In this document: positions 1 through 64,000 of the stretch, in pieces
Position numbering within the stretch: position 1 is the first letter of the stretch
How the letters are laid out: the number at the start of each line of letters is the position of its first letter
Program-made: the position numbers and the translations under genes
The notes under the pieces: generated by a model
Seen by the model: only the letters and a program-made list of their open reading frames with translations
What the model was told of the DNA's origin: nothing
The model's database searches: none
From: Haliotis cracherodii
Taxonomy: Eukaryota
DNA length: 64,000 nucleotides
Reading direction: 5' to 3'
Assembly: GCF_022045235.1 (NCBI RefSeq)
Contig: NW_027266264.1
Location: forward strand, 8,246,001-8,310,000

Positions 1-12941: not shown

Positions 12942-13551
12942 GTCTCTCAATGATAGTAATTCACTTAAGAGTTTTTGCAAACTGTTTCTGTGATATTACA
13001 TTATCTGCAAAATGAACACCTAGCACCAAAGAAAAAAATCATTCTTTCTTATTTTGCTGTGTAAGAAGGTTTCTGAGCTTGTATTCTAATCAAGTTTTTT
13101 CTTTGAAGCAATTTTCTCTTTTCATTGCAATGTTATTAATTGTTGAAAAAACTCATTTTCTCTTGTCTTAGTCATGTGGCAGTCTTTAAGAACAAAAAAA
13201 CTGTAGAAAGGCTTATTTGATCTTTTTGTAGTTTGATTTGATATCCTGGTCCTTTTCTGATACCACGATTGCTGTAGGTGTTTTGATTATAGGGAGTAAA
13301 GGTTTTTCTTGCTGTAGAACCTGTTAGAATTAAATAAAACGTCCTCATATCTCCATGATTGTTCCAAAGAATCTGATGAGTCCATTAGAAAACAGATAGA
13401 TCACTCAGCACCTTTCAGGAAACTGCTAATTTTCTCCATTTTTTTAAGAAGAGTTTCTTTTTTCACTTTATAATTACATGAGGTCATTGCCTAGAGACCA
13501 ATTGATCAAACGCTTTAAAAGTGCTTGCTTTTGTATGGATTATTTAATTTG

Positions 13552-13777
13552 ATCATGGAAAAGTTTTATCATTAGATAGATATTGTTTGTTTCACTGCAA
13601 GCCATTTGATGAAAATAATTTGTAGTCCTTTTGTCAGAGTAAGACTGAGAACAAGCATCATCATTGGTGTGAACTAACTGTAGCACAGAGAGAGCAGCTA
13701 TGGAGTCTTCGAAGACCTAATGTAAGGATTACCCATGTCATGGACATCCAGACAAACAGGGCACAATCTGGAATTCC
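13552..13777 (+). repeat. ~225-bp direct repeat, copy 1 (copy 2 at 15926-16153)
   Basis: Co-linear similarity of roughly 85-90% by eye. Confidence 0.85.
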
Positions 13778-15463
13778 CCTAGGGTCCCATTTGCTTTCAG
13801 AATTTAATGTCAATTAGATATCGAGCTTGCCCTTCAAAGAAATTTCAGTGGAGAATTTTTTGAGAAGTCATCTAAAGTTGAATTCTGTTGGCCTTTGGAT
13901 ATAAAAAGTCTTTGAGGGTGGAGGATTTAAGATATTTATAACGTTTATAGCGTCAAGAGACGATTTATAGCATGTGACTCCCTACATTTTATGGTTTTCA
14001 GGTTGTGGAATGTTTTCCAAGGAAGAACACATTGTCCAATGGCTGCCATTTAATGTGACAAGAAAATTTGTAGTTTATCACCCATGTTTCATTCATTATA
14101 AGTGAAGAGAAAATGGACTTTCCCAGCACTGGCATTAATCTGTTTAATGATATTGAATGCTGTCCTGAAATTTAAGATCCTTTTGAAGCGTTTGAAAAAA
14201 TGCTGATGTGTTTTTGAACAGCCATGCACAGGAGATTGTAAGGAAATCACTTTTCAGCTGTGTAGGTAGCCATCTGCATCAAATTGACATGAAATTGTGT
14301 TGCTTTTGTACCCAGTGTACATGTATGTTGTTGAAGTTAATAAGTTTTGTTCTTAAGTTTTATAAGACAGGGACAGGATATGCTCACCTTATACAGTTTT
14401 AACAAACACCTGGTATTCACTATTTGCTACTGATTCATACACACATGCTTATGATATTTGTCAAAATTGTACAGCCAGGTCTGCTTTTGGCAGAGATTTC
14501 TTAGGATTATGGAAAGGGTTTTGTCATTTAAGAGTTTTAGCTCAGCCATTGCTAGTGGAGATGCACTTACAATATCTCCCCTACATTTCAAGATGTTTAT
14601 TCAGAATAGTCTTCACAAATGTTTTTGCATTCTTTGCTTGAAGTTGTGGAGATGCACTATATCTCCCTATTCTTTATGTGTAGAAATCTCTGCATAATCT
14701 TTACAATGTCTTTATGTGTCTTCACTAGTGAAGATGCATCCACATAGTCTTAGCTGGAAATGTTATTGCTGTGCAAAGAATAATCAGATTATACCTCAGA
14801 GAAACTTTATCACTCAAATGTTCTTAAGAAATGTCTTCACTAGCAAAGATCATAACTTTGTGTTTCCCCAGCAGAGACATCCATGGTGACAGCATCTTTC
14901 ACCAGATATCCAAGATAGAGGGAAATTCTGTTATACTTAGTTGCAAAGCACATTAATGTTTTTTATCAATAGTGTATGTCTTGAAAAGTAATATTCCCAA
15001 ACTCCCTGGTTAAATCTATGCCCCTATTCAATCATTAGGACCTGCAACATGGCTCCCTATGGCGCTCGAAAAACAAGGAAGCATGTTAAAGTATTCACTA
15101 TTACAGATCTGAAAGAATCTTTGAAAATCACGAATTTCATGGAATTATAAGGAAATGGTACTGCTGCACCATAAAGTGTTCATCATTTCGTAAAAACCAA
15201 TTCCCAGTAGACCTTGAAGGCTACCCAAAAGTCATAAAAATTATCTTTGCAGCATGGAAATTGGAAATAACAAAACCTCAAGACAACTATTACCATGTTG
15301 ACAATACCAACCATGTGTATAAAGAGGGTTTTCATCAATTTAATGATATCGTCAAGTTTCAGCTTTTTCCTTGGTTTATGGATCTGTTGACCATAATAAT
15401 GAAAAAAATCAGAATGACATGGGTTTTTTTCATTCCACTGGTGGTAATCGCTTCGACAATGAA

Positions 15464-15604
15464 AGTGAGTGAGTATGGTTTTATGCTGCTTTTAGTAATA
15501 TTCCAGCAATATCATGGCAGGGACACATTGTACCCTTGGGGGAATCAAACCCGAGTCTTTGGCATGACAATTGAATACTTTAACCACTAGGCTACCCCAC
15601 TGCC
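15464..15604 (-). mobile_element. SINE family A, internally deleted copy
   Basis: Reverse complement of the family A head and tail. Confidence 0.8.
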
Positions 15605-16991
15605 AAAAAAGTAACCTAAGGCATTTTCAATGACTAAACGACATTTTTTATAAGTATAAATTGTCATAACTTGTCATATATTAGATTTATAATATTATAA
15701 GGACACAAACCAGGCCATTAATACCTATCAATTCAAGTCAAAACTTGTATAATGTATTTCATTTATTATTCATACTTTCAACCTACAAAAGAAATTTTCC
15801 ATGATCAGAATCTGCAAACAAAAAATTAGATAAAGTCTGGTAGAACCAGTAGATAATGGTGATCTATTTCACTGTAATTAAGATCATATAGACATACAAT
15901 AAAGACTACTCTACAGCACAACTCAATCATGGAAAAGCTTTTTCATCAGATAGATATTGTTTATGTCGCTGCAAGCTATTTGATGAGGATGAAAATAATT
16001 TGTAGCTTTTTCATCAGAGTAAGACTGAGAACAAGCTTCATCGGTGTGAACTAACTGTTACACAGAGAGAGCAACTATGGAGTTTTCGAAGACCCATGTT
16101 AAGATTACCCAAGTCATGGACATCCAGACAAACTGGGCACAATCTGGAGTTCCAATACTTTTTATCACATCATCTTAAAAATCCTGCAATTAATATGTAC
16201 TTAAAACACTTTCCTAATGATCATCATAATGTCAAGTGTATTGCTAGTACTTTTATGAAATGAGAAGTTATACGTACTTGGTATTTATGATGTAACACCA
16301 AGTCTATTTCTCAAATTACACAATTATGAATTCACCAATATTTGCTGGAATAATGTTGCAGAAACAACCATTTCAGTTAAGAACCATATTTCTGAAAAAC
16401 TTAGCAGCATGATTTTTACGTTTTGATCTATTGTGCTGCAATATTGACTGCCATTATCATCACTATCAGGAAGCCTCTGTACTTGACAGTCTGCCATTAC
16501 TCTTACCGATACTTTCAATACATGATGTTCACTCACCTTTAATGAGAGTATCACAATGACTCCGAAACAAATTTATCTTGTCACATAAATTTTTTTGAAG
16601 CTGTGACAAAAGCAGCTAAATAATAAATCGTACTTCGTATGAGCTATTGCAATAGCACAGGTTTTCACGTAGCTTCCGTGCTAGAGTTGCTGATAAATAA
16701 TAAAACATATTCTAATAAATCATTAACAAAACACAGTTTTTATCCCTGAGCAAAATGTACTTCATCCACCTTTATCTCAAAATATACCTTTCACATCTAA
16801 CCAAAAAATATAACTTTTGATAAATCAGATCAGGTGTGTTTTCTTTTTTCTTTTTCCTTATTGTATCATTGCACACTTAAATGTATGTTTTATTTCTGTT
16901 TCCTGATGTGAAGCTGTAAAGTTGAGAATAATTAACTAAAAGCTAAAGATAATTTTCCAGCAACAAATCAATTCATTTCAATTATACAGCA

Positions 16992-17088
16992 GGGCTCCAT
17001 TCCATAAGGCTTTTGTGGTGCTACGACTGTTGTGTTACAGTATGAGAGTTATGATCACCTTAGCGCTAAGATCGCTTTGTGGAACAGG
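16992..17088. mobile_element. Small degraded foldback MITE
   Basis: Imperfect terminal inverted repeats ttccataaggc...gctttgtggaac. The same terminal sequence recurs at 17591-17611. Confidence 0.45.
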
Positions 17089-17275
17089 TAAACTACCTTA
17101 TCATACCTCTATGTCAGAATGATGGGATCGGATTGGTCGGGGGGGTGTATATCTCTTATACCCCACCACAAGCAAGTCAAGCTGCACATGAATTTCTGAG
17201 AGGCAGAATAAATCCCTTATTCCCCGCTTCCAAGCTTCGAAGCAAAAAGCTGCATGCTTTTTTCTGAGTCAATAA

Positions 17276-17446
17276 GGGGCGGTCGGGTAGCCTAGGGGTT
17301 AAAGCATTCGCTCGTCACGCCAAAGACCCGGGTTCGATTCCCAACATGGGTACAATGTGTGAAGCCCATTTCTGGTGTTCCCCCGCCGTGATATTGCTGG
17401 AATATTGCTAAAAGCAGCGTAAAACCATACTCACTCACTCACTCAC
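17276..17446 (+). mobile_element. tRNA-derived SINE family A (~170 bp), near-intact copy
   Basis: A box TAGCCTAGGGG, B box GGTTCGATTCC, 3' tail ending in (ACTC)n, perfect 12-bp TSD tctgagtcaata (17263-74, 17447-58). Confidence 0.9.
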
Positions 17447-18107
17447 TCTGAGTCAATAGAAGTCTCAGCTCAATGGAACAGCTGTTTTCTATCAATATTG
17501 AATTTGTTTGAATTATTTTACAATGTCATATTAAAACATGTCGGTAAGATAAATTTGTTGTAGCTGGATCACAAGGGCTACATGGGATTGTACCTGTTCC
17601 ACAAAGCGATCCATAAACTCTATGTACCCCTTGTGATCCTGCTACAACTTATAATGCACTGCTTATGGCCAAAGTGAACGTAAGTTCTCCATCCTCTTTG
17701 ACCATGATGTCTTTACACTGGAACATCTGTGTGACACATCAGGACATCAGAGGATGTCGTTATAGAACATTGCTTCTCATTAAAGATCATGCCAAAATTT
17801 TAATGTTTGGATCGTTTGTCTCAAAATAAACCAATCAACTTACAGAAATGTCTCTGGTTTATAAAGATGAAGATTTTGTGAAATTGAGGGAAAACATATT
17901 TGGTGACACTGTTACCTAATATGACACTTTGGTCTTATTACAATCTTTTTACAATTCTGGACATAGTCAGACTTATCTGATTTTAGACAGACAGGTCATC
18001 AGGTTATCCTATTTGCTTTTGGTGGTACACAAGGACTTGATCTTCTGAGGAGAAGCAGTACTCTAAGGTGATGGCAGCAATTCAGTGTGAAGAGTTCCTG
18101 CCCTTAA

Positions 18108-19165
18108 TTACCCATGTACCTGTGAAGATCCGGGGTAGAATAGGTCTTCAGCAACCCATGTACCCATAAAGATCCAGGGTAGAATAGGTCTTCAGCAACC
18201 CATGTACCCATGAAGATCTGGGATAGAATAGGTCTACAGCAACCCATATACCTGTGAAGATCTTGGATAGAATAGGTCTTCAGCAATCCATGTACCCGTG
18301 AATATCCGGGGTAGAATAGGTCTTCAGCAATCCATGTACCCATGAAGATCCGGGGTAGAATAGGTCTTCATCAACCCATGTACCCATGAAGATCCGGGGT
18401 AGAATAGGTCTTCAGCAACACATGTACCCGTGAATATCCGGGGTAGAATAGGTCTTCAGCAATCCATGTACCCATGAAGATCTGGGATAGTATAGGTCTT
18501 CAGCAACACATGTACCCGTGAAGATCTGGGATAGACTAGGTCTTCAGCAATCCATGTACCCATGAAGATCTGGGATAGAATAGATCTTCAGCAACACATA
18601 TACCCGTGAATATCCGGGGTAGAATAGGTCTTCAGCAATCCATGTACCCATGAAGATCTGGGATAGTATAGGTCTTCAGCAACCCATGTACCCGTGAAGA
18701 TCTGGGATAGACTAGGTCTTCAGCAATCCATGTACCCATGAAGATCTGGGATAGTATAGGTCTTCAGCAACACATGTACCCGTGAATATCCGGGGTAGAA
18801 TAGGTCTTCAGCAACCCATGTACCCATGAATATCTGGGGTAGAATAGGTCTTCAGCAACCCATGTACCCATGAATATCTGGGGTAGAATAGGTCTTCATC
18901 AATCCATGTACCCATGAAGATCTGGGGTAGAATAGGTCTTCATCAACCCATATACCAGTGAAGATCTGGGATAGAATAGGTCTTCATCAATCCATGTACC
19001 CATGAAGATCTGGGGTAGAATAGGTCTTCAGCAATCCATGTACCCATGAAGATCTGGGATAGTATAGGTCTTCAGCAACACATGTACCCGTGAAGATCTG
19101 GGGTAGAATAGGTCTTCAGCAATCCATGTACCCATGAAGATCTGGGGTAGAATAGGTTTTCAGCG
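18108..19165 (+). repeat. 44-bp tandem array (about 24 copies) of the family C 5' head
   Basis: Unit tacccRtgaagatcYgggRtagaataggtcttcagcaaYccatg, running straight into the family C body. Confidence 0.95.
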
Positions 19166-19386
19166 ATTTATGCTTGCCTTAAAAGGCAACTATGCTGGTC
19201 GTAAGAGGCGATTAACAGGATCGGGTGGTCAGGCTCGCTGACTTGGGTGATGCATGACATGGTATCCCAACTGCGTAGATCGATGCTCATGACATCAATC
19301 ACTGGATTTTCTGGTCCAGACTTGATTTTTTTGCAGTCATGTAGCTGAAATATTGCAGAGTGTAGCATTAAACCACAAACAAACAA
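19122..19386 (+). mobile_element. SINE-like family C (~270 bp, no tRNA head, (AAAC)n tail), contiguous with the upstream 44-bp array
   Basis: Head acccRtgaagatcYgggRtagaataggtcttcagc, motif gtcgtaagaggcgaYtaa, body tcaatcactggatt, shared 3' tail. Confidence 0.85.
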
Positions 19387-19641
19387 GCCCTCATGAATAT
19401 ATTAAAAAGAAAGTCCATCTGAATCTGTGGGTTTTACTCCAAATATGAGATGACATACTGTGATATCTGAAGCTCGCTCCATGAGAGTTGGTCTTCTGAA
19501 GGTACCATGAAACTGTAGCAATCTGTTCATCTATATTGAAGCTACAACCAATTTCAGTGCTTGACTATAAAGAAATGGTTATTTGGTTTCTTTAAGACCT
19601 TATAGTAGAAATACTAGTTAGCAGATTGTGCAGCCTCCAAA

Positions 19642-19929
19642 GACCTCCAGTGACTTGAGATAGAGCATCAGTCTGGAGAGGGGATGACAGATCGTTCAAT
19701 CCCCAGCCATATCATACCAAAAGATGGTAATAAATTGTACTTGTTGTTACCCTGCCTTGTGCTCTGGATTAAGGGGATGAATCAATGACTGTTGGTTCAG
19801 TCTGCATACTGTGTCTTAGTGAGGTATCCATGTTGAACTGTTGAATGATATCTCACCGGGGTTGCACACATGCACCTCACCTCACCTCACCTCACCTCAC
19901 CTCACCTCACCTCACCTCACCTCACCTCA
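19642..19929 (+). mobile_element. SINE family D with expanded (CACCT)n tail
   Basis: Same core; tail 19873-19929. Confidence 0.72.
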
Positions 19930-21169
19930 GAAATATGGGTTGCTTCGAAACAAAATCATTTATAGCTTGAGTTGAAATTGATATAGTGAGTACAAAATAG
20001 AAGCCTATAAAATATTTACATGCTTTCTCATTCCTAAAAAATACATTTCTTTTTATGAACTAGTGAACATTCAGGGATAAGGACAAATCTATTCTATGCG
20101 AAAATGTGCATCCTTCAATGATTTGGATTTCGGACCAAAATACATTGGAGGTAAGATTATTGACACCACAGAACTCATAAACGATAGTAATCAGTGTTGG
20201 ATGTGTGATTTGCACTACAATTAATCCATATTGTAGGCTGTAGAAGTTACCAGACATCCCACGTGTGTAATCAGAGTCGTTATATAACAATCTGAAGTTC
20301 CTGCCTTGTCTTTGTGTAATAATATTCTGCATACTCAGTATGTGATGTTATTAGAGCATCTCCAGGTTTGGACAGATTTAGACCTGCAAATTACAATAAT
20401 TGAAGCACTATAATACTGCTGTGAGCATGTCTACAACACCAGTGAGATTGTTCAGGTTGAAGTCGCCGGATCTGACAGACATGAACTTCCGTTAATCTGT
20501 TCATGCATGGTACTTGTTTTACGTCTTAATATTTGAAGCAAGGCTTGTTACTAAAAAAGTTGAGATTAACACATGCTTTATGAGCTATAATGTTCAGTAA
20601 CTGCATAGGGACTCAAACAGATTTGTGTCAGAACTGGGAAAGGTTTTTCCATTTTCTAATGGATCAATCTTTCAGGAATTTGTTCCGAACATTTTCTGAA
20701 ACTTATTCTCAAAACAAAACTATTGTGAATTTTATATTTGAAAAGAAAGAAATTGTTTCATTTCCTCGGATAAATCTTTTTCTTTCATTATTTGGTTCAG
20801 TAGGAAAGAACCACTCAGAAAAGTTAAAGTACACTCAATTCTTTCATGGCTTGACAGATTAACTATAGTAATAATATGAAAGCATTGGGTGTTTTTTTAC
20901 TTCTTTTGAGTAGTATATGTTGCTTTTACCCTTGAAGGATTAAAAACAAGCTTAACTTTACAGCTATTTTAAGTTTTTATGTGTGAGCGTGAGAGTTTAT
21001 GGTTGTGGCAGTAATGTCATGTTAAGGGGGACTGAGGTAAAATGTCAGGCCCATTTCCGAGGATGACTCAGTGTTGGAGTATGTGACTAACCACTGGAAT
21101 GGTACAAAGATCGATCAAGGGGCCATCAAAGCAAACAGAAATATTATATATTTGATTATATGTCATCAG

Positions 21170-21638
21170 TAGGGCTGCAACAAATACACTATGAGGTGAA
21201 CACGATTTGTATCATGAATAAAGGGTAATGAATACGAATAATAATTTACGAATACAATAACAAGTCAGCAGTTGATGTATCATTTGTCATATTCAGCATG
21301 TTCAGTAAGGCAACAACAACATAAAATATTTGACATGGTTTGTTAATTTTTAATATATTATTAAATATATTATTCATTAATATACAGCATGTATCCAGGT
21401 ACTAGTATCTGCTCAAATGCAACAATGACCAGTGACCAGAATACTGTCAAATTAAATAGTATAAGAGTGTTGTCTTATGAAGAAATCTATGCATAAAATG
21501 TTCTTATAGGTATTTTTATTATGTAAATGCATATGCTTGCATATTCATAAATATTCGATTCTAGTGGCCTCGAATTACGAATTCATGAATGGATGCGGTT
21601 CGATTCACCGAATACGGGAGTGAATCGAAACAGCCCTA
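21170..21638. mobile_element. hAT-type MITE (469 bp)
   Basis: TIRs TAGGGCTG...CAGCCCTA, 8-bp TSD gt(c/g)atcag (21162-69, 21639-46), subterminal (c)gaat repeats. Confidence 0.85.
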
Positions 21639-22395
21639 GTGATCAGCTGTATTGTTCATATATTATAACTGCCATTTATTACGACACAATGTGTGGTATG
21701 GTCTCAGTGTAAGTACTAAATAAAGGGAGCGAAGTCTTCCAGACCTGGGCACATTAATGTAGTTTCATACCCTCACTTTGGAGATTGATAGCCAGGTATT
21801 AACATCAAAACTAGTTTAGTCACTACCTTGCCGTATTTCATACCCTTAATTAGAGTGATGAAAAGACCACTTGTTTGACTTGGGTTTGTGGCAATTATGA
21901 TGTGTGAAAGCAGTTATTTATTAGTTTATCTGTGTATGACTTCATTTCTACTCACTGACTGACTGACTGACTCACTGACTCACTAACTTGCTCACTGACT
22001 GAGTCACAGACTGACTCACCCCCTCATTCACACCTGCAGGCATTTCATACCTGTACTTAGAGTGATGGAAAGGGCCATTTGGTTGTCAATCTGTTGGAAA
22101 TTACACAGATGACTTGGGCTGATGGTGATTATGATGTGGGAAACCTGTGATTTGTTAGTTTATTTGCAAATGACATCACTTCTAAGCACCCACCTTCNNN
22201 NNNNNNNNNNNNNNNNNNNNNNNNNNNNNNNNNNNNNNNNNNNNNNNNNNNNNNNNNNNNNNNNNNNNNNNNNNNNNNNNNNNNNNNNNNNNNNNNNNNN
22301 NNNNNNNNNNNNNNNNNNNNNNNNNNNNNNNCAGGTAAGGTGAGACTATGCACAGTAAATGCGTCTTAATTAGGCATGAATTTATGACTGGGGAC

Positions 22396-22620
22396 CCATT
22401 ATCACACTCACTCACTCACTCACCAACTCACTCATTATCACACTCAACTCACTCACTCACTGACTCACTCACCAACTCACCCATTATCACACTTACTCGC
22501 TCACTCACTCAAGACTCACTCACTCACTCACTCACACACTCACCTACTCACTCATTATCACACTTACTCACATACTCACTCACTCACCAACTCACCCATT
22601 ATCACACTTACTCGCTCACT
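22396..22620. repeat. (CACT)n-derived microsatellite between two assembly gaps
   Basis: Direct inspection. N runs at 22198-22331 and 22621-22805. Confidence 0.9.
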
Positions 22621-25185
22621 NNNNNNNNNNNNNNNNNNNNNNNNNNNNNNNNNNNNNNNNNNNNNNNNNNNNNNNNNNNNNNNNNNNNNNNNNNNNNNNN
22701 NNNNNNNNNNNNNNNNNNNNNNNNNNNNNNNNNNNNNNNNNNNNNNNNNNNNNNNNNNNNNNNNNNNNNNNNNNNNNNNNNNNNNNNNNNNNNNNNNNNN
22801 NNNNNGTCTGAGATATAGTCACAATCATGTCTTTCTCACATGTACACAAAAACTATTCAAACAGAATGTTAACAACATATTTTAAAACAGTCAGGCCATG
22901 AATCATTGCAAAATTACAATGATGATCGACAGCAGGTGTTTAAGAAATGGGTGAGCATAGCCCACCAATTCAACCTGACTTGAGGTCAAGGCTGCCACAC
23001 AGTGTGTGCCAGAAATCGCTCTGTGTATTGAATCTTTTCACAAGAGTACTGTGTACATTTCCCATATATGCAGAAAGGTCGCTATTTAAACTATCTGTGT
23101 TCTCCAGCATCACAAGCTTCCACAGAGATGTAGAAAATGAATTTTGTGGAAAAAAAGCACTTGACATTCCTGTCAGCACGAATACACTCACAACCTGCCT
23201 CCATTGAAGAGCAACATTTACATACCATGTTGACTAACCATGTCCAACTAATGTGGCTGGCGTGATTAAGTAAGACCTATATTGAATATTCAACATCTGT
23301 TCCCCAAGACTAACAATTTCACCATCCCATCAAGCATACTTTTATCGGTATTTGAATAATCGGGACTAGAAATCCAAAAATAATGTTTCCCTTAAGCAGG
23401 ACGTATAAGACTCAATTACAGTACGGCGGTTTGGCCGGTGAAATGCGGACCTGGATGCCAGTTAGTACGAATGGAATATTTTGTGCAAACTCGTTTGTGT
23501 GTAATGATGTCATCAGCGTTTTAAGGATAATTTAGGCCTCAGGGTTTGTTAAACATGAAATTATTTTTTGTATTTTCTCCATGCTGGCTTCACGATCATT
23601 CGTTGTAATAAGATCACGATTTTGTGTTGAGTGTATTTGATTTTGCTTTTATTTCATACTTAATCAAAAATATTGTACTTTAGATAATTAGTTTTAGTAA
23701 TAAAATATGAAAGAAATAGAAAAGAATGTGGAATATAGCTGCAGTGACTCTTTGACATTTAGTTACAATAGTAATCCTAAACAATATCTGTTAAAACTGT
23801 AATGTATCATATTGACTTTTCGTCCATTCTTCAGTTTAAGGAGAAGGTTAATTTATTGGAGGCGTTGAACATTAGAATAGGGTAGACATTTAAACAGGTA
23901 AATTATGCATGGATCTATGAATACATTCTAAATGGACTGTTCACTGTTCACTGAATTCCATAGCATTGACAAAAAGTCATTTATCTTTGTTAATGGATGA
24001 AGAATGAGCTTGAAATATTGAATAGAATTGTTTTGTGATAAATGTGTGGTTATATTATGTACAAGTTACAGTTCTCAGCACTGAGTCACTCCTATCCAGC
24101 CTTTCAGGAAATCAGTGCACCTCCGTTCTCTGTGAACACAATCAGGCTAAGTTCTAGTGCGAGTTTACCTTGCTCTCTATAACACTGGTTAAGTGATGAT
24201 GGTAAAGCACTTACACTGTATATATATGACTAGATTAGCTGGATTTTGATGACCACAAAACATTCTGTAGAAAGGAGTTGGCCTATGTAAAGGTTACACT
24301 TTCCTTAAACTATTTGTCTATTAGTAGAAATCTACATCGTGTTGCTTCACGTGAACAAACTAGAGATCACAAACTTTGTCAATGATTATTTGAAATTTGT
24401 AATTAAATGTCACTTGACATGATGATTTCATGTTTCAGTTGTATTTCTTGTTATGCTAGGCATTGTTTTATATGCATGGATTAAGATCACAGTGTGTATT
24501 TGTCTCGGCGCCTATATGGAACATGGTAGACGAAAGTTGTAAGTATCGGCGGGACACACAATATCGCGGTAATTAATGCAAACATTATTGAATGAAATTT
24601 GAATAAAATTGATAAAATAGATTACAAACCGAAGTCCAGATATACAGCGAACACTTTTTATTACCAGATAGTGTGACGACAGGATTAACTTGCGTAAGTG
24701 AATACAGATTTGTTGATATTCTAGTTCCCATGATGCATCATGACATAAAGACATAAGTAGGTTGGTGGTTTGGCTTGTGTACTGTACATATTCAAACTTA
24801 ATGTCACACTCATAAATTATTGTTTTTAGTTATTTTGAATAAAGGGACATTACATTGTAATAACTCTCAGCCCTTTGATTTTGAACAATTGAGTTCTTTT
24901 AATGTGTAATAATAATTTATCCAGTCAGTTCATGAACATTTAGTGATGTATGATGTTACAGATACAGAAAGCGATCACCATGGCAACTTCAATTCCCAGG
25001 GAATGAAATGTGATTAGTCCAAGCACCAGATGATTCTGAAGGATTTTATGACCATTTTAATTGTGGAATATTTATGAATGTAGAAATATGGACAATGGTT
25101 ATGGCATAGGGAACCGTTATCCTAATCTAGTCTGTCCTTGTCACTTCAGAGCATTGTTAGATGGGGGAAGAGAAACAGTAACACG

Positions 25186-26021
25186 TTCACTCTGTATTGC
25201 ATCTACCAAAATTCCCTGCGTCCAGGGAATATTCAGAATAGACAGAATACGGTGAAAATGCATTCAGTATTCAGTATCATTACCTACAAGGGCAAAAATA
25301 TCGGGGTTCATAAAAATCACATGTGCTGGTTTGAAGACATGCCAAAGAGGGAACAGATAGCGGAAACGCATCTTCCTTCGTGGAAAAAAAGTATTGCATA
25401 GCACGGGCTTCCCGAGCCCGTGCGGAGCGAGGAGATTGGAATTGCTTGAGTTATCGTCACTTTTGGCTTCAGATGTAGTCCGGTAGGAGGTACATTTGTA
25501 ACTTTAGTTTGATAGTTCGGTTCGATGTGACGCAAGTTAGTCACTTTAGTTTGAGATGTCGTCGCCATAGGACGAACATCTGTCACTTTGGTAAATAGTT
25601 AAAATTCCACTGCGCAACATGTGCCCTAGGGTCATATCACGTCACGAGACAACAGTGTATTGTTTCTGTCATCCGGACGGCATTGTTGACCTCATTCAAA
25701 TCTTACTGTGACGTGAGGTCGGAATGACGTCACACTAGAAACGATATCATAACTGAAGATTGTCGACGTCATTTGACAAATTGTGGTTCTGGTGCTGTTG
25801 CGACGTGCTGTCCTTAGAGATAAACACTTAAATCTGCTCTGTATGTAGACATCTTTTTCTTCGGTAATAAATAGAACATTATATTCATGTTCATGTCATA
25901 CTATGTTAAATTCGTGCCTAAGTTCCAGTATTTTCCTCGCTCTCACTCGGGAAATACTGGAATTTTCACACTCCAGTCGTAAACATAGTATGACATGAAA
26001 ATTCATATAATATCTTCTATT
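25186..26021. mobile_element. CpG-rich multi-palindromic putative non-autonomous DNA element (superfamily uncertain, boundaries approximate)
   Basis: Hairpins at 25186-25256 and 25401-25423 (9-bp perfect), ~150-bp palindrome at 25870-26021 (18-bp and 11-bp perfect arms), phased repeats at 25456-25592. Confidence 0.5.
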
Positions 26022-27032
26022 CACCACTGCAAGGCCACCAGATACTATCGTGACCAATGTGCATTAAAAAATAACTGAATAAATTAGGTTTCAAATATCC
26101 TTATGTGGATAAGTTAGTGTTGTATACTCCCCAGGGAGTTGAGAATGATAACTGGAATGCAAACAGATCCACTGGTCGGGGAACAAATAAAACCCCATTA
26201 GAGCAGCTACTAGTACCTGGATAACTGCGACATATAAATGTATAGTTTAATTTAATTTTAAAAAAGTTGTGAAACTTTAACAAGGTACAGAAATGACAAA
26301 CATGATTTATATCCGATTTCCGTCAGTATAAACATTCCATTACAGAAGATTGGACCAGGTCCTCCTCCATTACCATCATGCACAACTTGCCCTTCTTAAA
26401 GTATTCAATTCATGTCTATTCTTGCTCACAATACAAAGGTCAAAAGACCTTGTACCTTTGAACAATAAGTGTAATAACCATTCTAGTCTTTTGATCATTG
26501 TGGCAACACTTAGGGAGGTAGTTCTATACAGATTGCAGTTGACACTTGCAGCAAAAGAATGGAGTCCAATCAGTTTTTGCAGCTAGTTTTTCCTGTGCAA
26601 CACGTTACGAGAAACCACATCAGTGTTTTGAAGGATAATCTGAAGGAAAAATGTCGAAAAGCAGCAGGTGCTCAATTATTTGTGATTAGAGGCCATTTTC
26701 ATCTTGGGGTTGATCAGGAAATAGATGGGAACTGTGGCACAGGGTGACACTGGAGGAAGGGGCAACTTCTCGGTTTGTGGTCTTCGCTGTTTTTACCAGA
26801 CTTGTAACAGACGTTATGCATGTTTTGCCAGAGCCTTTATGCATGATGATGGGGATGCCATGTGGATGCCATGTGGATGCCAGACCAGGATGTGTTCTTA
26901 TACCATTTGCACCATTGGGTTGGCTGACATACTGTCTGGAAGAAAATCAAAAAGTTCAGAGAACATGATTTGGGACTCTGCATTCTGCCCTCATATTGTT
27001 TTTGTGGTAATTCGTGATATCTTTTGGTATAA

Positions 27033-27197
27033 GTGAGTGAGTATGGTTTTACGCCACTTTTAGCAATATTACAGCATTATCATGGGGGGGGGGGACACCA
27101 GAAATCGGCTTCACACATTGTGCCCATGTAGGGAATCGAACCGAGGTCTTCTGTGTGGCGAGCGAACGTTTTAACCACTAGGCTACCCGACTGCCCC
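27033..27197 (-). mobile_element. SINE family A
   Basis: Full-length reverse copy. TSD tcttttggt(a/t)taa at 27020-32 and 27198-210. Confidence 0.88.
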
Positions 27198-28051
27198 TCT
27201 TTTGGTTTAAATCTGCATACCTCATTATTTGAAAACGTTGTCCATGGATTTAGTGAGCTAATGATGTCAATGAAAAATGGTATCTAAATGTCCATTGAGA
27301 TAAAATAGTGTTCACATTGGGAAAATGCCTTTTCATTCAAACTCTTTAAAACCATAAAGAAATGTTAAGCATGTCAGTTAAGATTGAAATAATATGATAT
27401 TTATAGTTATTTGAATTTAATCTGAGTGTCAGAATCGTAAATAATATGAAATGGGTATGAAACACACAAACTTAGCTTTAGCTGTGCCACATAGTATTTC
27501 TGTCAGAAACATCATACATAATGCACTTTGGTTGTAATAATGGTACTGAGAACATTTAGATTTATCATGATAGGACAGGATATATAGTGTGATGTGCTAG
27601 TCTTTTCTAATTCTAACACAAACTTTACTATACAAAAATATAATCATCATTTATTTCTAGTTGAAAAAAGAAGAAGACAAAAACTATTTCCTTAATTATA
27701 AGAAATCTCTTCTAAAATCGATTGTATGATTCCAACTATATCATGAGCATGTGTTGATGAATCACTATCAAATAGTGATAATACCAGGTGTTTGCGAAAA
27801 GCTAAGTGTATCCTGCCCCATCAGTTGCACCAGTCACAAACTCATGCAAAGACAAGTCCATTATTCATCTGAAAAATACAAGGGAACAGATGGCACAAGT
27901 CAAATTAGGGAATTGCATCAGACATCCTGTTTGTCGCTGATGTGTAAAATTTGGAAATGTTTGCCACATGTCTACCATAACAATACTTATCTAAGGTGAC
28001 ACACAGTGCTATGTCTCATATCGTGACTTGTACTGCTACAGCCCAAGACAA

Positions 28052-28230
28052 GGGTGGTGGGATAGCCTAGTGGTAAAAGGTTCACTCGTGTTCACAGATC
28101 CAGGTTTGAATCCCCACATGGGTAATAGGTGTGACACCAATTTAAAAAAACCTTCTGGTATTCCCCATCTTAATTTTCCTCGAATATTGGTAAAAGTGGC
28201 ATAAGGCCATACTCACTCACTCACTCACTC
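28052..28230 (+). mobile_element. SINE family A, diverged copy
   Basis: A/B-box remnants and (ACTC)n tail. Confidence 0.75.
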
Positions 28231-29139
28231 CAGCAGTCAGTTTACAGGTAAGTTGAGACTATGCACAGTAAATGCGTCTTAATTAGGCATGAATTTATGA
28301 CTGGGGACAGAAATGTGAGATATTACTGTAACAAGTTAATTTTTTTGCCCACCAGACTGTATGATACCTGATCCTCTTATGGTGGCATTACAATCCCCTC
28401 GTGAGTTTGATTTGGGTGTAATTGTATCAGAATTTAATCAGGGATGCAGCTCTCTGCAGGTTTTAATCATGCTCGTTGAGTTTATCTTGTCCTGTGTGAT
28501 CCAAGAAAATCAATGGATTTCAAATATTTTGCCAAATTTCTGCTTCACCTTCCATGGCCCTGCCACCTCTTGCAATCAATGATCTGAACCCTGATACAGA
28601 CTAAAAACAGGAAGAAGTTATGGCCGAACTTTTCAGAGAAATCATAACTTATTTAACAATGCTGTATATTGATGCAAGTACTGTGGATATACAGTGTTAA
28701 CTTCTAACACAATTATATGCTGTATGCACTATTGTAAGCAACAACTTTTTCTGTTTCCTTATGTTTTTGCTCTCCACACTCTCCTCCCTCTAAGGCCAGG
28801 TGGCCGAGTGGTTGATGTGTTTTCTCCTCAGATTAAAGTAATGGGTAGGGTGGATTATGTGGGGATTATTCTTCATGCCAGTAATCTGTCTTTCCCTTCA
28901 GGAGTTTCACAAAATAACTGGTCCATCCCACATGCCTTCTTCATGTTCATGAGGCGAGACCAATTTATGGTGTTGTGTGAAGGATGGGCGAACCTATAAT
29001 GTTTCTTTGATTAAGTTATTTTATCAACATCTTTTTGTGTTGTTAGAAATAAATGCCATAAATCAAACCAATGATTATGATTATATTTTGCCGTGATCTG
29101 CGTCTTGGTCGATTGACCAAGAAATTCTTTAAGGCAGGA

Positions 29140-29264
29140 GTGAGTGAGTGAGTATTGGTTTATGCCGCTTTCAGCAATATTCCAACAATATGGGCTTCAC
29201 ACATTGTATCCCTGTATCGGCATGACAAGCCAACGCTTTAACCATTAGGCTACCCCACTGCCCC
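29140..29264 (-). mobile_element. SINE family A, deleted copy
   Basis: Reverse copy. TSD taaggcagga at 29130-39 and 29269-78. Confidence 0.8.
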
Positions 29265-29589
29265 ATTATAAGGCAGGAAATAAAATTGGTCTAAAACATA
29301 TACTGGTATTAAATGTTTAGGTTCATACTGAATGTACTGCTCTGATGAATGTTAAGTTTAGATGAATGTACTGCACAGGTTTTGTCTGTGAATTTCATTA
29401 ACAGTCTCCTTTATTCTCAAGCCAGTTCAAACCAAGACTTCTTGGTCTTAATTTAGCAGGTGTCATTGCTGCAACCATGGGTTCCTTGAGGATATTACTT
29501 CATTGTATGTATATGGTTCTCATATTGGGATCATCTTGACCCAAAGGTTGGTGAGTATCATGAACATTGCTGGAGTCCTGGTTGATGTA

Positions 29590-29821
29590 GCTGCACTACA
29601 TGATGTCGGTCTGTAAATAATTGAATCTGAACCAGACAATCCAGTGATTGACATCATGAGCATTGATCCACACAATTGATAAACAATGACATGCATCAAC
29701 GAAGTCAGCGAGTTTGACCACCCAATCCCAGCCCGTTAGTCGCCTCTTACGACAAGCATCGTCCGCTTTAAGGGCAAGCATGGGTTGCTGAAGACCTAAT
29801 CTACCCCAGATCTTCACGGGT
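29590..29821 (-). mobile_element. Family C copy
   Basis: Reverse complement contains an intact head, acccgtgaagatctggggtag...gtcgtaagaggcgactaacggg. Confidence 0.85.
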
Positions 29822-30184
29822 CTGATCTGAATAGATGGACAAGATAACATAAGATGAAATTAGATGAGATCAACTTTATTATCCAGAGGGAAATTGTTTT
29901 GCAACAAAGGAGTAATGACACTGACTCTAAGAACAAAGAGTAATGGACACTTGTGCTGTCATCCTCAAGGTAACATCCCACAGACCTGATAACACATCAC
30001 CTGCTTCTGTCATCACTCGCCTTATAGCAAACAGGCAATAGCCCATACAATCATTCACCAAATACAATTTGATAAAGTTCCTTCAGGATTTTCCTTTGAA
30101 AAGGCCATTATGCTTGGCTAAAAGACCACAGAGGTAGCGCATTCTCCGAAGTTCCTAATGAGATTGCCTCTTTGGTCTTGATTG

Positions 30185-30514
30185 GCTGATATTTGATCCT
30201 CAGCTGCGTCATACCAAAAGACGCTAAAAGATGGTTCTTGTTGTTACCCTGTCTGGTGCTTAGCATTAAGGGTGTCAAACAAGGACTGGTCGGCTCGGAG
30301 TCAGTATACTGTGTCTCAGTGGCCATGTCATACCAACAGATGTTAATGATGGTACATGTTTTCTTACCCTATAACTCAGCATTAAGGGGCTTAAACAAAG
30401 ACACCTGGTTGGTACAGAGTCAGTATACTGTATTATTTTATATTTTACACTGCGGCATGGTATCTCATTGGACTAGCACTATAAAATCAGTGTCAGTCAG
30501 AACTAGTACAAGCA

Positions 30515-30557
<43 letters not shown>

Positions 30558-30655
30558 GCATGCATTCGGTATATAAGTGCAATAACCTTGGACGCAATGT
30601 TAAACCGCATTTCACCTCACCTCACCTCACCTCACCTCACCTCGGTCACCTCACC
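30185..30655 (+). mobile_element. SINE family D, chimeric copy with two core domains
   Basis: Core present twice (about 30207-30322 and 30327-30430), internal (CA)n, (CACCT)n tail. Confidence 0.75.
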
Positions 30656-32347
30656 TATGTGAATTGTTATGACCATTACATGAATATGACTTTCCGACAT
30701 CCATACATCCTGCTCCAGAGCTGTAAGTTTGTTTACCAGCCACAGAACATCCCATGAGTATAATAAACCCATCAATCCCCTCAGACTCAAACCCACCTTT
30801 TTCCTGCCTCATTTACTTCACTCTTCACAGCTCAACTTGTGTTTTTTCACAGCCAGTAGAATATAAAGCAAGGAGTTTACCATCTCCCTACTCACTCATC
30901 CCTCCGCTGCCCGATAAGTCCTATCTGCCACCTCAACTTCTCGCGTTCCTCTATTTGTTGCTGGCTTGGATCAGTGCTAACTTCTCTCCTCCCCTGTGCT
31001 GCAATCAGAGGGTTTCAGTCATGATAGGCTGATTGGATGTTTGATGGATGAATGAGGTAATGGTTGTAATTTCAGATGGCATGAAGATGACACAGACCAT
31101 AGAACTGTTGTCAAGAACATCCTTAATTATTGGGAAAAGTACATGTATGTCGAAAATATGGTCATGTATGAATATTCTGCATTTTAAAACAAATATACAG
31201 AAAAAATTCCTTGGAACATATGGTAGCGCTGGTTGTGGAAAATTGGATCCTGGCTTTTCAAATCAGTATCATTGTCCATGTGCAGTGGCATCTAGGGTGT
31301 CACTTCTGAATGTTTGATTGTGCATTGATAGAAGGGATTTGCGGGACATGCAAATTAACCCTTAATAGTTAGATTTGTAATTAGTAGCAATTTTAAAATG
31401 TGATCACAAGTATTCGCTGGTTGGGGAATGAGTACCAGAAGTTATCATTGACCAGGTCAATCAGTATTGAAAATTATGGACTTTGTTAGTTTTGAAAGTG
31501 GCAAGGAAGTTTTGACCGATGACACAATTAACCCTTATTGTCAAGTAGCTCATAGGAGTTAATGCTAGATGACGATGTGAAATGTTTGAAATTGTGGTTA
31601 TTTGGTTAAGTTATTGTATGAAGAGAAAGGTATACAATTTGAAACTGTTGACTATTGACAAAAAGCCTTTATGGTCTACTGAAACTTGTACAGATTGAAG
31701 TCGTGTTGTTTTGTAAATTGACAAAGAAAACATTTCTACATTGGAAGCCTTTACAATTGATTTGATCAAGTGTCAAGTTTGAAGGAAATCATCTTTGTGT
31801 TGGCCAAGACAAACTGATGCCTTGATTCTCAGTGTTGTTAAAGAACCTTTGACAAGCAAGACAATTTGTTCGTACCAAATCAAGTGGACTATTACTGATG
31901 AGTAGTGGAGGCAGGGGTAGCTCCATTGATGTAATGAAGTACCTAAAGGGTCAGATGTTATCCTGATATCATTCATAAAAATGCCAATCAGATTTTTTTA
32001 TCATTGCCCTCAAAGTCAATCTATAGAAAGTCAATTCATACAAAATATATAGAATCTACTTTTTGTCTGCTTGTGTACCCTAATGATATAAAAAGCCTAT
32101 TATAAGTAAAACAAAGTCTGATCTTGCGATAAGAAAGTTCTGAAAGAATTTATATTTGTCTTGAGTATGATGACTTGTCAGCTCTGACGTATTGAATCAG
32201 ATATTGATTTGCCCATGCATCACTGATACAATACGGGATCATTTTCCTGAATGATATCCATCCGACTACATCTACCCTTGACCCACACAAAAAGAAATTA
32301 TATTTGGGGTAAAGGTATTAAAGAAAAACTTTCACACTAGGATGACA

Positions 32348-32600
32348 TCCGAGAAGATCCATATCAGAATGGGTATTCAGCAACCAATGCTTACCGTATA
32401 GACTATGCTTGTCATAAAAGACGACTAACATGATCAGGTGGTCAGGCTGTCTGACTTAGTTGATGCATGTCAATGCATCCTTATTGTGTAGATCAATGCT
32501 AATGATGTCAATCACTGGATTGTCTAGTCCAGACTCGATTATTTACAGGCCAATGTCATGAGGTGGAATATTGAATATTTGTTTAAACAACAAACAAACA
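32348..32600 (+). mobile_element. Family C copy
   Basis: Full-length diverged alignment, (AAAC)n tail. Confidence 0.8.
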
Positions 32601-32664
32601 CTAGGAGGAATTATCATCTTCGTAATAGATTCTGTGCCATGATGAAGGGCTTTTAATATTAATA

Positions 32665-32950
32665 CCGTATTTTCTTGAGTATAGTGCGCACCCATGTATA
32701 ATGCGCACCCCTCTCTAGCGGATTCAATATTTTGGGAAAAAAATATAGGAATACCAACCGCAGAAAAAAGATTACACCGTACCACTTTAGCGAAGTCTGG
32801 CAAACAAACTGGTGATGAGAAACTTGGTCAGTACAAATTCGAAATTTGAGATAAAAAATCACCAGACATGTTGATTTACCGTTTAAATTGTATTTTGTGT
32901 TCTGCTAGGCATTGTTTTATATCCAGGAAATAAGATTACCTTGTGTATAA
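32665..32950 (+). mobile_element. Left end of a Tc2/pogo-like DNA transposon fragment
   Basis: TA+CCGTATTTTC...tgcgcaccc terminal motif. 32865-32950 resembles 24415-24500. The other end was not found. Confidence 0.45.
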
Positions 32951-33322
32951 GAGTGACGTATTAACTGTATTCCAAGTTGTAACACGATTCTTCTTTTTTG
33001 TCAGAAAATGTGGAAACATCTGAGTTTTCTTTTTTGACATGATGAGGTCAGCCTGTATGTTGTTGGGGACAAGGCGACATTGAATCTTCTGTTACATCAA
33101 GAAGTGGTCGGAATCAGCAAAAAACAATGAATATGTTTGTAGATGAGACTAAAGACAGTTTTCCAGACATCCATGGTCATTTGGGTAATAATAAAGGAAT
33201 AATGCTAACTATTCCACAACAAAAACAGTTTTTATCTCTTGCCAATAATATGTTTTATAAATATGGAAATGGTTTTGTCTCTTTTATTTACATCCTTCTG
33301 CTGACAAGGGGGGTGTAGAAAA

Positions 33323-33675
33323 AGGTGAGGTGAAATGGGGTTTAATTCACATTCAAAATTGCTACACTTATATCGTGATGTGCATGCACTTTTGTGTGTG
33401 TATGGCTGCTTGTACTATTCAGACTAATACCAGTCTTAGAGTGTCAGCCCTCTGAGATACCATGCCACTGTGTAAAATATAAAGGATACCCCACACAGAT
33501 ACAGTATACTGACACCCTACCAACATGTCTTTGTTTAAGCCCCTTAATGCTGAGTTATAGGGTAAGAAAACAAGTACCATCTTTAGCATCTCTTGGTATG
33601 ACGCGGCCATGGAATTAAACCACAGACCTTCCCCTCTCTGGGCAGATACACCATCCACTAGACTACAGAGGCAGT
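33323..33675 (-). mobile_element. SINE family D, full-length
   Basis: Reverse copy closely matching the second half of the 30185 copy. Confidence 0.78.
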
Positions 33676-34828
33676 CAGGATGCATGAGAAACATATATAA
33701 AATGTAAACCATTATCAATCAAGAACTCCTCCCCTGTTCCTAATGGGGACATTCCAGCCACTGACACTAATAACCTTATTGCCTGTTCTTTTATTAGTGC
33801 CTAAAAGAATGATAGATTCTAGTCTACTGCTGCTGTGTGGCTTCTTGGTTGGTATATTACTGGGCAGAAGGGAGGCCAAGCTGGAGAGATCAACTCTGTG
33901 TGTGTGACAGTATGGTTCATGGTTCTAGTCTGTGATTTTAGTCACTGGTTTGAAGCCTGGGTCTAGTAAAATTCTGTTTGGTCTAGTAAGCTCAGCTATT
34001 TTTCATATGGTAACACTAAAACTCTGTTGAAAATGGTGCTTAGAGCCATGTTCCGGCTAATGGACTCCAAAGTTTTTGGCACCGACTGCGGTTCCCACCA
34101 TCAACAACAGGTTTGTCAGATCCATGTCTACTTTATGTTTCTATCACTGAACAATCCACACATCACTCATGATCTGAGATAGGAGACACTGTAACAACTT
34201 TGTTGACATTGGTGACTGGAAATTTTCTGTCTGAACAGCAGCATGTAAGAAAGGTTGGTCAATAAAGATATAAGCATCCCTGTTCTATATAAAGAGTTTG
34301 GCCAATGGTTCACCCAATGAAATGTATCCCATTATGAGCTGTCTAGTCAAGTGGTGCATCGTTACACGTGTCAGTGTGTCAAGTGGCAGCATTACACATG
34401 TAAGGACATTAAATGTTGTCTAGCTCCAACTTATTGAATCCTAAATCGATTATGCCTCACCCATCGTACAGGACATCCAGACATTTTGGCTGAGTCCTCA
34501 AAGGTTAAGAATCGGGCAGACAGCAAATTTTGGAAGATGGAAAAATATAGCTTTTTCAGATATTAAACAGTTGTTCATTGATAAGTGACAAATTCATAGA
34601 AGTTTTAAGTTTGTTAATATATAGATGTTCATTAATTATCTGCAATCCCAACACTTGTTTTACAAAGTATAGTGGAGAAAGATATGAACATTCATTTCAC
34701 CCTCCATGTTCAACAAACTGGTATTTTAGAAACTTAGCAGCCAAACAAGAATACACAGTTAATACTTCAAGCATATCCTTTATTGTGATATTTTGTAGAG
34801 AGAGTTCTGTACTTTTGATTACAGGGTA

Positions 34829-35002
34829 CAGTAAATTACGTTTTTAACATACACTCCTACAACAAACTGATGTATATAACAAACTATTTCTTTGTCCCGT
34901 CCATTTGCTGTATATACGCTGTACATATGCTTATAACAAAGTATAGTTATAACGAACTAAAATTAGTGGTCCCTTTGAGTTTGTTCTAACCATAGTTTAC
35001 AG
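34829..35002. mobile_element. Short deletion derivative of the same pogo/Tigger-like MITE family
   Basis: TA+CAGTAAA left end. Both ends align with the termini of 40906-41575. Confidence 0.65.
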
Positions 35003-35067
35003 GTAGTGACTTAAACAAGCATCCACCCTTGAATATTTACATCCATCCTGGCACTTAATAGATTAGT

Positions 35068-35344
35068 GGGGGCACGGGTGGCCCAGTCGTTTAAGGCGCC
35101 GCGATTCGCTGTGCAGAGTTGCGTCCCTTGGGCATGCCAGAAACCTATGATTGTGGGTTCGAATCCCGGTTCACCCCAATTATGTTTCTAGGTTTGTCAG
35201 CACCATACCCGTGCATATGGGTTTCACCGAAGTGGTAACCGTCTGAGACCTGCATCACTTCGGGCTTTCCTCCCACATCAATCTGACACGCCGCGATATA
35301 ACTGGAATACTGTTAAAAGCGGCGTTAAACCCAACTCACTCACT
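35068..35344 (+). mobile_element. tRNA-Leu-like SINE family B (~280 bp), near-intact copy
   Basis: A box TGGCCCAGTCG (35079), B box GGTTCGAATCC (35156), shared 3' tail with (ACTC)n, perfect 14-bp TSD cacttaatagatta (35052-65, 35345-58). Confidence 0.9.
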
Positions 35345-36949
35345 CACTTAATAGATTAAATACTCAGTAAAAATTTCAAATTAGCATGTACATGTTAGTG
35401 AAAGTGTACACTGGTTGATACTCAGCAGGTGGTATAATGATGTGTTCATGCCAGTTTTAAGCATTTTTTGTATAATTACTCTTCTAAAGATTAAAATAAA
35501 ATTTGATTCAAATATTTTACAATTCTGTTATTTAAATTACTTTCAAACTATGGCAGATGGGTTGGAAAATGAGTTTCCTATTTTTTTGTGTTATACAGTT
35601 TAGTGATGACAGAATAATGCTCATGTAACGTATGTGTGTTTCTGTAGACGAGGACTCTCGTTTCTGGCATACATAAGTCAAGAAGATGGGCTAAGTGTTG
35701 AAAAGCTTTCCCAAACAACATAATTCATAGTTTGTGAAAATGTCTGTGTATATTATGCTTGGTTAGACTGACTATTGAAAGAAGTACCATTACTCTGAAA
35801 GAGAATGAAGATATTCCGTGTGTGTTATGGCTTTCAGAAACCGAACTCTTTACACAAGCAGATGGAAATAGTATTCTTTTGAACCATTACTGGAATAATG
35901 ATTTAAAAGATGGTGATTTGCTGCTGAAAAAAAAACAAAGTTTAGGACTCTTCTGCGAACAATCTCTCAAAGGTTTATATCTTGTGGAAGTGTACGTCTT
36001 CATGATGGAGGTTTGGGAACAGGGAAATAAATACAGAGTATTATGTGGCGCTGAAAAAAGTGAAAACAAGGGAGGTAATCGTTGTTCCTGTCAAGATTGT
36101 CAGGTCTCATGCAGAGAATATGCAAGATGTCTTGAAAGAACAACACGCTCTGTCTAATTGACGCCAGGAAAAAGTCCCATTTCCCAGTGAACTGTTGAGG
36201 TTGCTCAATACAAGCAAAGACAGAGTTAGCAGGAATCTCATCAGATTGGGCAAAATAGTTGCAATGCTTGTGTTGCTTCACTGTGGTACATTGAGCAAAA
36301 TGACTCTTATGTCTTCAGCAGACTGATCATTTGGAAAGAAATGTTTCGCTACAGTCTAAAGTGTGATCTGAGATTATTATGTGGTGTAGTGAGTCGTTGA
36401 GCCGAAATACCTCAATGTTTAAATAATTGTTTGCGCCTCTACACTCAATAGCATCGTGTTTCCATGTTTTTTCTCATTCCTTCAACTTGTGAAAAAGATG
36501 GGTACCTTCAAAACATGCGATAAAAGAAACAAAAATTTCCAATTTCAATATTTTAAACAACTGGTGAGAACTAAGTGTTGTATTGTTGAAAAATCTCATA
36601 CATTTCCACAAAACCATCCACATCTCCATCATTCACAGATTATCTAATATCTGCAAGAAAAGCAAGAATTTTAAGCACTTATCAGTCGCCACACGTTGAG
36701 ACACTTACTATAAATCATTTACCAGTGACACACTTAAGTTTGCCAACAATTCCAACAGGGCCCCTTAGCATTTCTCCAAAGGACTGTTCGGAGAATGAGT
36801 GTGTGCATGTTGCCAGTGTATGGAACGAGTTCTTCGCCAACTTTCATGTCACATCACAAGTGAAGAAGACAGCGTGCAACAGTTTCTTTCAAGTGCACAC
36901 AGAATGTAAACAATGTGAATGCACGGTGACGAGAGATGCAAAATGCGAT

Positions 36950-37049
36950 ATGTTACAAAATGATGGCAGCGCTACACGTTTAAGTAACACAAGTTCTGCT
37001 TATATGTTGGGCCTGTGTATGTTGTTAGTTATGTTCCGACATGTTACGA
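36950..37049 (+). CDS. Candidate first coding (signal peptide) exon of the Ig gene
   Basis: ATG at 36950 (or 37004) gives MLQNDGSATRLSNTSSAYMLGLCMLLVMFRHVT with a hydrophobic core. A phase-1 donor A|GTAATC at 37050 would join in frame to 41733. The donor is weak and there is no transcript support. Confidence 0.35.
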
Positions 37050-37334
37050 GTAATCAAGTGAACACATCAAAGAGGCTTGTTGGGTTAATATTGGATATAT
37101 ACCACATTGAATAATGTTTGTTATAATGTGAGCCATAACACTTGTGTGTTTCCTAAACAATATGCTGTTAGTTTTGTTGTTTTTGTAAATGATATCCTCT
37201 CATATATGTTTTCAGTGAACCAATATATCATAGGGTGAGGAAGTTTATTTAAACTATTTTTCATCAATATCTGTGTCAGATGTCTGGGTCTGTTGAGCCA
37301 TGACTACATTAAACTGAGGGCATGTAAGTGCACA

Positions 37335-38612
37335 GTCTACCAGGAGTTTGTCATTACACTCAAGGTGCTCCCTCTGCCAGGAGCTAGTCATTACACTCAA
37401 GGTGCTCCCTCTGCCAGAAGCTAGTCATTTCATGGAGGGTACTTCCTCTGCCAGGAGCTAGTCATTACATGGAGGGTATGTAGGTACTCCCTCTGCCAGG
37501 AGCTAGTCATTACCTGGAGGGTGTGTCGATGCTCCCTCTGCCAGGAGCTAGTCATTACCTGGAGGGTATGTAGGTACTCCCTCTGCCAGGAGCTAGTCAT
37601 TACCTGGAGGGTATGTAGGTACTCCCTCTGCCAGGAGCTAGTCATTACATGGAGGGTATGTAAGTACTCCCTATGCCAGGAGCTAGTCATTACCTGGAGT
37701 GTATGTCGGTGCTCCCTCTGCCAGGAGCTAGTCATTACCTGGAGGGTATGTAGGTACTCCCTCTGCCAGGAGCTAGTCATTACCTGGAGGGTATGTCGAT
37801 GCTCCCTCTGCCAGGAGCTAGTCATTACCTGGAGGGTATGTAGGTACTCCCTCTGCCAGGAGCTAGTCATTACATGGAGGGTATGTAAGTACTCCCTATG
37901 CCAGGAGCTAGTCATTACCTGGAGTGTATGTCGGTGCTCCCTCTGCCAGGAGCTAGTCATTACCTGGAGGGTATGTAGGTACTCCCTCTGCCAGGAGCTA
38001 GTCATTACCTGGAGTGTATGTCGGTGCTCCCTCTGCCAGGAGCTAGTCATTACCTGGAGGGTATGTAGGTGCTCCCTCTGCCAGGAGCTAGTCATTACCT
38101 GGAGGGTATGTAGGTACTCCCTCTGCCAGGAGCTAGTCATTACCTGGAGGGTATGTAGGTTCTCCCTCTGCCAGGAGCTAGTCATTACCTGGAGGGTATG
38201 TAGGTACTCCCTCTGCCAGGAGCTAGTCATTACCTGGAGGGTATGTCGGTACTCCCTCTGCCAGGAGCTAGTCATTACCTGGAGGGTATGTAGGTACTCC
38301 CTATGCCAGGAGCTAGTCATTACCTGGAGGGTATGTAGGTACTCCCTCTGCCAGGAGCTAGTCATTACCTGGAGGGTATGTAGGTACTCCCTCTGCCAGG
38401 AGCTAGTCATTACCTGGAGGGTATGTAGGTTCTCCCTCTGCCAGGAGCTAGTCATTACCTGGAGTGTATGTCGGTGCTCCCCCTGCCAGGAGGTAGTCAT
38501 TACCTGGAGGGTATGTAGGTACTCCCTCTGCCAGGAGCTAGTCATTACCTGGAGGGTATGTAGGTTCTCCCTCTGCCAGGAGCTAGTCATTACCTGGAGG
38601 GTATGTAGGTAT
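37335..38612. repeat. 45-bp minisatellite, about 26 full copies plus shorter precursor units
   Basis: Unit ccaggagctagtcattacctggagggtatgtaggtactccctctg. Confidence 0.97.
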
Positions 38613-38925
38613 TTGTAATTCTGTTGTACCCTATGAGGTGTGACATGAGGTACTCTGTAACATATTATATGAGGTATTGTATTAGGTAATTATGGGTCAT
38701 ATCCCACAGTCATTCAGGGTACCACAATTATATGTCCAGAGCTTTTTTAATTACACCATATGCTTACATGAGTGCCCATACCAAGGATAGATCACTACAT
38801 AGAAACCTGATACTTTATCATTAAACACACAAAATGTCACCAGATTTCAAGTCTTATCAAAATCTCACCAAGGTCTTACCAAGGTCTTAACAAGGTCTTA
38901 TCAAGATCATATCAAGATCATATCA

Positions 38926-39042
38926 CAATTGCGTGGATCGATGCTCATGATATCAATCACTGGATTGTCTAGACAAGACTCAATTATTTACAGACGGCCG
39001 TCATATGGCTGGAATATTGCAGTATTAAACAACTAACAAACA
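38926..39042 (+). mobile_element. Family C, 5'-truncated copy
   Basis: 3' half only. Confidence 0.75.
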
Positions 39043-40905
39043 CAATCTGATCAAGATCTCACCAAAGTCTCACCATGGTGTTATCATGGGTGTGTGTGAG
39101 TTACATGATGCTGTGATATATGACAACTTCTGAACAGTGCTACTACATGTAAATGCCATAGCTTTTACACTGCACCAAATGTCCCGACATCCCAGACAGA
39201 AGAGACTGGTGTCCTGATAACGATCATGTTGTTCCTGCCGCTGTTTACTCTGCCCCCTCCCCCCACCACCCATTACTCCTCACTTCAGTGAGAGCCTCAT
39301 GGCGGAGTTCATCACGAGAACTATTTGCTGCTCCAACTTTGTTTTCTTAGTATATATGTAAACGCAACATAACAAAATGGGGCAGATTACGCTCTCAAAA
39401 AACACAAAATCATTGTCCCATGTTTAAAAGCATTTAGCACATGTTAACAGTTATCACCTAAAACTGAAGAAGTTTTTTAGTAAAACATCACTTTTGACAA
39501 AAGGAAGTTTAAGTTTTTTTCCAAGTTGTTAATGGGAATACTGAAGCGTCTCAATCCTAGCTCCAAGCTCACGTTCTCAGTGAGATTCCCCAGTTTCTGT
39601 TACAAAAAAATTGTGAAACAGTGTTCGGTTCAAATACAAACAAAGCTGTATTTTTCACAATAGAAATCTCTTTAAGGTTTGTGCGAGTTCTTACTTTTAA
39701 GTGGGATTTGTTTATGCTGTAGGCCTGCCTCAGTGATTTCTAGCTGTCAGTCAGATCAGCAGTGGGCAAATCAGTGTAAGCTTCTGTCTCCATTTCACAC
39801 TTATTTTAACAAAATGGGGATCGTGTATTAACATGAGGAATTCTATGGAGATCGATGTGGTGAGTTTCAGCATGACTCACAGTTCTAGGTTTGCAAATAT
39901 ATTGATTCAGAGTTCAAATGAAAAGTAAAAATATCATTAGCAGAAAGGGCATTGACAATTTTTTATTGTTTCGTTTTAAATTAATTTTGACATATCAGGA
40001 TATTCTGTATCATATATAGCTGAGAACTATCATTTCACTTTTTTACTTTTTTCAATTGTTTTGATGAAGAAGGCAGCAGCTGATTGTACACACTTTATTT
40101 CGTAAGTTGGGTTCAGTACCTTTAAACAATACTTTCGTCATATCACAGCAAGTCAGATTAAAGTGGAAAGAAATCCTAATGTGATGCAGCTGTTAGAAAT
40201 TTACCACCTGAAACCCTAAGTCATGTATGGTGCAGACAAACCAAGAATCATTATCAGGGATTTGAACTCAAGATCATGGGATAACCCACCCAACGGACGC
40301 AACCCTGCAAAGTGAATTGCAGCAACTGCAGACAGAGCCAACCATGCCCCTTGGATTAATTAGAAGTAATTATGAAGTATATATGTATTGGTCTCCATGT
40401 TGGAGTAGATACTGCCTTAAAGTCCATGCACATGCACATAACATAGCTTCTTCCATGACAAGCAACAATAAGCCTGGGTCAGTGCTGAACTTCAATGGTA
40501 ATTGTGTGCATGCAACACATGAATACAGAACTTCAAACCGAAGTCTTTCATAGCCGAAAAGAAAGGCATGCATCTGCAATAATCTTTCTAAGCAATATTT
40601 CAAGGCTACTTGAATGACCTTCCACGAAACAGTCTTTGTCATAACTTGCGTTGTTTAACACAGACTTAAAAAGCCATAGCAACTAATATTGCTTTGTGGC
40701 CCCAAGCTCTAAGCACCACAAAGTGGACAGTGAAAGTGGATGAATATCAGGACAGAGGTTTTTATGGTTTTGCCGGTGTGTTGTTCAATTGGGTATTCCT
40801 ATGTGGCAGATCAGTTTGTGTCTCCCTAAGGGGCATGTTTGTTGCTGTGATATCTATAGAACTACTGACTACAGCAGAGACCCTTTCACTCGGACTTTAG
40901 AAATA

Positions 40906-41575
40906 CAGTAAACTATGTTTATTAAGAACACGCTTATAACAAATTGACGGATGTAACAAACTATATTTTGGTCCTAGCCATTTGTTATATATATAGCGAA
41001 CTTGTCTTGTGGTCCCGTGTGTACTCGAATGACAATGTTTATGTTTATTATGAATATGAACTGTTAATCTCTGCGCTGCTCACGTGTCAACATGCGAGGC
41101 TGTTCAAAGGGGCAATAAACAATTGAAGACTCTCGTGTCTGTATGTCAGGGAAACTATCACTAATATATGGAAAATCTCACTCAAGTGTCTTTTGATATC
41201 AACTATATCAAGCTTCTGATTTTTTTACTTTTATCAACAAGTGTTTCTACAGTTGATATCAAAAGACACATGGGTGAGATTCTATTTATCATCCAACATC
41301 ATTCTCCCACCTTTTTCAGTTTGCAGACAGTAATAAGCAGTGTCTTTAGTGTAAAAAGTACCACTGACAGCTTCAGTAGCAGAGCCTTTAGTACTGTCAT
41401 TTGATTGTGACGTCATGGTAACCAATGACGTAACAATGGTTTACAAAGAATTGTGATTCAATTTCATTGCAGTGATATTTACAATGTAGATATCTGTAGA
41501 TACTTACAATGAACTATGGTTATAAAGAACAGAAATTTGTGTTCCCTTGGAGTTCATTATAACCATACTTTACTG
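40906..41575. mobile_element. Tc1/mariner (pogo/Tigger-like) MITE (670 bp)
   Basis: About 24-bp imperfect TIRs CAGTAAACTATGTTTATTAAGAAC / GTTCATTATAACCATACTTTACTG with TA on both sides. Confidence 0.8.
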
Positions 41576-41732
41576 TACAAAGTGCTTGTTTCTATCCCCT
41601 ACTTTATAAACTTTTATTCTTCACGATATGGCTGAAATATTGCTGATGTTAAACTTTAACTCACTCACTCACTTATAAGCATTTAACAGTTTCCTCTTTT
41701 TCAATTTTAGTTCATTTCCTATTTTGTTCCAG

Positions 41733-41929
41733 AACAAAACAAGAAGCATGTTCCCCAGCGTCACCGGCACAAGTACGAGCACAGGGAACCGGAGTACATT
41801 GGACCGATGTACAAGCGCCCTCCCCTCAAGGACTCCGTGTATGTGACCCCCAACCAGACGACTGTGAATGTCCGGATGGGGCACACGGCACATCTACCCT
41901 GTGTGGTGCAGCACCTGGGCACGAAACAG
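41733..41929 (+). CDS. Coding exon of a Dpr/ZIG-8-like two-Ig-domain cell-surface protein: N-terminal extension plus first half of Ig1
   Basis: Acceptor attttgttccAG (41731-32), donor GTATGT (41930). 197 nt, phase 1 to 0. Translates QNKKHVPQRHRHKYEHREPEYIGPMYKRPPLKDSVYVTPNQTTVNVRMGHTAHLPCVVQHLGTKQ, matching the Dpr-type motif V-x-V-x-x-G-x-T-A-x-L-x-C-x-V-x-x-L-G-x-K. Joins in frame to VSWYR of the next exon. Not in the ORF track. Confidence 0.92.
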
Positions 41930-42895
41930 GTATGTTGTGCCGTCAGTGAGCATCAGTTATAGACGCACTCACCGTGGACAGCTTCGGCTGCATCAATGCA
42001 ATGAATTCTCAAGTTATGCGTACAACACTTTACTTTTTCCATTAGCTCATGTTAGTAGTAGTTCAAAGTGACAGGGCTTGCTTACTAATGATATAAGCAA
42101 TGTTCTTTTTGCAAACAGAGAACAAGTTAGACATTCTGAACCCAAACTCTTAACAAACACAATTTTGAGAATATATAAACCTGAAAATGTTAAGCAGTAA
42201 TACTTCATTAGTTTCATATGCCATGTCAATGTAACTTTTGGAAACTCTACATATTGACCTCATTTCCGCAAATGTCTAAATACCACCAATACCTGCCGAA
42301 GAGGTGGTAAGAGAACACTGTCTTTGTTTCTCAAAGTAGCAAGGATGTATCATATGTCAGGAAACAGGGAAAACAATTTAAAGGATAGTTACATAAATAT
42401 TCCTGTGGAACTGTTACAATTATAAAATGTCAACGCCAGAGAATAACCAGTTTCGATTATCTGACAAAACAGATTTCATCAAGTTGAGTGTAAAAGGCAA
42501 AACAGCAGTGAAAATGATAGGAACGGCTATCACTTTCATATCAAAATAATTTTAAAGATGCTTGTTTTCACATTTTAAAACAGGACATGTAACTTTTCGT
42601 TAATTGTTCCTGAATTATATGGTTGCAACAACACAAGTTTAATTAAATTTTACAGCAACTCATGTCAATCATCTAGATGTCCTTTTTCTCACTTAGCAAG
42701 AGTAGTATTGATTTGGGGCACGTGGATGGCGCCAATGACAGGGAAGCTGTGCTGTGTTTGTTGGATAGAGATTGACCTCTGTTAAAGTATTAATCTGTAG
42801 CATCAATTTCCTTAAAAAGTCTATATCATATTCTCCATTTAAACATATCTCCATCATTAAAATGCCTATAGTTTTAGGACACACATATTTTCCCA

Positions 42896-43225
42896 ATGGT
42901 ACACCTTCCCTCATTAAGAACACCTATGGTACACCCTCCCTCATTAAGAACACCTTTGGTACACCTTCCCTCATTAAGAACACCTATGGTACACCCTCCC
43001 TCATTAAGAACACCTTTGGTACACCTTCCCTCATTAAGAACACCTATGGTACACCCTCCGTCATTAAGAACACCTTTGGTACACCTTCCCTCATTAAGAA
43101 CACCTATGGTACACCTTCCCTCATTAAGAACACCTATGGTACACCCTCCCTCATTAAGAACACCTATGGTACACCCTCCCTCATTAAGAACACCTATGGT
43201 ACACCCTCCCTCATTAAGAACACCA
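42896..43225. repeat. 30-bp minisatellite, 11 copies, partly a 60-bp dimer
   Basis: Unit (a/t)tggtacacc(t/c)tccctcattaagaacacct. Confidence 0.95.
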
Positions 43226-43811
43226 GTGCTACACATTCTCTCATTAGTCGCATGAGGCTGTCCTATGTGGCATTTCACTGATAATGGTTCTCCATCCGAG
43301 GTCAGTTCTCACTGAAACAGAAATGATTATATGAAGTCTTCACTCCCTGGTATGTACTTAATTTGCCTAATAAGGACACGATCAATCTGTCTAGACTTTG
43401 ATGTTAGAGATGAGGAACTTACTACTGTACACATAATGTATTTGAACTTAGCGCTGTGTTTACATGCAATGGCATACCAAGTGGGAAGTGACTTTTCAGT
43501 CAAGAAAAACCTGTGAAAATCTCTGACTTGCAGTTGTGGGTATACTTATTTACACAGCTGTGACTTAGAAGCTTGTTGAGTTTGGGAGCTGACTTCAAAC
43601 AACATTATTTGCATATGTTGTGTGTATATGTATATGAGCATCTGAAAAACAAATTCATACAGCATCATGTAGCATTGATAGACTGACCTGTGTGTGGCAA
43701 ATCACTTAGGCCAAGTAGCAGGAGCATATGTGGTAGCCCTGCCGTTATTGCATGTTTGCTGTACAGGATTGAGTGTACAGGAGACCTGGGCATTCTGGGT
43801 GTGATTCCCAA

Positions 43812-44202
43812 TGTAGCAGGGCGTGGAGTCATCCTACAGATGACATCCTCACCTTGTCAGCTTGCTGACAGGGTTAACCTCTTTGGTCATGTGGACAAGG
43901 CATCCGACCTATGGTCAGAAGGTCTGTGGTTCGAATCCCATCACAGGACTCAGAAATTTTATGGCTGCTACATTGGCACCCAACGTGGGGCTGAGCAAAA
44001 TAAGCCTCAGTACCCTACTATGCGGCCCGGGATGTGCCTTCTGTTGACGGGGGAGTCTTTAGCAGGGCGTGGAGTCATCCCACAGATGACATCCTTACCT
44101 TGTCAGCTTGCTGACAGGGTTAACCATTTTGGTCATGTGGACAAGGCATCTGACCTCGGATCAGAAGGTCCGTGGTTCGAATCACATCACTGGACCGCTA
44201 TA
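43812..44202 (+). mobile_element. Complete non-autonomous miniature LTR retrotransposon (TRIM) with tRNA-derived LTRs (Helenus-like)
   Basis: LTR1 43812-43972 (TGTAGC...GCTACA). PBS TGGCACCCAACGTGGGGC at 43974-43991 (tRNA-Lys CUU type, 1 mismatch). PPT GACGGGGGAG at 44046-44055. LTR2 44058-44202. 4-bp TSD CCAA at 43808-11 and 44203-06. Confidence 0.9.
44123..44196 (+). pseudogene. tRNA-Arg(TCG)-derived cassette inside LTR2 (more mutated copy in LTR1, about 43877-43950)
   Basis: TGGACAAGGCATCTGACCTCGGATCAGAAGG closely resembles metazoan tRNA-Arg(TCG). Anticodon stem TCTGA/TCAGA with TCG at 44156-58 and B box GGTTCGAATC(A/C). The acceptor stem does not pair, so it is not a functional tRNA. Confidence 0.75.
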
Positions 44203-45734
44203 CCAACATGGGCACATTGGTGACTTCATGTAACCAGGGATTCAAGCCCCCAACTCACACATGTCTTTAAAACAGTCAAGGTCTATGGAGAAATGTAGTG
44301 TATATGTTACTCTGAATAATGTGAATTCTCGAACAATATCATAGCATTTGCCATTGGTGCTTAGCTAGAATATGTCAGTCCTCATCAGATGTAATCACCA
44401 TAGACTTGTGAGAAGGGCCATGAAAGGAACAAAGGGAGAAACAGTAATTTTGAAGCCAGCTTTCATTGTATTGTTTCAATGTCTTATTTCTTTGCAATGA
44501 CCAATTTTCATGAATTACCATATGCAGAATTTCCCTGTAGACCAGACTGTGAGAAATCGTTTCCAACAACCAAGTTTAGCGTTTGGCTGAAGAAATGTTT
44601 TTGATATTTATGACTTTGTCTATGTTTCACTTTGTATGAAACTAATGATATTATGGAGACATTCGTGACCTTGTATCCTGAGAAAGGATCTGTGTGTCGT
44701 CATACAGTATAAGGTTTATAAGCGATATGTATTCGGTACAGTTTCATTTAGTTTCATGTTTGTCTTTAAAAGGAATTATTTGTATGAAACTTTGTTCAGT
44801 TAATTACAACTTCCTGTAAATATTCCTGTAAATTTTGTTTCTGAAATATCTTGTTTCATTAACCACTTAAATCTTTAAGCTGATGAACTATTTTCTTAAT
44901 CTAAGGGAAATGTATGCCTTTGGTCAAGTGCTCTTAAAAATAGACAAGAGGCTTTAGTTTACCTGGTTTTTGAGGTATGCATATGATTATCTGGCTAAAT
45001 CAGTCAAATAATGACATCATAAAATATCCCAGCTTTGAAGTTGGGAGAAATGACATCTTCCGTACTGTAAGCCGCATGATTTATAACCACATATTAATTT
45101 TCTCCAACCACATCCATCATGGGTTTCTTTAAGCATTTAATCATCTTGCTATAAATCCTGAAGAGTTGCAAACCCAAATTCCTATAGGCATATCCATCAT
45201 AATTTCATGAAGGTATATTTCAACTCCCCAAAAACAAGCTGGTCATTTTTCAACTAGTCATCACGTTTTTGTCATTAAGTCAATTAGTTGGTCGTTCTCG
45301 TTCACATCATGCACCTTTCTCGTTCCCGACTGAATTTGGCCCACTCTGCAATTAACAAGCAATGAACGAGGAAACCTGACAGACCTCCCTTTCATCTTTG
45401 CCTCTTTGACAGCAAGGAACATCTCCGTGGTAGATATATGTACAACAAAGCAGGGTTAACTATTGATCATTCATATATAAAAGTAGATAATTGTGTCATT
45501 ATATTCCTTGTGAAGTACAAAATTTACTCTAAATATCAACTATGTTTCAGAAAGCTGTGTCTTTCATAAGGAATTATATGGATGATTGATGATCATTACA
45601 ATTCCTTAAATAAGCTGTTCAGGGAGCATTTGTTTACTGGATGTGAAACAGTGACACACAACGTGATAGCAAGAGTGATTGATAGGACAGTAGAATTTTC
45701 TAGAAGCTAGAAATAAATACATTGGATAATTGAG

Positions 45735-45772
45735 ATGATGATGATGATGGTGATGATGATGATGATGATGAT
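45735..45772. repeat. (ATG)n microsatellite
   Basis: Direct inspection. Confidence 0.9.
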
Positions 45773-46727
45773 TGAGTTGCAACAGGCAGTAAACTCATTG
45801 GAGATTCTGTCTGTCTGTGCTGTGCTGTGCTGTGCTGTTTTAGCAGTGTTAATAACTCTTCTTATTGTAATGTTGCATGGACCCAGCCTCGCAAGTTCAA
45901 GAACTTCATGCTTGGTCGGCTTCTCATCTTCTCAGTCAATATTATATTTATCAATCATAAAACAGTAGGTGGACCCTTCGGGCAGATCTCCATTTACCAA
46001 GACCTGATAATATTTTATTCTCTTTACTTTATACTGTAAACCAGACCATTAGACACTGACTTTAAGAAACCTATTAATCAGACAATAAACAATTCAAAAC
46101 CAACCCCCCATAACCACCAAATATTGATACCTTTACTAATAACCACATGACCAATATATTTCAGCATCATAAATAAAGCTCTGAAATGCAAAAGGCTAAT
46201 GTTACTACCACAATGACTTTTATACGAGTGCTTCATTCTTACTGCAATAAATTCTTTGATATGAAAGCATATGAGGACTCCATGAAATTATATGAAACCT
46301 TGATAAAAGAAATAAAATATTCATGTGACCAAGGACTTAGGCTTCTGGCATGCTCCAGTGTTGAAAGAGTGAAGCTATAATCCTGGTTGATGGTAATTAC
46401 ACTTTATGTGTCAGCCTTTACTTGCTCCTGTCACATATTGCTCAATCCATTACTGGCATTTTTGCTTGCATATACTCATGTCTAAGGTGTGGTTGAACAT
46501 TTCTATGTGTGTGACCTGTGACAAACAGTTGTTATGAAAGTCATAAAATATTAAATACATAAGTAGATTTGTAGTTTGCAGTCTTTGCATGACAGGTTTT
46601 GAATAGGGGACTAAGTATAAGATGAGGTTATCGGGTATAAAGGCTATAGAAAGTTAATTTTGTCACCTATTCACATGAGTGCAAGTCTAGGTTCCTTACA
46701 GTGCTCTACATGAATAGTCATGAAAGA

Positions 46728-47252
46728 GTGTTTGTTTAAAGTCGCACTCAGCAATATTCCAACTATATGATGTCGGTCTGTAAATAATCGAGTCTGGACC
46801 AGACAATCCAGTGATTGACATCATGAGCATCATTCTGTACAATTTATATATGAGTAAGTGAGTGAGTTGGGTTTAACACAGTTTTTAACAGTATTCCAGT
46901 CATATCACGGCATGTCAGCTTAATGTGGGAGGAAAGTCCGAAGTGATGCAGGTCTCAGACATTTACCACTTCGGTGAAATCCATGAGCACGAGTATGGTG
47001 CTGACAAACCTAGAAATATAATCGGGGCGAACGGGGATTCAAACCCACAATCATAGGTTTCTGGCGTGCCCAAGGGACGCAACTCTGCACAGCGAATCTC
47101 GGTGCCTTAGACGACTGGGCCACCCGTGCCCCCTTGTATATGATGAAATGCATCAACCAAGTCAGGGAGCCTCACCACATGATCACATTAGTCACCTCCT
47201 ATGACAAGCATGGGTTGCTGAGACCAATTCTAACCAGGATCTTCACAAGGGT
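46728..47252 (-). mobile_element. Family C copy interrupted by a family B insertion
   Basis: Segments 46728-46853 and 47134-47252 rejoin into a continuous family C sequence. Confidence 0.85.
46854..47133 (-). mobile_element. SINE family B nested inside a family C element
   Basis: Full reverse copy. TSD tt(a/g)tatatga at 46844-53 and 47134-43. Confidence 0.88.
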
Positions 47253-47261
47253 TTGGAAAGA

Positions 47262-47467
47262 ATGAGTGAGTGAGTGAGTGAGTGAGTAAGTTGTGTTTAA
47301 TGCTGCTTTGAACAGTAGATTTCAGTTACATCTCAGCATGTCAACATTATGTGGAAAGAAATCCAGAAGTGATGTTAAAAAAAACCTAGAATCACAATCA
47401 AGGCCAATTGGAGATTCAAACTCACAATCATAGGATTCTGGTACATCTAAGGGACTCAACTCTACAG
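47262..47467 (-). mobile_element. SINE family B, old degraded copy
   Basis: (GAGT)n tail and recognisable body fragments (cacaatcatagg, gggactcaactc). Confidence 0.65.
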
Positions 47468-47754
47468 TATGAAACCACATGGTCACCCCATCTACTGATG
47501 CAGATCTGTGTGAGGATAGGTTGGTTAATGATGTGAAAGATGAAATGATAAGTAGATCTGTGTACAGAAGTTGAAAGGTGTTGATGGACAGGTTTGTAGC
47601 ACAGGGCGTTCACAGGCACAGCCCATGGGTCAGGACCCATTCTTTCGGAAGACAAATGTCGATCTGGATATCGATATGTGTAGACCATGAAAGTTAATGC
47701 TTGAGACAGGCAAGTGGCTGAAGCAGAAGCTATTACCATCATATAGCAGAAAAG

Positions 47755-47985
47755 CACACACAGACACACACACACACACTCTCTCTCACACGCTCTCACA
47801 CACTCAATCACTCTCACACACACACACAAACACACACTCTCTCTCTCTCTCTCTCACATGCTCTCACACACTCACTCTCACACACACACACACACTCTCT
47901 CTCTCACACGCTCTCACACACTCACAAACTCTCTCTCTCACACACACACACTCTCTCTCACACTCTCACACACTCACTCACTCTC

Positions 47986-48016
<31 letters not shown>

Positions 48017-48018
48017 TA
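47755..48018. repeat. (CA)/(CT) compound microsatellite
   Basis: Direct inspection. Confidence 0.95.
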
Positions 48019-48426
48019 CTGTGAATATATCTGAACCTATGGACCCCTTCAAAAGCTGGATCAGACCTTGGTATTTTTCTGTATTGATTGGCAGGATGCC
48101 TAAATAATTCTGATCACCAGATTCACACTTCCCCCTTCATTACGCCATCAAGTGTGTTTGATCTACAAGACTCTTTCAGATCTCTACCCTGACCCATACA
48201 ATGTTAATGACTTTCTGATCATTTTACTGACAAAAGATATAATCCTGAAGTGTAGGTTGGGTATATATGATATTAAACCTCCTACAAAGCTAGCATAATA
48301 ACAAGTGAAATGCCATCAGAACAAAACTTCAACATTTTTTGGTTTTGAAAGGTTTAAAAGTGATAAGTTCAACAGAGTTGTTTGTCATTCAAATGATGAC
48401 ATCTCTTAAAAGCAGTTAAAAGAGCA

Positions 48427-48651
48427 GACCAATGAAGATTTGGGATAGAATAGGCAACTATGCTTGTAGTTAGAGACGACTAATGGGTTTGGGTAGTCAG
48501 GCTGCCTGACTTGGTTGATGCATATCGTATCCCAATTGCCTGGATCTATGTTCATGATGTCAATCACTGGATTGTCTGGTCCAGACTTGATTTTTTACAG
48601 ACTGCTGTCATAAAGCTGGAATATTGCTGAGTGAGTTAAACAACAAACAAA
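48427..48651 (+). mobile_element. Family C copy
   Basis: Head with an internal deletion, body and tail present. Confidence 0.8.
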
Positions 48652-49406
48652 AAATTCAAAAAGCAAGTTAATGTCTTGAGACTCTCGCCTGTTTTGTTGT
48701 TTATTTCATTGTTTTGTTTCAACGTAGGCAGCACAGAGCTCTGATACAGCGTGTAACATTGACGCCAGATTGTCCAAGAGGAAAATTGAAAAGAGTCTTT
48801 CTAGAAATCATTTTCCGTGTGTACAATAGGTAAATGTAATAGACTGTAGCATCAACTACGGAAATCACCTTGAATGGCTGATAGACAACTTGTAGCGACA
48901 TTATTGATTTGTCTGATGTTTCCAAAAATGGTTCCATGCAAGGGATTCAACATAATAAGGTTATAAATTGATATAGCATTCTTTAGACCACTTCACTGTG
49001 GGGTATCTGTAACATAATCTGTTGCAAACAGGGATAGAGTGAAATTGTACAGAAATGAGGGACACACTGTAATGGAAAACATGTGGGATTTATGTAATTG
49101 AAATAACCAAAAGTGGGGCCGTCCTTTTGTAAGTAAAATATCAATCTCATGGAGAAGGGATTTGTACAAACACAAATTTAAGTTCTCTTTTGGCAACATT
49201 CCAAACCAATATCAGCCTCAGAAAGCTGTAAGGTTTGCATAGGTTTTTTTCTGTTGGACATCAAGGATTGACAGTCTTTCTCTGCATCTGTATTTTGATC
49301 AGCTGGTTTATGGAAATTAAACAAAAAAGGATAATTGTCAACAAAGAATTAAGTATCTCTCTCATTCACTCACTCACTCACTCACTCACTCACTCACTCA
49401 CTTATA

Positions 49407-49652
49407 TGTTTGTTTGATGTTTAATACTTCCCTCAGCACTTTTTCAGCTACATGACAGCAGTCTGTAAATAATTGAGTCCCAACCATACCATCAAGTGAT
49501 TGACATCATGAACATTCATCTATGCAATCAGGATATGATGACATGTTTCACCCAAGTCAGTGAGCCTTACCACCGATCCCCTTGGTTGCCTCTTACAACA
49601 AGCATTTGATCTATTGTTGAAAACCTATTCTAACCCCATGTCATCATGGGGA
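49407..49652 (-). mobile_element. Family C copy next to a (CACT)n tract
   Basis: Reverse alignment to family C. Confidence 0.75.
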
Positions 49653-52600
49653 TGCTAGTAAATAGCCATCAAGAACATGCCCAATCATTTCAATAAACTA
49701 ATTAACATTAGCACTCAGAGCTCATTCATATAATACATTTCGGGGAGATCATCTTATATCTTTATAGCGCTTAACAAATAAAACACACAATAAATCACTC
49801 TTCAGAACTTGTGCTGCACAACTGTTAACACCCAAAATTGATAGTCGAGCTGTTCAGCTCATCTGAATCTTCATATGAAGATATTTGGATTGATGAAAGA
49901 GAGTGGTGCACTAATATCAATACCTTCTTGCCCTCTGATGCCAAATTAGTCAATGGACAGTTGTTTTTTGCCTCAATATCCAAGGTGTCTGGAGAGTTAA
50001 GAATGGCCACTTACATCTACTTCAAATAGGAAGTGATAATAAAGTTTCCAGGCACACATGCGGAATAGCACTACCAACATATGTTTTTATGTACAACCCC
50101 TGTTTGTCTAATGAGAAGGGTGAAAAAATTATTTCCGGGCCACCTCAGGACTGACAGAAGATGGCAGTGACCAGCTGGGATGGAAGCATCACCATGTAAA
50201 TATGCACCACTGGTCTCAGTCTTGCCTACCAGGGAGCTGCAGCTGATTGACCTCCAGCAACGATGAGCTTCACACATGGCTGCCCCAGTTGACACTTGTT
50301 AGCACCAGGAAGGACTGACTTATCTTCATTGAACCTGAATTTGGGGAACTGCTTTGATTGGAGAGACAGGGTTTCATGTTTGTTCATTATAGTCCTTCAA
50401 TGTAAGGTACAGAATTATGCTTTGGATTTGAGATGTTAAAAGACAATATTGAGAATGGGGGATAATTTGGAATGTCATGTGATGCAAACTTTTTGAGAAT
50501 GGTTCTTTAAATATTTTGGGAGGAATATTATTTTGAAATTGTGTAAATTTAAAATTAGTGGGAAAGAGAAAATCATTTATTGATTGTTATCAATGTTTTC
50601 AAGAATGAGGACATGTAGTCTACTTAGATATGAAATAAAATTTTAGGCATTTTTCTGATTGGACTTACTTCTTTTGTTTAAGGTGCAGAAACTGAAGCAG
50701 TATTTATAACAACTCCTATACGATTTTCATAAGAAATTAATAATCCTTGTAATAAACTCTTGCTGATTCTCATAAAATAGGCCTCACCTAACAAGAACAC
50801 TAGCCACCTATATAATCTTGTGTGATCTCATCCACATCCTTACCTTATTTGATTCACAGCCATAGAATTAGTTAAGTAGAAATTCCAGACAATTAGATAC
50901 AAGTACTGGACACCCCAAGACACTCTCCACAGATAATATGATCGTTTAACTGAACAGGAAATTAGTATCGACAATTCAGTGACAGACTACTAACCCAAAA
51001 TGCTGCAAATGCTGATCCAACAATACCCAACACAATCATTTTTTTGTCAGATAATAAATCATTTATCATGTTGTAAAACTGTTTCAAGCATATGCCATTA
51101 TTAACTATTATTATTTTTGTTTTTTCCCCTGGTCCATTGACAGGTAGGACACACCACCATCTAAATAGACTAATACTTAGTCTGTGGTAACATTTCCTTT
51201 ACAATGATTGTAATTTCCTCCTGGTTTGGAAAGTTTCTTCCTCCGATGTTTTCATAAGGGAATCAAGGAATCTAGACTTGGTTTAGTTTGTCTGACTTGC
51301 CTCGGCTTTCGGTAAAACATATTTACAAAAATATGAATTCCACAGTCATGGTGCAGACAGAACTATTGGCTACATACAATATAAAGTCTACACGTCTTGT
51401 GCAGTCACCAGTCATGATTGAATAATCTCAAAATCACCAGGGCTTGCCCTAAGAAACCGACCTATTCTATGAGTGTTTTACAATTAATATATTTTGTTTT
51501 CCCTCAGTCATTATCACTTGAGATAACTGGTCTTCGTATTTCAGTGGTAACATTAAAAGGGAGATAATATAACTGAAACATGGTCTGTTTAGTATCATAT
51601 GCAAAAGGATAAGAATCATCCAAGCTGAATATTATTTATGTATTTCCCTGATATTTTCTCTCAGTCATTATCATTTAGATAACTGGTATCTTATTAGCTA
51701 TCATAGACATTTATATGATCATATATCAGTGACATTATTAATAAGGGATATATATCTGATATTTGATGTATTTAACGGCATAAAAAATGTTGAAAGTTGA
51801 AAATGAAACTAATTGTTTTCATCCACACCTGTTTTAGTATTCTAGTGACAGAAATAGAAGTAAACTTATCTGACCCAGTTCATTGTCTTTTCTCAACACC
51901 TATTAGGCTCGTCATGGCCTGGGGAGAACAGTTTTTCCTTCTGAATTAGTTAAGTTTGAACTGATGCGCGACTTGATCCGATGTATTAACCAATCTATGT
52001 CTGTTTTCTCACTCTTGCAGCTTCTCTCATCTCGACATGTGTCCCCCGATTACTTTACCATCAAAACAAACAGGAAGAGGCTGCCTCTGTTGATTCTTTT
52101 TATGGCTAGAAAAAGTTAATTTGGGAGTCACTGTGAGCCAAAATGAATAATTTGAAGTATTCTTGTGAAGACCCACTTTCTCCAGATACAAGATACAAGA
52201 TTGTATTGCACAAACATTCCAAGAAGAAACAGTGACAATATTCTATAAACTATATAAACAGATACATAACGAGTCAGGATAAACACACAAAGTATTACCC
52301 GGTAATACAAAATATTACGTTAAGACCTTGAACTATCTATAATAAGTACTTTAGATTCATTTGAAGTTGTATACATGATAGCAGAGAACTTCTATGTTAC
52401 TTGGTTCATTATTTTAAAAAAGTAGACTAAATATTTCTGTGATGTTAAGGCTTTCAAAATAATTATGTTTTAAGGAAAGAGAACTGAACAGATGTCTTCA
52501 TTTGATGTTTCTTGTAAATCATGTGTTTTAGCCCATACACATGTAGATACATTTAAGATTTATTTTAAAATTGGTATTGATACATGATTTCAGACATTTG

Positions 52601-54624
52601 TGAATTGTACTTCAGAAGTTAAAGTCTTAGATGATGAAAAATGGATGTTCTCCAATAGAGAAGGAAATTCCCATCTGGCAAATATACAAATGATTCTACC
52701 ATAAATTTAGCAAACAGTATTAAAATATATTTTAGTTTAATTGAAAATGTGCTTTTTGTAACATCTTTTTGTTATAATGTTTATTAAACTTTCCTTTCCA
52801 GATTTTCTTTTCTAAGAGGTTGTGGTGGGTGGGGAATATTATAATGAATTTGGTATTTTGCCTACAGACTCTTGGCATATTAACCATGAAAATCTGTAAA
52901 CCCTTAAAACATCTGAATTCTTTCATGTTAAATAATTACACTTGCCTTGTGGTAAATTATTAAAACTTTGCTCATTTGTTTTGCAATACTTGTAACATAT
53001 TTCTTAAAACATATTTCCGATATTTGGCATGAATATTGTCGTAGATGCGTATTTTCAAACCTTGCTGCACTGTGTTTAGTACCAGTGGTCCACATCCAAC
53101 ATATTTCAAATAGTGTTTTTTTCTTATATCCAATTAGAAACAGGTTGCAGATGTATCAGCTACCCTTGCATGATAAATTCTCCAATAAAACATTTCTCAT
53201 CTACCATCAGTCATCTGTGAACAATATGGCCACCACATCCTCTCTGATTGAAGGTTTCGTTATTGCTGTCAGTGTGGTGTAAAAATGGGCCAAGAAATGG
53301 TTTTAGGATCCATTAACATCATTCCTCGTATAAGTGAGCTGTGAAGAGTTAGGAATGAGCTCGAGGAGCCGAACCTCTTTAATTAACTTAATCATCCCGT
53401 TTATCCCCATCCCACTTCTCTCCAGCTTCTAACAGCTGAACATCATATTCCAGTGGAGAAAATAATCCTAGCATGACAACTCATCATTGAAATTGGGCTA
53501 ATTTGTCATGTTCTTCTCTCTTGTAAAGAATTCCAGATTTCCTCATCCACAGCATCAAACAATGTACGCCTAATCATTTGGACCTTATCTTGAGGGGGTC
53601 AGTGTGCATATGTTGAAAAATAGGTTGATTAATCAACTTGTTGTAGTGATAGCATCATCAAACAGCTTATCATGTTGATCTTCGTATCACGTCTCTTAAT
53701 ATATGTTTTTTAAAGTGATTAAATAGTGTTTTTGTGTCACTCATTAAACCTTATATTAAATCTGGCATAAATAATTTTAGAATAAATTTGTTTAAATATA
53801 TTAATTTTCTACATTAAATAGGAACATTTATTTCTTTTGCCTTTTGCGTCGAGTGGAACCTCTTTCGTGAATGATTGAGGGTGCTTATTTGCTGGCATTG
53901 AAGGATTTTTTGTTTATAGATTTTTGGTAAAAATGATCCTGTTCGGGAATGGGGAAAAAAGTTTACTAAGAGAGATATTTGTGATTATATATTTAAATGT
54001 TATCGGAATATATGGCCATGTTTGCAGTGTTATATTGTACTTGAGTATACCACTTCATACTGTATTCTATGGTCTTGCAGTCTAACCTATGGCATGCACA
54101 TGTTTTTGTGGTTAACATGTAAGTTTGCTTTTGGCGAATAATAAATTAGGGCTTTCAGATAACAAGAATATATTTTTAGGGCCATGCACTGGAAGCTTAA
54201 AAGGTTCCTCCTTCTCACTAATTCCCCTGACTGTCAGGTATATGGCATTCATCCCTGAGGGATCCCATACTGCCACATGGGCTATCAGGTTCAAGACTAA
54301 TAGACAGGAGCAGGTGTCCTGCGGGTCAGGTTCTCACCACCTGGACTGCAGCGAAGGTTCAGGTAAACCATACCTGAAACCAAGCCTCTCTGCATGATTA
54401 TGTTATCAATATCTCACACCTAATAGTCAGGCTGTGGAGTTAGTCATGCTGATCGAATGTCAGGAAGAAAGTGTCAACCAATGTGATATGGATACTGTGT
54501 TATGTCATCAGTACCTGAAAAGCTAGACTTTGATACAAATTATTAGAGGTTTGTTTCATTTGCAAAGGATAAATTAGAACCGTTTTAGGCTCATGACTCC
54601 AGACACCACATGGTTGTCTAATGT

Positions 54625-55853
54625 CATGATCCAGAAACCCACCTTCTTAGCGATCATATATAATAACTCAGAAACCCCAACTTTGTGGTGGTCATATAGT
54701 GTGATCCAGAAACCCCACCATCTTGGTGATCATTTATAATAACTCAGAAACCCCACCATCTTGGTGATCATATAGTGTGATCAAGAAACCCCACCATCTT
54801 GTTGATCATATATAATAACTCAGAAACCCCACCATCTTGGTGATCATATAGTGTGATCCAGAAACTCCACCTTCTTTGGGATCACATATAATAACTCAGA
54901 AACCCCACCTTTTTGGGGATCATATAGTGTGATCTAGAAACTCCACCATCTTGGGGATCATACAGTGTGATCCAGAAACCTTACCTTCTTGATCATACAG
55001 TGTGATCCAGAAACCCCACCTTCTTGATCATACAGTGTGATCTAGAAACCCCACCTTCTTGATCATACAGTGTGATCTAGAAACCCCACCTTCTTGATCA
55101 TACAGTGTGATCTAGAAACCCCACCTTCTTGATCATACAGTGTGATCTAGAAACCCCACCTTCTTGATCATACAGTGTGATCCAGAAACCCCACCTTCTT
55201 GATCATACAGTGTGATCCAGAAACCCCACCTTCTTGATCATACAGTGTGATCTAGAAACCCCACCTTCTTGATCATACAGTGTGATCAAGAAACCCCATC
55301 TTCTTGATCATACAGTGTGATCCAGAAACCCCACCTTCTTGATCATACAGTGTGATCTAGAAACCCCACCTTCTTGATCATACAGTGTGATCTAGAAATC
55401 CCACCTTTTTTATCATATAGTGTGATCCAGAAACCCCACCTTCTTGATCATACAGTGTGATCTAGAAACCCCACCTTCTTGATCATACAGTGTGATCTAG
55501 AAACCCCACCTTCTTGATCATACAGTGTGATCTAGAAACCCCACCTTCTTGATCATATAGTGTGATCCAGAAACCCCACCTTCTTGATCATACAGTGTGA
55601 TCTAGAAACCCCACCTTCTTGATCATACAGTGTGATCTAGAAACCCCACCTTCTTGATCATACAGTGTGATCTAGAAACCCCACCTTCTTGATCATACAG
55701 TGTGATCCAGAAACCCCACCTTCTTGATCATACAGTGTGATCCAGAAACCCCACCTTCTTGATCATATAGTGTGATCCAGAAACCCCACCCTCTTGATCA
55801 TACAGTGTGATCTAGAAACCCCACCTTCTTGATCATACAGTGTGATCTAGAAA
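54625..55853. repeat. Minisatellite: 38-bp alternating units grading into homogeneous 35-bp units
   Basis: 35-bp unit gatcatacagtgtgatc(t/c)agaaaccccaccttctt. The left part alternates tataataactc and tagtgtgatc variants. Confidence 0.95.
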
Positions 55854-56157
55854 CAATCATTGTGGAAAAAAAGTAGATTTATCTGCAAAGCAAGTAAGGT
55901 TGTTTCTGCATTAATGAAGATTTATTGTTTCAAGATCAATGAAACTTTGAATGTGTAAAACATGTCCAATTGCACGTAATTACAGAGCTACCAGTCAGCA
56001 TGTTCCATCACATGTAGGGTCATGATTTGCCTTATCAGAATTCAGCTTCATGCATCCATACAGTTTGAAAAAATAACTGAAATTCCATCCAACTCGCAAT
56101 AAAAACTAGAATGTGTTAATGATTAGAATCATTCAAACATGGTGCATTCCTTTACAG

Positions 56158-56377
56158 GTGTCATGGTATCGACAGCATGAGGAGCACATCCTGACAATTG
56201 GTGACATGACGTGGGTGAGGAACTCCAACATCATCGTGGACTACCACGAATTCGACAACGACATCAGCCACTGGAACCTCAGTATCTCAAAAGCACAGCC
56301 TCAGGATGAAGGCACATACATCTGTGAAATTATTGATAAAAAGAAACAGGTACTTCACGTTCGACTTCGAGTGTTAG
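56158..56377 (+). CDS. Coding exon: second half of Ig1 (V-set-like) of the Dpr/ZIG-8-like protein
   Basis: Acceptor cctttacAG (56156-57), donor GTGAGT (56378). 220 nt, phase 0 to 1. VSWYRQHEEHILTIGDMTWVRNSNIIVDYHEFDNDISHWNLSISKAQPQDEGTYICEIIDKKKQVLHVRLRVL contains the VSW-x-R, HILT-x-G, WNL-x-I and D-x-G-x-Y-x-C motifs. Confidence 0.95.
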
Positions 56378-56561
56378 GTGAGTTGAAACAATTTGTTGGA
56401 AGTTATATGCTCGTCTCCCAGGGAAGAAAACTATCAGTCAGAAATACTGGACGGAGACACAACATGATCATTTCGATACATGGTTTATCTAGTTTCAGTC
56501 TGCATGATACTATTCATGGTTTAAGTAAGTGTTTGTAATCATATTTGCTTTAAATGGTAGA

Positions 56562-56726
56562 GTGTCAGTGAGTATGGTTTTACGCCGTTTTTAGCAATAT
56601 TCCAGCAATATTACGGCGGGGGACACCAGAAATGGGCTTCACACATTGTGCCCATATCGGGAATCAAACCCGGGTCTTCGGTGTGACTAGCGAACGCTTT
56701 AACCACTAGGCTACCCGACCGCCCCT
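56562..56726 (-). mobile_element. SINE family A in the Ig-gene intron
   Basis: Full-length, CpG-retaining copy. TSD taaatggtaga at 56551-61 and 56728-38. Confidence 0.9.
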
Positions 56727-57960
56727 GTAAATGGTAGATACAATGGTAGATATCTATACCTTCAAAACCTTATTGTGTACTTCAGTCTCATCCCAATCAG
56801 ATCTTTTACTCCAATACATTCCTTCTGTGTGATAAAATCTGAGGACAACTTCCTGAGAGACCTATGACTGCCCAATCTAAATGAAGGACGTATGGTTCTT
56901 GAGCCAGATGTCAGCTTCCTGAAATCTTTCAGTTTCATTTCTTTATCACCTCGATTCTGCAGTTTTGATTTCTACAAAAGAAAAACCCAGCAGAACACCA
57001 GTATTCTTTGAGGGAAATCCCTTCTGTTTGTAGTGCTACAGCACTCAGAAGTGACAGTGTGTATTAAATGTCCACAACAATGTAAAGCCAAGGCCTTATA
57101 TCATCTACATTGGCAATAGTTGTTCAAGTTACAGAAATCAGATATGCTGGTCTGAATATTTTACTGACTCATACCAAGAATTTAGAAGCCGCTGTTAAGC
57201 TGATTAGAAAATTCTCCTGACTTGACCTCTGGAGGTGTTCTCACATGTTCATAGAGAGATATCTTATATCGGAGTAAAACATCTAATTTTATTGAGATTA
57301 TGAGATTTTAATTATTGTCTGTAAAATATGATTTCTATTTGATCAGGATAATTTTAGTCAGTCAGTATGGAAGTTTACCACTATAGCCCTTGACTTTTTG
57401 TACTTCCATACAGGCAACTTGAGAACCCTTTGTGAAATAACAACTAGTTTAAGTAATTTACCACACTGAATAAGCTGATACAATCACGTTGTCATTTCAC
57501 ATAATATTGAAAAAGGTTCATCAGCAGGTTATGTATGTAGTTCCTACACAACAGATATATATTTAGTAGCAGTTTGGTATGCTATAATTGTTACAAGTCC
57601 GTTAAGATATACAGTAATACTGTAATAATTCATAAAGGTAATGGAAGTACAGATAAGGTTAATTGTCACGACCAATATTTAGGGTTCGTGATTTGTTCTT
57701 TTCAAGCCTGTTCATCCATGTTCCATAAGGTTACAGATAACTGATTACAGTATGAATATAATGTTACTGTTCTTGTAGGTTAACAAAAATGTTGCAGATA
57801 ATAAGGAGATGCTTTTGTACATTCTAGGTTGATCATTTTAACTTATGATTTATTCAAGTTTATTCAGTTATAAAAATTTTATAACCATATTATTTAGTTT
57901 TATGGACATGATACATATTATTATTTGTGATGCTAATAGTATATTTTTATTTTATTTCAG

Positions 57961-57981
57961 ATCCGCCAGATTATAAACCAG
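57961..57981 (+). CDS. 21-nt microexon encoding the Ig1-Ig2 linker (DPPDYKP)
   Basis: Strong U-rich acceptor tttttattttatttcAG (ends 57960), branch-like gctaat, donor G|GTAAGC. Phase 1-1 and in frame with both neighbours. Confidence 0.82.
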
Positions 57982-58135
57982 GTAAGCATGCCTTTATTGT
58001 TATAATTAATATAATTGTAATAAACTATCTAACTTATACATTGTATGTAGATTATTATACCTGATTTGATTATTATCACCATTATTAATCATTATTGCTC
58101 TGACAATTACACCATGACCACCTTGCTGTGTATTC

Positions 58136-58374
58136 TGAGTGAGTGAGTTGGGTTTAACGCCGCTTTGAACAGTATTCCAATTATATCACGGTGTCTCAGC
58201 TTAATGTGGGAGGAAAGTCTGAAGTGATGCAGATGTCAGACGTTAACCACTTTGGTGAAAACTCACGAGCATGGGTATGGTGCGGACAAACCTAGAAACA
58301 AAATCGGGGCGAACCAGGATTCAAACTCATGATCATGGGTTTCTCGCACTGCACAGCAAACTGTTATGCCTTAG
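58136..58374 (-). mobile_element. SINE family B in the Ig-gene intron
   Basis: Reverse copy with a partly deleted head. Confidence 0.85.
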
Positions 58375-58570
58375 CTTCCTGGATTATTACCAACAATAAC
58401 ATAAATAATTGCATACAAATTCATTCAAATAAATGAATACAGAAAAATACATTTGCAAAAAACAAACAGGTATAATGGACAGACTAACATGTAAGCATGA
58501 TTAAAGTTTTTCAAGATGAGTTCTGTTAGTCTCTTGTTGGTAAAGGTCCTGCAGTTGTCACTTCAAGAAG

Positions 58571-58741
58571 GGGGGAGGTCAGGTAGCCTAGTGGTTAAAG
58601 TGTTCACTGTCACGCCGAAAACCCGAGTTCGATTCTCGACATGGGTACAATGTGTGAAGCCCATTTCTGGTGTCCCCCGCTGTGATATTGCTGGAATATT
58701 GCTAAAAGCAGCGTAAAATCAATTTCACTCACTCACTCACT
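58571..58741 (+). mobile_element. SINE family A in the Ig-gene intron
   Basis: Full-length copy with (ACTC)n tail. Confidence 0.87.
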
Positions 58742-59703
58742 CCGGGAAGGCTGGTTTATTGTCAGATTTGGGTCCACCAATGAAGGCTCTATACACCTCC
58801 ACCGCCACATTAACCAAAAGTTACAAAACTGTTTATCATAAGAAATCTCTGCTAAAAGAACAGTTCATTGTTTCATTCTGACTGTATCATGAACATGTGT
58901 TTATGAATCACTATCAAATTAGTGATGACACCAGGTGTTCAAAAAGGTGAACATATTTACCCCAGATGATACGATGAACATTGATGATGAATTATTAATT
59001 ATCTTTTATATTGTTATTACTTTAACATAATTGTCTGTAATTACCATTAGGTCCACTCTGTTGGATAAAAAATCAAACTACATGGCCTGTTAAATATTTC
59101 TCACGTTAACTTCGTTGATTTTTTTGCTGTGTTTTATTTATTTATGCTCTGTTAAAAGTGGATATTCTCACGATCATACCAAACTGAGAAAGACATGTTT
59201 TATAGACTGACTGCACTGTATTATTTAACTCTGGATGTCTGTTGAAACCTCCTGGACGCTCCCTGACATACCCAGAGATGTTACATAGAACCCCTTTCCA
59301 AGCCTGTTCAAACCCTGTCATCAGAATGTCATTGAAGGGGACTGTTTGAAAATTTGACTCAAGTTATGAAAAAAAAAAAACTTTCTCAAGAATGTTTTGA
59401 TCCAGTGTCATGGTGACTATAGATTTAGTAGTTAATTATGTCATTATTACTGCAAGACAATGTCTCAATTTCACACTTAGCACCAGTTCCAACATCCAGA
59501 CGTAAAGTAGACATGGGTGGCGGACCAGAGAACTGTTTCCATATCTTGATTCTTGCTCGGAATATACATTTTATGAATTTTTCAAAATGCATGATATATA
59601 AGTTCACACAGCAACAGTTGCAGTGAGATTGCAATCTTAGTTTCCTTTTAGATGAATGTCTCAGGAATTAGATCGTAACATTGTTTTGTATCTTTTGTTT
59701 CAG

Positions 59704-59994
59704 AAATTCAAATATATGGAAAAGAATATGTGGATTTAGGCGAGGAAGTTCGATTGATTTGTAATGCCACAGGAGGAGACTTGATCCCAGAGGACATTGA
59801 TTGGTTTAAGGATGGGGATATTGTGGACTCCACGAGATTTCGAAATGTCATAATAACCAAATATCGGTCTCTCGAGGACCAAGCGCTTGTGAGTGAGTTA
59901 ATTATCGACAGGAGTCGAGGAGAGGACTCGGGGACTTATATTTGTCGGAGTTCTGAAAATCTTATTGATAGCATGGAGGTTACGGTTCTTGTTG
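59704..59994 (+). CDS. Coding exon: Ig2 (I/C2-set-like) of the Dpr/ZIG-8-like protein
   Basis: Acceptor tcttttgtttcAG (59702-03), donor GTACGT (59995). 291 nt, phase 1-1. (E)IQIYGKEYVDLGEEVRLICNATGGDLIPEDIDWFKDG...SELIIDRSRGEDSGTYICRSSENLIDSMEVTVLV has the canonical C, W and D-S-G-x-Y-x-C. Confidence 0.95.
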
Positions 59995-62220
59995 GTACGT
60001 ATAGTGGAGTTTCCGTCTTTCTTATTTCTTAATAATAAAAGTTACGATAAAGTTCAGAATTAAATACTCAGAGAAAGTTTAAAGGAACACTTGCTGGCAT
60101 TGTCAGTAAAACTCAGAGTGATATCAAATTTATAATGAAAATTTGAAGTATAATATATACCATAGTTCCTTTATGTGTGTAGCGTGAGTTGATAAATATG
60201 ACCAAGCACTCAGTATATGTATCTAGTATTACATTATTTGTAAAGAACATTGGAACATATGTATTATTGCTGTCATTGGAATGTAAGCCTTCGTAATATC
60301 CACCATAAGTCAGGGCGGTAGAAACCATACCATCTGCTTTTGTAAGGGTTCCTGCTACAAAGAATTCATTTGCCAAATACTGAAAGTGCCTATGTCTGGT
60401 AGATACTTCAAGAAACTTCAAATGTTGGATAGTGAGCTAGCTCATAATCTGACACCTCCTGTATTCTCCATACAATGTGATTTTATTTAATTTTATATAC
60501 ATCTCACGCCCTGCCCTTAAATATATTGAAATGAATTTTGGAAAATTTAATGTGAAATATAGAAGGCTGATTCTCCATAGTTTTGCTATTGACTAAGGTT
60601 AATCTATTTTTTTTAAATGAGATGTCATTTTATTGTCACATCGGCTGCGGATATGTGCATTTTCTCCTGATTACAGACACCAGTGATGTTTCAGTATTCC
60701 GTCCATACTTGTAGTGTCACAGAAACTGTCAATGTAATGTGGATTTGAATTATCCCCATGTTACTCAGACATAGCACTTTTATACCTTATCATCCCAAAC
60801 TGGCTGCCACAGGAGATTCGTTATAAGTAAATAGCACCACAAGGCTTTGCAGACAACTGTGACGTCATTGGTTACCATGACATCACCAACATCTATGCAA
60901 CTGAAGCTTGGTAGCAGTACCTTTCACACTCAAGACACTGGTATTTACTGCCCACTAACTGAAAAAGTTTTATTTTGAATGATTAAGAAGAATGATATGG
61001 ATGAAAAAAAAGAATCTAACCCTCATGTCTTCCAAGCTAATATTTGTTGATAAAAGTTAAAATATCCTCCAAGACTTGGATTTTTTATCTTTTATCAACT
61101 CATCCTGATTTGATATTGGAAGACATTCTGGTCAGATTATCTATCTCTCATTTTGTGCAGAAAATGGCCTCCTCGAAAACTGAAGGCAATCTACTTCATG
61201 AATAATTTCAAAATTGTTAAGAAAATTTAATGCCCTGTTTGATAATGAGTACTCTCTATTTTCTGAATTCATGCATTATCTGTACTTTTGATGACAGCAA
61301 TACAGTTATAAATGATTTTGTTCCTTTAAATTTTTTGCTGAGTATACGTTCATTCTCTACTTCCTCCCTGCTTGTTGTCATGAAGAGCCCACCGGTAAGT
61401 GCTGTCATCTGCATGCTTCAGTCAGGCCACAACAAATTAATACACACCAAGAAACTCTGTAAAACTCTTTCAAATTTCAGAAGGTTGAATAATATCTAAA
61501 AAAGTCAAGTTCAGAATTTCAAGATGTGACAAATGAGCTTGTGCCTGATTTATAGGCAATGCATGCCCACTCACTCTGAAGAACTTTCTCCATTCATCAA
61601 AGTGGGAATTTAACTGGTTTTATTTATCAATAAAAAATAAACAAATCTGATAAATCAGAGAATGCAGTGTTCCTTTCAGCTGCAATGAATTCCTTTGTCA
61701 TGGAAAATATATCATGAGATTTCATCAGTTTCAAGCGGGAACTTTTGTCATGTGTACGAGGTAATCCAACATTAAAGTAAACATCAAAACTGTGATGTAT
61801 ATGATGAAGTATAGTACCTGTTTGCAAATAAATAATAAAAATTAACTGCATACTTATGAAATGCCCAACTCCACACAGACGCATGCTCTAAGTGCATGGT
61901 ATATTTTTCCTTGCTAATTGTCAGTTCCCATATATAAGATTTTCATAAGCTAAACATAGGTCACTTCCCGCACGGGACTCAACCCAAAAAGGTACGAGAA
62001 TCTGGACTTTACTAAGAAAGTGTTATCCCAAATATAACATTTGTTAAACATAGGTCATTATTAATTAATGTTGAAGAATTAAACAATAATGTTACTAAAT
62101 TTCACAGTGTTAATGATGTCTTTGAGAAACTGTGATAATTTGTCAATTTGATGTATACCAATGTACCAGCTAACAGTTCCCCATACAGAATTGACTATAA
62201 AGTCTTAAAAACTTCAAACC

Positions 62221-62440
62221 TTTTAGTATACTATGGTACTTGAAGCACATCTCCACAAGACAGGAGTGAGCTATTGTCATGGCTTTTGTCCATCCATCAA
62301 TTTCTTGGTTCTCTAATCTAGATGTATGTTAGTAGTGCTCTTAAAAGTCTCCTACAAAAGAACTGGACATATTCATATCAATTATCACTTTCATGTGTTG
62401 GGTATGTTCTTGGTTTTAACCAAATTATACCAATGTTTGT
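62221..62440 (+). mobile_element. Possible Helentron-associated (HINE/pearl-like) fragment
   Basis: TTTTAG start, gtgagctattgtcatggc, gtccatccatc micro-repeat. Recognised by resemblance only. Confidence 0.35.
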
Positions 62441-63733
62441 GTGTTTCACCAGAGTGGTAGACATCTAAAACTTGCCTTACTCCCACATCACACTGAAGGG
62501 TGTCATATTAATGCATTACCATTCAAAGCAGTGTTAAACCAAACTCAATCACTCACTCACAATAACAAAACTAGGGTTTCATTTTGAAACACAAGGTCAC
62601 CAGGGCAGCATATTTCAGTTAAGAAATTTGTTTTTGTATACCAATTAACCTTATTTTTTGAAAGGATGTTACATTTTCTTACTGCCAAATTTGTTGCTTT
62701 GTGAAAATCAATGGGCATCTAACAGAAACAGTGAATGTGAAATATGGAATGACACATTAATAATATATCTATATACCGGGAGAACATATATTATTTCTTA
62801 GATGAACGCTTTATTATCTTCAAAGGACAATGCTCTGATTTGTGCAAGGTAATAAATATGTTATATCACCATCAATACATTTGAATATATCAAGACAGGT
62901 CTTTATAAGCTAGTAAGTGATGTCCTGGTATGAGACAAAACACTAAATCTACAGCTCATTGTCATTCAAGTTGTAAATCCACCAAGTAAGGTGAGCTTCT
63001 CTACCTCCCCATATTGGACCAACAAAAATTTCTTCGCTACGCCTCACATTCAGTCTGTCAAAACTGAAACTGTCACACTTATTCCTCATTTCATGTTTTG
63101 GAATTAATCCGGATTTGGTTAAACAACTCTACTAATTTGTTGTGGCCAGCTACAAAATCTACATCAAGATAAAACTGTCATCTGTCAGAAAATGTGACTT
63201 AATTTGTATGAATATGTCATCTTTTATTGAGAAGAAAACTTGATAAAAAGGTTTTCTTCACTGAACATTTGGTATATTCATGCAAACATTTCTAGCTGCT
63301 TTCTTAGAACATGATTTCATTATGTTCAGTTCTCTTGTTTTGAATCCGTGTATTTGATATTTTGAAATATTTCATTTCACAGTTTAGTTGGGCTGTTTAA
63401 GACAACATGGTTATGTTACTATTTTGTTGCTTGAGGAGACAGAATTTTTGTGTTGAATATATTGAAAGTTTATTTTTTTATTTCCATATTTATGTGCAAC
63501 ATTTGAATGTCATGTTAAAAGTATTATAAGGAACTGTGACCACTATTTATTAATTATATTACATCAAAGATGTATATGAATGATACGGACATTATGACCA
63601 GCTCATTTATTTAACAATATAAATATATATAAGATTGCATAAAGTAAATTTCCAGTAAAATATAAAGTGTGTCATATTTCAATATGTTTGATAATTTACT
63701 ATAGTCTTGTATATTTTCTGTATTTCATTTCAG

Positions 63734-63757
63734 CAAACTCCTCCAATGTGAAAAGAG
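63734..63757 (+). CDS. 24-nt microexon after Ig2 (ANSSNVKR); gene continues beyond the window
   Basis: Acceptor ttttctgtatttcatttcAG (63732-33), donor AG|GTAAGG (63758). Phase 1-1, in frame with the Ig2 exon. Confidence 0.8.
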
Positions 63758-64000
63758 GTAAGGTGATCTTCCGAAAAAAATGATACAGTTGTTTCATGCC
63801 AAATGTGCACATTATGAGCTTAAGGAGCCTCTGCAGAAAGTATACCTCAATGAAACTTTAATAATCTATTCTTAGCTGATACCAGTGTTGGGAAGCACAT
63901 TTCCTGTAATGATTGCACAGCACAGGTTCATACTGCAATGATACTGTAACAGTAAATGAGTTTTCTACTCTATGGCAGATCTCATAAGACAAGTCTACTG

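What the first reader, a model, noticed from the sequence alone, without database searches (positions are those of the whole stretch)
43808..44206. Miniature LTR retrotransposon whose LTRs carry a tRNA-Arg-derived Pol III promoter
Seen: two LTRs (161 and 145 bp, about 12 substitutions over ~138 aligned nt), TG...CA termini on LTR1, an 18-nt PBS complementary to tRNA-Lys(CUU), a G-rich PPT, only 85 bp of internal non-coding sequence and a 4-bp TSD (CCAA). Each LTR holds a near-complete tRNA-Arg(TCG)-like sequence with A/B boxes, preceded by two hairpins (gtcatc/gatgac and tgtcagc/gctgaca). Established: TRIMs depend on autonomous LTR elements, 4-bp TSDs are typical of many animal Gypsy integrases, and plant Cassandra carries 5S sequence in its LTRs. 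From memory, tRNA-bearing TRIMs have been named Helenus. Inference: this is a SINE/LTR hybrid parasite that uses one tRNA as promoter (Arg) and another as primer (Lys), and it may be an undescribed molluscan family.
Basis: partly seen in the sequence, partly recalled or inferred. Interest (0 to 1): 0.85.

Follow-up and report, generated by a model that had tools for sequence, protein, structure and literature searches.

The report
Miniature LTR retrotransposon carrying tRNA-Arg remnant
This is an old copy of a roughly 430-bp non-coding LTR retrotransposon whose repeats contain a decayed tRNA-Arg gene; such elements were named Helenus in 2024, but this family, in what is probably a gastropod, appears to be undescribed and recently active.

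Summary
Window 43812-44202 is LTR (161 bp), PBS, short non-coding core, PPT, LTR (145 bp), flanked by the 4-bp duplication CCAA.

It belongs to a dispersed family:
- At least 1,450-1,900 LTRs and at least 540 internal regions occur in the genome.
- The usual length is 428 bp (161+106+161).
- In an unbiased sample, 31 of 39 copies have perfect, different 4-bp TSDs (control 2 of 156).
- LTR pairs are 88.7-100% identical, so the family was active recently.
- Solo LTRs and 267-bp tandem arrays exist.

The PBS pairs over 19 nt with this genome's own tRNA-Lys(CTT). LTR positions 74-135 derive from its own tRNA-Arg(TCG), but 8 nt of the D arm are missing. The segment therefore has no canonical A box and does not fold as a tRNA. 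The B box and one T4 run are intact.

By definition this is a Helenus-type TRIM ("TRIMp3", Kojima 2024). Its motifs are absent from the published Helenus sequences, whose molluscan members are all pteriomorph bivalves carrying a different tRNA. Two 8-unit hemocyanin genes suggest a gastropod-like host.

No autonomous partner was found.

First readers of this scan noted the same family seven times elsewhere in this genome.

The parts
43808..43811 (.). 5' target-site duplication CCAA
   Evidence: Same 4 nt at 44203-44206. Other copies of the family have different 4-bp TSDs.
43812..43972 (+). 5' LTR, 161 bp, TGTAGC...GCTACA
   Evidence: Full-length match to LTRs of other copies.
43828..43844 (+). 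Hairpin 1 in the U3-like part (GTCATC / GATGAC)
   Evidence: Predicted in the fold of a young copy's LTR.
43855..43870 (+). Hairpin 2 in the U3-like part (TGTCAGC / GCTGACA). The stem extends to about 10 bp.
43885..43946 (+). tRNA-Arg(TCG)-derived segment of LTR1 (LTR positions 74-135), with an 8-nt D-arm deletion
   Evidence: Alignment to the genome's own tRNA-Arg(TCG) genes.
43928..43938 (+). Perfect B-box match GGTTCGAATCC
   Evidence: position mapped.
43957..43960 (+). TTTT run, a possible Pol III terminator. It is the only T4 run in a canonical LTR plus internal region.
   Evidence: and direct reading of copies. Terminator function is inferred.
43974..43992 (+). [quoted passage not shown] This copy has one mismatch.
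43973..44057 (+). Non-coding internal region, 85 nt. It lacks 21 nt that most copies have (106 nt).
   Evidence: The deletion junction occurs at only 4 places in the genome.
44046..44056 (+). Polypurine tract GACGGGGGAGT
   Evidence: The motif occurs at 538 places in the genome.
44058..44202 (+). 3' LTR, 145 bp. It is degraded: it starts TT, has a 16-nt deletion that removes the T-run, and ends TATA.
44131..44195 (+). tRNA-Arg-derived segment of LTR2. The anticodon arm still reads CTCGGATCAGAAG. The last base of the B box is mutated (44174-44184).
44203..44206 (.). 3' target-site duplication CCAA

Best explanation
The feature is an old, slightly degraded copy of a non-autonomous, non-coding LTR retrotransposon in miniature. 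[quoted passage not shown]

Shown:
- LTR-PBS-core-PPT-LTR anatomy.
- A 4-bp target duplication.
- A dispersed family of a thousand or more LTRs with different TSDs, solo LTRs and tandem arrays.
- Very young copies.
- A PBS complementary to this genome's tRNA-Lys(CTT).
- An LTR insert descended from this genome's tRNA-Arg(TCG).

Inferred:
- Its RNA is reverse-transcribed from a tRNA-Lys primer and integrated by the RT and integrase of an autonomous LTR element acting in trans. That partner is probably Gypsy-like (4-bp TSD, target preference Y-W-W-R).
- Transcription may start from the internal Pol III promoter left in the tRNA remnant. The B box is intact and only degenerate A-box-like matches remain.
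- On that model the single T4 run at LTR 146-149 marks the R/U5 border. It must be read through in the 5' LTR and used in the 3' LTR.
- That would give U3 of about 1-60, R of about 60-149 and U5 of 150-161.

The window copy itself is probably dead. Its LTRs are 8% diverged, one terminus is mutated, its PBS has a mismatch and the 3' T-run is deleted.
For: - Anatomy and TSD of the window copy.
- Family size: 1793 first-look candidates; U3 motif at 1457 places, internal motif at 538, tRNA-head motif at 1931, reversed-pattern controls 0-1.
- Boundaries and TSDs: most of the 28 copies have TSDs. In the unbiased sample, 31 of 39 TSDs are perfect against 2 of 156 for shifted flanks.
- One solo LTR has the TSD CTAC.
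- A three-LTR array lies inside a single TSD (L044, L027).
- LTR-pair identity is 88.7-100%, median 95.8%, and eight copies are at least 99.4%.
- PBS: 19 contiguous nt complementary to the mature tRNA-Lys(CTT) of this genome.
- tRNA-Arg origin.
- B box and T-run positions.
- The element matches the published definition and dimensions of animal Helenus: LTR 128-193 bp, internal portion 87-139 bp, 4-bp TSD, tRNA-Lys PBS among bivalve families.
Against: - No RNA evidence for any transcript, start or end.
- The canonical A box is destroyed by the D-arm deletion. Only 8-9 of 11 matches remain, at LTR 73-83 and 81-91.
- A T4 run about 85 nt after the presumed start would stop much of any Pol III transcription before the PBS.
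- No autonomous partner sharing the PBS-side, PPT-side or terminal sequence was found.
- Conservation across copies is uniform, so it gives no sign of selection on the boxes.
Confidence: 0.85

Rival explanations
1. It is an ordinary Pol II-transcribed TRIM. On this reading the tRNA-Arg fragment is a passenger, for example picked up by RT template switching or by a SINE or tRNA insertion into an LTR. It has no promoter role.
For: - The A box is lost through the 8-nt D-arm deletion.
- The tRNA models do not recognise the segment.
- The T4 run lies inside the would-be transcript.
- Conservation is no higher in the boxes than elsewhere.
Against: - The B box is a perfect 11 of 11 match.
- An A-box-like 9 of 11 match lies 33 nt upstream of it, which is the canonical spacing.
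- The LTR has no obvious TATA or other Pol II signals in its 72-nt U3-like part (direct reading).
- By analogy, Cassandra is reported to produce transcripts from its Pol III promoter (as cited in PMC10886601).
Confidence: 0.4
2. It is a one-off tandem duplication of a tRNA-derived SINE, not an LTR element.
For: There are two direct repeats containing a tRNA-like sequence.
Against: - Dozens of examined copies on many contigs share the same outer boundaries, PBS, PPT and copy-specific 4-bp TSDs.
- The tRNA part lies in the 3' half of the repeat, not at its head.
- There is no A-rich or microsatellite tail.
Confidence: 0.01
3. It is a fragment (1.6 monomers) of a 267-bp satellite.
For: Arrays of LTR plus core with a 267-bp period exist, for example five units at C4:19.483 Mb and L047.
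Against: - About three quarters of sampled loci are exactly LTR-core-LTR, bounded by TG..CA and a TSD.
- Some arrays themselves sit inside a single TSD (L044 CATG, L027 TAGT). That fits unequal LTR recombination of an inserted element, as is known for Cassandra and LTR-11_DR.
Confidence: 0.02
4. The LTRs spread functional tRNA-Arg genes.
For: Older copies keep the TCG anticodon context.
Against: - No cloverleaf forms. The D arm is deleted and the acceptor stem has decayed.
- ARAGORN finds none, and Rfam scores are below threshold.
Confidence: 0.01

Closest known systems
Helenus (TRIMp3), especially the bivalve Helenus families of Kojima 2024 (PMC10886601)
   Same: [quoted passage not shown]
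- Total length about 430 bp, within the published 311-1263 bp.
- 4-bp TSD.
[quoted passage not shown]
- PPT ending GGGGGAG(T)A.
- TGT...ACA termini.
- Tandem arrays and solo LTRs.
- No functional tRNA.
   Different: - The tRNA source is Arg(TCG) with an 8-nt D-arm deletion. The published molluscan families align to a Lys/Thr-like tRNA with an intact ...TAGCTCAGT.GGT... A box.
- None of eight family-specific motifs occurs in the paper's sequence file.
- The host carries two 8-unit hemocyanin genes. It is therefore not one of the listed pteriomorph bivalves and is probably a gastropod.
Cassandra (plant TRIM with 5S rDNA in its LTRs) and Ajax (nemertean)
   Same: A non-autonomous LTR element whose LTRs carry a Pol III-type small-RNA gene remnant, with a promoter box and a T-run. 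Both also form tandem arrays.
   Different: They carry 5S rRNA, not tRNA, and give 5-bp TSDs. No 5S match was found here.
biv-TRIM (Satovic et al. 2019, PMC6934838)
   Same: An animal (mollusc) TRIM with canonical copies, solo repeats and tandem forms.
   Different: biv-TRIM has 202-218-bp repeats, a 77-80-bp core with the conserved TGATCCCAAAGGAC, the PPT GGGGAGA and no clear PBS. The present core lacks that motif and has an unambiguous PBS.
tRNA-derived SINEs (SINE2)
   Same: A tRNA-derived internal promoter remnant, short non-coding length and high copy number.
   Different: SINEs are mobilised by LINEs. They have the tRNA head at the 5' end, a 3' tail and variable-length TSDs. Here there are LTRs, a PBS, a PPT and fixed 4-bp TSDs.

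Membership tests
Helenus / TRIMp3 (Kojima 2024) | Two LTRs around a short non-coding internal portion; whole element under 1000 bp | tested here: met
   161 + 85 + 145 bp in the window; 161 + 106 + 161 = 428 bp in most copies.
Helenus / TRIMp3 (Kojima 2024) | tRNA-derived sequence inside the LTRs | tested here: met
   LTR 74-135 aligns to this genome's own tRNA-Arg(TCG): 52 of 61 aligned bases identical, local score 43 against a shuffle maximum of 24, and a 25-nt exact run in copy L031.
Helenus / TRIMp3 (Kojima 2024) | PBS complementary to a tRNA just after the 5' LTR, and a PPT just before the 3' LTR | tested here: met
   19 contiguous nt match tRNA-Lys(CTT) plus CCA. The PPT GACGGGGGAGTA abuts the 3' LTR in the copies examined.
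Helenus / TRIMp3 (Kojima 2024) | 4-bp TSD (animal Helenus) | tested here: met
   31 of 39 perfect 4-bp TSDs against 2 of 156 in the control. CCAA in the window.
Helenus / TRIMp3 (Kojima 2024) | Conserved box A (TRGCY...YGG) and box B (GGTTC) | tested here: inconclusive
   Box B is perfect (GGTTCGAATCC, LTR 117-127). The native box A is interrupted by the D-arm deletion. The best A-like matches are 9 of 11 at 73-83 and 8 of 11 at 81-91 (and direct reading).
Helenus / TRIMp3 (Kojima 2024) | Transcription by RNA polymerase III | not testable with these tools
The paper itself says this has not been validated for Helenus.
A published Helenus family (sequence identity) | Sequence match to one of the consensus sequences in the paper's Data S1 | tested here: not met
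   Of the 12 motifs looked up, eight specific to this family (9-16 nt) are absent. Four shorter or generic ones (GGCCGCTACA, TGTAGCAGG, the anticodon-arm 7-mers, the first 13 nt of the PBS) occur in otherwise unrelated families. This was a text search across wrapped lines, so a single miss is possible but eight are not.
Cassandra / Ajax | 5S rRNA-derived sequence in the LTR | tested here: not met
   No 5S rRNA match in Rfam scans of the window copy and of young copies at E up to 10.
Retrozyme | Hammerhead ribozyme in the LTRs | tested here: not met
   No ribozyme family reported.
tRNA-derived SINE | tRNA head at the 5' end, LINE-type 3' tail, variable-length TSDs, no LTR, PBS or PPT | tested here: not met
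biv-TRIM | 202-218-bp repeats and a core with the conserved TGATCCCAAAGGAC | tested here: not met
   The repeats are 161 bp and the motif is absent from the core on direct reading.

The most novel reading that the evidence does not exclude
This may be an independently born and currently active TRIMp3 lineage in a gastropod. On this reading a D-arm-deleted tRNA-Arg remnant still recruits Pol III, through an intact B box and a makeshift A box at canonical spacing. The single T4 run would define the R/U5 border through partial read-through. With copies whose LTRs are 100% identical, it would be a tractable animal system to test whether Pol III transcripts can serve as templates for LTR-type reverse transcription.
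Probability: 0.35. Interest if true: 0.55.

Novelty: new member of a known kind. Interest (0 to 1): 0.4.

Why it matters
Helenus/TRIMp3 elements were defined only in 2024, and their Pol III transcription has never been shown in animals.

A family built on a different tRNA (Arg), in a mollusc outside the pteriomorph bivalves, supports the published idea that such elements arise repeatedly. It also widens their known host range.

The family has 1,450-1,900 or more tRNA-like LTR copies, so it will inflate tRNA or SINE-like annotations in this genome. Its very young copies make it usable for insertion-polymorphism markers and for a direct test of Pol III-driven LTR retrotransposition.

For the window itself, the copy is an ordinary, dead repeat.

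Tried and rejected

2. Autonomous partner. None of these turned one up:
- The LTR end plus PBS with non-family upstream bases gave 0 places.
- The family-specific PBS extension with a foreign upstream sequence gave 5 places, all 5'-truncated copies or fragments.
- The PPT plus TGT with a foreign LTR start gave 2 places, both fragments.
- A 14-nt Lys PBS not followed by G gave 15 places: 12 mutated or diverged copies of this family and 3 loci (L114, L115, L121) with no ORF of 90 aa or more after the PBS within 1.5 kb.

3. An excess of T-run deletions in 3' LTRs among the first 30 loci. This was a query bias, because the window copy has that deletion. It was not seen in the unbiased sample.

4. 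L124 looked like a diverged sister family whose LTR ends right after the tRNA part. Its junction is unique in the genome, so it is a single old deleted copy.

5. Selection on promoter boxes from copy conservation or age classes. The family is too homogeneous, with one diagnostic site.

6. Species identity and other hosts:
- Sequence strings searched in papers gave nothing.
- Two metagenome scans were blank.
- The protein atlas was uninformative.
- Only the hemocyanin test bears on the host.

7. Natural copies (L029, L101) served as references.

I did not try to read more sequence by other means.

Full report
**Observation.**
- A 161-bp LTR (43812-43972, TGTAGC...GCTACA).
- One T, then a primer-binding site (43974-43992).
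- An 85-nt non-coding core that ends in the polypurine tract GACGGGGGAGT (44046-44056).
- A 145-bp second LTR (44058-44202).
- CCAA on both sides (43808-43811 and 44203-44206).

The LTRs are 92% identical over 136 ungapped nt. Both short hairpins in the first 60 nt of the LTR are there.

The copy is degraded. LTR2 begins TT and ends TATA, it has lost 16 nt including its T-run, and the PBS carries one mismatch.

**It is a real mobile family.**
A search of the window's own genome (1.18 Gb) gave 1793 first-look candidates. Every one of the scored full-length hits lay on a different site, at 77-91% identity.

In the first 30 loci the outer boundaries, PBS and PPT are the same. Most copies have their own 4-bp duplication, such as TATG, TAAC, CGCG, AAAG or CTTA.

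That set was ranked by likeness to the window copy. I therefore drew a second sample of 60 loci from the positions of an internal-region motif.
- Most are exactly 428 bp (161 + 106 + 161).
- 31 of 39 copies with both ends intact have a perfect 4-bp TSD, against 2 of 156 for shifted control flanks.
- TSDs prefer Y-W-W-R, and 9 of 51 are palindromic.
- LTR pairs are 88.7-100% identical, with a median of 95.8%. Eight copies are at least 99.4%, and L101 is 100%. The family was therefore active very recently, while the window copy (92%) is among the older ones.

Motif counts with up to two mismatches are 1457 (U3-like part), 1931 (tRNA-like head) and 538 (core). Reversed-pattern controls gave 0-1. 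LTRs thus outnumber cores by about 3 to 1.

A solo LTR with the TSD CTAC was verified (L033). Arrays of LTR plus core with a 267-bp period exist, and some lie inside a single TSD (L044, L027).

The 21-nt shorter core of the window copy is rare. Its junction occurs at four places in the genome.

**The two tRNAs.**
This genome's tRNA-Lys(CTT) genes lie in a 297-bp tandem array on contig 2. Their 3' end plus CCA is complementary to the PBS over 19 contiguous nt.

The genome's tRNA-Arg(TCG) genes were found with a short pattern and confirmed by ARAGORN. LTR positions 74-135 align to them.
- 52 of 61 aligned positions are identical.
- The local score is 43, against 13.9 +/- 2.2 (maximum 24) for 500 shuffles.
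- One copy (L031) keeps 25 consecutive identical nt across the anticodon arm.

All copies lack 8 nt of the D arm. The segment does not fold as a cloverleaf. ARAGORN reports no tRNA in the 28 copy loci scanned, about 60 LTRs. Rfam's tRNA model reaches 15.4 bits only on the window's LTR2 and nothing on young copies.

So 'derived from tRNA-Arg(TCG)' is well supported. 'Near-complete with A and B boxes' is not.
- The B box (GGTTCGAATCC, LTR 117-127) is perfect.
- The native A box is broken.
- What remains are two A-like matches: 9 of 11 at LTR 73-83, 33 nt before the B box, and 8 of 11 at 81-91.
- A single TTTT lies at LTR 146-149. By direct reading of the copies it is the only T4 run in an LTR plus core.

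**How it most likely works.**
Shown: the structure and population features of an LTR retroelement that cannot encode anything.

Inferred:
- Its RNA is packaged, primed by tRNA-Lys(CTT), reverse-transcribed and integrated by proteins of an autonomous LTR element.
- That partner is probably Gypsy-like, as argued for animal Helenus from PBS similarity and 4-bp TSDs (PMC10886601).
- Transcription may come from the Pol III promoter remnant.
- With a start some 10 nt upstream of LTR 73 and termination at the T-run, the LTR would divide into U3 (about 1-60, holding the two hairpins), R (about 60-149) and U5 (150-161).
- This model needs partial read-through of the T-run in the 5' LTR.

I could not test any of this. 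Conservation among copies is flat, with a majority fraction of 0.95-0.98 in every LTR segment outside CpG sites. Only one age-diagnostic site was found, the third anticodon base.

A Pol II-driven TRIM with a passenger tRNA fragment therefore remains a serious rival for the transcription step. I put it at about 0.4.

**Partner element.**
Four pattern designs were meant to catch elements that share the PBS side, the PPT side or the termini but not the family's LTR. They returned only truncated or mutated family copies and three unrelated loci with no ORF of 90 aa or more downstream of the PBS.

After no more genome DNA could be cut out. The partner is unidentified.

**Comparison with what is known.**
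Kojima (2024, PMC10886601) defined Helenus as TRIMs with a tRNA-derived sequence in their LTRs. The paper grouped them with Cassandra and Ajax as 'TRIMp3'.

According to that paper:
- Animal Helenus make 4-bp TSDs.
- Bivalve families have LTRs of 128-193 bp and cores of 87-139 bp.
- Several bivalve families use a tRNA-Lys PBS.
- Tandem arrays occur.
- Pol III use is explicitly unvalidated.

The present family meets every structural criterion, so it is a Helenus by definition.

It is not one of the published families.
- Eight motifs specific to it are absent from the paper's sequence file.
- The published molluscan families carry a different, Lys/Thr-like tRNA part with an intact A box.
- That survey worked by homology from seed families in related genomes, so it would have missed a family like this one.

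In Mollusca the paper lists only pteriomorph bivalves. This genome has 16 hemocyanin beta-sandwich units arranged as two neighbouring genes of eight units. From general knowledge that is the gastropod-type arrangement, and pteriomorph bivalves lack hemocyanin. The host is therefore probably a gastropod, though I could not name it.

No paper in the searchable library reports Helenus in gastropods. Repbase and Dfam could not be searched.

biv-TRIM (PMC6934838) differs in repeat length, core motif and lack of a PBS.

**Earlier notes of this scan.**
First readers flagged the same family at seven other places in this genome. Those notes agree with this one but are unchecked. My family-level tests were made on other copies.

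**Verdict.**
The promoter function is unproven, and the kind of element is already known.

It is a new member, and probably a new host class and an independent tRNA capture, of a known kind. Interest is moderate.

Noticed in passing
G000:C1:30241995-30278458 (L034-L040): A long tandem array of tRNA-Arg(TCG) genes with a 307-bp period, about 100 or more units. ARAGORN reads some units as tRNA-SeC(TCA). The array units have A, not G, after the anticodon, unlike the single gene in L032 and unlike the TRIM remnant.
   Followed up: partly
G000:C2:45989455-46017053 and beyond (L041-L043): More than 200 tandem tRNA-Lys(CTT) genes with a 297-bp period, later alternating between 212 and 297 bp. This is the tRNA that primes the TRIM.
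   Followed up: partly
G000:C78:1318421-1319111: A 49-bp-period satellite whose unit matches the first 50 nt or so (hairpin part) of the TRIM LTR. It lies next to full copies at 1317856-1318423.
   Followed up: no
L058 (G000:C2:20114650-20116050), minus strand, upstream of the core: Where the 5' LTR should be there is a foldback element of about 240 bp with about 88-bp inverted arms. Its outer 22 nt resemble the LTR's 5' terminus (19 of 22). L067 has a similar junction, and L115 shares part of the arm sequence.
   Followed up: partly
L005 3334-3391, L012 3219-3290, L006 1082-1153 (minus), L112 about 1575-1700: An unrelated, abundant tRNA-derived SINE-like repeat (head GGTCGGGTAGCCTAGTGG...), scoring 26-27 bits with Rfam tRNA. 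One copy is inserted into a TRIM core in L112.
   Followed up: no
G000:C78:7546637-7561658 and 7602322-7622521: Two neighbouring hemocyanin genes, each with eight Haemocyan_bet_s units. Used here only as a clue to the host.
   Followed up: partly
L085 and L086 (G000:C5:6055129 and 6096457): Two copies 41 kb apart with the same TSD (CTTG), the same 10-nt LTR deletion and the same terminal change. This is a segmental duplication, not two insertions.
   Followed up: no
L104 (G000:C4:13034133-13037167): A TRIM core with only 36 nt of LTR, sitting inside DNA that reads like a Tc1/mariner transposase remnant.
   Followed up: no
window 37430-38590 (minus strand): A 386-aa open frame with a weak DUF5641 match (27.5 bits). 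It is probably a remnant of an LTR-retrotransposon pol gene. No Lys-type PBS is nearby.
   Followed up: no
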